From the IMG/VR virus record IMGVR_UViG_3300030372_002152, positions 1 through 50,379 of that record: a stretch of 50,379 bases of DNA; one strand, given 5' to 3'. The translations under genes and the position numbers were made by a program. Below, piece by piece: positions 1-50,379 of the stretch. The notes under the pieces were generated by a model. The model made no database searches and was not told the DNA's origin. It saw only the letters and a list, made by a program, of their open reading frames with translations. Source of the DNA: a virus. Its lineage: Duplodnaviria > Caudoviricetes. The number at the start of each line of letters is the position of its first letter. The stretch's first letter is position 1.

Positions 1-112
1 ATCACATAGGGGTTACTTTGGGGGATCGTTCTCGATGTCGGTCGGATCGGGAGGGGGCACCCCCATATATTTGGGGGCGGTCGTCTCACAGTCGTGCTGT
101 CTGGCTAAGATT

Positions 113-151
113 TGTAAATTCATTTACATATAATTTCGTTTCGGGTACACT
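113..151 (+). promoter_or_regulatory. Sigma70-like promoter for the late operon with an overlapping palindrome
   Basis: TTTACA (123-128), 17 bp spacer, TACACT (146-151). A perfect inverted repeat TGTAAAT-TC-ATTTACA (113-128) overlaps the -35. Confidence 0.6.
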
Positions 152-194
152 AACTTATCACTAACAGCAACAGCAACTTATCACAGGCACGGCA

Positions 195-458
195 TTGGCA
201 GAAACTAGGAAAAAGAAGTCAACGACGAGGAAGAAGAGAAAGGTCAACTACAAAACCGAGTACCGAAAATATCATTCCAGTACTCGTATGAAGCAGGAAC
301 GTGCACTGAGGAACAAGAACCGACGACGGGCGATCCGATCAGGAAGAGTAAAGAAGGGTGATGGCACACACATCGACCATAAAGATGGAAATCCCAGAAA
401 CAACGGTAAAGGGAACCTTAGAGTCGTTTCCGCAAAATCAAACAGAAAGAAGCAATAA
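195..458 (+). CDS. Small basic HNH endonuclease-like protein
   Basis: HIDHKDGNPRNN...NLRVVSAKSNR HNH motif; lies upstream of the terminase; TTG start. Confidence 0.8.
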   Translation: MAETRKKKSTTRKKRKVNYKTEYRKYHSSTRMKQERALRNKNRRRAIRSGRVKKGDGTHIDHKDGNPRNNGKGNLRVVSAKSNRKKQ

Positions 459-837
459 ACTTCTGTTAGATGCCGTAGGTCTGTGGACAAGGAACCCTGT
501 TTATAGGGAATTACCCGCGAAGACAATTGCGTGGAGGTTACTTCCTGCAATAAAAAACAAAAAAATTAAAGTTTTCTACAAGGACAAGGAACCTTATGCA
601 TTTGTCACTTGGGCGTTTTTTACACAGAAGGAACGGGTTACTGGGGAATATTGTGGTGAACAAGTGTTTGCAAGAACCGACGGATCTGTGTTAAAGATAC
701 TAGACATGGTAGCCCATCATAGTGTACTTTATATTGGTAGGCAGTTGTATGAGTTTTTAAAGAATGAATATCCCCATGTAAACCGCGTTTATGCGAAAAG
801 GGGGAACCGAGAAGCATGGTACGATATAAGGAGATAA
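358..837 (+). CDS. RTX toxin-activating lysine acyltransferase (HlyC/TAAT)-like protein; start uncertain
   Basis: GLW...LLPAI...PYAFVTWAF...LKILDMVA matches the HlyC family pattern (LW..SP.H, LPAI, P.AY.SWA, W.ID.IAPFG). The recognisable domain starts at about 460. Confidence 0.7.
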   Translation: MMAHTSTIKMEIPETTVKGTLESFPQNQTERSNKLLLDAVGLWTRNPVYRELPAKTIAWRLLPAIKNKKIKVFYKDKEPYAFVTWAFFTQKERVTGEYCGEQVFARTDGSVLKILDMVAHHSVLYIGRQLYEFLKNEYPHVNRVYAKRGNREAWYDIRR

Positions 838-840
838 AGT

Positions 841-2319
841 ATGGGTGAATCACAGAGTGGCGGTGGAGTAGACACGGACGTAGGCGGTGCCGGTAGAGAT
901 GTAGGTGGTGCAAATTATGGTCAATCTCCAGGGGCAATGGGTGGCAGACAGCCAAACACTGTTCCAGATGTACGACCTAGCATATACGGAAAATCTTTTG
1001 ATCCAGGCGTTTACTCTGAGCCAGAGACATCTATAGTTCCTAGTTTCGATGGCCCTATGGGTTCTGGAGCGAGCACCAATGCAGCAGTTAGAGATTTACA
1101 GCGTTTCGGTAGTGGCATAGCAGCTTTGACGGGGGGATCAAGACCCGAACAAACTTTTTCTCCTAGCTTTACTCCTTCTTCTTCAACCTCTGGCACTATG
1201 CCCACGGTTCAAGGACCTGCAGATAGGAGAATGTCTTTCTCACCTTCTGGCGGCACGGGCGTGTCTCCAGAACAAGTTCGTTCTGAAAGAATGTTTGCAG
1301 AACCTGCTTATGTTTCCCTTTATAATAATCCTGACCCTATGATTCTTCAACCAGACTCTGTTCCTTTCTACGATGACATGGGAGGGAGGCGATTTATACC
1401 CCCTGGCTCTGATACGGGGTTTCCACCAGACGCACCTGCGTATGATCCAACTGACGCAACTGACGCTGCACTAAGAAGAGCAGTTCCTGCGTTAAATGCA
1501 TCGTACAACCGTGCTCCATACCCAGTGGGCGGTGGTACTTCTAGACCAGACCCTGCTTTATTTCCACAAGAATTAGGCGGTGGAACCATAGATAGTCCAC
1601 CGATACTCAGTACTGAGCCTCCTTATGACATAAATAATTTAGAAGCAGGACGACTTGGTGGCTCCAGTGGACTAAGACAATCGCCTGGTGCGATGGGGGG
1701 CAGATACTTCCCAGTTAAAAGTGGTTTAACAGGGGTTTCGGATGATCCCTTTGCGCCTCCTACACGACCAGGTACGGATTTCTTTGGCGAAGGTACACTA
1801 GGCTCTTTAGGAACGGATGAGGCAACGACCCTTGCAAATCTTGTAACAACGGGCAAAAAGGGCAACGCAAAACAAGAAGCACAGAAAAAGACAATAGGAC
1901 AAAGACTACAAGAATTAGGGAAGAAGATATCTGATTTTAGTTTCTCTGATTTTATAGGATTCGTAGGCGACGTTCTTCGAGGCGACCCGAACTATAAAGG
2001 TCCGTCAGAAGCTCAACTTCAACTAGCCCAGGTTCCCGGACCAGGACCCGCTGTTGGTGGAGGCGTACCCTCGCCAAGTGGAGTTGGTGGAGCACCGTCC
2101 GCGATCCAATGTCCACCGGGCTTTAAGTTTGATCCAGTGCAAAACATATGCGTACCGATAGTGGCACCTGCACCGCCAGTGACCACGCCCCCTGCACCAG
2201 GAACCACGGCTCCCGCACCTGCAACTGGAGGTATCTCGGCTATACCGAATGTATATCCATTTACATTGACACCTCCAATCGGAGCACCAATAGGGAATAT
2301 CGCACCCGTTAGATCATGA
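841..2319 (+). CDS. Gly/Pro/Ser-rich, probably disordered protein (possible virion or ejected protein)
   Basis: 492 aa ORF with RBS AGGAG; QSPGAMGGR occurs twice; CPPGFKFDPVQNIC motif; overlaps the TerL start (ATGA). Confidence 0.7.
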   Translation: MGESQSGGGVDTDVGGAGRDVGGANYGQSPGAMGGRQPNTVPDVRPSIYGKSFDPGVYSEPETSIVPSFDGPMGSGASTNAAVRDLQRFGSGIAALTGGSRPEQTFSPSFTPSSSTSGTMPTVQGPADRRMSFSPSGGTGVSPEQVRSERMFAEPAYVSLYNNPDPMILQPDSVPFYDDMGGRRFIPPGSDTGFPPDAPAYDPTDATDAALRRAVPALNASYNRAPYPVGGGTSRPDPALFPQELGGGTIDSPPILSTEPPYDINNLEAGRLGGSSGLRQSPGAMGGRYFPVKSGLTGVSDDPFAPPTRPGTDFFGEGTLGSLGTDEATTLANLVTTGKKGNAKQEAQKKTIGQRLQELGKKISDFSFSDFIGFVGDVLRGDPNYKGPSEAQLQLAQVPGPGPAVGGGVPSPSGVGGAPSAIQCPPGFKFDPVQNICVPIVAPAPPVTTPPAPGTTAPAPATGGISAIPNVYPFTLTPPIGAPIGNIAPVRS

Positions 2320-3779
2320 ACTACCAAGCAGTTCCCGAAGAGGTACTAAAAGAGGTACTTCTTCTTACGGAAGCCAAAAAGAAAATGGATCTCCGTGAAA
2401 AGGCACAGGAGAAGTTTATGCCGTTTGCCCATCATGTGTATGAGGGGTTTATAGAGGGCAGACACCATAGGGTAATTGCAGAAAAACTGGAGAAAGTAGC
2501 GAGGGGCGAGATCAAGAGGCTCATTGTGAATATGCCTCCTCGTCATTCTAAATCTGAATTTGCGTCTTTTATGATGCCCGCATGGTTTTTGGGAAGGAAC
2601 CCTAAATTAAAAATTATCCAAGCAACCCATAATACGGAACTGGCAGTACGTTTTGGTCGAAAAGTAAGAGACTTGATTGCCGATCCACAGTACCAGGACG
2701 TATTTCCCGATACGACATTGAAGGAAGACAGTAAATCTGCGGGAAGATGGCAGACATCAGCAGGGGGCGAGTACTTTGCTGCGGGCGTTGGAGCAGCGGT
2801 CACGGGCCGTGGTGCGGATTTATTTATTATTGATGACCCACACTCGGAGCAAGATGCACTATCGGAGTCGGCATTTGACAATGCGTATGAATGGTATACC
2901 TCTGGGCCTCGACAGCGTCTTCAACCTGGGGGGTCAATTATCCTGGTTATGACGAGATGGGGTAAAAAAGACTTGACAGGGCGATTATTGGCGGCTCAAG
3001 GGAGCGATACAATGTCAGATCAGTGGGAAGTGGTCGAGTTTCCTGCAATTATGCCCTCTGACAAGCCATTATGGCCCGAATTTTGGGATAAAGACACACT
3101 TTTAGGCATAAAAGCGTCGTTACCCGTTGCAAAATGGTCGGCACAGTGGCAACAACAGCCAACTTCGGAAGAAGGAGCGATTGTCAAGAAGGAATGGTGG
3201 AATATGTGGGAGAAAGATGACATCCCCGACGTGAAATACATCATTCAAAGTTACGATACAGCGTTTTCGAAGAAAGAAAGTGCGGATTACAGTGCTATAA
3301 CGACGTGGGGGGTCTTTACATCCGAGAAAGACGGCTCCGACAACATAATTTTGATGGATGCGAAGCGTGGAAGGTGGAGTTTTCCCGAATTGAAGCGTGA
3401 GGCGTATGAAGAATACGATTATTGGGAGCCAGATATGGTGATTATAGAGGCAAAAGCCAGTGGTACGCCCCTTATGGACGAATTACGCCTTCATAACATC
3501 CCTGCTTTGGGGTTTTCACCAGGAAAAGGCAACGACAAAACAACTAGAATGCATATGGTGGCTCCATTGTTCGAGGCGGGTAAGGTTTGGGCACCAGAAA
3601 ACAAGAGTTTTGCTGAAGAAGTTATTGAAGAAATCGCTTCTTTCCCGTATGGTGATCATGACGACTTTTGTGATAGTATGACAATGGCTCTGATGCGTTT
3701 TCGTAAGGGTGGCTTTATTTACCTTGACGGAGAGGACGAAGAAGAGGATTATATACCTAAGATGAGGAACTATTACTAA
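2316..3779 (+). CDS. terL: Terminase large subunit
   Basis: Walker A variant MPPRHSKS, Walker B FIIDDP, coupling motif VMTRW, RNase H-like QSYDTA and HDDFCD. Confidence 0.96.
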   Translation: MNYQAVPEEVLKEVLLLTEAKKKMDLREKAQEKFMPFAHHVYEGFIEGRHHRVIAEKLEKVARGEIKRLIVNMPPRHSKSEFASFMMPAWFLGRNPKLKIIQATHNTELAVRFGRKVRDLIADPQYQDVFPDTTLKEDSKSAGRWQTSAGGEYFAAGVGAAVTGRGADLFIIDDPHSEQDALSESAFDNAYEWYTSGPRQRLQPGGSIILVMTRWGKKDLTGRLLAAQGSDTMSDQWEVVEFPAIMPSDKPLWPEFWDKDTLLGIKASLPVAKWSAQWQQQPTSEEGAIVKKEWWNMWEKDDIPDVKYIIQSYDTAFSKKESADYSAITTWGVFTSEKDGSDNIILMDAKRGRWSFPELKREAYEEYDYWEPDMVIIEAKASGTPLMDELRLHNIPALGFSPGKGNDKTTRMHMVAPLFEAGKVWAPENKSFAEEVIEEIASFPYGDHDDFCDSMTMALMRFRKGGFIYLDGEDEEEDYIPKMRNYY

Positions 3780-3925
3780 TGGCTGAAACTGAGGAAGAAA
3801 TCAGAAAAGCATCGGAGAATAGAAAGTATGATCCGCAGAAACATTTTGAAACAATGTTAGCAATTAGAGACGCATGGAGAGAACAGGAAGAAGGAGAAGA
3901 AGATGAAGCTCGAAAAGTTAAATAA
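3779..3925 (+). CDS. Small acidic hypothetical protein (48 aa, MAETEEEIRK...; not in ORF track)
   Basis: ATG overlaps the TerL stop (TAATG); open to TAA at 3923-3925; fills the gap between genes. Confidence 0.6.
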   Translation: MAETEEEIRKASENRKYDPQKHFETMLAIRDAWREQEEGEEDEARKVK

Positions 3926-4094
3926 AATAGTAGAAAAAGCTAAAGAAAAGAACATAGACATAAAGAACACTCCCGAAGGCAAGAAAAAACTTGAAAAGCT
4001 AAAGAGTACTATAGGTGGTGGTAAAAAAGAAACCATGTCTATACAAAAGTATGATCGAGGTGGTTCTGTATCTAATTTCAAAGGAACCTATTGA
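3903..4094 (+). CDS. Small Lys-rich protein with YDRGGSV motif and NFKGTY C-terminus
   Basis: ORF track; upstream AAGGAG; overlaps both neighbours. Confidence 0.65.
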   Translation: MKLEKLNKIVEKAKEKNIDIKNTPEGKKKLEKLKSTIGGGKKETMSIQKYDRGGSVSNFKGTY

Positions 4095-4300
4095 TGGGTG
4101 ATAAAAAAGAAGAAGACCTAGTAGCCAAACTTATGAAGCTAAGAGACAAAGGACTTTTATCAGATGAACGACTTAAAAAACTTAAAGAGCTTCAGCAAGG
4201 AACCAAAAAAGCTTATGGCGGTATTATTAGATATAATAATGGTAATCTAGTAGACATGAGCCGTGGACAAGCAGGCTATAACTTTAAAGGGGTGTTTTAG
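4091..4300 (+). CDS. Small protein with KAYGGII motif and NFKGVF C-terminus
   Basis: ORF track; stop overlaps the portal start; C-terminus resembles that of the previous gene. Confidence 0.65.
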   Translation: MMGDKKEEDLVAKLMKLRDKGLLSDERLKKLKELQQGTKKAYGGIIRYNNGNLVDMSRGQAGYNFKGVF

Positions 4301-6783
4301 TGGCAGAAGAACGTAATCCTCTTGCAGCGTTAGTTGACTCTGGTATTAGTCCAGAAGTGGACGTGGATGAAGCGTCTGTAGAGATTGATGTTAATATGCC
4401 TCAAGAATTTGAGGGAGGAGCCGAGGTTCTCGATGATGGGCAAGGTGGTGCGATTGTTCAAGCTCTTATGGAGCAACAGCCTATGGAAGTCATGGCAGAA
4501 GCGTATGACCACAACGCTAATCTAGCCGAAGCGTTGGATGACGCTACTTTAGGCGAATTATCCTCAGATATACGAGCTTCTTTCGAAGAAGACCAAGAAT
4601 CAAGGTCCGAGTGGGAAGATACCTATACCAAGGGTCTAGATCTGCTTGGCGTACAGTATGACGATAGAACAGAGCCTTTTGAAGGTGCAAGTGGGGTAAC
4701 TCACCCTCTTATATCCGAATCCGTAACCCAGTTTCAGTCACAAGCTTATAAAGAGCTATTACCGTCTGGTGGGCCTATAAAAACCCAGATTTTGGGTGAA
4801 AAGACCCCAGATAGAGAAGCCCAAGCGGGTAGAATAAAAGAATTCATGAATTACCAGATCACGGAAGTGATGGAGGAATTCGATCCAGACACAGACCAAA
4901 TGCTCTTTTACTTACCTTTGTCTGGGTCAACCTTCAAGAAAGTGTACTTTGATCCTACGAAACAAAGAGCCGTATCGAAGTTTATACCTGCTCAAGACTT
5001 GGTTATTCCGTATTCTGCAAGTGATGTACAGACAGCGTCTCGTGTTACTCATGTTTTGCGTATGGACGAGAACGAGCTGCGTAAGTTACAACTTGGTGGA
5101 GTATATAGAGACATAGAAGTATCTGCCTCTGAAGAAGACGCTTCGACAGTAGAGGAAAAGAAAAACGAAATAGAGGGTATGTCTAAGGGATACTCTGAAG
5201 AAACACACACTATTCTTGAGTGTCACTCTGATCTAGATATAGAGGGTTTTGAGGATATGGGGGCAGACGGACAGCCGACAGGGTTGAAACTGCCGTATGT
5301 CGTGACCCTACACAAGGACAGTGGTGAGATACTAGCTATCCGTAGGAATTATGACGAAGGCGACCAATTGAAGAGAAAGAGGCAATTTTTTGTCCATTAC
5401 AAGTTCATGCCTGGTCTAGGTTTCTACGGTTTTGGATTGATACATATGCTTGGTGGATTAGGAAGAGCAACCACGAGTATTCTAAGACAGTTGATTGATG
5501 CGGGTACGCTAGCTAATTTACCCGCAGGTTTTAAGGCACGGGGCGTAAGAGTACGAAACGATGACGAACCTTTACAGCCTGGTGAGTTTAGGGACATTGA
5601 TGCCCCTGGGGGTAATATCCGTGACGCTATAATCCCGTTACCATATAAGGAACCTTCTGGAACACTGGCACAGCTTCTAGGCACGTTGATAGAGAGTGGT
5701 AGACGCTTTGTTTCTATTGCAGATGCTAAGATAGGTGAAGGAAATCAACAGAACGCCCCTGTAGGCACTACTGTAGCCCTATTAGAGCGTGGCATGAAGG
5801 TTATGTCAGCAATCCACAAAAGGCTGCACTATGCTCAGAAGACGGAGTTTAGGCTGTTAGCAAGGATCTTTGCAGAGAACTTACCTCCTCTTTATCCGTA
5901 TGAGGTCGCAGGAGCAGAGCAACAAGTAAAATCAACAGACTTTGATGCACGGGTGGATGTATTACCCGTAAGCGATCCAAACATATTTTCTATGGCTCAG
6001 AGAGTAACTCTGGCTCAAACTCAGCTACAACTAGCTCAATCCAACCCACAAGTACATAATGTTCATGCTGCTTACAGACGTATGTACCAAGCTCTGGAGG
6101 TACAAAACATTGAGGAGATTCTTCCACCGCCACCGCAACCACAGCCAACTGACCCTGCCATTGAAAATGCGAGAGCCTTGGCGGGTGAGTTACTACAAGT
6201 ATTTCCGGAACAAAGTCACGATGCTCATATATTGGTACATACTACCTTTATGCAGACACCTTTGGTAGCGACATCTCCACAAGTTATGGGTACGTTCTAC
6301 TCACATCTTCAAGAACACATAGCGTACAAAGCAAGAGCGATGGTAGAAAAAGAAGTAAACGAGGCAGCGCAAGGGCTGCAACAAGGTGTACAGCAAGGAC
6401 AGATTGATCCTATAACTGGACAGACGTATATGAATGAATTAGAACAAGGAGCTAACGACCCCGCCTCCATTGAAGAAAGGGTCGCTCAGATAGAAGTACA
6501 GCTAATGAAGGAGGTCATGGCTGCGGTTGCCCCACCACAACAGGTGCAGGAAGATCCACTCGTAAAGATACGAATGCAAGAACTTGCTATTAAACAAAAG
6601 CAAGCAGAAAATGATGCAAGTGTAGAGCAATCGAAATTACAGCTTGAGCAGATGAAACTGCAACAACGAGCTGCAACCGACGCTGCAAGATTAGAATTGC
6701 AGGAAGAAGTCGCTGACGAAAGAAATCAAGTAAATAGAGAAAGAATAGACGTACAAAGGCAGTCAACACAACAACGAGGCTAA
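4300..6783 (+). CDS. Portal protein (P22-like, with C-terminal coiled coil)
   Basis: 827 aa downstream of TerL; FKKVYFD and GLGFYGFGLIH motifs; Gln-rich coiled-coil tail typical of podoviral portals. Confidence 0.9.
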   Translation: MAEERNPLAALVDSGISPEVDVDEASVEIDVNMPQEFEGGAEVLDDGQGGAIVQALMEQQPMEVMAEAYDHNANLAEALDDATLGELSSDIRASFEEDQESRSEWEDTYTKGLDLLGVQYDDRTEPFEGASGVTHPLISESVTQFQSQAYKELLPSGGPIKTQILGEKTPDREAQAGRIKEFMNYQITEVMEEFDPDTDQMLFYLPLSGSTFKKVYFDPTKQRAVSKFIPAQDLVIPYSASDVQTASRVTHVLRMDENELRKLQLGGVYRDIEVSASEEDASTVEEKKNEIEGMSKGYSEETHTILECHSDLDIEGFEDMGADGQPTGLKLPYVVTLHKDSGEILAIRRNYDEGDQLKRKRQFFVHYKFMPGLGFYGFGLIHMLGGLGRATTSILRQLIDAGTLANLPAGFKARGVRVRNDDEPLQPGEFRDIDAPGGNIRDAIIPLPYKEPSGTLAQLLGTLIESGRRFVSIADAKIGEGNQQNAPVGTTVALLERGMKVMSAIHKRLHYAQKTEFRLLARIFAENLPPLYPYEVAGAEQQVKSTDFDARVDVLPVSDPNIFSMAQRVTLAQTQLQLAQSNPQVHNVHAAYRRMYQALEVQNIEEILPPPPQPQPTDPAIENARALAGELLQVFPEQSHDAHILVHTTFMQTPLVATSPQVMGTFYSHLQEHIAYKARAMVEKEVNEAAQGLQQGVQQGQIDPITGQTYMNELEQGANDPASIEERVAQIEVQLMKEVMAAVAPPQQVQEDPLVKIRMQELAIKQKQAENDASVEQSKLQLEQMKLQQRAATDAARLELQEEVADERNQVNRERIDVQRQSTQQRG

Positions 6784-6784
6784 A

Positions 6785-7282
6785 ATGTTTGACCCTATTA
6801 CGATCACGGCTGCCGTCAGCACGGCATCCACCGCCTTTGCGGGGATTAAACGTGCGTTTCAAGCGGGGCGTGATTTAGAATCGATGACGCAAGACCTGTC
6901 CCGTTGGATGGGTGCGGTTAGTGATGTGGATGCAGCACATAAGTCTGCTAAGAACCCTACTATGTTCCGTAAGGTCTTTGGTGGTGGTAGTGTTGAATCA
7001 GAAGCTATCGAAGCTTTTGCAGCGAAGAAGAAGCTTGAAGAACAAAGGTACGAGTTAAAACAATTTTTAATGTTTACGCATGGCTCAAAGTCTTGGGAGG
7101 AGCTGCTCCAGATGGAGGGGCAAATCCGTAAAAGGCGACAGAAAGAGATATATGATAGGAAACTATTACAGGAGAAAATTATTGGGTATATCTTACTTAC
7201 AGTGGTTCTTGTTGTTGGTTTTGGTGTTTTGGGTGGTCTTATATACACACTTATGGGCTTCGACAGAGGATGGTGGCAGTAA
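6785..7282 (+). CDS. Hypothetical membrane protein (C-terminal TM)
   Basis: MFDPITITAAV N-terminus, coiled region, hydrophobic IIGYILLTVVLVVGFGVLGGLIY. Confidence 0.75.
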   Translation: MFDPITITAAVSTASTAFAGIKRAFQAGRDLESMTQDLSRWMGAVSDVDAAHKSAKNPTMFRKVFGGGSVESEAIEAFAAKKKLEEQRYELKQFLMFTHGSKSWEELLQMEGQIRKRRQKEIYDRKLLQEKIIGYILLTVVLVVGFGVLGGLIYTLMGFDRGWWQ

Positions 7283-7655
7283 ATGTGTTCGGAAAGATGG
7301 CGGTCAATATACATTCGAATGGCTCTGTACCCAGGAAGGTGTGATATATTTAGCACAGTCAGAAAATATAAAGCAATGTTTTACTTGTTTCTTGAAGAAA
7401 TTCAGCGATTGGACATGGGAACAAGAAATAAGAAAAGGGATTAGAGAAGACCCTAAATACATAACGTGTCGTAGATATAAGAGGGTTCAAGCAAAGAATG
7501 GTCAACAAGTTTGTTTGTACAAAGGAGCAAATAACACATATACTTTAGTTGTAGAAGGACAGTGCCCCGTAGAGTATAGATGTAAGTATGATCCGAATGG
7601 ACAAGAACCAAACATAAACAGTGTAGTTGACTCTTTAAACGATAAATTCAAATGA
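7152..7655 (+). CDS. Cys-rich secreted or membrane-anchored protein overlapping the upstream gene
   Basis: ATG at 7152 gives a basic n-region plus hydrophobic stretch (RRKLLGISYLQWFLLLVLVFWVVL), then a domain with 8 Cys; start inferred. Confidence 0.6.
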   Translation: MIGNYYRRKLLGISYLQWFLLLVLVFWVVLYTHLWASTEDGGSKCVRKDGGQYTFEWLCTQEGVIYLAQSENIKQCFTCFLKKFSDWTWEQEIRKGIREDPKYITCRRYKRVQAKNGQQVCLYKGANNTYTLVVEGQCPVEYRCKYDPNGQEPNINSVVDSLNDKFK

Positions 7656-7837
7656 AAACACTAGCATTTATATTAGTAATAATGAATAATACGACCATCG
7701 AGGGAGAGATTATGTTCCCTAGCTTTCAGAAATGTTCGTGGTATCAAGCCATGATTGACAATTCAAAAGCGGGAAAAGTTCATAACTACTCAGCCTACTG
7801 TAAGCCAGTTGTTATAACGAAGAGAGAAGACATATAA
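7652..7837 (+). CDS. Small hypothetical protein with hydrophobic N-terminus and Cys pair
   Basis: MKTLAFILVIM...F...C...AYCKP; ATGA overlap with the previous gene. Confidence 0.65.
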   Translation: MKTLAFILVIMNNTTIEGEIMFPSFQKCSWYQAMIDNSKAGKVHNYSAYCKPVVITKREDI

Positions 7838-8181
7838 TGCAAAAGAAGTTACAGAAAGGGTCTATTTTAGCAGAGGAGCTAGATACTAATGGCGATGGAG
7901 TGGTAACAGATCAAGAGCTTATGCTCAAAGAACGAATGATGCGTCTAGAGAATCAAGACAAAAAAGAAGATCAACAAAGATATATGGTGTGGTTTTCTGC
8001 TATTTCTGTTACACTGTTTATCGTCGTACTGATGCTACCCGTAGTTCCATTGGATAGAGTAGATCATTTGTCCTCTATAGCCTCAACTTGGGTGATAAGT
8101 AATATGGGAATAATCGGTGCGTTCATTGCAGGTAACGCTTTTAGTAGAAAAAGTGGAGGTGGAAAAAATGAGCCTATTTGA
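7837..8181 (+). CDS. EF-hand-containing two-TM membrane protein (possible holin or antiholin)
   Basis: DTNGDGVVTDQE canonical EF-hand loop followed by two hydrophobic helices; lies in the lysis cluster. Confidence 0.7.
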   Translation: MQKKLQKGSILAEELDTNGDGVVTDQELMLKERMMRLENQDKKEDQQRYMVWFSAISVTLFIVVLMLPVVPLDRVDHLSSIASTWVISNMGIIGAFIAGNAFSRKSGGGKNEPI

Positions 8182-8275
8182 TTTACCATTATGGAAAATG
8201 CCTAAAAAAATATTAATTTATGTTAAAAATAAAATTGTGTCGTTCTTTACAAAAACGGAGAAAGAAGATGTATAA
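8168..8275 (+). CDS. Small hypothetical peptide (35 aa, MSLFDLPLWKMPKK...)
   Basis: GGAGGTGG upstream; amphipathic basic sequence; fills the gap. Confidence 0.45.
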   Translation: MSLFDLPLWKMPKKILIYVKNKIVSFFTKTEKEDV

Positions 8276-8345
8276 ATACTTAAAAAGAATTTGGTGTGCC
8301 TTACTAAATAAAAAATGTGACGTTTGTATGTGTAGTGAGGCATAA
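8268..8345 (+). CDS. Small Cys-rich peptide (25 aa, MYKYLKRIWCALLNKKCDVCMCSEA)
   Basis: GGAG upstream; overlaps the previous ORF; ends 2 nt before the holin. Confidence 0.45.
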   Translation: MYKYLKRIWCALLNKKCDVCMCSEA

Positions 8346-8347
8346 AA

Positions 8348-8710
8348 ATGCTGTCTACAATACTAAGTTCTATGGGTAGTCTTGCTAGTTCCTATATAGA
8401 AGGCAAGACTGCTATTCAAAAAGCTGAAGCCACTATTAGGATGAAAGAAGCCACTGGCGAGATAGATTGGGACTTAGCTGCGATGAGAGCCTCACAGTCG
8501 TCTTGGAAAGACGAATGGCTTACTTTACTTTTCAGTATACCACTGATTTTAAGCTTCTGCGGCTCGTGGGGCAGAGAAATAGTAGCAGACGGATTTACAG
8601 CATTGGCGGGTATGCCTCAGTGGTATCAAATCGCATTAGGGGCTATCGTAAGTGCGAGCTTTGCAACGAGAGCATCAGCTAAGTTTTTCGGAACAAGGAA
8701 AAAGAAATAA
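8348..8710 (+). CDS. Putative holin (GTA 3TM holin-like)
   Basis: SWKDEW followed by TM segments and a basic C-terminus (FFGTRKKK); upstream of the endolysin. Confidence 0.7.
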   Translation: MLSTILSSMGSLASSYIEGKTAIQKAEATIRMKEATGEIDWDLAAMRASQSSWKDEWLTLLFSIPLILSFCGSWGREIVADGFTALAGMPQWYQIALGAIVSASFATRASAKFFGTRKKK

Positions 8711-8745
8711 ACAAAAATCCCTATCCTTTCGGGCCATACGCAATT

Positions 8746-8892
8746 GTGGGACGAGTTGTTACTTGCGAAATCTGTGGACATCAGTATATTGGCAGTGGGT
8801 GTGTCTTTTGTGAAAAAACTCACACTCACCAAGAATCTGTTGATTGGACAGATGAGGTAATTAAACAACAGGAGAAAAAAGATGGCGTTTAA
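8746..8892 (+). CDS. Small zinc-ribbon protein (CEICGH...CVFC); start GTG 8746 or ATA 8707
   Basis: Frame is open from 8683 to TAA 8890-8892 and contains two CxxC motifs; fills the holin-endolysin gap. Confidence 0.55.
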   Translation: MGRVVTCEICGHQYIGSGCVFCEKTHTHQESVDWTDEVIKQQEKKDGV

Positions 8893-9355
8893 ACTATCCC
8901 AGAGAAGTTTTCAAAAACTGGCAGGAGTGCACGAAGGGTTACAAGAAGTAGTTAAGGCAGCCATAGGTCTTACGAAAGTGGACTTCGGTGTGATTTATGG
9001 TGTCCGCAGCTTAGATGAACAAACTCGCCTTTTTAAGGCAGGACGATCACAGACAATGAAGAGCAAGCACCTTCTTCAAGATGACGGAAAAAGTCATGCT
9101 GTGGACTTAATGGCGTATGATTCTGGAGAGGCAAGTTGGGAACTGAATTTGTACGATGAGATAGCTGACGCAATGAAAGAAGCTGCTGTAAGATATGACC
9201 TTCCGATACGTTGGGGAGCTTGTTGGCATATAGACGACCTTCGTGATTTTGAGGGCACAGCAGAAGAAGCAATGATGGAATATGTAGATTTACGTCGCTC
9301 TCAGGGAAGGCGACCGTTCATCGATGGACCCCATTTCGAATGTAATTTTAAGTAA
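8882..9355 (+). CDS. Endolysin, M15 family (L-Ala-D-Glu peptidase-like)
   Basis: GVRSLDEQ, SKHL...HAVDL, IRWG and DGPHFE zinc-peptidase motifs. Confidence 0.9.
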   Translation: MAFKLSQRSFQKLAGVHEGLQEVVKAAIGLTKVDFGVIYGVRSLDEQTRLFKAGRSQTMKSKHLLQDDGKSHAVDLMAYDSGEASWELNLYDEIADAMKEAAVRYDLPIRWGACWHIDDLRDFEGTAEEAMMEYVDLRRSQGRRPFIDGPHFECNFK

Positions 9356-9371
9356 TTTAAGGACTAGATGT

Positions 9372-9584
9372 ATGGATGTTGTTGACTTTGCAAAATATTT
9401 GTATAATAAATTTGATGAGAGAGAAAAAGATATTGCACAAGATCTAGTATTAGGAAACATAAAAGATTGGAATCAGTATCAACATTTAGTGGGTGAGGCA
9501 CGGGGACTCTCACTTGCTAAAGAAGAAATAAAATCCCTGCTGGAGAATAGATTAGAAGATGCCGAGCAAATTATTAGTTCCTGA
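9372..9584 (+). CDS. Hypothetical protein (MDVVDFAKY...)
   Basis: Second Met of ORF 9324-9584 with AAGGA upstream; DWNQYQHLVGEARGL; precedes GroES. Confidence 0.75.
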   Translation: MDVVDFAKYLYNKFDEREKDIAQDLVLGNIKDWNQYQHLVGEARGLSLAKEEIKSLLENRLEDAEQIISS

Positions 9585-9960
9585 CTTTTATAAAGTCCCA
9601 AACAAAGAACCAGACCTCCCCTTAAAAGATAGATTACCACAGCCAACAGGTTGGAGAATCCTTGTTATGCCGTACAGAGGCAAAGGCAAGACTGAAGGGG
9701 GTGTCTTTATGCCCGAAGATGTCGTTGAAAGAGAGGCGTTGGCTACTGTTGTCTCTTATGTGTTAAAGGTTGGGCCTTCAGCATATGAGGATAAAGAGAA
9801 ATTTGGAGATCAAAAACCTTGGTGTAAAGAAGGTGATTGGGTCTGCATTGGTCGATATGCCGGGGCAAGATTTAAAATTGACGGTGGTGAAGTAAGAATT
9901 ATTAACGATGATGAAGTTATTGCCACGATTCAACACCCAGACGACATATATAGTGTTTAG
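9559..9960 (+). CDS. groES: Co-chaperonin GroES-like protein
   Basis: PTGWRILV, KTEGGVFMP, VLKVGP, KEGDWV...YAG and RIINDDEVIA are Cpn10 signatures. Confidence 0.9.
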   Translation: MPSKLLVPDFYKVPNKEPDLPLKDRLPQPTGWRILVMPYRGKGKTEGGVFMPEDVVEREALATVVSYVLKVGPSAYEDKEKFGDQKPWCKEGDWVCIGRYAGARFKIDGGEVRIINDDEVIATIQHPDDIYSV

Positions 9961-9968
9961 GAGATAGC

Positions 9969-10874
9969 ATGGAACAGGAACAAAAAGTAGAAGAAGCAGA
10001 AACCGTTGAGGTAGAAGTTGCAGATCCTTCCATTAAGGAACAGAAGGATAAAGAAGTTGAAGTAGTTCAAGAAGTTGAGATTGAAGCGAAACAAACCGAG
10101 AATAAAGAAGAGCCAAAAGAAGACGAGCTTGAGAATTACAGCAAGAACGTACAGACTCGAATAAAGAAACTTACAGAAAAATATCGAAAAGAAGAAAGAG
10201 ATAGAGAAGAAGCTGTAAGGCTGTCCCAACATCTTTTACAGGAAAACAAGAAGCTCAAACAGACAGTAGGAAACCTTGATAAAGGATATCTTTCTGAATA
10301 TGGCACTAGATTGGAGTCACAAGAAGACCAGGCAAAGAGGGCTTATTCCGAAGCGCATCAAGCCGGAGACTCCGAGAAAATGTTTGAAGCTCAGAAAGCT
10401 TTGTCAAAAATAGCCATAGAGCAAGAACGGTATAGATTAGCTAAAAACCAATCGGATACAGCAGAACAACAAGCTGAAGCTGAACCAACTACACCGCCTC
10501 AACAGCAACAACCAAAGGCTGAAGTGTCTCCAAAAGCTAAAACTTGGGCTGAAAAGAACGAATGGTTTGGGGATAATGAGATCATGACTCAAGCAGCTTT
10601 TGTTCTACATAATAAATTAATACAAGAAGAAGGGTTTGACCCGGAGAGCGATGAGTATTATAGTGAGATTGATAGACGTATGAGAACAGAGTTCCCTCAT
10701 AAGTTTGAGAAACAGAAAACGAGTAACGGAGTTCAGGTCGCTTCTGCGAATTCCACAGCATCTCGTAGTACGCAACAGAAGCGAAGATCGGTAAAACTAT
10801 CGCCTTCTCAAATAGCGATAGCTAAAAAATTAGGTGTACCTCTTGAAGAGTACGCAAAATATGTGAAGGACTAA
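9969..10874 (+). CDS. Putative capsid scaffolding protein
   Basis: Acidic coiled coil upstream of the capsid genes; C-terminal VKLSPSQIAIAKKLGVPLEEYAKY. Confidence 0.7.
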   Translation: MEQEQKVEEAETVEVEVADPSIKEQKDKEVEVVQEVEIEAKQTENKEEPKEDELENYSKNVQTRIKKLTEKYRKEERDREEAVRLSQHLLQENKKLKQTVGNLDKGYLSEYGTRLESQEDQAKRAYSEAHQAGDSEKMFEAQKALSKIAIEQERYRLAKNQSDTAEQQAEAEPTTPPQQQQPKAEVSPKAKTWAEKNEWFGDNEIMTQAAFVLHNKLIQEEGFDPESDEYYSEIDRRMRTEFPHKFEKQKTSNGVQVASANSTASRSTQQKRRSVKLSPSQIAIAKKLGVPLEEYAKYVKD

Positions 10875-10877
10875 GAT

Positions 10878-11339
10878 ATGACAGATAGAACACCGAGAAA
10901 AGAAACGACCCGTGAAGCAACTTCACGCAGAAAGCCTTGGACACCACCCAACAGGTTGAATGCACCTGAACCCCCAGAGGGATACAAGCACAGATGGATT
11001 CGTATCTCCACTCGTGGAGAGGACGATAAAGTCAACGTCCATACCAAAATGGATGAGGGATGGGAGCCAGTAAGGGCAGACGAATACCCCAACAGGGACT
11101 TACCAACCATAGAAGATGGAAAGTATGCAGGAGTTATAGGTACAGGTGGATTAATGCTTGCCAGAATGCCTCTCGAAACAGTCAAAGAGAGAAATGAATT
11201 TTATCGAGGTAGAACTCGTGAACAAATGACTGCCGTTGACAGTGATCTAATGCGTGAACAGCATCCTTCGATGCCAATCACAAATGATCGTCAAACTAGA
11301 GTTTCATTCGGGGGTCGAGGTGATTCCCCTAAAAATTAA
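10878..11339 (+). CDS. Head-module hypothetical protein
   Basis: GYKHRWIR...EGWEPV...GGLMLARMP; lies between scaffold and capsid genes. Confidence 0.7.
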   Translation: MTDRTPRKETTREATSRRKPWTPPNRLNAPEPPEGYKHRWIRISTRGEDDKVNVHTKMDEGWEPVRADEYPNRDLPTIEDGKYAGVIGTGGLMLARMPLETVKERNEFYRGRTREQMTAVDSDLMREQHPSMPITNDRQTRVSFGGRGDSPKN

Positions 11340-11360
11340 TTTTTTGCATAGGAGCTAATC

Positions 11361-11984
11361 ATGGCAAACACAAACGTAAAGTTTGGATTAAAGCCGATTG
11401 GTGTTATTGGGGGAGGCCCCGGTGTCACTAGTCAGTATTTTATCAAAAGTGATGCTTCAGCGATTTTCCAAGGTTCCCCTGTTGAAGTCGAACTTACAGG
11501 TGGTACTGCGGCAATCATAACTAGTGCAGATGGCGACGGGAAGCAACTTCTCGGAGTTTTCGCAGGTTGTGAATACGTTGATGCAACTACAGGTAAACTT
11601 ACCTTCAAAAATCAGTGGGGCGGTTCAGGCACTGCTGATACTAACCACGACATAAAATGTTTTGTTTATGACAATCCAATGACGAAGTTTATTATTGCTT
11701 CTGACGGGACAAACACAAACAGGGCAACTGCAAAAGCAGATATTTTCAAAACAGCACAACTTGCTACGGCAACTGCAGGAAATTCCACAACTGGTCTTTC
11801 TAGTGCTATGATTGATATATCTACAGCAGAAGCGTCAGACCCTTCTAATCCTTTGATGATCATAGGTATTCATGAGGATGTGACAAATGCTGATCACTCT
11901 GCAGCAGGTATCTCTTATGTCGTTAAACTTAACAACCATGTGTATGCTTCGTCTAGTGGCGATGCAGATGCAGCTATTTCATAA
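11361..11984 (+). CDS. Capsid decoration/cement-like protein
   Basis: MANTNVKFGLKP...IFQGSPV...GVFAGCEY; small-residue-rich; immediately upstream of the MCP. Confidence 0.65.
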   Translation: MANTNVKFGLKPIGVIGGGPGVTSQYFIKSDASAIFQGSPVEVELTGGTAAIITSADGDGKQLLGVFAGCEYVDATTGKLTFKNQWGGSGTADTNHDIKCFVYDNPMTKFIIASDGTNTNRATAKADIFKTAQLATATAGNSTTGLSSAMIDISTAEASDPSNPLMIIGIHEDVTNADHSAAGISYVVKLNNHVYASSSGDADAAIS

Positions 11985-11996
11985 GGGGGACTAATA

Positions 11997-12905
11997 ATGG
12001 CGATATCTAGAGCACAATTAGCCAAAGAGTTAGAACCAGGTTTAAACGCCCTCTTTGGTATGGAATATGGTCGATATGAGAACCAACATTCTGAAATTTT
12101 CACAACTGAGTCTTCAGATCGTGCATTTGAAGAAGAAGTAATGCTTTCTGGTTTCGGGGCTGCCCCGGTCAAGCAAGAGGGTTCAGTGGTATCATTTGAT
12201 GATGCTAATGAGTCTTTCACTGCTCGATACAACCATGAAACCATTGCTTTGGCTTTTGCTATCACAGAGGAAGCAGTAGAGGACAACCTCTATGACCGTC
12301 TTTCTGCTAGATACACAAAAGCTCTAGCTCGATCAATGGCTCATACAAAACAAGTCAAAGCGGCTTCAGTTCTTAACAACGCTTTCGATTCTACTGTAAC
12401 AGGTGGAGACGGCAAAGAGTTGTGTGCAACTGACCATCCACTACTAAACGGGGGCACATTATCTAACGAGCCTTCAACTTCTGCGGATTTAAACGAGACA
12501 TCCCTTGAGGATGCCCTAATTAATATCGCGGGATTTGTGGATGAGCGTGGTCTAAAGGTTGCACTTCGAGGCACAAAGCTTATCATTCCTCGACAGCTAC
12601 AGTTTGTTGCTGAGAGATTGATGGCTTCTGCGCTTAGATCTGGAACTGCCGACAATGATGTGAATGCTATCAAGTCAATGGGAATGCTTCCACAAGGTTA
12701 TACTGTGAATGACTTCCTAACAGACACTGATGCTTTCTTCATCATGACTGACACTCCAAGAGGTTTCTTACATTTTGAGAGAACACCTCTTTCAACAAAC
12801 ATGGAATCTGACTTCGACACAGGTAACATGAGGTATAAGGCTCGTGAGAGATATTCTTTCGGGTTCTCAGATCCTCGTTGTGTATTTGGGTCACCAGGAG
12901 CCTAA
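11997..12905 (+). CDS. Major capsid protein (HK97 fold, Mu gpT-like)
   Basis: MAISRAQLAKELEPGLNALFG N-terminus and RERYSFGFSDPR C-terminus; strong RBS; followed by a terminator. Confidence 0.92.
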   Translation: MAISRAQLAKELEPGLNALFGMEYGRYENQHSEIFTTESSDRAFEEEVMLSGFGAAPVKQEGSVVSFDDANESFTARYNHETIALAFAITEEAVEDNLYDRLSARYTKALARSMAHTKQVKAASVLNNAFDSTVTGGDGKELCATDHPLLNGGTLSNEPSTSADLNETSLEDALINIAGFVDERGLKVALRGTKLIIPRQLQFVAERLMASALRSGTADNDVNAIKSMGMLPQGYTVNDFLTDTDAFFIMTDTPRGFLHFERTPLSTNMESDFDTGNMRYKARERYSFGFSDPRCVFGSPGA

Positions 12906-12928
12906 TTTCATAGTTTTCCTCCCAACTT

Positions 12929-12958
12929 AAAGGGCGAGTAAAATCGCCCTTTCTTTTT
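12929..12958 (+). terminator. Rho-independent terminator after the MCP
   Basis: AAAGGGCGA-GTAAAA-TCGCCCTTT hairpin followed by CTTTTT. Confidence 0.85.
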
Positions 12959-13033
12959 GTGTGGAATTGTTTTATATTCTAAATATCCAAACTATCACAT
13001 AATGTGGTAGACATTGCCAGATTGGAGGTAAAT

Positions 13034-13912
13034 ATGGCTAATACAACTTTCTCAGGGCCAATACGGTCACAAAATGGAATGAAACTAATCAGTAAAGATT
13101 CTACTACTGGTTTAGTATCAGACAGAACTCTTGGAGATTATCCACAAGACACAAGACGTTTTTATTTAGACGAATGGTTTCTACAAAGACCTGGTTTAAA
13201 TGCAAACATTGACCAAGTATCAACAGTTGAAGTTCAAAGAGCTTTGAATAGAAATTGGGAAGCACTTGGAACTAATATGACTACAGCTTTGTGTACTTTT
13301 AACACTACTTCGGCAGGAATTGTTGCAACAACAGCAGGTGCTGACCAAGATCAAGCAGTGCTTACTCCACATTTAGATACTGCTGCGACAGCATGGGCCG
13401 GATGCTTATGGGGCACCGAGAACCAAGTGCATTGGGAAACATCAATCGCATTGCCTGCAATTGATAACCAAAAAGTTTGGGCGGGTTTAAAGCTTACTAA
13501 TGACCAGTTGATCGCAACTGATGCTGATCAGGCATATTTTAAGTTTCAGACTGATGCTACTAACAGTGAAGCATTTGATGATTTTACCTTGTTACATTTT
13601 GTTCATAGTATTGGTGGTACTGACCACATTAGTGTATTACCTATTACTGTGGCTGCTGATACAATTTACCATTTAAAAATTACTTTTGATAGTTCAAGAC
13701 AAATGTCTATTTTTGTAAATGGTGTTCAGTACAACATAACAAGTACATCTGGAAGCACAGGTGGAACTTCTGTTACTACTGGAACAACTAAATCGGCTGC
13801 TATGACAGATGATGTTGATTTGATTCCTTACATTGGAATTGAAGCGGGGGCAGCGGCTGCTGAAGCAATTCATTGTCATTATGTAAAAATGAGTAGAATA
13901 ATTAACGAATAA
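13034..13912 (+). CDS. Virion structural protein (MANTTFSGP...)
   Basis: GGAGG RBS at 13024 supports ATG 13034; beta-rich Thr/Ala/Gly composition. Confidence 0.7.
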   Translation: MANTTFSGPIRSQNGMKLISKDSTTGLVSDRTLGDYPQDTRRFYLDEWFLQRPGLNANIDQVSTVEVQRALNRNWEALGTNMTTALCTFNTTSAGIVATTAGADQDQAVLTPHLDTAATAWAGCLWGTENQVHWETSIALPAIDNQKVWAGLKLTNDQLIATDADQAYFKFQTDATNSEAFDDFTLLHFVHSIGGTDHISVLPITVAADTIYHLKITFDSSRQMSIFVNGVQYNITSTSGSTGGTSVTTGTTKSAAMTDDVDLIPYIGIEAGAAAAEAIHCHYVKMSRIINE

Positions 13913-13931
13913 TTGTTTTTAGGAGGGCAAT

Positions 13932-14336
13932 ATGGCTGATGCAGTAGCCTCACAAACGATACTCGATGGTCCAAAACAAGTTGTTATGAAGTTCACCAAT
14001 ATTAGTGACGGCACGGGCGAAAGTGCCGTCACTAAAGTAGATGTTAGTGCTCTTTCTACGAACACTGACGGTGCTACTTGCACGGGCGTAGCGATAGAAC
14101 AGATATGGTGGCAGTGTCTTGGTATGAAAGTAAGCATACTATTTGATGCTACCTCAGATGTTCTAGCCATTCAGCTTGGAGAGAATCAAAGTGGACATCA
14201 CGATTATAGGGATTTTGGTGGCATACCGAATAACGCAGGTTCTGGAGTTACGGGGGATGTTCAGTTTACAACTGTAGGTCACTCTAGTGCAGATACCTAT
14301 ACGATTATTTTGGCTATGCGTAAGAACTATGGCTGA
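13932..14336 (+). CDS. Virion-associated hypothetical protein
   Basis: AGGAGG RBS; beta-rich; lies in the structural cluster. Confidence 0.7.
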   Translation: MADAVASQTILDGPKQVVMKFTNISDGTGESAVTKVDVSALSTNTDGATCTGVAIEQIWWQCLGMKVSILFDATSDVLAIQLGENQSGHHDYRDFGGIPNNAGSGVTGDVQFTTVGHSSADTYTIILAMRKNYG

Positions 14337-14616
14337 TCGTAAGCGAGATAAACAGCCACCAAAAACGAAAAAGTATTTCCGCTCCACTAAAAAAGGAGCG
14401 GGGATGACCAAAGCAGGTGTCGCTCGTTACCGAAGAGAGAACCCTGGTAGTAAGTTAAAGACGGCTGTTACTAAGAAGAAGAACCTTTCTACTAAGGACA
14501 AGTCTAGACGTAAGTCTTACTGTGCCAGAAGTGCGGGTCAAATGAAGAAATTTCCTAAAGCAGCTAAAGATCCTAATAGCCGATTGAGACAGGCTAGGAG
14601 ACGATGGAGATGTTGA
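14329..14616 (+). CDS. Small highly basic protein (DUF6321-like)
   Basis: YRRENPGSKLKTAVT...RRKSYCARS...RRWRC; start at the internal Met overlapping the previous gene. Confidence 0.65.
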   Translation: MADRKRDKQPPKTKKYFRSTKKGAGMTKAGVARYRRENPGSKLKTAVTKKKNLSTKDKSRRKSYCARSAGQMKKFPKAAKDPNSRLRQARRRWRC

Positions 14617-14846
14617 TGAATAACCAAATTATAGTAGGTGTCACAACGGCTGTTGGTTTTGGTGTGCTGTCCTGGATGGCGTACACTTTAATAGAAGTAG
14701 ATAAGAGAACAGAAGTTATGTCTGTTACTGTAAGTAAAAACCACGAGATGTTAAAACCTTTGTGGGAAGACTTTATAAGGAGAAGTGCTAAAAATGGCAA
14801 TGGGGAGATCGCAAAAGGCAAAGCAAGTTTCGAAATCTGGGAGTAG
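14604..14846 (+). CDS. Small single-TM protein
   Basis: IIVGVTTAVGFGVLSWMAYTLI hydrophobic helix followed by a coiled region. Confidence 0.6.
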   Translation: MEMLMNNQIIVGVTTAVGFGVLSWMAYTLIEVDKRTEVMSVTVSKNHEMLKPLWEDFIRRSAKNGNGEIAKGKASFEIWE

Positions 14847-15114
14847 CAAGGACGCTTGTTACCATAAGGTAAAAGCTCGTTACAGAGTTTTTCCTTCAGC
14901 ATATGCTTCTGGGGCTATAGCAAAGTGCCGAAAGGTGGGGGCAGCTAATTATGGTAAATCTACTAAGAAAAAAGCTTATGGCGGTATGATTGAATCAGAT
15001 CAACCTCGTAAGAGATCTTTGCCTAGGGGCTTCAAGAATGGGGCTAGTGTTATTATAGCTAGAGGATGTGGTACTGTAGAGGGCAGAAAGAGAAAAAAAA
15101 CTAGGATTTTTTAA
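14794..15114 (+). CDS. Small basic protein (FPSAYASG motif; KAYGGMI tag)
   Basis: DACYHKVKARYRVFPSAYASGAIAKCRK; Lys/Arg-rich; start inferred. Confidence 0.65.
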   Translation: MAMGRSQKAKQVSKSGSSKDACYHKVKARYRVFPSAYASGAIAKCRKVGAANYGKSTKKKAYGGMIESDQPRKRSLPRGFKNGASVIIARGCGTVEGRKRKKTRIF

Positions 15115-15392
15115 TGGCTGTTCGTAAGACAAAGAAAGGACTTGCTCTAAAGAGATGGTTTAAAGAAGATTGGAAAGATGTTCGCACGGGTAAGGCGTGT
15201 GGTAGACAAAAAGGGGAGAAGAGGGGCACTCCCTACTGTAGACCCTCCAAAAGAATAAGTAAGAAAACCCCTAAAACAGCTTCAGAGATGTCGTCCTCGG
15301 AGAAACGTAAACGAATATCTCAGAAAAAAAGACTTGGTCAACCCGCAGGGAAGCCAAAAAGAGTTCAAGCAGCAAGAAGGAGAAAAGCATGA
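15114..15392 (+). CDS. Small basic protein (LKRWFKEDW..TGKACG motif)
   Basis: TAATG coupling to the previous gene; Lys/Arg-rich. Confidence 0.7.
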   Translation: MAVRKTKKGLALKRWFKEDWKDVRTGKACGRQKGEKRGTPYCRPSKRISKKTPKTASEMSSSEKRKRISQKKRLGQPAGKPKRVQAARRRKA

Positions 15393-15470
15393 AAAGTAGA
15401 CTTGGATTATGTATTGGACGTAAACCAAATATTTGATAATATGTACGCAAATAATGAAAAGGACGAATAA

Positions 15471-16142
15471 ATGGCAACTTCCAGTTCTAGAGATTTTGAT
15501 CTTGATGTAGCAGAAATAATTGAAGAAGCGTATGAAAGATGCGGTGTAGAAGTAAGAACTGGATATGATGCTAGGACAGCTAGACGATCCCTTAACCTTA
15601 TGTTTGCTGATTGGGCAAACAGAGGATTAAATCTTTGGACAGTAACCCAAGCGACACAATCCCTTACCGCAGATACAGCTACTTATACTTTAGCAAGTAA
15701 TTTCACAGACCTTTTAGACGCTGTTATACGGGATTCTAGCAGCGTAGATTACTCTATAAGCAGAATTTCAAGAAGCGAATATTTAAATATTCCTAATAAA
15801 GCTTCGACGGGTCGCCCAAGCCAATATTTCTATGACAGACAAATAACACCTACTGTGACCTTATGGCCCACTCCAGATGTTTCAACTTATTCTCTGGTTT
15901 ATTATTATGTTAACAGAATACAAGATGTCGATACGTTGCAGAATACAACGGATGCTCCTTTTAGGTTTCTTCCTTGTATGGTTGCGGGTCTTGCCTATTA
16001 TCTATCGCTTAAAAGAGCACCCGAAAGAACACAACTTTTGAAAGTAGTGTACGAAGAGGAGTTCCAGAGAGCAGCAGATGAAGATGAGGATCGAGTATCG
16101 CTTAAACTACAACCTAGCATTCAATATTTGAGGTCTACCTAA
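15471..16142 (+). CDS. Head-tail adaptor / tail tubular protein A-like
   Basis: IIEEAYERCG...ARRSLNLMFADWAN...GRPSQY...LWPTPD pattern of podoviral adaptors. Confidence 0.7.
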   Translation: MATSSSRDFDLDVAEIIEEAYERCGVEVRTGYDARTARRSLNLMFADWANRGLNLWTVTQATQSLTADTATYTLASNFTDLLDAVIRDSSSVDYSISRISRSEYLNIPNKASTGRPSQYFYDRQITPTVTLWPTPDVSTYSLVYYYVNRIQDVDTLQNTTDAPFRFLPCMVAGLAYYLSLKRAPERTQLLKVVYEEEFQRAADEDEDRVSLKLQPSIQYLRST

Positions 16143-16459
16143 TGCCTAGATACGCATCAAACAAAAGAGCTTACGGGATATCAGATCGATCTGGGTTTCG
16201 CTATAAACTACGAGATATGCGTATGGAGTGGAACGGATTATTAGTTGGAAAAGACGAGTATGAAGCAAAACATCCTCAATTAGATCCTTCTAGGATTATT
16301 GCTGATCCTCAAGCTCTGAGAATATCACGTCCAGATACAGCACAAGAAACAACGGCTTTTGTTGTTTATACGAACTCTGGAGATGGGATCATAGGATTTA
16401 AAATGGATTCTTTTGAGGCGACAGCTAGTATTGGATCAGTTACGGTGACGACATCATGA
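16142..16459 (+). CDS. Hypothetical protein (ISDRSGFRY...EWNG...KHPQL)
   Basis: Translationally coupled within the tail cluster. Confidence 0.7.
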   Translation: MPRYASNKRAYGISDRSGFRYKLRDMRMEWNGLLVGKDEYEAKHPQLDPSRIIADPQALRISRPDTAQETTAFVVYTNSGDGIIGFKMDSFEATASIGSVTVTTS

Positions 16460-17103
16460 GTTTTACATTTGCCACACTAAAGACCGCTATTCAAGACTAT
16501 GCAGAAAATACAGAAACAACATTTACGAACCATTTATCTGATTTTATAAAAGGAGCCGAGGAACGTATTTTTAAGACGGTTGATCTAGAGATGTTTAGAA
16601 AGAACGTAACAGCATCAACTACGTCTAGTAATAGGTTTCTTGTTGTTCCTAGTGATTACCTAGCTTCTGTTAGTCTATCGGTCACAAGCTCAAATAACAA
16701 AAGTTTCTTGTTGCAAAAAGATGTAAACTATATTGAAGAGTACAACCCTAATGCGTCTACCACTGGATTGCCTCAGTACTATGCAATCTTTGACATAGAT
16801 AACTTTATTTTAGCTCCCACACCTGATCAAGCCTACTCTGCGGAGCTTCATTACTACTACAGACCTAATAGTCTGACAGCAGGAGCAGAATCTGGCACCA
16901 CCTGGTTAAGCACAAATGCTCCTTTCGCTATGCTTTATGGTAGCTTAATAGAAGCGTACATTTTTATGAAGGGTGAACCAGATGTTATGAAAATGTATAA
17001 TGATCGTTTTCTAGAAGCCTTGTTAAGATTGAAAGAGTACGGAGAAGCTCGTGAAAATGCTGATGCGTATAGAAGAGGATTACCAGAAAGGCCCAGAACA
17101 TAA
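16456..17103 (+). CDS. Second adaptor / tail tubular protein A-like protein
   Basis: LKTAIQDY...FIKGAEERI...GLPQYYA...LAPTPD...LYGSLIEA. Confidence 0.65.
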   Translation: MSFTFATLKTAIQDYAENTETTFTNHLSDFIKGAEERIFKTVDLEMFRKNVTASTTSSNRFLVVPSDYLASVSLSVTSSNNKSFLLQKDVNYIEEYNPNASTTGLPQYYAIFDIDNFILAPTPDQAYSAELHYYYRPNSLTAGAESGTTWLSTNAPFAMLYGSLIEAYIFMKGEPDVMKMYNDRFLEALLRLKEYGEARENADAYRRGLPERPRT

Positions 17104-17387
17104 TGCTTATGGAAATGAAAAAAGAACCGATTGTTGAAGTGCATACCACAAACGACCGAGGCTTTACACCAGAAGAGATAGCGAAGAGATGTACGGATAA
17201 AATAGTCGAAGTAGGAGACAACGCTCCTCCTATTATACGCGACCAAGCGAGAGCGTTCAAAGACCATTTAGAAAAAGTTATAGCGTTTTATATGAAAGAA
17301 GCTATACAATCAGATAGGGTAACAGTTTGCAATGCAGTCAAAGATGCGGGGTATGATAAGCTTGCAGAGCACATAAGGAGAATGTAA
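17103..17387 (+). CDS. Hypothetical protein
   Basis: VHTTNDRGFTPEE...IRDQARAF; coupled to both neighbours. Confidence 0.7.
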   Translation: MLMEMKKEPIVEVHTTNDRGFTPEEIAKRCTDKIVEVGDNAPPIIRDQARAFKDHLEKVIAFYMKEAIQSDRVTVCNAVKDAGYDKLAEHIRRM

Positions 17388-17866
17388 TGGCTTTTACTGG
17401 TAGTAACGCATTGTGCACTTCTTTTAAAAAAGAATTACTAGAAGGGGTACACAATTTTAAAAATAGTGGGGGCAATACGTTTAAGTTGGCTCTTTTTACA
17501 AACTCACAGGCAGGTAACGACAATTTAGGGGGCAGTGGCACGGACATGGATGGCACGGTAACTGCGTATTCAAGTTCTGCTAGTAATGAGGTAGGCAATT
17601 CTGGAGACTATTCTGCGGGTGGAGGGTCTTTGACAAGGGTAGATCCTACAACATCAGGCACTACAGCCTTTACAGATTTTTCAGACCTAACTTTTGGATC
17701 AACCACCATAACAGCAAGGGGAGCTTTGATATACAACGACACAGCAAGTGGAGATCCCGCAGTGTGTATATTAGATTTTGGATCAAACAAGTCTTCTACC
17801 TCTGGAAACTTTACTATAGTGTTTCCCACGGCTGATTCTAGTAATGCGATAATAAGGATAGCCTAA
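17387..17866 (+). CDS. Tail-associated structural protein
   Basis: CTSFKKELL...FKLALF...ARGALIYN...LDFG; immediately precedes the tail fibre. Confidence 0.7.
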   Translation: MAFTGSNALCTSFKKELLEGVHNFKNSGGNTFKLALFTNSQAGNDNLGGSGTDMDGTVTAYSSSASNEVGNSGDYSAGGGSLTRVDPTTSGTTAFTDFSDLTFGSTTITARGALIYNDTASGDPAVCILDFGSNKSSTSGNFTIVFPTADSSNAIIRIA

Positions 17867-20800
17867 TGGCTTTAGTAGTAGCAGATAGAGTTCGTGAAAC
17901 GACAACCACGGAGGGTACGGGCACTGTTACTTTAGGAGGGGCTGTCGATAACTTTGAAACATTTACTGCTAACCTATCCGATGGAGATACAACTTACTAT
18001 GCTATTGTAGACGGTACAAGCAATGAGTTTGAAGTTGGGTTAGGAACCTTTACAGCTTCTGGAACTACCTTGGCAAGAACAACAATTATAGCCAGTTCTA
18101 ATAGCAATAGTGCGGTTAATTTTGGTGCAGGAACAAAGGATGTATTTATTACGGTACCTGCAAACAAGATGATTGTTAAGGATGCTAGTGGTAACGTAAG
18201 TATAGATGGGGATGTAACTGTAGCTGATGGCAGTAATGATTTTGATATTGCTTCGCATGACGACGGAACTAATGGGTTAAAATTAGGGGGAGATATAGTT
18301 ACCTCAAGTGCAGCAGAATTAAACATATTAGATGGTAAAAGTTTTGTAGATGAAGATGATATGTCTTCCAACAGTGCCACAGGCATACCGAGTCAGCAAT
18401 CCGTAAAAGCCTATGTAGACAACCAACAAAGCATGGGGGATGGATTTTATTTAGAGGATGATGATGGTACTGAAGTACAGATAACCGAGAGCAAAGAAGT
18501 AAAGATAATTGGGTCAGGCGTTACAACAAACTGGACAGATACAGATAACGGTACAGATGGTGATCCTTATGATTTAACTATTACAGTAGATGCGGCTCAA
18601 ACAGGAATTACATCTGTAGTAAACACAAGTTTAGAAATAGGTAGAGATGCTGATAATAGAATTAAGTTCGGAACAGATAATCAAATTATATTTGAGGTAG
18701 ATGGTGGCGATAATGTTATATTTAAAACCAGTGGTGAAATAGAGGCTACTAGCCTTGACATCAGTGGTGATGCAGATATTGATGGCACATTAGAAGCTGA
18801 TGCTATAACAGTAGACGGCACTGCTTTAGGAACAGTAATAGCAGGAACCACAGTCACAAATGCCACTAATGCAACTTTGGCATCAACAGTAACAGTATCA
18901 GACAGCACAGCAAATACCAATTTTCCAGTGGTGTTTCACGATGAGTCAAATGCTTTATTAGATGATACTGGGGCATTACGCTATAATCCAAGCACTGGCG
19001 AACTACTTGTGCCAAAACTTACAGTAGCAGGCACGACTACGACAGTTGATACCGTTACAATGAACGCACAGAACGCAGTGATTTTTGAAGGGGCTACGGC
19101 TGATTCTAATGAAACAACCTTAACAATCACAGACCCAACGGCTGATAGAACAATCACTCTGCCCGACACAACTGGAACGGTATCTCTTGTTACTGCAACA
19201 GAAACACTTACCAATAAAACCCTCACAACACCTGTAATCAATGGGTTTAGTGGAACTGGTAACGGAACAATGGCAGGAACTCTTACTGTTGGAGTAGACG
19301 ACACTGGCTACGATGTTAAGTTTTTTGGCGCGACCTCTGGCAAATACATGGAGTGGGATGAAAGTGCTGACCAACTAGATGTCACTGGTAGCTTTGATGT
19401 CACTGGTAACTCAACAATGGCAGGAACTCTTACAGTCGGTGTAGACGATACTGGCTACGATGTTAAGTTTTTTGGCGCGACCTCTGGAAAGTATATGGAG
19501 TGGGATGAATCCGCAGATCAATTAGATGTAACTGGTAGCTTTGACGTTACTGGTGATTCATCTTTTGATGGGGATGTTACTTTTACTGGTGATGGCTATA
19601 ATGTCGTATGGGATAAATCAGATAATGCTTTAGAGTTTGCTGATCTTGCTAAAATTTACTTTGGAAGTTCTAATGACCTTGAAATATATCATGTCGGTGG
19701 GACTTCTAATTCAGTTATCAAAAACTATACAAATGATTTGTCAATTTTAAATAATGCAAATGATAGAGATGTTAATATTGGTTCTGATGATGGTTCAGGA
19801 GGAACTGCTTATTATTTTGTTGCTGATGGCTCCACTGGTGAAGCTATACTCTATCATTATGGCTCAGAAAAGTTTGCAACCAGATCTGACGGTGTTAATG
19901 TTTTAGGCGAAATTAATGTGACTAACTCCAATTCGCAATCGAATGTAATTTTTACAAACTCTAATGGTCAGTTATGTTTTGGAGCAGATGGAAGTACTTC
20001 TAGTATTGTCTTCAAGTTAGATGATGAAGATGGTCAGCCTATCTTTACTTTTTCAGAAGAAGACGGAACAGCTATTCTAGATGGTGGGGATACAGATGTT
20101 ACTGTCCATAAGCCCCTTATAGTGTCATCTACTCTTACAGTCGGTGTAGACGACACTGGACATGACGTTAAGTTCTTTGGTGCCACTTCAGGTAAATATA
20201 TGGAGTGGGATGAGTCGGCTGATCAGTTAGACGTAACTGGAAGTTTAGATGTTACTGGAGACTCATCTTTTGATGGGGATGTTACGTTAACTGGTGCTAA
20301 TTACAATGTCGTATGGGATAAATCAGACGATGCATTAGAGTTTGGTGATAATGCTAAAGCTACATTTGGAGGTAGTAGTGATTTACAAGTGTATCACAAC
20401 AGCGTCAATGCTTTTATAGAGAATGATACTGGCACTATATATATCACAAATAACGCTGATAATGAAGATGTAATTATTAAATCAGACGATGGCAGTGGTG
20501 GAACAGCATTGTATCTTAAAGCTGATGGCTCCACTGGCGAAGTATCATTACGTCATTATGGCACAGAAAAGTTTGCAACCAAATCTGATGGTATTGCTGT
20601 ATCTGGTGATCTAACTGCCAAAACATCTGATGGAGCCATACTTAAACTACAAACGTCAGATACAACTGTAACAGATGGAAATATCTTGGGTGCCATTGAG
20701 TTTTCTGCACCTGATGAAGCTAGTCAAACAGATGCTATAACAACCGCTGCATCTATTGTAGCGGAAGCAGATGCAACTTTCCTACCTAGCAATAATCAAA

Positions 20801-21936
20801 CTGACATGGTGTTCAAGCTAGGTAGTTCTGAAGCTGCAACGGAAAAATTAAGACTACATCATAACGGTGATGTAGAGTTAGCCGGGGGAAAACTAATTGG
20901 AGCAACCTCTGGCACGGTTGAGGTTGATGAACAAGTCTTCACTAGCAATGGCACATGGACAAAGCCAGAAGGTGCTATAATGACCTATATTTATTGCATA
21001 GGTGGCGGTGGCGGGGGTGCATCTGGTGGTCGTGGCTCTACTTATGACAGTGGCGGTGGCGGTGGCGGTGGCGGTGGTGTAGATTTACAAATGTTTATTT
21101 CTGCAGCTCTTGAATCAACAATGTCTGTTGTAGTTGGGTCAGGGGGAAGTGGCGGTGCAGCTAGAACAAGTGATACTTATGGTGCTTATGGTGGAAAGGG
21201 TGGCAACTCTTCTGTAACAAACGATAGTAGCACTATTTCGATGGGACTTGGTGGAGTTGGTGGAGTTGGTGGTGGTAGTGCTTATGCCTCTGGTGGTGCG
21301 ACAATGAACAGAGGAATGTTAGCTACGATACCAGATGGCGACAGTCTTATCGTTCATCAAGGCATAGGAGTTGGTGGACATGGAGATGACACTGATGATG
21401 CAGGAGCCGGTCATCCTGGCATGGGTCCAGGTGGAGGGGGCGGTGGAAATGGTGAATATGATTCTACTTATCGTGGTGCGCCCGGTGGTAGAGGGTCAGC
21501 GTATTTTGCCGGTATTGGCTCTCCAACTTCACTATTAAACCCTGCTTTAAATAGTACTGGCGGTTTTATTCGTAGTCAAGGTTGGCGACCAACGTATAAT
21601 TCAGTATATTCAATATGGTACCTTAGCAGTTATAGATTTGCTAGTGATACTACCGCATATGTCTATCAGACATTTGGCGGTGGCGGTGGAAATGGTGGTT
21701 CCTCTGACGGAGGCTCTGGATCAAACGGATCTGACCGAACTTATGGCGGTGACGGAGGTGGAGGGGGGGTGCATGGTGCGTCTGGAACGGCCGGTGGAAA
21801 TGGTGGAAATGGTGGCTTTCCTGGTGGGGGGGGTGGTGGAAGTGGATCTCAAAGATCAGGTGATGCCAACTCTGGAACGGGTGGTGATGGCGGTGCAGGA
21901 AAAGTTTGGATTTGGACTGTGAGGTTTGTGCAATGA
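17866..21936 (+). CDS. Long tail fibre / receptor-binding protein with internal repeats and Gly-rich C-terminal domain
   Basis: 1356 aa, D/T/G-rich; DRVRETTTT N-terminal anchor; repeated modules; FTSNGTWTKP...GGGGGG C-terminal domain. Confidence 0.85.
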   Translation: MALVVADRVRETTTTEGTGTVTLGGAVDNFETFTANLSDGDTTYYAIVDGTSNEFEVGLGTFTASGTTLARTTIIASSNSNSAVNFGAGTKDVFITVPANKMIVKDASGNVSIDGDVTVADGSNDFDIASHDDGTNGLKLGGDIVTSSAAELNILDGKSFVDEDDMSSNSATGIPSQQSVKAYVDNQQSMGDGFYLEDDDGTEVQITESKEVKIIGSGVTTNWTDTDNGTDGDPYDLTITVDAAQTGITSVVNTSLEIGRDADNRIKFGTDNQIIFEVDGGDNVIFKTSGEIEATSLDISGDADIDGTLEADAITVDGTALGTVIAGTTVTNATNATLASTVTVSDSTANTNFPVVFHDESNALLDDTGALRYNPSTGELLVPKLTVAGTTTTVDTVTMNAQNAVIFEGATADSNETTLTITDPTADRTITLPDTTGTVSLVTATETLTNKTLTTPVINGFSGTGNGTMAGTLTVGVDDTGYDVKFFGATSGKYMEWDESADQLDVTGSFDVTGNSTMAGTLTVGVDDTGYDVKFFGATSGKYMEWDESADQLDVTGSFDVTGDSSFDGDVTFTGDGYNVVWDKSDNALEFADLAKIYFGSSNDLEIYHVGGTSNSVIKNYTNDLSILNNANDRDVNIGSDDGSGGTAYYFVADGSTGEAILYHYGSEKFATRSDGVNVLGEINVTNSNSQSNVIFTNSNGQLCFGADGSTSSIVFKLDDEDGQPIFTFSEEDGTAILDGGDTDVTVHKPLIVSSTLTVGVDDTGHDVKFFGATSGKYMEWDESADQLDVTGSLDVTGDSSFDGDVTLTGANYNVVWDKSDDALEFGDNAKATFGGSSDLQVYHNSVNAFIENDTGTIYITNNADNEDVIIKSDDGSGGTALYLKADGSTGEVSLRHYGTEKFATKSDGIAVSGDLTAKTSDGAILKLQTSDTTVTDGNILGAIEFSAPDEASQTDAITTAASIVAEADATFLPSNNQTDMVFKLGSSEAATEKLRLHHNGDVELAGGKLIGATSGTVEVDEQVFTSNGTWTKPEGAIMTYIYCIGGGGGGASGGRGSTYDSGGGGGGGGGVDLQMFISAALESTMSVVVGSGGSGGAARTSDTYGAYGGKGGNSSVTNDSSTISMGLGGVGGVGGGSAYASGGATMNRGMLATIPDGDSLIVHQGIGVGGHGDDTDDAGAGHPGMGPGGGGGGNGEYDSTYRGAPGGRGSAYFAGIGSPTSLLNPALNSTGGFIRSQGWRPTYNSVYSIWYLSSYRFASDTTAYVYQTFGGGGGNGGSSDGGSGSNGSDRTYGGDGGGGGVHGASGTAGGNGGNGGFPGGGGGGSGSQRSGDANSGTGGDGGAGKVWIWTVRFVQ
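19267..19552 (+). repeat. Tandem 147-nt (49 aa) duplication in the tail fibre; third copy at about 20131
   Basis: ACAATGGCAGGAACTCTTAC at 19267 and 19414; the peptide TLTVGVDDTGxDVKFFGATSGKYMEWDESADQLDVTGS occurs three times. Confidence 0.9.
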
Positions 21937-22319
21937 CCCAGTATGTATTGCTTGATGCAAATAAAGTTATTCTTAATAAAGTTATGTATGACCCTAGCAG
22001 TGACTGGAAACCGCCCTCTGGTGAAACGATAGGCGAAATACCAGATTCAATTTCCTTTGATGTTGGCGGTAAGTGGGATGGAACAAATTACACTGCACCA
22101 GTTGTAGAAGAAATGCCCGATGATCTAAAGAAAAAGGTAAACGCAAAACTAGCAAAAGAACAATTAAAAGAAAGCGATTGGGCGGGGTTGGCTGATGTTC
22201 GAGAGAAACTTTCTAATCTCAGTGCATGGGATACTTACCGTGCATCACTTAGAGATTTTATAATAAACCCAAAGCCTGATGAACTACCCTCAGAACCAAA
22301 GGTAGTTTGGAAGGAGTAA
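21933..22319 (+). CDS. Tail fibre assembly chaperone-like protein
   Basis: LKESDW...WDTYRASLRD motif; ATGA overlap with the tail fibre stop. Confidence 0.75.
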   Translation: MTQYVLLDANKVILNKVMYDPSSDWKPPSGETIGEIPDSISFDVGGKWDGTNYTAPVVEEMPDDLKKKVNAKLAKEQLKESDWAGLADVREKLSNLSAWDTYRASLRDFIINPKPDELPSEPKVVWKE

Positions 22320-22337
22320 ATAAAAGAGGAAAAACTA

Positions 22338-22559
22338 ATGGTAAAAAAACAAACAGCAACTAAAGAAAAAAGTAATGTTATTACTATAGATAATAAAGAA
22401 TACAAAGCTGAAAGTTTGACGGAAAAAGCAAAGTTTTGTATAAATGCTATAGCTTCTGCTCAAACAAAAAAACAACAGTTACAAGTTGAGGTTAGTAATG
22501 CTGACATTTTATTGAGTCACTATACTAAAGAACTAAAAAAAGAACTTATAGATTTGTAG
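22338..22559 (+). CDS. Small coiled-coil protein (DUF6447-like)
   Basis: ITIDNKEYKAESLTEKAK motif; GAGG RBS. Confidence 0.6.
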   Translation: MVKKQTATKEKSNVITIDNKEYKAESLTEKAKFCINAIASAQTKKQQLQVEVSNADILLSHYTKELKKELIDL

Positions 22560-22564
22560 ACTAA

Positions 22565-22873
22565 ATGCTTGGTTTTAATTCCATATCAGAAACAGCGATT
22601 GGACAATTACCTGAACCTTTTCGTCATGCAAACACTTTTATCTTAACAGGATTTTCTGCTACACTTTCATTAACAAGTGTTATAGTATGGGGCAAAGTGG
22701 TACCGGGAGTTACAACAACGTATTCAAATGTTGCACCAGGAGTGTCACAAACGTATTCAAATGTTGCACCAGGAGTGTCACAAACGTATTCAAATGTAGG
22801 AACTGGGGCATCACAAACGTATTCAAATGTTACACCGGGAGTGTCACAAACATGGACAGTAGAAACGAGGTAA
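22565..22873 (+). CDS. Small structural protein with 11-aa tandem repeats
   Basis: MLGFNSISE N-terminus; TYSNVAPGVSQ-type repeat about four times. Confidence 0.7.
   Translation: MLGFNSISETAIGQLPEPFRHANTFILTGFSATLSLTSVIVWGKVVPGVTTTYSNVAPGVSQTYSNVAPGVSQTYSNVGTGASQTYSNVTPGVSQTWTVETR
22702..22858 (+). repeat. 33-bp coding tandem repeat (about 4.5 copies)
   Basis: ACGTATTCAAATGT at 22718, 22751, 22784 and 22817; the first two 33-mers are identical. Confidence 0.95.
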
Positions 22874-22876
22874 GAT

Positions 22877-24295
22877 ATGGGATCAACATATACAGATAAT
22901 GGCGGCATAGAACTAATAGGTCTTGGTGAACAAGCCGGTGCTTGGGGCACCACCACCAATAATAATTTTGATATAATTGACAGACTGATTAATGGTGTTA
23001 AAGAAATAACTCTGTCGGGCGATGGCAGTAGTGCACATACACTCACAACAAGTGATGGTAGTTTATCAGACGGAATGTTTAAAGTTATAATTTTTAAAGG
23101 TTCTCCTAGTGGATCTTTTGCTGTTACGATTGACCCCGAAGGTGCAGACAAACTTTATTTTGTTAAGAATGAATGTGGGCAAACCGTTTTTATGCGACAA
23201 GGCACTCATTCTAGTAGTGGTGTTGCTAGCACTGAGGTAGCAAGAGCCGTAGAAATACCCAACGGAGATTCAGCTATTGTATTTGCCGATGGTGGTGGAG
23301 CCTCGGCAACTGTCAAGAGTTTATCAGTCTCTCTTGTAGCTAAAGGTCTTTCCACTTCTTCTGGAGACATCACTCTTGATTCTGCCGGTGATATTGATCT
23401 TGATGCCGATGGAGGTGATGTAAAAATATCTGACGGTGGCACAGAGATATTACGAATTACCAATTCCTCTAACGATGTAATTATTAAACCTATTCAAGAC
23501 GAAAAAGACATAATATTTCAACAAAGAGATGGAACAGAGGTTGCTAGAATAGAAGATAACGGCACGTTTAACGTGGTTACAGGTAAACTTGCAATTAATG
23601 CTGACCCTGTAACTGCTACAGCAGACGAGCTAAATCTACTAGACGGAGGTACATCTGTAGGTAGTTCTATAACTGTAGCGGATGCTGATGGTGTGGTTGT
23701 CAACGACGGTGGCACAATGAAGTCAGTGCCCGCGAGTGATTTTAGAACCTATATTATGCCCGCAGGTTCCGTAATACCGTATGCGGGTACGTCTGCCCCA
23801 ACAGGGTTTTTGTTATGTGATGGGTCTGCTGTATCAAGATCAACTTACGCAGCTCTTTTTGGTGTTATAGGTGAAACTTACGGAGCAGGTGATGGTTCCT
23901 CAACATTTGCTCTTCCAGATTTACGAGGGAGGATTGTTGCAGGAAAAGACGACATGGGAGGCTCGGCTGCAAGTAAATTAACTAATCAATCTGGTGGCGT
24001 TGATGGTGATGCTTTAGGAGCTAAAGGTGGTTCTGAAACACAAGCATTAGTAGAAGCAAATTTACCTGCTCATACCCACACTTTTAGTGATACAGATTCA
24101 CACACCGTTTCCTTCCCCAGAACTTTTATAAGCGGAGCTGCTAATAATTCCGTAAACGTAGACGGTAGTGGACAGCGGCACGATGGTGGTACTCTAACTG
24201 TTTCAATTAGTGGAACTACAAGCAGTACAGGTAGTGATTCGGCACACAACAATGTGCAGCCTACAATAATCTTAAATTATATTATTAGGATATAA
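22877..24295 (+). CDS. Tail fibre protein with phage tail collar domain
   Basis: WGTTTNNN N-terminus; MPAGSVIPYAG...GFLLCDG..VSRSTYAALF...FALPDLRGR collar motif; HNNVQPTIILNYII end. Confidence 0.88.
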   Translation: MGSTYTDNGGIELIGLGEQAGAWGTTTNNNFDIIDRLINGVKEITLSGDGSSAHTLTTSDGSLSDGMFKVIIFKGSPSGSFAVTIDPEGADKLYFVKNECGQTVFMRQGTHSSSGVASTEVARAVEIPNGDSAIVFADGGGASATVKSLSVSLVAKGLSTSSGDITLDSAGDIDLDADGGDVKISDGGTEILRITNSSNDVIIKPIQDEKDIIFQQRDGTEVARIEDNGTFNVVTGKLAINADPVTATADELNLLDGGTSVGSSITVADADGVVVNDGGTMKSVPASDFRTYIMPAGSVIPYAGTSAPTGFLLCDGSAVSRSTYAALFGVIGETYGAGDGSSTFALPDLRGRIVAGKDDMGGSAASKLTNQSGGVDGDALGAKGGSETQALVEANLPAHTHTFSDTDSHTVSFPRTFISGAANNSVNVDGSGQRHDGGTLTVSISGTTSSTGSDSAHNNVQPTIILNYIIRI

Positions 24296-24297
24296 GA

Positions 24298-26649
24298 ATG
24301 CCTTTGACGGCTCTAAAATTTAAACCAGGCATAAATAGAGAATCCACGTCGTACGCTAACGAGGGCGGGTGGTTTTCTTGTGACAAAATACGGTTTCGAT
24401 TTGGTAGTGCAGAAAAAATAGGTGGATGGCAGTCCTATAGCGACAACACTTTTCTTGGTACATGTCGAGCCTTGTTTAGTTGGGTGGCGTTAGATGGCAC
24501 AAAATATTTAGGCGTTGGTACAAATTTAAAATATTACATCGCGGATGGTGGGGCATATAACGATGTTACTCCAGTTCGAGCTATTACGAGTGCAGGAGAC
24601 GTTACTTTTGCAGCGACAAATACAAGCACAACCATTACAGTAACCGATGCTGCTCATGGAGCCGTGTTGAATGATTTTGTTACTTTTTCTGGGGCAGCAA
24701 CTTTAGGAGGCACAGTTACAGCAACAGTTTTAAACGCAGAACATCAAATCACAAGCATAGTTAATAATGACAGCTATACTATTGCAGTGTCCACTGCGGC
24801 TAATGGGTCTGATACTGGAAACGGTGGTAGTTCTGTGGTTGGCACATATCAAATAAACACGGGTCTTGATACAAATTTCTTTGGTACGGGTTGGGGTGCA
24901 GGTGTATGGAATGGTATTAACACAAATGAAGGCACATCAACCTTAAATGGAGCGTTGACAAATTCAGCTACAAGTGTGGTTGTAACAAGCAACTCTGCTT
25001 TGGGTGCTACACAAAATGTAGGAGATATTATAAGTGTTGCGGGTGAATTAATGCTTGTTGGTAATATTTCTTCCAATACTTTAACGGTAACAAGAGGACA
25101 TGGTGGTACCACAGCCGTGGCTCATGCTAGTGGCGAGCTAGTGCGATTAGTAAAGGGAAACAGCACAGCAGCAGACGATACAGTAACATTGATAAATGGT
25201 AGCAGCTTGGCTTCGGATGCTACAGCAACCACGGTAACAGTGGACTCTGCTGCGGCTTTTCCTACTTCTGGTTATATAAAGATTGAAGATGAAATAATAG
25301 AGTATACGGGCACAACTTCTACTACCTTTACGGGATTAATTCGTGGATCTTTTAATACTACGGCCGCCACCCATGCCGATAACGAAGCAGTGATCGAGGC
25401 AAGCTTTGGATGGGGTATGCCTGCAGATTCCACTGTGGCGGGTGCCAATCTTACCAACTGGACGCACGATAACTTTGGTGAAGATCTTCTTATAAACGTG
25501 AAAAATGGTGGTATATACTATTGGGATAGAACGTCGGGCACCACAACACGAGCCGTGGAACTAAATTCTTTGTCTGGATCTACACTTGCTCCTACGATAG
25601 CTAAACAGATTATGGTGTCCGACCAGGATAGACACGTCATTGCTTTTGGGTGTGATAGCGAAGGCTCAATTGGTACACAAGATCCGCTACTTATACGCTT
25701 TGGATCACAAGAAAGTCTAACAGCGTGGCAAACCTTGGCAACAAACACAGCAGGATCGCTACGAATATCCACGGGTTCTGAGATTGTGATAGCTGTTCAA
25801 ACAAAACAACAGATACTAGTGTTTACAGACGTATCGCTCCACGGAATGCAGTTTCTAGGCCCACCGTTCACGTTTGGTTTGAACGAAATATCACGAAATA
25901 TCACGATTGCTAGTCCAAATGCTGCTGTTGCTGTTAATGACTTTGTGTTCTGGATGGGGTCAAAAGAGTTCTATGTATATGGTGGTACTGTGCAACGTCT
26001 ACCATGCACTGTATTAGACTATGTGTTTAGTGATTTTAACAGAGATCAGATCGGTAAGGTAACATCAGGTCATAACTCCTCGTATGGTGAGGTCTGGTGG
26101 TTCTATCCATCCAAAACTAGTAGCACAAACGACCGTTATGTGATCTATAACTACCAAGAGAAAGTGTGGTATTTTGGCAACCTTACACGAACAGCATGGG
26201 TAGATCGTGGTATTGATCAATATCCTATTGCTGCACATTCCGATAATAAATTGTATTACCATGAATTTGGTCAAGATGATGGTAGCACTAATCCTCCCTC
26301 TGCTATATCCTCGAACATTGAATCTAGTCAAATAGATATAGGCGATGGAGAAAAGTTTTCGTTTATACGACGCATGATTCCCGATGTAACCTTTCGAGAC
26401 AGCGAAAACAGTGCTCCACAAGTTAGTATGGTGGTAAAAACTAGGACTTTTCCTGGTGTAACTTTTAATGAAACAAACAGTAATACCGTGTCTCAGTCGG
26501 TTTCCACCCCAGTAGAGGTGTTTACTGAGCAAGTGCATTTACGGGCAAGAGGACGTTCCTTTGCTTTTCGTGTAGAAAGCAGTCAAAAAGGCGTTATGTG
26601 GCGATTAGGCACCCCACGCCTTGATATACGCCAGGATGGGAAACGCTGA
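24298..26649 (+). CDS. Tail hub / stabilisation protein (P22 gp10 / tubular protein B-like) with inserted beta domains
   Basis: FKPGINRE...KIRFR...KIGGW start; DPLLIRF, GPPFTFG and EVWWFYPS; ends WRLGTPRLDIRQDGKR. Confidence 0.7.
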   Translation: MPLTALKFKPGINRESTSYANEGGWFSCDKIRFRFGSAEKIGGWQSYSDNTFLGTCRALFSWVALDGTKYLGVGTNLKYYIADGGAYNDVTPVRAITSAGDVTFAATNTSTTITVTDAAHGAVLNDFVTFSGAATLGGTVTATVLNAEHQITSIVNNDSYTIAVSTAANGSDTGNGGSSVVGTYQINTGLDTNFFGTGWGAGVWNGINTNEGTSTLNGALTNSATSVVVTSNSALGATQNVGDIISVAGELMLVGNISSNTLTVTRGHGGTTAVAHASGELVRLVKGNSTAADDTVTLINGSSLASDATATTVTVDSAAAFPTSGYIKIEDEIIEYTGTTSTTFTGLIRGSFNTTAATHADNEAVIEASFGWGMPADSTVAGANLTNWTHDNFGEDLLINVKNGGIYYWDRTSGTTTRAVELNSLSGSTLAPTIAKQIMVSDQDRHVIAFGCDSEGSIGTQDPLLIRFGSQESLTAWQTLATNTAGSLRISTGSEIVIAVQTKQQILVFTDVSLHGMQFLGPPFTFGLNEISRNITIASPNAAVAVNDFVFWMGSKEFYVYGGTVQRLPCTVLDYVFSDFNRDQIGKVTSGHNSSYGEVWWFYPSKTSSTNDRYVIYNYQEKVWYFGNLTRTAWVDRGIDQYPIAAHSDNKLYYHEFGQDDGSTNPPSAISSNIESSQIDIGDGEKFSFIRRMIPDVTFRDSENSAPQVSMVVKTRTFPGVTFNETNSNTVSQSVSTPVEVFTEQVHLRARGRSFAFRVESSQKGVMWRLGTPRLDIRQDGKR

Positions 26650-26951
26650 TGTCAACTAGAAATGTACCCGCACCGTTATTTCCATACCCACCAGAGGCAT
26701 ATGACCAAAATTATTTTTCTGATGTAGTGCGATCCTTCTCTATATTTGTAGATCAGCAAAGAAACCCTGGTGAGGCACGAGCCACAAAAATGACATTTAC
26801 AAACCTTCCGTCTGGCGATGACACCACTTTAGAAGTAGGAGCGTTATTTGAGGTAGAGGGTGTTTTAAAAATTAGCAAAGTGAATATTTCACATTGTACT
26901 GGTAATTCTGGCACAGGTGGGGTAGGATCGGTAACAGTAAGCACAAGTTAG
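26649..26951 (+). CDS. Hypothetical tail-associated protein
   Basis: P..P.EAYDQ N-terminus; ends GVGSVTVSTS, similar to the end of 16142-16459. Confidence 0.65.
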   Translation: MSTRNVPAPLFPYPPEAYDQNYFSDVVRSFSIFVDQQRNPGEARATKMTFTNLPSGDDTTLEVGALFEVEGVLKISKVNISHCTGNSGTGGVGSVTVSTS

Positions 26952-26959
26952 GGCATATT

Positions 26960-27682
26960 ATGTTAGGAGCAGTTTTAGGAGGAATAGCGGGACTTTTAAC
27001 TGGGGGCACCGCTATGGCAGCGGCCGTTGGTGCGGGATTAGGAAGAATAGCGAGTGGTGGAGATCTTGAAGACGCACTAAAAGATGGTGCTCTTGCCTTT
27101 GGTATAGGCTCGATACCTGGTGTTGGTAACTTTGCTAAAAGTGCAGCGGGGCAATTTGGATTAGGCGGTGCTACAGCCAAGGCAGCCACAGCAAAGAAGA
27201 TGGCAGACGCAGCCGCTACGGGAGCATCCAAAGGAGGATTTAGTTTAATGAGTCCTGGTGGTATCCTTACAGCAGCGTCTCTTGCGGGTATGGCAGAAAA
27301 GAAAGAACCACCTCAAGGTCCAATTTTTGAAAAGGGAGAGCGACTACCTGAATATGAGGGTGGAGTGGTTGTTAAGCCGTACTACAGTCCTATTACAAAC
27401 CAACGGTATATGACCCTTGAAGAAAAAGAGAATGCAGAAAATAGCATAGGTATTATGTCTGCGGCAGCGGGGGGATATATAGAGGGTCCTGGCACGGGTC
27501 GCAGTGACGACGTAAAAGCAGGTATTTTCCAGAACGGACAGAAAGTACAAGAAGCACGGCTCTCGGACGGAGAGTTTGTCATGACAGAACAAGCGGTACG
27601 CAACGCAGGTAATGGTGATAGAGAAAAAGGTGCAGCAAAAATGTATTCTCTGATGAAGGGTCTTGAGAGGGGGGTCGCTTAA
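26960..27682 (+). CDS. Putative ejection/internal virion protein with Gly-zipper N-terminus and GGYIEGPGTGRSDD...LSDGEFV domain
   Basis: Hydrophobic Gly/Ala-rich N-terminus; the C-terminal motif resembles the GPGTxTSDSI...LSxGEFV module of tape-measure and ejection proteins. Confidence 0.7.
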   Translation: MLGAVLGGIAGLLTGGTAMAAAVGAGLGRIASGGDLEDALKDGALAFGIGSIPGVGNFAKSAAGQFGLGGATAKAATAKKMADAAATGASKGGFSLMSPGGILTAASLAGMAEKKEPPQGPIFEKGERLPEYEGGVVVKPYYSPITNQRYMTLEEKENAENSIGIMSAAAGGYIEGPGTGRSDDVKAGIFQNGQKVQEARLSDGEFVMTEQAVRNAGNGDREKGAAKMYSLMKGLERGVA

Positions 27683-28692
27683 TGGCACAAACTGGCACTC
27701 AACAAACAGATGTAGTCTTACCCGAATATCAAGAGAAATATCTAAAAGACCTCCTTGCCACGGCACAATCCGTAGCAGGTGCGGGTCAAGAAATACCAAA
27801 GTATGAAGACTTTGTTGCTGCCTTAACACCCGAACAGCTAAAAGCTATTGAGATAGGCTCACAAGGTATAGGTGCCTATCAACCTATGCTTGAAGAAGGA
27901 GCAGAAACATTAGCTAGTGGTATAACGACCCTAGGTGAAGGAGCCGATCTCACACGATTAGGAGCCGAGCAAGTAACTGGAGCAACGGGAGCGTATGATC
28001 CTACTTCTTATAAGGAGTACATGGATCCGTATCAGGAAGAAGTTATAAGTAAGTTACAAGAAGATTTAGACAGACAACGTCAAATGCAAGCTAAAGGCAT
28101 TGCGGGGGCTGCTGCGGGAAGAGGAGCATTTGGTGGTTCGAGAGAGACAGTTGCACAGACAGAGTTGGGTAGAAACGTAAGTGAGGTAGGGGGTAAACTA
28201 GGAGCACAGCTACGCAGTGCAGGTTATAAATTTGCTCAAAATCAAGCTCAGAGTGCTTTTCAAGATCAAATGAAAAGAAAGCTTGGTGCGGGACAGTTAT
28301 TTGGACAATTAGGTCAAGGCATGGGTAAACTTGGTGCGGGTATTGGTGGATTAGGTATGCAACAAGCTGCTCTTGGTGAAGCTGCACAAGGTTTAATGGG
28401 TAAGGACATAAATATGCTGTTGGGTCTAGGTGGACTAAAGCAACAGCAAGACCAAGCGATGCTATCAGGTGAATTACAATCATTTTTAGCGGGTCAAAGT
28501 CAACCTTTCAAAGAAGTAGGATTCTTGTCTGATATATTTAGAGGGGTGCCGTCTTCTGGTACAACTCTTACTCAAACCTCGGCTCCCGATCCAAGTCTCA
28601 TATCGCAATTAGGTGGACTTGCCACGGGTATATATGGATTAAGCCAAGCCGGTGACGGTGATTTTTTTAGAGGATTCGGTTTTTATACATAA
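27682..28692 (+). CDS. Putative DNA ejection/pilot protein
   Basis: Gln/Gly/Ala-rich helical sequence; YMDPYQEEV and GAFGGSR motifs; hydrophobic Gly-rich C-terminus. Confidence 0.7.
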   Translation: MAQTGTQQTDVVLPEYQEKYLKDLLATAQSVAGAGQEIPKYEDFVAALTPEQLKAIEIGSQGIGAYQPMLEEGAETLASGITTLGEGADLTRLGAEQVTGATGAYDPTSYKEYMDPYQEEVISKLQEDLDRQRQMQAKGIAGAAAGRGAFGGSRETVAQTELGRNVSEVGGKLGAQLRSAGYKFAQNQAQSAFQDQMKRKLGAGQLFGQLGQGMGKLGAGIGGLGMQQAALGEAAQGLMGKDINMLLGLGGLKQQQDQAMLSGELQSFLAGQSQPFKEVGFLSDIFRGVPSSGTTLTQTSAPDPSLISQLGGLATGIYGLSQAGDGDFFRGFGFYT

Positions 28693-31142
28693 TGAGCGTA
28701 ACAAATAGAAAAATGTTTAGCCGTAATGCACGGAACAGGCTCCGTAACATGGGTGGTATCATGGCATCGTCTGAGCCGTTGATACAAGCTGTGGCGAAAT
28801 TTAATGTTGGTGGTGGTGTCAACTTTGGTGCTCTTGAGCAAAGATACACGGGCACTCCTGGTATAAAAAGACTTAGGAGTGAAGTAGATGGACCTGGGGT
28901 TAAAACGATACAGAGTCAACAAGCTCCTTTATTTAGCTTTGGTCAAACTAAACAAAATATTTTTGGACAAAATTATAATGTTTTTCAACCAGGACTTACT
29001 GAACCTAAAAATGTTTCCAGACTATCGGGACAAAATTTTCAAACACAAAAAGCTTTTGATCTAACAAGAGAAGAATTATTAGGACGACAAAAGTTAAATA
29101 ACCTTATAGGTAAAGCAGAATCTCTTGGTTTTCTTGAAAAACCCACTGTTTCAAAAACCGAAGTAGAAGAGTTTATACGAAATGAAACAGACACTCCTTT
29201 TTTTGAAGCTTCAGAAGCTCTCATAAACGCTTTGTCACAACCCGCAGAACCAGGGGAAGACACCTCAAAAAGAAATTTAGGTATTTTTGCAAGAGAGCTA
29301 GCTAAATATACCTTGCTTCCAGGAACAGTAACCGCAGACGTGTTGAAAAAAACAGGGGAGTTCATACTAAAAACAAATCCAAAACGTGTAGAGGGTATAC
29401 TATCGGGGCAAATATCCATGCCAGAAGGCGTTGATATTATAGCTCTTGGTGCAAGTTCTGGGTTAAGTGAGACTCGTCTAAAAGAACTAGGGGTTCCAAT
29501 TGACAAAATTAACGCTATGAAAAAGGTTAGAGCGGAAGGTCTTGGTAATCTTGAACGTAAGGTCACTCTTTTTGACGATCAAGCAAAGGCTGCAGAGGAT
29601 GAAGAAGAAAAACTCAGAAAAGACACCGCTGCTGCTAAGCTTACTATGCAAGAAGCCGAGAGAGAGGCTGAGCAGATAGCTATGAGAGAAGCAGAAAAGA
29701 AAAAAGCAGTAGAGGGTGGTATGCCTTTGTCTAATCAAGTAGGAGCAACGGACGTAAAAGCTCTTCAAAATCAAATAAGTGGTGGTCGGTCTTCCATAGA
29801 CAGACAAACGCTTGGTGTTAGTCCTGATGAAGGAACAGAGTATAAACATGCACTAGAAACAGAAAAATATAGAAACGGTCAAAATAGTAATATAGAAAAG
29901 ACTGTTCAAGACACTGTTAATTCTGGCATTGGCACGGGTGGAGCGTTAAAACAATTAATGAAAGAATTTACTAGCAATTCTCCAAAATATGAAGGAATGG
30001 ACAGAGGACTAGCCATAGCTAAGATCGGATTTGCAATGGCTGCGGGTCAGAGTCCTAATGCTATAACAAACATCGCAAAAGCTCTTTCAGATGGAGCAGA
30101 TATGTTCCTTCAAGACGATGCTGAAAGAAGAAGATTCAAAAGACAAGTTGATCTTTCTGCCCTTCAATATGGACTAGGAGAAATCAGCAAACAAAGAACT
30201 CAAGCGAGAGCCGATGCACGAAACTTTATGAAGTATGTTGCTACCAAAGATATGGAGTATAAAGGAGTAAAGTACGAAGAGGGAGAGGATGTCCTAGTCT
30301 CTATGAGCGATTTATTGGCTAATGGAGGAAGATTACCATCAGGACTAAGGGATCAAGCTCTTCACCTAAAGTTTACACAAGCAGTAATTGAAAAAGAAAA
30401 GGCTAATGCTAAAGCCTTAGAGAACCTGAGAAAAGAGCTTCTTATTTCAGATGAACAAGCAACCAAGATGTCTAAAGACTATCAAGATGCTGCATCTAAA
30501 TTTAAAAGTGCAGATACAGGTATTGCGTATTTTGAGCAAGCTCTTGACATACTTGCAAAAGAAGGTGCAGAAGGTTGGCACCAGAGTGCAGTCGGTGCAG
30601 CGGGATTATTAAAAAATGTTAGATATAAGGCAGGAAACTTCTTAGGAATAGAATTAGGTAAACAATATGATCTTGATGACGTAGAAGAATTAAAAAGGTT
30701 ATTTGCTCAAGGCTTGCAACCTTTGATAAAGGTTACACTTGGAGAAACTCAATCAGCTAATTCAATATCTAATAGAGACGTGGAGTTTTTAATAAAAGCC
30801 TTTTTTGGAGATAGAGCCTTAGAAGAGGGTGTGTTTAACTTTGTGGTATCAGACAATAACGAGATGGCAAAGAGAGTACAGGCTGCTATGAGATCGATGC
30901 GACAAGCTCAAATAGGAAACTTAAACACAATGAATACCTTAGAGCGAAGATTATCCACAAGAATTTTACCAGGGGAAGAGGTAGGAAGCGGGGTAGCATT
31001 GATTAAAGAAGCAAAAACAGGAGTTTCTTCTTATTTACCTGGAGCAACCAATCAAGTTAATCCAGGAGGTTTTGGTGAAATTTTTGATACGGGAGAGACT
31101 CAAGGTGGTATTCCTGTTTTTAGGTATAAAGGTCAGACCTAA
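28692..31142 (+). CDS. Large internal virion/ejection protein
   Basis: 816 aa helical protein; RKMF N-terminus; lies in the ejection cluster. Confidence 0.65.
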   Translation: MSVTNRKMFSRNARNRLRNMGGIMASSEPLIQAVAKFNVGGGVNFGALEQRYTGTPGIKRLRSEVDGPGVKTIQSQQAPLFSFGQTKQNIFGQNYNVFQPGLTEPKNVSRLSGQNFQTQKAFDLTREELLGRQKLNNLIGKAESLGFLEKPTVSKTEVEEFIRNETDTPFFEASEALINALSQPAEPGEDTSKRNLGIFARELAKYTLLPGTVTADVLKKTGEFILKTNPKRVEGILSGQISMPEGVDIIALGASSGLSETRLKELGVPIDKINAMKKVRAEGLGNLERKVTLFDDQAKAAEDEEEKLRKDTAAAKLTMQEAEREAEQIAMREAEKKKAVEGGMPLSNQVGATDVKALQNQISGGRSSIDRQTLGVSPDEGTEYKHALETEKYRNGQNSNIEKTVQDTVNSGIGTGGALKQLMKEFTSNSPKYEGMDRGLAIAKIGFAMAAGQSPNAITNIAKALSDGADMFLQDDAERRRFKRQVDLSALQYGLGEISKQRTQARADARNFMKYVATKDMEYKGVKYEEGEDVLVSMSDLLANGGRLPSGLRDQALHLKFTQAVIEKEKANAKALENLRKELLISDEQATKMSKDYQDAASKFKSADTGIAYFEQALDILAKEGAEGWHQSAVGAAGLLKNVRYKAGNFLGIELGKQYDLDDVEELKRLFAQGLQPLIKVTLGETQSANSISNRDVEFLIKAFFGDRALEEGVFNFVVSDNNEMAKRVQAAMRSMRQAQIGNLNTMNTLERRLSTRILPGEEVGSGVALIKEAKTGVSSYLPGATNQVNPGGFGEIFDTGETQGGIPVFRYKGQT

Positions 31143-34100
31143 TGGGAAGAATCCTATTAAAAGACACCAATAAAGGCGATATTTATCTTGACATAGAAGG
31201 AGATTCTCCTACAGATGCTGAAAAGGCAGCTATCTCTAAAGAGTTTTTTTCAACAGCACCCACTAAGAGTCAAATTGATTATGCTACGGCATCTTTAGAC
31301 GAGATAAGAGGATACAATAAGAAAAGAGCGGAACTAGAAGGTAGGCAAGAAGGTAGCGAGGAAGTTGATTCTTTAAAAGATCCAGACGTTGATTACACTT
31401 CTGGTTTACAAAATTTAACAATAAGAACTGGTTTAGCTAACAAAGAGTTAGCCTCTGAAAAAGCAGAGTACTTAAAAGATGTTGTGGGGTCTAAGGGTTT
31501 TCGTCAAGACAAAGGAGGACGATTTATCTTAACTAAGGAAGGACGAAACACCCTTGGTTTAGCAGAAGGTCCAGAAATAGCTATTGATGAAGAGGGTTTT
31601 AGTAGATATGACATTGCTGATTTTGTGGGAGAAGCCGGTGTCCCCATAGGGTTTGGTATTGTCGGTGGAATCTTAACGGGTGGTATGGCTGCGTTACCTG
31701 CGATGGCTTTAGTTGGTGGTTCAATGGCTCTAGGAAAAATTGTAGATGAAACTCTTGAATGGGCACAAGGATATCAAAAACAGACTAAAGGAGATCTCGC
31801 AAGAGATGTAGCGTTTGAAGGAGCAATGGGATTTTTAGGAGAGGGAATTGGTAGAGGTATATCTGCGGTTGTAGGTAGATTTTTAAAAGGGTCCTCCACT
31901 GAAGCAATAGAACAATCTAAAGAACTTGGGAGAGAAATGTTAAAAAGAGGGTACAGACCCTCAGTAGAGGGAGCAGCACCAGGAGCTTTTAGTATTCTTA
32001 GTCGAGTTCAAGCGGTATATGAAGGTGTCATTCCTAACAAGACAGCCGCTTTAAAAAACGTGGAGGCAATAAAAAAAGATCTTCAAAGTTTAGGAATGAA
32101 TAAAACAGCAGACTTAGAGGCATTGTCAAAAATTTTAAAAGATGACATAGAGAAATTATATAGAGGTCCAGAAGAAACATTTAGACAAGCTCAACAAGTT
32201 CTTGACGGAGAAATTGATTTAGCAATAAAGAAAATAATTGATCCTTTACGAAGCGGGAGAGAATTGAATCAGTCTGTCGTTCAAGGATTAAAAGATGCAA
32301 AGAGGTCTTTCAAAGAAAATTCTGATGCTTTATTTAAGGCTGCTAATGATGCTTTAGGGGAAGATTCAAGAATTATTCCAGTTGGAGAGCTTGCTGACGA
32401 TATTTACCGCTTGTCAAAAAACAATCAAGCTAAGAATCTTTTAACAGATAATGTTATAAGTATTTTTTCTAAAGCAAGAACAGCAGCAATAGCTAAAGCA
32501 AAGAACTCTGGAAAATATCCAGACTTGGATAAATTAGCTAAAAGTAAAGATGCTACGGATAGAAAATTATACAACGAAATTATTTCAAGAGAGACATATA
32601 TCTCTCCTTCGGAGGCACAAGTATTACGAGAAGTTTTAAGTGATATTCAGTACAACCCCGCGTTTGTAACTACGTTAAAAGGTCTTAGAATTAACAACTT
32701 CAATAATAAATTAGAGATGTCTTTTAAGGACGGTGCTGTTAAATTAAAAAATAGGATTGCAGAGATAAATACTAATAAAATTCAAGGACCTGCAAACGTC
32801 GAACAGTTGGATAGAGGTCTGACTCTTTTGAATAGAGCAAGAAAATATTATGCAATAGGACTAGAAAAGTTTAAAGATGCTGAACTTGCTGCAATTATAA
32901 AAAACGCAAGGGATGGTTCTAAAGAATTAGATATTAATAAAATCGTTGGACCTTTAGTACGACCAAATGAGCCACAGCGTTTAAGTAGTTTTCTTAGAGC
33001 AGTAAAAGGAGTTAAACCTTTAAAAGAGAAAACTAAAATAGGTGACTTTGATGTAAAACTAGCAAAAGAAGAGCCAACAATCCGTTTTGATGGAGAGGAT
33101 ATTTCCATAGCGAAAGCTAAAGAAGAATTAGCTAGACTGCAACAAGCGGGATTAACTCGTGCTCAAACAAGAGAGTTACAAGCGGATATATCAAAAGCTG
33201 AAAGGGATTTAGCTCTTGGTAAAACATTTGAAAAAGAAAGAGCTGCACGAGATACAAAGTTTGGTCAGTTTACTCAGAGATCTGAAACTATAAGAAGACA
33301 ACTAGCCTCTCAATGGACTAGAGATCTTTTGGACGATCCCCTTCGGAGTATGAGTTTTAAAAAAGGTGTTCAAGTATATGATGGCATAAAAATAGCTAGG
33401 CAAATTGATGCTTTAGGAAAGACAAAGGACGTATTATTCAGAGGAGAACTAAAAGAGTTAAATGAATTACTTACTTTACTAAAATCTACGGGTACAGAGT
33501 TTGACAGAGGGATAGTTGAAGGATTTGCAAACCAACCTTTGGCACAAGCCATACAAGGATTGTCTCAAGCTACTAGGAACTTAAAAGCTGTAAAAGATGA
33601 CGCTTTTTTAAAAAATATAACTAGGGCAACACCAGACGACATCATGGATAGAATATTTCTTCCAAAGAAACCTTTGTTAGTGTCTCAGTTCATGAACAAT
33701 AATCTTAGGTTAGGTGACGATGTCGTAAAGTTTTCAGATGAAGCACATGATGCTTTAAAAAGAGAGGTTCAGAATGAAGCAATGGGTAGAATATTACGAT
33801 CACTAGGAGATGTAAATTCTGCAAAGTTTTCTGAAGATTTTCTCTCTGGGAAAATGGGTAAAGATCTTTTTAAAACTTTAGATAATTACGGAGAAGAAAC
33901 TCTAACAGCCATGTTTGGCAAAAAGCAAACGTCAGAGCTATTTAAATTATCTGAAATAATGAAGAGAGCCTCTCAAGAACCTTTAGCGGGTAAAGGTGGA
34001 TTAGCAGCACCAACCATTGCATTAGGATTGACTGTCTTTGGTGTCTTACAAGCTCCTTTAGTGGCTTTACCAACTTTACTATATTACACCGCAATGTCTT

Positions 34101-34450
34101 CTCTTCTTAGAAAACCATCTGTACTGAAGATGTTAACCTCTAGTAGAAGACCAGGAGCAGGTCTAATTAGCACAGTCACCAGAGATATTCAAACAGAAGT
34201 TCAGAAGGCAAATGTTCAATTAGTTACTTCTCCAGAGGGTCCTTATGCCCCCACTCCAGAACAAAATGTACAGATTAGAAAAGCTGTGCCTCCCATAACT
34301 TCAAGTATTCCTAACGTAGCTCCCGCTACTGTAGGAACAGCAGGGAACATAGATCCTACTAATCCCATAATTACTCCTAACCCTATGGATCAAGCCTTGG
34401 CTCAGAGGTTAGCGGGTACGTCAGCGATTAGTCCACGTCTCCCCAATTAG
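31142..34450 (+). CDS. Large internal virion/ejection protein with hydrophobic segments
   Basis: 1102 aa, last late gene; TM-like GVPIGFGIVGGILTGGMAALPAMALVGG and IALGLTVFGVLQAPLVAL. Confidence 0.65.
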   Translation: MGRILLKDTNKGDIYLDIEGDSPTDAEKAAISKEFFSTAPTKSQIDYATASLDEIRGYNKKRAELEGRQEGSEEVDSLKDPDVDYTSGLQNLTIRTGLANKELASEKAEYLKDVVGSKGFRQDKGGRFILTKEGRNTLGLAEGPEIAIDEEGFSRYDIADFVGEAGVPIGFGIVGGILTGGMAALPAMALVGGSMALGKIVDETLEWAQGYQKQTKGDLARDVAFEGAMGFLGEGIGRGISAVVGRFLKGSSTEAIEQSKELGREMLKRGYRPSVEGAAPGAFSILSRVQAVYEGVIPNKTAALKNVEAIKKDLQSLGMNKTADLEALSKILKDDIEKLYRGPEETFRQAQQVLDGEIDLAIKKIIDPLRSGRELNQSVVQGLKDAKRSFKENSDALFKAANDALGEDSRIIPVGELADDIYRLSKNNQAKNLLTDNVISIFSKARTAAIAKAKNSGKYPDLDKLAKSKDATDRKLYNEIISRETYISPSEAQVLREVLSDIQYNPAFVTTLKGLRINNFNNKLEMSFKDGAVKLKNRIAEINTNKIQGPANVEQLDRGLTLLNRARKYYAIGLEKFKDAELAAIIKNARDGSKELDINKIVGPLVRPNEPQRLSSFLRAVKGVKPLKEKTKIGDFDVKLAKEEPTIRFDGEDISIAKAKEELARLQQAGLTRAQTRELQADISKAERDLALGKTFEKERAARDTKFGQFTQRSETIRRQLASQWTRDLLDDPLRSMSFKKGVQVYDGIKIARQIDALGKTKDVLFRGELKELNELLTLLKSTGTEFDRGIVEGFANQPLAQAIQGLSQATRNLKAVKDDAFLKNITRATPDDIMDRIFLPKKPLLVSQFMNNNLRLGDDVVKFSDEAHDALKREVQNEAMGRILRSLGDVNSAKFSEDFLSGKMGKDLFKTLDNYGEETLTAMFGKKQTSELFKLSEIMKRASQEPLAGKGGLAAPTIALGLTVFGVLQAPLVALPTLLYYTAMSSLLRKPSVLKMLTSSRRPGAGLISTVTRDIQTEVQKANVQLVTSPEGPYAPTPEQNVQIRKAVPPITSSIPNVAPATVGTAGNIDPTNPIITPNPMDQALAQRLAGTSAISPRLPN

Positions 34451-36347
34451 CTTGAATATCTTGGTCAACTTTACTAGGAACCGCTAACTCCAATCCCGTT
34501 TCCATGATTTTTTTGATTTTTTGTGCCTGCACGTCGCTCTCGACAGAAAAACAAAGTTCGTCATGCACTGTAATCAATGGCAGAAGACCTTCTTCATAGC
34601 AATCTACCATCGCTTTCTTTGTTTGATCGGCTGCCGAACCTTGGATTAATCGGTTCAATGCCTTGTAGGTAAACGCTCGACGGATCATAGGCCCGTACTC
34701 TCGTTCTGCATCCTCGTGTTTCATAGGCTTCTTATAGCCAAAAGTCTTAGGCTCCCACATATCAAATCGGCACAAACGTCCCGATATCGTCCGAATCTTC
34801 CCGTTCTTTGCAGCTCTCTGCATTACACGCTCGGCTAGTGTCTTAACAAAAGGCACACGCTGATGGTATTTAGACATCAACGCTTTTGCTTCATCCGTAG
34901 ACAGCACGAGTTGAGCAGCCAACTTACCCACGCCCATGCCATACATAATGCCTAAGTTCACGGTCTTAGCTTCTTTTCGTGAGATGCCTGCCATGTCTGC
35001 CACCATTTGATGAAAGTCAGCGTCCCCTTTGTGATACTCGTCAATCACCTCATCAATCATAGGATGCCTATCCCCTCGACGTAGCACCGAACAATAATGC
35101 ACCAGTAACCTTGGCTCTTGTGAGGAGTAGTCAAAGCTACCCCACTTCTGCCCCTCTTCGGGGATAAATAATCCACGGATGAGCTTTTTGATTTCGGGAT
35201 CACGGGCAGGTATCTGCTGTAGATTGGGATTCGACGACGAAAACCTACCCGTGACAGTCCCCCCATCATCAGATCGCAGTGGGTGAAACTCACAATGTAT
35301 ACGACCTTTATGCTCATATCGAAGAATACTATCAATAAATGTGCTGTCGGCTTTGTCTGCCTCGCGTAGTTTAACAATAGCCTGGGCAACCTCATGAGGA
35401 TGTGCCTGCAAGAATTGTTTAGTAAACGAGGGTGCCCCTTTTTCTGTAGTGGGATACGTTAGGTTTAGAGCTTGAAAAACGTGCTCTACAGAGGCGTTTG
35501 CCCACGGCTCTATGTTTACTGATGTTTTGTCTTTGATAAACTTCTTTAACTCGGAAACGCGAGCTTTGAGGGTCTTCTTGGCTTGTTCTGCCTTGTCTAA
35601 ATCTACTCGTACCCCACGCTCTCTCATATCAAGCATAATCGGTATGAGTCGAGACTCTAAGTCAAACACATCTTTAAGTTCTTGTCGGCTGATTTCTATA
35701 GATAATCGCTCCCATAGTTTGAGGGTCATAAGTGCATCTTGCTCAGCATAAGGTCCTACAAACTTCGGAGGTAATCGCCACATATCGCTCTTAGGGTCTA
35801 TTCCAAAATCTTTTGCCGCAGCCTTCAACATCTTCTCGTCTTTTCGCATATCTATATAGTCTCGACCTAGATTGTTTAGGCTGTAGCTAAACCTGTTCTC
35901 GTCCACCAAAGGAGCAGCAATCATTGTATCAATGATCTTGCCTTTTACCTCAATACCCTCGGCTCTCATCCATCCCGCATCATACGTTGCGTTGTGCATA
36001 ATCTTGTCAATATGTGGGGTATTCATCTGTTCTTTAAGCCAATTTAGCGTCATATCAGCGTCTAAGTTGTGACCATTCGCGTGTCTTATGGGGAAATAGC
36101 CTTGATAATCGCCCGTAGCAACAGCGATTCCTATGATTTCACCCTCTTTTCTCGCCCATCCTGGGCCTAGTTCTTTTATGTTGGGATCTCTCGTCTCCAA
36201 GTCCACGGCTATCTGACTACAATGTCGGAGGTCGGGAAATTCTGAAGGTATATTCCAATCAACATCAAGAACATCCATGCTCGTCCTTAAATCGTAGCCA
36301 TACTCTTCAAAACTTATGGTGTTGTTGTCTTTTCTATCTTTCGCCAT
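34428..36347 (-). CDS. polA: DNA polymerase family A with 3'-5' exonuclease
   Basis: Exo AVDLET, HNATYD and YAEQDA; TGRFSS..PNLQQIP; motif A DYSSQEPR, motif B KTVNLGIMYG, motif C VHDEL. Start at MAKDRK with GAGGAAG upstream. Confidence 0.96.
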   Translation of the reverse strand: MAKDRKDNNTISFEEYGYDLRTSMDVLDVDWNIPSEFPDLRHCSQIAVDLETRDPNIKELGPGWARKEGEIIGIAVATGDYQGYFPIRHANGHNLDADMTLNWLKEQMNTPHIDKIMHNATYDAGWMRAEGIEVKGKIIDTMIAAPLVDENRFSYSLNNLGRDYIDMRKDEKMLKAAAKDFGIDPKSDMWRLPPKFVGPYAEQDALMTLKLWERLSIEISRQELKDVFDLESRLIPIMLDMRERGVRVDLDKAEQAKKTLKARVSELKKFIKDKTSVNIEPWANASVEHVFQALNLTYPTTEKGAPSFTKQFLQAHPHEVAQAIVKLREADKADSTFIDSILRYEHKGRIHCEFHPLRSDDGGTVTGRFSSSNPNLQQIPARDPEIKKLIRGLFIPEEGQKWGSFDYSSQEPRLLVHYCSVLRRGDRHPMIDEVIDEYHKGDADFHQMVADMAGISRKEAKTVNLGIMYGMGVGKLAAQLVLSTDEAKALMSKYHQRVPFVKTLAERVMQRAAKNGKIRTISGRLCRFDMWEPKTFGYKKPMKHEDAEREYGPMIRRAFTYKALNRLIQGSAADQTKKAMVDCYEEGLLPLITVHDELCFSVESDVQAQKIKKIMETGLELAVPSKVDQDIQANWGDVD

Positions 36348-36621
36348 CTTCCTCGCCCCACTCGTCGTCCTCCCCCGCAAGGGCTGCGTAACCAACGATA
36401 TCGACCCACGAATCTAAATGTTTGGGTGAGTTGATTAACCTCGACATCTTTACGGCAATCATGCACTGATATACTTGTTCAACAGTAATCTTCTGCTCCA
36501 ATATGACCGACCAAAATTGTGCGATCCGCTCGTGATTTAATTTGGCATCCCCATATACTTTAGCTCTTTTGCTAGATATTAAGTTGCCTGCCTGCTCTAA
36601 TACGTCTTTTCTTTTAACCAT
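36334..36621 (-). CDS. DUF6378-like protein
   Basis: VLEQAGNLISSKRAKVYG...NHERIAQFWS...KMSR...DSWVDIVGYAAL. Confidence 0.75.
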   Translation of the reverse strand: MVKRKDVLEQAGNLISSKRAKVYGDAKLNHERIAQFWSVILEQKITVEQVYQCMIAVKMSRLINSPKHLDSWVDIVGYAALAGEDDEWGEEDGER

Positions 36622-38147
36622 TATATATCATACCTATATTTCTTTTGCGACTCTATTATGTGAAGATTGTCCTTCACTCTTGTTAACCCAACGTAGAACA
36701 CACGATGCTCGTCGTCTTGGTCGGGATTTGTTACGCACGACTTTGTCGAGTCCAAGTGAACTACCACATTATCGTCCTCGCCACCCTTCATTGCATGAAA
36801 CGTGGAAACCTTCAACCTCGGTCTTTCGGTTAGCACTTCGTTCCGTCGTAGTAACGCACGAATATAATATCGCTCGTCCTTACCCAACCGAAGCATATCT
36901 AGTGCATCTGTTTCCTTTCGTGCCAACAATCCCAAATTCTGCACCAAAGATTCGTAAGTATAAGTCCCGTCAAGAGGCTCTGCATCTAATAACGGCATAA
37001 TTCCTCGCTTAACCACGGCTCCATCCCCCGTCTTTGGTGCAAGCTCATATAATCTTTTGACCTCGTGGAGTCCTATCTCACGTCCTTTTTGAAGTCCTTC
37101 CCATATCTTTATGGCTTCTGCTACCTCTAGCTTTACACTTGGATAGCCTTTGATCTCATAGAACAGACCTTGCTCTCGTAAGTCTGCTGCCACGTCACGA
37201 GCAAAAGAATTAGTTCGAGACATCAATGTCCACGAACCTTGTCTCATGTCTATATCAAAAGTATCAAGGTGGTGCGATACACTGCCTTGTCTGTCCATAG
37301 AGTTAAAATGTTTTTGTTTTCTGTGCCGTATGCGACGCACGACATTCATCGCCATGTCATACGCTGACCTTGGTAATCTATAACTTTGATCGAGCACACG
37401 GACTTTCTCAGAGCATCGCATAAACAAGTCAACATTTACTCCCGCCCATCTGTGGATCGCCTGGTCATCGTCTCCCGCGAAATATATCTTCTCTGCGTTG
37501 CCCGCAAGTTTAAGCACCATCTTCCATTGTAACGGCACGAGGTCTTGTGCTTCATCCACTATGAGTAACTCTAGTTTGGGAGTCGGGCACTGCTCGACAT
37601 AGTGAGAAATCATATCCGTAAACGATAACTTACCCGTATCCGACTTATAAACCTTTAGTGCCTTGTCAATCTTCTCAAGCATAAAGTAATGAAGATCATA
37701 GCTTCTTTGATCGTTAAACTCTCTTCGCAACGAAACACAACGGAGTGCTGCTCGATCAATCATGCGTAAGTATCTATCGTTATCTCTGCCTTGGGGCAGT
37801 ATCAACCCATCGTCAGCATCAGAAGATACAATCCCGTCAAAGTTCATACCCATCATACGAGAGAACTCCTTCCAATCCTCACGGGACATCATATCGGATT
37901 GAGACATACCAAGACCGTGGTATCCAAGCGAGTGTAATGTACGAAAGTAAGGTAGGTCGTCGGGGGTAAGATTAAATGCCGATCCCGCCCTCTCTACGGC
38001 TTCATTAACGGCTTTCTTGGTAAAAGACACATAACCAATCCTATCAAGATCAACACCCCTTGTTAGGGCATCTCTGACGATCTCAATGAGGGTATGTGTT
38101 TTGCCACAACCTGGGGGGCCTAGTATCAGTTCAGAACGGGATATCAT
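36621..38147 (-). CDS. UvrD/Rep-like superfamily 1 helicase
   Basis: GPPGCGKT, IVDEAQD, AGDDDQAI, QSYR, STFHAMKGGE and YVGLTR. Confidence 0.93.
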   Translation of the reverse strand: MISRSELILGPPGCGKTHTLIEIVRDALTRGVDLDRIGYVSFTKKAVNEAVERAGSAFNLTPDDLPYFRTLHSLGYHGLGMSQSDMMSREDWKEFSRMMGMNFDGIVSSDADDGLILPQGRDNDRYLRMIDRAALRCVSLRREFNDQRSYDLHYFMLEKIDKALKVYKSDTGKLSFTDMISHYVEQCPTPKLELLIVDEAQDLVPLQWKMVLKLAGNAEKIYFAGDDDQAIHRWAGVNVDLFMRCSEKVRVLDQSYRLPRSAYDMAMNVVRRIRHRKQKHFNSMDRQGSVSHHLDTFDIDMRQGSWTLMSRTNSFARDVAADLREQGLFYEIKGYPSVKLEVAEAIKIWEGLQKGREIGLHEVKRLYELAPKTGDGAVVKRGIMPLLDAEPLDGTYTYESLVQNLGLLARKETDALDMLRLGKDERYYIRALLRRNEVLTERPRLKVSTFHAMKGGEDDNVVVHLDSTKSCVTNPDQDDEHRVFYVGLTRVKDNLHIIESQKKYRYDI

Positions 38148-39657
38148 TCTCTGCCACCTCTACTTGTTCCTCGACACCCTCAAACGCGGGAACCCACCAT
38201 ACCCGTAAGGTTGTTCTGCCCCCGTCGGGTTTACGAAGGTTTTTATGTCCATTGCATTCTTCGTTGTCGTTTAGTTTCTTTAGTCGCTCTTGTATCTGTG
38301 CTCGTGTGAAGGAGACAAAGTTTCTTTGTCGCAAGAACTCCATGAGTCCATTAATCATAAACATTGTCTTTCCGTCCTCTGTCCACGGCTTGCCCATAAA
38401 TAGTTCTTCAGACGATTGAGCACGAATACGGCTCGTGCAAAAAATTTCAAGGAGATCATAGAACTGCCCGTCTACTGTTAGCTCCCTTGGCACCTCTAAT
38501 TGAACTGCGTGTTTTAGCATCTCGTTTACCTTTGTCACCCAATCTGTCTCTTTAATCTTTGAGGGCATCATCATCAACTGCTCCATGCATGCTTTCTGAA
38601 ACAGATGTTGGTTCTGCAAATGATCCATTGTTATCTCTAGTCTGCCACCGTTTACGTCAAGGAAAACAAGCTTGGGATCAGACAACATAATAGTAAGTCC
38701 ACTGAGTTCTGCTGCATGATCTGATTTGTTACCGATTCCAAACTTTCGTGTCTTACATACTTCCTTGTTACAGAAGGACGAGTTCGGCTCGATGTTACAC
38801 TGGTAAAAGTAATCCTTCTTCTGATACTGGTTCTGCAAATTTACCAACTCACTTGCGGGAAGTGGTGGGGCACAATGCCTTTGATTAATCTCTTCAAGAG
38901 AGTTTTTCCAATTATCCGAATACTTTGCCTTACAGTACGGTGCACACTGAGACAGAAAAATGTTTCTATTATTATCTACCTTCCCCACCGACACATAATT
39001 TTGTAAACATGGCGGCCCGTCGGCAAATACCTCACGGCTTTCTCCGTAATTTATGTTTTCAAGGTTAGCGACAAGGGTTCGTTTCTTCTCGACAATGTCC
39101 AAGAACTGCTCAAGGTTCATGGCTTTACCTTTGTCATCGAAAGCATATCGCATTGTTTGTTGTGATTTAAAGTAGGGGAGGTTGATAAAGTTCCCCACAT
39201 CGCCCCTCTCAGAGAGGATGCTATCTTGTTTTGGAAAGATTTCGGCTCGTGCATAACCAAGAGCACCCGCAATCTCTGTTAAATATTCTCTAAATATCTT
39301 TGCTTGTGTCGGTTGTTTAAGAAAGCAAAACAAGTGTGCTCCCCCCGACTTTGATCGGCATACGACCAACGGCAGTTTAAATTTTAATATCTTTGCTATC
39401 AATCCTTTGTGGTCAAGGTCGTACTGATCAATATCAATCGCCCCGAAGTAACACTCGTTCTCCTTGGTAATCGGGATTGCCCCAACTCCGTGCTTTCCTT
39501 CTAGGTGGTTCTTTACAAGTTCCTCGGTCAACGGCTCACGAACCACGCGACTATTGGCTTCGGTCTTTCCATTACGACCAACAGAACCAACTGTCGTTTG
39601 TCCATGTGCCTCTTCCGAGCCACGAAAAGCATTCATAAATTTAATTACTGATGACAT
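38131..39657 (-). CDS. Archaeo-eukaryotic primase-family protein with Cys-containing accessory domain
   Basis: GAIDID (DxD), RSKSGGAH, IFPKQ...GNFINLPY; PPCL followed by C-x6-C-x4-C. Confidence 0.8.
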   Translation of the reverse strand: MSSVIKFMNAFRGSEEAHGQTTVGSVGRNGKTEANSRVVREPLTEELVKNHLEGKHGVGAIPITKENECYFGAIDIDQYDLDHKGLIAKILKFKLPLVVCRSKSGGAHLFCFLKQPTQAKIFREYLTEIAGALGYARAEIFPKQDSILSERGDVGNFINLPYFKSQQTMRYAFDDKGKAMNLEQFLDIVEKKRTLVANLENINYGESREVFADGPPCLQNYVSVGKVDNNRNIFLSQCAPYCKAKYSDNWKNSLEEINQRHCAPPLPASELVNLQNQYQKKDYFYQCNIEPNSSFCNKEVCKTRKFGIGNKSDHAAELSGLTIMLSDPKLVFLDVNGGRLEITMDHLQNQHLFQKACMEQLMMMPSKIKETDWVTKVNEMLKHAVQLEVPRELTVDGQFYDLLEIFCTSRIRAQSSEELFMGKPWTEDGKTMFMINGLMEFLRQRNFVSFTRAQIQERLKKLNDNEECNGHKNLRKPDGGRTTLRVWWVPAFEGVEEQVEVAENDIPF

Positions 39658-39734
39658 GATTCATATAAGGTGGGACACAGAAAAGGAAGACAGTGTATGA
39701 AAACTGTGCCCCACCAAAGGCTGTTAACTAGCAG

Positions 39735-40505
39735 TTAAAAAGGAACTTCGTCTTCTTGAGGTTCCGAATCATCAACAGCCTTAACCGCACCCTTCATGAC
39801 TTGCTCCCTAAAGAGTTTTGCCTCACTAAGAATATCCTTAGTTTGCACCAAGCCATGCTTTGTTACAGACCAATTGTACCATGTGCCTTTGTCATTGCTC
39901 TCTTGAACAGTGGTAAGTTTCCACATGGTCGCATAGACCGCAGGAGTTAAAAGTGCGTTTGTTTTGGGATGCCGAATCTTCTGCATCGCAATCTGAGTCT
40001 TCCAACGTCGGCTGACCTTTAACTGCGTTGCTTTCATATCGACAATGGCGGGTTGTATTAAGCCACCGTCCCCAATTACTAAACAATAGTGCTGATCGGA
40101 CTTTACCAACTCGTTTCCGTTTGGCAATAGTTCTTTAGCACCATCGCGTGTCGCTTTTTGTATGTCGGGGTGACTAGGCTCGATCTCACCTACAAATCCA
40201 CCCCCACTATCTAACGGTACAAATTCCAAGAATTTTGTCTCTTGGTAACATGGCACTACTATTAAACCATCGTCACCGCCCCAAAACTCATTTGTCACGG
40301 TATTAAAAGCATCTCCTTGCCCCGAACCCTCGATGTACGCATCGTCCTTCTTGTTCGCTTGTGGAGACATAGCCTGTATTATTCGTATAAATGGTATCTG
40401 CATCTCGGAACTATCAAAGGCTGTTCCGACACCCGCAGACGCTGTAATCTCATCCAACAAGTCTGTTGGAAGTTGATCTTCTTTTACTACTATCTCTTTA
40501 TTCAT
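39735..40505 (-). CDS. Putative single-stranded DNA-binding protein
   Basis: IPFIRIIQAMSPQ...NDKGTWYNW; acidic C-terminus EDEVPF; lies in the replication module. Confidence 0.7.
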   Translation of the reverse strand: MNKEIVVKEDQLPTDLLDEITASAGVGTAFDSSEMQIPFIRIIQAMSPQANKKDDAYIEGSGQGDAFNTVTNEFWGGDDGLIVVPCYQETKFLEFVPLDSGGGFVGEIEPSHPDIQKATRDGAKELLPNGNELVKSDQHYCLVIGDGGLIQPAIVDMKATQLKVSRRWKTQIAMQKIRHPKTNALLTPAVYATMWKLTTVQESNDKGTWYNWSVTKHGLVQTKDILSEAKLFREQVMKGAVKAVDDSEPQEDEVPF

Positions 40506-41062
40506 TATTTCCTCTTGATTTCTACTGCGTTAGTTAAAAAGGCACCAAATAGATCAAGATCTATATCTTGCCCTTGCTCTACACGATCCTTAACGAAAGC
40601 TTTTAACGTCATGGGATGTATGTGCGTTTTTGTTGATGGCTCTAACCCTTTATCCTTCAACGTCCAAAAAGCGTCTTTGGCTAAGTTGTCTTGACCACGA
40701 CCAAAGGAACAAACCACATCATTCTTAATAATGTCGTCGAGTCCTCTCTCTCGTAACCAATCAAAGGCTAGTTCACGTTTGTCAACGGGTATGGATGCTG
40801 CCACTATCTGTTTTTTCGTAACAGTTAGTCCGTCAACGTCCACACGCTCCACGCCCATTTCATCCATCAAGTCGGGAATCATTTGTGTGGATAGTTTTTG
40901 TCTCTCAGATTTGAGATTCTTGAGAAGGGTTTCTGCCTCCTCGACTTCTTGCTCTACTACTCGTAACTGTCGTACTAAACCACTGAGGTTTTTCGTTGTC
41001 TCAGTGTTGATTGAATCCAGTGCTTCACTTTCATCAAACATATCTTCTAAAATGTCATTCAT
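40505..41062 (-). CDS. Phage replication-module protein (coiled coil)
   Basis: IPDLMDEMG...AFDWLRERGLDDIIKN...IHPMTLKAFVK; GAGGAG RBS. Confidence 0.75.
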   Translation of the reverse strand: MNDILEDMFDESEALDSINTETTKNLSGLVRQLRVVEQEVEEAETLLKNLKSERQKLSTQMIPDLMDEMGVERVDVDGLTVTKKQIVAASIPVDKRELAFDWLRERGLDDIIKNDVVCSFGRGQDNLAKDAFWTLKDKGLEPSTKTHIHPMTLKAFVKDRVEQGQDIDLDLFGAFLTNAVEIKRK

Positions 41063-41086
41063 AAGTATCTCCTCTTCAGGTTTAAA

Positions 41087-41144
41087 TTGACATTGTTGGT
41101 TTCAACACATATAAGTTATACATGGAAAACAAACAGCTTGTCAA
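41087..41144. promoter_or_regulatory. Overlapping divergent sigma70-like promoters
   Basis: Plus: TTGACA 41087-41092, 17 bp, TATAAG 41110-41115. Minus: TTGACA 41144-41139, 18 bp, TATAAC 41120-41115. Confidence 0.7.
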
Positions 41145-42603
41145 CTATAATTTCAAGACAAAGCCATTTAAACATCAGATGGATGCTTTGAATGTCTCCC
41201 ACGACAAAAAATATTTTGCACTATTTATGGAGATGGGTACAGGGAAATCCAAGGTTCTTATAGATAATATTGTGCATCTGCATGGTCAAGGGAAGATTAC
41301 TTTTGCCTTGATTATCGCTCCCAAGGGAGTGTATCGTAATTGGGTGGAGCGAGAGATCCCGCAGCACTTTCCCGATGATGTACCATATCGGGTGATTCGT
41401 TGGGTCAGTAACCCAAACAAAGAACAAGAGCGGGAGATCAAGTCGGTAAAGGATGCTTTTGAAGGGATTACAATCTTTGTTATGAATGTCGAGATCTTTT
41501 CTACAGTTAAAGGACGCAACGTCGGCAATTGGTTAGCCAAGAAGTTCGGGAGTCGGGGCATAGTTGCCGTGGATGAGAGCACTACTATTAAGAATACTAA
41601 GTCCAATCGTACCAAAGCACTTGTGCAGCTCTCTAAAGATTTTGAATATTCACGCATACTTACGGGGTCGCCCGTCACAAATTCACCGATGGATGTCTAC
41701 TCGCAGACAGAATTTTTGAAAAAAGGTGTATTAGGCTACAGTAACTTCTATGCCTTCCAAGCTCGATATGCAAACTTGCAAACTAGAAACATGGGTTCCA
41801 CAAGTTTTAGACAAGTGGTCGGGTTTAAAAACTTAGACGAGCTAAACAAGAAGCTCGACAATTTTAGTTTTCGTGTCTTGAAAAAGGATTGTTTGGATCT
41901 ACCAGATAAAGTATATATGCCCCGTTACGTCAGCCTAACTAAAAGACAACTTGAGTTATACGAGCAGATTCGGAAAGAAGCGTTGGTGTTATTCGAGGAC
42001 GGACGGCTCGTTTCGGCACCACAAATGGTGACGCAGATGCTTCGGCTGCAACAAATACTTTCGGGGTACCTCACCACGGACGATGGCTACCAAGAAAACT
42101 TCGAGACTAGGCGAATAGATGCCCTTCTCGACATTTGTTATGAGACTTCGGGAAAAATAATTATATGGTCACGTTTCAGATATGACATTATGAAGATCGC
42201 TCAAGTTCTGTCCGACAACTTTGGAGAGAGCAAAGTGGCAAAGTATTTCGGAGATACAAAGGACGATGAACGTAGCGAGATTATAGACCGATTTCAAAAC
42301 CCAAACTCGGATCTTCGGTTCTTTATTGGTAATCCGTCCACTGCGGGTCGGGGTCTTACCTTAACGGAAGCACAAACCGTGGTCTATTATGCTAATGACT
42401 TCAACCTCGATACACGAATCCAATCAGAAGATCGGTGCCATCGTATTGGTCAGAATAAATCGGTAACGTATATTGATTTGATTTCGGAAGGCACGATTGA
42501 TGAAAAAATCGTGCACTCCCTAGTTAATAAAATTGACCTTAGTGCAAAGGTCTTGGGTGAAGAAGCAAAAGAATGGCTTCAAATCAAGCCAAAGAAGTCT
42601 TAG
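41122..42603 (+). CDS. SNF2-family (SF2) helicase
   Basis: MEMGTGKS, VDES, LTGSP, GRGLTLTEA and QSEDRCHRIGQ. Confidence 0.93.
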   Translation: MENKQLVNYNFKTKPFKHQMDALNVSHDKKYFALFMEMGTGKSKVLIDNIVHLHGQGKITFALIIAPKGVYRNWVEREIPQHFPDDVPYRVIRWVSNPNKEQEREIKSVKDAFEGITIFVMNVEIFSTVKGRNVGNWLAKKFGSRGIVAVDESTTIKNTKSNRTKALVQLSKDFEYSRILTGSPVTNSPMDVYSQTEFLKKGVLGYSNFYAFQARYANLQTRNMGSTSFRQVVGFKNLDELNKKLDNFSFRVLKKDCLDLPDKVYMPRYVSLTKRQLELYEQIRKEALVLFEDGRLVSAPQMVTQMLRLQQILSGYLTTDDGYQENFETRRIDALLDICYETSGKIIIWSRFRYDIMKIAQVLSDNFGESKVAKYFGDTKDDERSEIIDRFQNPNSDLRFFIGNPSTAGRGLTLTEAQTVVYYANDFNLDTRIQSEDRCHRIGQNKSVTYIDLISEGTIDEKIVHSLVNKIDLSAKVLGEEAKEWLQIKPKKS

Positions 42604-42818
42604 CTGCCCTCCATCTTTCTGATGTTTTCTAAATCTCCTTCTTTCATCCCAAATCGTTTTTCATAATCCTCTCGGATCATTCGGGACACTTGTCGAGCCA
42701 TAGTTCTGCCTTCTTGATGGGCAATGTCCCTTAGTTTTTCACGATCCTCAACGGGAACAGCGATGTTCACAAACGGAACTTCGGCTCTTTCTTTGTTTTT
42801 AATTCCAACATTTGCCAT
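42600..42818 (-). CDS. Ribbon-helix-helix (Arc/CopG-like) transcriptional regulator
   Basis: FVNIAVPVEDREKLRDIAHQEGRTMARQVSRMIRE fits the beta-alpha-alpha pattern; AAGGAG RBS. Confidence 0.75.
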   Translation of the reverse strand: MANVGIKNKERAEVPFVNIAVPVEDREKLRDIAHQEGRTMARQVSRMIREDYEKRFGMKEGDLENIRKMEGS

Positions 42819-42883
42819 GTTGTACTCCTTTCATAAGCTTTCTATGTTTAGTATATAATAGATTTGTGTTAAAAATACAACCC

Positions 42884-43105
42884 TTAATCCATGAAGTCGG
42901 GTTTAGGTAATGGAACAGGGTGGTGGACTATTATTCTTTGGCATTGTTGCTTTCGGGCACTTGGATCTATTTCTTGTCCAAGCGTGTGAGCAAGGTCAAG
43001 ACACGTCTCCTGGTTTTCAAAAGCAAGTCTATGAAATGCCATCTTGTCGAGATCTAAGATATCGGGGACAGTAATCAGATAAAAAACGTAAATAAATGTT
43101 TTCAT
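42884..43105 (-). CDS. Small hypothetical protein (hydrophobic N-terminus, Cys pair)
   Basis: ORF track; ATGA coupling. Confidence 0.6.
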   Translation of the reverse strand: MKTFIYVFYLITVPDILDLDKMAFHRLAFENQETCLDLAHTLGQEIDPSARKQQCQRIIVHHPVPLPKPDFMD

Positions 43106-43320
43106 TCGTTTGCCTCCATATCGTCATGGTACGCATCTCGAACCAAGGACGCTATGACAATACCGATATCGGGTTGCCGTAACTTGATAGTTTCGTCAAG
43201 CAGCCAATCTAATATTTCGGGACTTAAATGCTTCCATACTGTTCCTCTTCTTATTCTTGCTCCCGTGAGCATTGCTTGAAATCTTTTGAACTCCTCTTTA
43301 AATTTTTGATTATCCGTCAT
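43102..43320 (-). CDS. Hypothetical protein
   Basis: ORF track; overlaps neighbours in the operon. Confidence 0.6.
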   Translation of the reverse strand: MTDNQKFKEEFKRFQAMLTGARIRRGTVWKHLSPEILDWLLDETIKLRQPDIGIVIASLVRDAYHDDMEANE

Positions 43321-43582
43321 ACTTTACTTTTCCTTTCTTTTCGTCAAATCGAATCGCTGACTCAATAGCCGTGGATACAAACAAATCAAAATCTCTTGGA
43401 TCAACGTGCTTTTTTGCCAACATACTAAAACGGAACAAACCCATGTATGCGACAAGGGAAGGTTCGATACCCTCCTCTTCCCACATTTCCCAACACGAGG
43501 AGATGGCATCGTTGATGGCATCCCATTGTTCTTTATCTATTTTTGCTAATTTCATCCATCCGTCCTTTTTGTTATGACGCAA
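43310..43582 (-). CDS. Hypothetical protein (start may be 43555 or 43558)
   Basis: ORF track; AAGGA upstream of the internal Met. Confidence 0.55.
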   Translation of the reverse strand: MRHNKKDGWMKLAKIDKEQWDAINDAISSCWEMWEEEGIEPSLVAYMGLFRFSMLAKKHVDPRDFDLFVSTAIESAIRFDEKKGKVKYDG

Positions 43583-43767
43583 TCATCCAAAACAATCTTT
43601 TGGTTATAGGGCATATTATAAAGTCTCTTACGGATTAGCCAAGTATTACACTCCTTGACGGACGAAAATTCTTCCTCAAACACAATCGTAGGACAGCTAT
43701 GCTTTCCAACGGCATGAACGATACAAACTAGGGCAATTGCTTTTACAATCATTGGCTCTCGCTCCAT
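43552..43767 (-). CDS. Small Cys-containing, signal-peptide-like protein
   Basis: IVKAIALVCIV...C...F.SVKEC...C. Confidence 0.55.
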   Translation of the reverse strand: MEREPMIVKAIALVCIVHAVGKHSCPTIVFEEEFSSVKECNTWLIRKRLYNMPYNQKIVLDDCVITKRTDG

Positions 43768-43982
43768 TTTTCATTTAAAGAATTTGACCATTGCTTGAGT
43801 TCTTTATGAGCTTCAAACTCTTTTTCATCATATTCCTCAAAATCAAAGACCCCATCAACTCCGTCATTCATCTCATTAAATAACTCTTGTTGAGCCATTG
43901 CCTCTGCATCATCTAAAGATTTAGCCTTGACCTTGTAGTATCCAACGTAGTCGGCACGAACTCTAATATTATATGTCTTCAT
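43749..43982 (-). CDS. Hypothetical protein
   Basis: MKTYNIRV...VKAKSLDDAEAMA, a pattern common in small phage early proteins. Confidence 0.65.
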   Translation of the reverse strand: MKTYNIRVRADYVGYYKVKAKSLDDAEAMAQQELFNEMNDGVDGVFDFEEYDEKEFEAHKELKQWSNSLNEKWSESQ

Positions 43983-44148
43983 CTTTTCTTTCCTTCAGTT
44001 CTTGTTTCAGTTTCTTTGCCATCCACATATCGTGCAGATGGCGGTTTCTAATTTGCTTTTGTCGATTGTCGGGAATCACGTCGGATCGTTTACGAATGTG
44101 GTACGGATTCCGTGGACGTTCAATCACGGCTTTAGGTTTTTTTGCCAT
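43969..44148 (-). CDS. Small basic hypothetical protein (59 aa, MAKKPKAVIERPRNP...; not in ORF track)
   Basis: Open minus-strand frame overlapping both neighbours and filling the operon gap. Confidence 0.55.
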   Translation of the reverse strand: MAKKPKAVIERPRNPYHIRKRSDVIPDNRQKQIRNRHLHDMWMAKKLKQELKERKDEDI

Positions 44149-44305
44149 AACTTAACTCATAGTTTCCCTCGCTATCTATTTGAAGATGAGTATAACGAGT
44201 AACACAGTTATTGACCTTACAATAAAGGTCATAATAAACGCCCTTTGCATCAGTAACTTTGTATAGTTTCCAACTTTTAGTTTCTGCTAAATATTTTTTA
44301 GTCAT
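44132..44305 (-). CDS. Hypothetical protein (MTKKYLAE...)
   Basis: Internal Met overlapping the methyltransferase stop. Confidence 0.55.
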   Translation of the reverse strand: MTKKYLAETKSWKLYKVTDAKGVYYDLYCKVNNCVTRYTHLQIDSEGNYELSYGKKT

Positions 44306-45512
44306 TCTTCCATTCCTTATATTGATCCAAGGCAACCTTTAGACAAGAGATACCATCAAAAGCCGATACCACATTATCCAAAGGTGTGTCCTTGGGTAGT
44401 TGTTTCAGTAATTCAAAAATCGTGTCCACTTGAAAGCCATTGCCCAACTGCTTGTACCCTTGGCTCTTGCTCACGCTTTTGCAGTAATCGTCTGGTAAAC
44501 CTTGAAGGCGAGAGCACTCAACAACCGACAACCTTCTCCAAGTATGTGGATCGGTAGTACGCACCCCCGTCATACCTTGATTGCCAAACCCCTTATAATC
44601 CCTTGCCAACAGAGTGGCTGCTTTGGCGATATTGGGTTTAAGTAGCTGTTTTCCTTGACCCCCGACTATATCGGCAATCGGGTAGCGTCCTTGCGGTAGG
44701 GTCGTTGCCAAGTTGTCCTTCTGTACAGTTGTCAAAGCATTCGATTTCTTTTCGCCTTTGACCTCTAAACACGGAACAAGAGCCAACTCCATTTGATCGT
44801 CTTTACGGACTCCATTCTCGTCAAGTCTGCGATTCCGTATGGATGCCGAACTCCATTCGGGTTCGGTGATCGCTACCTTCGGGTGGCGATTCCCCCCACC
44901 CATAGTATTCAAAGTCGGTGCTTTGGCATTCGGTGAATAGATCCTTTTTAGAATATCGTGTCCGTTGATATCGTCTGCATGACCCACTTGCCGACAGTTA
45001 TCGGAACTCGAACCTTGATCCCTTGGAGTGTAGGTTCGGATCTCCTCTTCGGAGTCGGGTTGCAGAATATGATGGATATACCGTTCCCGATCCACGAACA
45101 ACAACGGGTTGACCTTCCAACTTAACCAATAGTTTCGGATTCGGTTTTGAGGACAAAAGATCGCTGAGTTGACCCGAATCGGGTTGACCCCAACTGTTTC
45201 GGTAATGATGTGCTCAAACTCTTTCTTCATCATTACGTTTTCCAACATCCAAACCATATCGGGATTTATTTCCCTCAACTCGTTTAGCAATCGGACATAC
45301 TCAAAAAACAATACGGATCTTGGATCGTCAAAGGCTAACTGCTTGCCCGAAAACGAAAAGCCTTGGCATGGCGAACCCCCACAAAAGAAATCCACCTTGC
45401 CTAGCATCTCGCCCCTCACTTCTCGCACGTCATAATATCGGACGATCCCCTCATGGTTATCGTCCGATACTGCAACGGCAAACTTGTCAATTTCAATTGC
45501 CGTATATTTCAC
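44298..45512 (-). CDS. DNA (cytosine-5) methyltransferase, circularly permuted
   Basis: EID (II), DV (III), GGSPCQGFS (IV), LENV (VI), QNRIR (VIII), RRLSVVECSRLQG (IX), QLGNG (X), then VSAFDGIS (motif I) at the C-terminus. Confidence 0.9.
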   Translation of the reverse strand: MKYTAIEIDKFAVAVSDDNHEGIVRYYDVREVRGEMLGKVDFFCGGSPCQGFSFSGKQLAFDDPRSVLFFEYVRLLNELREINPDMVWMLENVMMKKEFEHIITETVGVNPIRVNSAIFCPQNRIRNYWLSWKVNPLLFVDRERYIHHILQPDSEEEIRTYTPRDQGSSSDNCRQVGHADDINGHDILKRIYSPNAKAPTLNTMGGGNRHPKVAITEPEWSSASIRNRRLDENGVRKDDQMELALVPCLEVKGEKKSNALTTVQKDNLATTLPQGRYPIADIVGGQGKQLLKPNIAKAATLLARDYKGFGNQGMTGVRTTDPHTWRRLSVVECSRLQGLPDDYCKSVSKSQGYKQLGNGFQVDTIFELLKQLPKDTPLDNVVSAFDGISCLKVALDQYKEWKND

Positions 45513-45733
45513 GCGTCCACCTTTTCAAAAACCTTTGACATAATCTCCTCAACGTCATCACAGAGTTCGCAAAAGGTATCCTCAGATTCGGGAGTCCTTA
45601 CCGAATGAATGATTCCATCCTCGTCCTCTTGATCTTCCCAAATCGGATCAAGGGCAAATCTTTCTTGCATCACGGATGCAATCTCAGAATAAAGATAGAT
45701 CCAGTCTTCGGATCGTAATAATACTTTTGACAT
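45509..45733 (-). CDS. Acidic hypothetical protein
   Basis: ORF track; coupled to the methyltransferase. Confidence 0.6.
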   Translation of the reverse strand: MSKVLLRSEDWIYLYSEIASVMQERFALDPIWEDQEDEDGIIHSVRTPESEDTFCELCDDVEEIMSKVFEKVDA

Positions 45734-45915
45734 TACGACCCTCCATTAATCATGGCATAGAGGATCGCCCCACCGATGCCACACAACAAAAGCAAAGCAC
45801 AAATGATCAGAAAGTCAGCATAGTAGCGAACCATTCTGCTTTCTAAATCTTCTTTCTCCTTGACCCTAAGATTAAAAAATCTGTCTGATGTTTTCTTATC
45901 CATGACCTCACCCAT
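45733..45915 (-). CDS. Small single-TM protein
   Basis: FLIICALLLLCGIGGAILYAMI. Confidence 0.55.
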   Translation of the reverse strand: MGEVMDKKTSDRFFNLRVKEKEDLESRMVRYYADFLIICALLLLCGIGGAILYAMINGGS

Positions 45916-46351
45916 CTATGTATTGTTGATTATGAACGTACCCACAGAAATTGTCGGACTCGTCACGACAAAACCAATTCACCGAAATACGATCCCCGAA
46001 AATCTCGTCAAGCTTGAAGTATATCGGTTCGGGTGGACTCCATGCCGTTTGGAAGTTGATCTCAATACACTCTTTGTATTTCTCATCCCAATCAATCTCC
46101 ACCTCATAGGCATTCCATTTCGTACCCCAATTCGTACATCTCCAATCGTACCAATCGCCATTCTTACTGGACTCCTTGTTTAGATCGGGATTGATATCGT
46201 TTGGTTGTGGAATAATCCGATCAAAATCAAACTCTTGATCATCTCCACCCTTGACGAGTTCTTTGAACTCGTCGTAGGTTTTCTCGTCATTACAGATAAT
46301 TCTGATTTCATTACTTACATGATTTGGCATATTTTTCTCCTCAAGCCTCAA
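45908..46351 (-). CDS. DUF1281/YubB ferredoxin-like domain protein (likely start at MPNH)
   Basis: MPNHVSN...FDFDRIIP...WYDWRCTNWGTKW...FQTAWSPP. Confidence 0.8.
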   Translation of the reverse strand: MRLEEKNMPNHVSNEIRIICNDEKTYDEFKELVKGGDDQEFDFDRIIPQPNDINPDLNKESSKNGDWYDWRCTNWGTKWNAYEVEIDWDEKYKECIEINFQTAWSPPEPIYFKLDEIFGDRISVNWFCRDESDNFCGYVHNQQYIDG

Positions 46352-46718
46352 TTTTAATTGATGTTTCGCTAACCTCTAAAACAAGATGCCCACCCTCAAT
46401 AAGTCTTTGAAGTTGGTCATCCGATAGAGGTATGGACTCTGCAAAATCGTCTCCACCTACGGCTCTCCGACTACGTTCCCAAACATCATCATCCGTGTGA
46501 GGATCGTAACCCAAAGCATAGACCACGAGATTTTCTTCGTGATCCTTGTCAGCATAACCATTCATGACATAAATCCCTTCATCCTTCACAAAGTAAAAAC
46601 CTTTCTGTTTCGTTGTTTTCTTGGTGTACGGAACACGGAACTTGCCCTTGGCGAGGGTGTTCCTCGCCAAGTCCTTCATAGTTTTTGAACTCCTAAATCT
46701 CAATCTAGCTGACATCAT
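46341..46718 (-). CDS. DUF3085-like protein
   Basis: FVKDEGIYVM...VYALGYDP...GGDDFAE. Confidence 0.75.
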   Translation of the reverse strand: MMSARLRFRSSKTMKDLARNTLAKGKFRVPYTKKTTKQKGFYFVKDEGIYVMNGYADKDHEENLVVYALGYDPHTDDDVWERSRRAVGGDDFAESIPLSDDQLQRLIEGGHLVLEVSETSIKIEA

Positions 46719-47116
46719 GATGCCATCTCCTCAATTGAAAAATTAGCTTTTACCCAATCGGTGGGAAATTTGTATCGCTTGAGAGTCTTCACGTCTTGAA
46801 GAATAAACGGATACTTTCTGTTGGCTCGTTTGTAGCCAACGAGTTTTAGATCCATATTATTATTATGAGCCGAATAGTTCACGATTCTATCTTTATCCAA
46901 TCTCGTTCCAAAAATGGATAAATAGTCTTCAAGATCTCTTTCGTCTTTTGGCTTTGACCCCTTCACTTTGACACTAAGCTTGAACGTCACTTCCGTATCA
47001 GAAAAGCTAGCGTTACCAACATGGGCAACTAAATCGTCCCAATGGTCTAGCCTATTGTCAAACATATCTTGGATCTCTGTCCTAAGATTTCTAACTACTT
47101 GTTTATTAATCTGCAT
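46715..47116 (-). CDS. Hypothetical early protein
   Basis: AAGGAG RBS; LVGYKRANRKYP...YKF. Confidence 0.7.
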   Translation of the reverse strand: MQINKQVVRNLRTEIQDMFDNRLDHWDDLVAHVGNASFSDTEVTFKLSVKVKGSKPKDERDLEDYLSIFGTRLDKDRIVNYSAHNNNMDLKLVGYKRANRKYPFILQDVKTLKRYKFPTDWVKANFSIEEMAS

Positions 47117-47166
47117 TTCTTTCTCCTTTTTTTGTTATGCAAAATCCATCATCTAAGACAATGGTC

Positions 47167-47193
47167 ATATGGCACTCATGACAAGTGCCATAT
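47167..47193. promoter_or_regulatory. Perfect 10-bp intergenic inverted repeat
   Basis: ATATGGCACT-CATGACA-AGTGCCATAT. Confidence 0.55.
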
Positions 47194-47198
47194 AATCA

Positions 47199-47459
47199 TT
47201 ACCCACTTTGAAGGTGTGTACCGCAACGAGCACATTCCCAACCATGGAATCTGTGCCCCTCTTCCTCAAACTCATAATAGTCAGCGAAATCCCAACAATT
47301 ATGATTACCACGTTCTAAGGATTTGTAAGATGCTTGTTCCTTTTTGTACTCTCTCAAAAACTCTTCAGCATCCGATCTAAGATCAAAGACTTCAGAACCT
47401 CCATCATCAAACATGACCTCCCAAACCCCAACTCCATTTGTGCAACGTACTATTTCCAT
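47199..47459 (-). CDS. Hypothetical protein with C-terminal CxxC
   Basis: AGGAG RBS; HNC...WECARCG. Confidence 0.6.
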   Translation of the reverse strand: MEIVRCTNGVGVWEVMFDDGGSEVFDLRSDAEEFLREYKKEQASYKSLERGNHNCWDFADYYEFEEEGHRFHGWECARCGTHLQSG

Positions 47460-47470
47460 GATCCTTGCTC

Positions 47471-47725
47471 CTAGGCTTGTGGATCAAATGGAAACATCAT
47501 TCGTTCTCGTTCCATCTCATCCCATTGCTCTTCATTCGTTTCGTAATAATTACGGAACGCTTGACGTTCTTGCTCAGCTTGAGCCATTGCCGATAAATGC
47601 TCCTCATGTTCATATCGTGCGTATCCTTCTGGATCGTACTTTTCGAACATAGTCATATATTCTGCATAATCGTTTGGATCTTTGACATGCTCAAACCAAT
47701 TTGTTTTATCTATCTTTGGCATCAT
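47471..47725 (-). CDS. Acidic hypothetical protein
   Basis: AGGAGGT RBS. Confidence 0.65.
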   Translation of the reverse strand: MMPKIDKTNWFEHVKDPNDYAEYMTMFEKYDPEGYARYEHEEHLSAMAQAEQERQAFRNYYETNEEQWDEMERERMMFPFDPQA

Positions 47726-47731
47726 TACCTC

Positions 47732-48124
47732 CTAATCAAATCTAGCAATTTTAGTTGTGCCCTTGGCAAAGTCTTCAATTGCCACTATACCACTTTGAAA
47801 CTGATACATGGTAAATTTACCCTTCTCCGTTTTGTAGTGGATCACGACCAACGCATCCATGTCCTCATCTTCCTCGTAAGGTGAAATATATTTATTGTCC
47901 TCAACCTTACCTTTGAAAGCAAACGTACCAAAGCCACCGAACCCATATTGCTTGTCCATGCCTTCGGCTATGCTATCAAGTGTGTCTTCACTATCCATGC
48001 ACGATTGAATGAAAAAGTTAGGAACGATCCCACACATTTCCTCTAAGTGTTGGTTTGAGCATTTGTATACTCCGTTTGGGTCAAGCTGTTTTGTAAATCC
48101 TTCAATAAGTATTGGAAATATCAT
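47732..48124 (-). CDS. Hypothetical early protein
   Basis: AAGGAG RBS; CGIVPNF...YGFGG...Y.SPYEEDEDM...IARFD. Confidence 0.7.
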   Translation of the reverse strand: MIFPILIEGFTKQLDPNGVYKCSNQHLEEMCGIVPNFFIQSCMDSEDTLDSIAEGMDKQYGFGGFGTFAFKGKVEDNKYISPYEEDEDMDALVVIHYKTEKGKFTMYQFQSGIVAIEDFAKGTTKIARFD

Positions 48125-48128
48125 TATA

Positions 48129-48686
48129 TTACTCCTTCTCTAAATGTTTTGTGTTTATGGCTTTACTCTTTGCCACTTCATAACGGCTTTTTTGTGTCCA
48201 CTCATAGGCACGATCAAAGCTGTCAAGATTCCATTTATGACTTCCTAGACTTGTGTCCAAAGTTACAGTATCCGAAATAGATACGATCTCATCTCCGTTG
48301 TCGTTGGAGATTATAAAATCTGCCTTGGTTGGATCTAAGGCTATTAACTTTATAAACTTCAGCAACTTCCACACAACTTTGTCGTAAGGTAGTTCTAAAG
48401 TTTTGCAGAAGTTAAAATAGGTTTTGTCGCCCTCGTACCTTGGCTTTGGTTCGCGCTTATTAAGAACAAAACTTTCACAAGATCCACCTTCGCCACCATG
48501 AAAATATATTTCTTCATCTTCATATTGTGTTTTTTGAAATGGATCTTTCACATTTACTGCACCAAGATTTACCAACTTTCTGTACTCTTCTTTTTTCATA
48601 AGAGTGTTAAAATAGTCCACGATCTCAACCCATTCGCTATCTGTAAAATCCCGATACTGATACCAATAATTTGTGTAACCCATCAC
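48129..48686 (-). CDS. Hypothetical early protein (MGYTNYW...FNFCKT..PYD)
   Basis: Motif pattern familiar from phage early proteins; coupled to the upstream gene. Confidence 0.7.
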   Translation of the reverse strand: MMGYTNYWYQYRDFTDSEWVEIVDYFNTLMKKEEYRKLVNLGAVNVKDPFQKTQYEDEEIYFHGGEGGSCESFVLNKREPKPRYEGDKTYFNFCKTLELPYDKVVWKLLKFIKLIALDPTKADFIISNDNGDEIVSISDTVTLDTSLGSHKWNLDSFDRAYEWTQKSRYEVAKSKAINTKHLEKE

Positions 48687-48901
48687 TCCATCTCCTTTGC
48701 TATTTTGTTTAATTTATTTTTTTCTTCATCCGTGAATATGTGCCAAACGTCTGAAATAGGTCTATTCTCATTAAAAAGCTTTTCACTCTCACGAACTCCT
48801 TTTTTCCAAAGAGCATAATATAAATCGTCTGTTACTCCTTCCACGCATTCTGCTACTTGATCACAAGTCCAATGCGTAAATAAAAAGTTAGGTTTAATCA
48901 T
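48683..48901 (-). CDS. Hypothetical protein (MIKPNFL...)
   Basis: GGAGG RBS before ATG 48901. Confidence 0.6.
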   Translation of the reverse strand: MIKPNFLFTHWTCDQVAECVEGVTDDLYYALWKKGVRESEKLFNENRPISDVWHIFTDEEKNKLNKIAKEME

Positions 48902-49037
48902 CTTCTTTAACCTCCCTATCTCCCAAAAGATCTGCAATCTTTTCCAAAGTTTCTTGACCACTAGAGGACATTCTATCCCAATCCCAGTAAAGATCGCCCA
49001 CGAGCTTGATCAATTCTTTCTTTTCTTCTTTATCCAT
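48894..49037 (-). CDS. First early gene, 47 aa (MDKEEKKELIKLVGDLYWDWDRMSSSGQETL...; not in ORF track)
   Basis: AAGGAG RBS downstream of a promoter; open to TAA at 48894. Confidence 0.65.
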   Translation of the reverse strand: MDKEEKKELIKLVGDLYWDWDRMSSSGQETLEKIADLLGDREVKEDD

Positions 49038-49063
49038 TTTCTGTCTCCTTTATAACTAAATGG

Positions 49064-49114
49064 TGGGGCAAACTGCCCCAATAAAAGTGTATTATAAAAA
49101 CAAATAAAAAACAA
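49064..49114 (-). promoter_or_regulatory. Leftward early promoter with 5' leader hairpin
   Basis: Minus strand TTGTTT (49114-49109), 17 bp, TACACT (49091-49086); TATAAT also at 49096-49091; hairpin TGGGGCA-AAC-TGCCCCA at 49064-49080. Confidence 0.6.
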
Positions 49115-49187
49115 GTACTTTTATTTCACCTATATACAGATATTTGCCCCCCCTACCTTTTTTTAAAAAAATATTTTGAAATTAGGT

Positions 49188-49286
49188 GTAATCACCGTAA
49201 TCACCGTAATCACCCTTTATAATCGTCAATAAATACAATAGTTTCATCTCAGCCCAGTTGATTACAAACTGATTACAGAATTACAC
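49188..49286. repeat. Inverted iteron-like arrays (candidate replication origin)
   Basis: GTAATCACC three times (49188-49214) facing TGATTACA twice plus AATTACA (49259-49285). Confidence 0.75.
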
Positions 49287-49321
49287 TTGGGGGGTCAAAA
49301 TCCCCTATATAGGGAAAAAGC

Positions 49322-49350
49322 TTGAAAAAATTTTCGCCTAGTATTATTTT
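49322..49350 (+). promoter_or_regulatory. Promoter for TerS, probably leaderless
   Basis: TTGAAA (49322-49327), 17 bp, TATTTT (49345-49350); ATG at 49357. Confidence 0.5.
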
Positions 49351-49356
49351 TTGGAT

Positions 49357-49911
49357 ATGACTAGATTATCGAAAACCAAAACTAAAAAGATTGAAGATGC
49401 CCACGATAGGCAACTGACGGATCGCCAAAAAACTTTTGCTAAATTTATTGTGGAAGGAATTTACTCCAATACAGAATGTGCCAGAAAATCTGGATACTCT
49501 CCAAACGTAGCAAAAAAGCAAGCGTCTGTTTTGTTGAACGGAAAAGATTATCCCCATGTCGTGGATTATATTGTTGAACTAAGAGAAGAAAAAGAAAGAC
49601 GCTATGGAGTGACCTTGATGGGTCAGCTTGAAAGACTTCATGAACTCTCAAGAGATGCACAAGAGAATAAACAATTTTCAGCAAGCATAAACGCTGAGAA
49701 AATTCGTTCTGCTTTAGGTGGCTTGTCTACTGACAGAAGATCTTCAGAAGTTACCCACGTTATAGATCAGATGAGCCGTGATGAAATAGTCGCTAGACTA
49801 TCTGCTCTTCAACAAAATTATCCTCAAGCTTTTACCATTCAAGAGGATGTTGAAGATGCCCAAACCCGAAACGAATCTTTGGAACTTATTCCGTCAAAGG
49901 CTGAAGGATAA
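49357..49911 (+). CDS. terS: Terminase small subunit
   Basis: LTDRQKTFAKFIVEG..SNTECARKSGYS HTH, followed by SASINAEKIR...GL. Confidence 0.85.
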   Translation: MTRLSKTKTKKIEDAHDRQLTDRQKTFAKFIVEGIYSNTECARKSGYSPNVAKKQASVLLNGKDYPHVVDYIVELREEKERRYGVTLMGQLERLHELSRDAQENKQFSASINAEKIRSALGGLSTDRRSSEVTHVIDQMSRDEIVARLSALQQNYPQAFTIQEDVEDAQTRNESLELIPSKAEG

Positions 49912-50239
49912 AGGTTACTTTTATACTCGTATAGAGAATCGTAGTGGTGGGGGTATTCCCGATACTTATATTGTTGGCGATCAAGGTTGTTTTTGGGTTG
50001 AGTTAAAGGTAACCAACGGAAACAAAATAAATGTGTCTCCTCATCAAATAGCTTGGCATACTTCACATTCATTAAAAGGGGGTCGGAGTTTTATCTTGGC
50101 TAAGCACCTCTCTTCCTCAATCCTATTTTTGTTTGAAGGGTCAAAGGTTCGGGAATTGAGCACTTCGGGTCTTAAAACAGAAAGCATGGTTCAAGGATCG
50201 TGGAACGAGATTTTTGATACTCTCGAACACAAGATATAG
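49856..50239 (+). CDS. PD-(D/E)xK nuclease, Holliday junction resolvase / VRR-NUC-like
   Basis: PETNLW...RIEN...GIPD...FWVELK...SPHQIAWH; GAGGA upstream. Confidence 0.85.
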   Translation: MPKPETNLWNLFRQRLKDKGYFYTRIENRSGGGIPDTYIVGDQGCFWVELKVTNGNKINVSPHQIAWHTSHSLKGGRSFILAKHLSSSILFLFEGSKVRELSTSGLKTESMVQGSWNEIFDTLEHKI

Positions 50240-50259
50240 ATTCGCTATTTCGGGAAAAA

Positions 50260-50325
50260 AATCAATATATAGAGCTGCATACTACATATAGTAGTTGAGG
50301 CTGGCCCGGGTACCATATGTAGTGG
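50260..50325. promoter_or_regulatory. Three NrdR-box-like palindromes
   Basis: AATCAATATATAGAGC (50260), ATACTACATATAGTAG (50279) and GTACCATATGTAGTGG (50310) all fit the core CnAnATnTnG. Confidence 0.55.
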
Positions 50326-50379
50326 TTTTCGGGTCGGGGGTCTAGGTTTTCGGGTCGGGGATCGGGGTCGGGCGGTGAT
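50324..50379 (+). repeat. TCGGG-rich direct repeats at the contig end
   Basis: GGTTTTCGGGTCGGGG at 50324-50339 and 50345-50360, plus further TCGGG copies; similar TCGG run at 38-50. Confidence 0.8.

Follow-up and report, generated by a model that had tools for sequence, protein, structure and literature searches.

A C5 methyltransferase gene that ends with motif I

The window, by which we mean the whole 50,379-nucleotide stretch of DNA analysed, comes from a marine phage; this 50-kb contig carries genes for terminase, portal, capsid, PolA, SNF2 helicase and Pam3-like proteins. Pelagibacter phage HTVC023P has a capsid protein 73% identical to the one encoded here, and the PolA is 49-56% identical to those of HTVC023P-type phages. 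On the complementary (-) strand lies a 404-residue ORF in which the motifs of a C5 DNA methyltransferase run II-III-IV-VI-VIII-TRDs-IX-X and are followed by a 7-residue linker and then motif I. The GTG start overlaps the TGA of a 74-aa ORF upstream, and in frame 5′ of the GTG a stop is reached after 4 codons. A protein search returned 7242 matches among 7998 candidates; the best 120, which include the window's own protein, are called the listed homologues here. The features, with their evidence in parentheses, are:

45509..45733, - strand: upstream 74-aa ORF, stop overlapping the methyltransferase start, without motif I
44298..45512, - strand: circularly permuted C5 DNA methyltransferase gene, 404 aa, GTG start (profile matches and homologues of the same order)
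45477..45509, - strand: new N-terminus, strand β2 and motif II (E7, D9) (subfamily HMM position 26 onward; model strand E2-6)
45426..45443, - strand: motif III, strand β3, D28-V29
45354..45389, - strand: motif IV, catalytic Pro-Cys (C49) (invariant in a 93-sequence alignment; 120/120 listed homologues)
45234..45254, - strand: motif VI (ENV) (93-sequence alignment and listed homologues)
45123..45179, - strand: motifs VII-VIII (QNR-x-R) (93-sequence alignment; 119/120 listed homologues)
44871..44990, - strand: TRD-like module 1, residues about 175-214 (61.5% identity over 39 aa to the first TRD of M.phi3TI / SPbeta MtbP)
44703..44861, - strand: TRD-like module 2, residues about 218-270 (related to phi92-like and Roseobacter phage CRP-603/CRP-9 methyltransferases)
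44556..44663, - strand: TRD-like module 3, residues about 284-319 (related to Pelagibacter phage HTVC134P/HTVC309P and uvMED methyltransferases)
44397..44540, - strand: motifs IX and X, residues 325-372 (PF00145 profile, 93-sequence alignment)
44376..44396, - strand: short linker from the old C-terminus (motif X helix) to the old N-terminus
44319..44375, - strand: relocated motif I, with strand β1, FDG-x-S loop and helix αA, residues 380-398 (HMM match, pN/pS, model)

The PF00145 profile matched residues 4-372 at profile positions 26-322 (116.1 bits against a cut-off of 22), and TIGR00675 matched residues 6-372 at positions 27-329 (113.3 bits against a cut-off of 100.65). Since the PF00145 match begins at position 26, the first 25 profile positions are absent from the N-terminus. 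Generic Pfam and NCBIfam models gave no second match for the C-terminal 27 residues. In contrast, an HMM built from 74 distinct canonical relatives matched the protein twice and in swapped order, its positions 26-79 aligning with residues 2-55 and its positions 2-19 with residues 380-397 (E = 1.7e-5). Thus, the prediction of a first-pass annotation that two swapped Pfam matches would be found failed with the generic models and succeeded with the subfamily HMM. When the 1913 six-frame segments of the window were scored with an HMM of motif I only, the permuted ORF came top (E = 0.0024). Residues 380-397 correspond to 44322-44375, where the same annotation had placed motif I (about 44320-44375).

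All catalytic motifs, IV (PC), VI (ENV) and VIII (R-x-R), and all SAM motifs, I, II, III and X, are present. The relocated motif I reads AFDGISCL, without the Gly that follows the Cys in relatives, and the protein has GNGF where relatives have GNGW. The order is II...X-I rather than the canonical I to X (class C). The 1.7 kb upstream contains no motif I; the 2 chance F-x-G matches there are not motif-I-like, in agreement with the earlier view that this is a single gene whose upstream ORF does not supply the motif.

The permuted order is conserved and motif I is under selection

All 120 listed homologues, which are 88-100% identical and lie on separate contigs, start at motif II and have FDG only in their last 40 residues. 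The first-pass annotation had proposed the II...X-I order and a search for homologues sharing it; the order holds, both in these proteins and in the swapped subfamily-HMM matches. Each of the catalytic and SAM motifs (IV, VI, VIII, I, II, III and X) is kept in 119-120 of the 120, so that the PC, ENV and R motifs are intact, as had been noted. In IMG/VR, 2 of the 80 kept loci (of 319) were permuted and the rest were canonical where the N-terminus was visible. Among metagenome contigs, 22 of 56 loci belong to the permuted clade; 15 of these show the whole C-terminus and 7 are cut by contig ends. The distance from the GN of motif X to the F of motif I is 28 residues in all 141 clade junctions, and the X-to-I distance is 27-32 residues in other permutants and fusions. 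The neighbouring genes are common to the window and all 26 clade loci (26/26). The overlap between the upstream ORF and the methyltransferase recurs in L081, and a homologue of the 74-aa ORF lies near the canonical relatives L003 and L041.

Contigs from independent runs span both junctions: one from another run (X3 record 15, 44309-44545) bridges IX-X, the linker and motif I, while the upstream ORF and the methyltransferase start are joined on contigs of X2 and X3. Generic Pfam and NCBIfam models miss the C-terminal motif I, but the chance of an artefact, whether a chimeric assembly, a gene whose missing part lies in another ORF or a spurious match at the C-terminus, is negligible. Misassembly is excluded because the order is common to all 120 listed homologues on their separate contigs; the bridging contigs and the subfamily HMM match also speak against an artefact, and no other motif I scores in the window.

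We compared pN/pS across 16 coding sequences (pairs not independent, uncorrected). The ratio was lowest over motif I (0.054), followed by IX-X (0.079), IV-VIII (0.096) and II-III (0.147), and was 0.68 over the last six residues. Purifying selection acts on motif I, although pS there was low as well (0.19). Thus, the natural circular permutant is real and conserved.

Predicted structure of the permuted enzyme

A first AlphaFold model, from 15 near-identical sequences, had a pLDDT of 31.6; the model described here has a pLDDT of 79. It is predicted to adopt the M.HhaI-like two-domain fold, with residue 1 aligned with M.HhaI 34 and M.MpeI 39. Confidence is high for the N-terminal strand E2-6 (pLDDT about 95) and for strand E380-384 and helix 390-403 (pLDDT 91-97), and low for TRD-like module 3. 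The C-terminus of the model superimposes in order on permuted DRM2, extending to residue 403, the structure aligner reporting first and last aligned residues only. This modelled placement of the C-terminal strand is what the first-pass annotation had expected, although the placement of motif I may be favoured since the fold alignment contained IV-first permutants, which supply coupling for it. In the model, the C-terminal strand would insert between β2 and β4 and, together with motifs II, III and X, would rebuild the SAM pocket, and the new termini would open the surface loop after helix αA.

TRD modules and predicted activity

The TRD described in the first-pass annotation is present, not as one unit but as three modules. 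Modules 1-2-3 occur in 97 of the 120 listed homologues, 21 have a fourth and 2 matched two only; a fifth kind of TRD module occurs in L001. The permuted enzyme therefore has tandem exchangeable TRD modules, a hallmark of multispecific phage C5 methyltransferases, and with three of them it is likely to be multispecific. The counterpart of module 1, the first TRD of M.phi3TI / SPbeta MtbP, is one that we take to recognise GCNGC. In a comparison with L219 (X05242) and L220 (M72412), the rho11s copy of module 1 has Glu where phi3T, H2 and the permuted protein have Gly; the rho11s domain is presumably inactive, and the Glu-for-Gly change fits this.

By analogy with M.HhaI, Cys49 would attack C6 of the cytosine, and SAM would bind between motifs I-III and X, as in established C5 chemistry. 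The three TRD modules would give several specificities, one of them perhaps GCNGC. The permutant is very probably active, and its likely role is that of an anti-restriction methyltransferase that protects the phage against restriction by its host. Among the ORFs listed in the window (12 scanned against Pfam), we saw no further methyltransferase gene and no restriction gene.

The window avoids many C-containing sites. CCAGC occurs 2 times against 51 expected and CGCCG 0 times against 26, and GCGC, GGCC, CCGG and most 6-base palindromes are depleted. HTVC134P-like pelagiphages avoid CCAGC and CGCCG as well, which may point to the restriction systems of the hosts. In a site-retention analysis for targets, the retained sites did not track the modules, and the controls of this analysis failed.

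Could the protein instead be folded and selected for DNA or SAM binding while methylating little DNA or none, acting for instance as a decoy on restriction sites? Its branch is long, it has changes at conserved positions (the GNGF and the Gly lost after the motif I Cys), and the genome strongly avoids GGCC, CCGG, GCGC and CCAGC, so it does not rely on methylation at those sites. However, every catalytic and SAM motif is retained in nearly all listed homologues, selection is strongest on motif I and IX-X, and in-frame gain and loss of TRD modules continues; we regard loss of activity as unlikely. With good confidence, we favour a single-chain phage C5 methyltransferase in which motif I has been relocated from the N-terminus to the C-terminus, with a predicted normal SAM-binding fold, that likely methylates several short sites in phage DNA and so evades host restriction. 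The chemistry and the likely anti-restriction role are ordinary.

Relation to known permuted and multispecific enzymes

Two engineered enzymes, cp35M.MpeI and cp33M.SssI, were both active in vivo (++), and cp35M.MpeI was poorly soluble, with activity in extracts far below wild type (Albert et al. 2018, PMC5944983). Like them, the phage enzyme is cut between motif I/helix αA and strand β2 and has the order II...X-I; this topology is seen in the cp35M.MpeI sequence of the S1 Dataset and in our model, which starts at M.MpeI 39. This cut probably corresponds to the 'Type A' of that study. As described there, the laboratory enzymes are CG-specific and monospecific, whereas the phage enzyme is natural, fixed in a clade and equipped with three TRD-like modules, and its X-to-I linker is shorter.

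The same 2018 paper describes 27 natural permutants among 20,677 REBASE entries, all cut in the variable region, and concludes that nature favours routes keeping both domains intact (PMC5944983). A 2025 classification built with 174,874 REBASE sequences has only two C5 topologies, classes C and F (bioRxiv 10.1101/2023.12.13.571470), and a 2020 review mentions one alternative motif order (PMC7544214). M.BssHII, M.Alw26I, M2.Eco31I, M.Esp3I and M2.BsaI are natural permutants assigned to Type H/J (PMC5944983) and class F (bioRxiv 10.1101/2023.12.13.571470). The phage enzyme resembles this group in being a natural prokaryotic C5 methyltransferase with motif X covalently ahead of motif I. The M.BssHII group is cut in the variable region with IX-X first, whereas the phage enzyme is cut inside the Rossmann domain with motif I last: its N-terminus lies at motif II and IX-X at residues 325-372.

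M.phi3TI, M.H2I, M.rho11sI and SPbeta MtbP share tandem TRD modules with the phage enzyme, module 1 being 61.5% identical to the first phi3T TRD; they differ in their canonical order, belong to another core subfamily and lack counterparts of modules 2 and 3. Canonical DNMT3-like marine phage enzymes (L003, L041, HTVC134P gp5, CRP-603 gp10 and phi92 gp043) are 50-61% identical in the core and have TRD modules in common with it, but their motif I is N-terminal.

In plant DRM enzymes the sequence starts at motif VI and runs VI-X then I-V, so that II-V follow motif I. DRM2 (PDB 7l4f, 4onj) resembles the phage enzyme in having IX-X-I contiguous, and matches residues 332-397 by sequence and 84-403 by structure. 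It differs in that the phage enzyme has II-V at the N-terminus, so that DRM2 aligns to model residues 84-403 only, and in being a eukaryotic enzyme of an RNA-directed pathway. The DRM enzymes were missing from the first-pass list of natural C5 permutants, although they are a further natural permutation, described as duplication plus circular permutation (PMC3227630).

In the literature searched, mainly open papers, we found no natural II-X-I enzyme, only laboratory-made ones. Within that scope, the proposal of a new natural permutation class is supported, while the topology itself already exists in active engineered enzymes. A conserved natural enzyme cut inside the SAM-binding domain contradicts the variable-region-only generalisation (PMC5944983). 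It also gives the poorly soluble engineered cp35 enzyme an evolved counterpart, so that the proposed SAM-affinity penalty becomes testable. Annotation pipelines will label such permuted genes N-terminally truncated.

Relatives and origin of the permutation

We built a tree on 148 conserved alignment columns; 430 rows were reduced to 42 representatives, and 4 unclassified rows were left out. The permuted clade fell among canonical marine phage genes, next to L003 and L040 (91/79), on a long branch (1.39) and with sister support not starred. The clade nests among canonical methyltransferases of related HTVC023P-like phages. L003 (2127-3257) and L041 (2908-4224) share the neighbourhood and three TRD modules with the window and have the canonical motif order. 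Their modules are in the order 3-1-2, against 1-2-3 in the permuted gene, and their motif I is divergent.

Other relatives have further arrangements. Viral contigs carry tandem arrays of 2-4 canonical C5 genes (L045:2093-4625, L049:1339-4786, L051, L052, L054, L057, L061), in which each start codon overlaps the end of the preceding gene just past motif X, out of frame. Full fusions were found in 5 of 120 listed proteins, and 2 proteins have an extra IX-X before a whole enzyme; P0132-P0136, P0129 and P0130 comprise these in-frame tandem fusions (558-562 aa) and proteins with an extra IX-X up front. Both kinds are likely duplication intermediates. The order IV...X-I-II-III, cut between motifs III and IV, is found in 109 of 120 listed relatives of P0125 and in 67 of 79 frames in 78 Bacillota-dominated loci. 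This family (P0125, P0137-P0250; L140-L217) is large, with two sub-families, one of them in Bacillota genomes. Its order is not among the types found in nature by the 2018 survey (PMC5944983). The subfamily shows each stage of permutation by duplication.

The IV-first proteins lie across a 99/95 branch from the permuted clade, and a joint clade of permuted II-X-I and IV-first proteins was rejected (AU test, p 0.018). No direct intermediate of the II-X-I clade was found among the relatives examined. For its origin, we propose that a canonical gene of the same phage group was joined in frame to a duplicate comprising motif I or more; the original motif I and whatever else the duplicate contained would then have been lost.

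The same enzyme could have arisen another way, its X-linker-I end being recombined from an existing IV-X-I-II-III permutant rather than from fresh duplication of a canonical gene. The junction resembles the IV-X-I-II-III consensus (Pro, Thr, Leu, VVS-x-FDGISC, with a similar spacing of 28 vs 27 residues), motif I averages 62% identity to that family, and motif I of L003 and L041, the closest canonical relatives, is quite different; such recombination is therefore possible. However, IX-X is equally close to both IV-first families and to canonical genes (mean identity 0.46-0.48), and the sampled IV-first families came from other habitats or from genomes of Bacillota. Moreover, lengths of 27-29 are also seen at the junctions of unrelated permutants, a DRM-like protein among them, and may be convergent. 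We hold recombination as a tentative, minority explanation beside duplication of a canonical gene.

Taken jointly, these data incline us to the view that nature has a hotspot of circular permutation within the Rossmann domain in the DNMT3-like phage C5 methyltransferases, where overlapping tandem genes, fusions, truncated duplicates and the IV-X-I-II-III family coexist with an independently arisen, active, multispecific II-X-I clade. Because these forms coexist, the route of permutation by duplication would be traceable stepwise in nature. If true, a hotspot opposes the published view, which confines the cuts of natural prokaryotic C5 permutants to the variable region.

Two observations concern the surrounding sequence. 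A small ORF directly downstream of the methyltransferase (44132-44335) is skipped (44139-44302) in contigs of runs X3 and X5 and is thus an accessory gene. The contig end (49351-50239) has a terminase small subunit-like gene (PF03592) and a nuclease-like ORF; the gene for the large terminase lies at 2316-3779, and the contig probably represents most of a genome that is circularly permuted.
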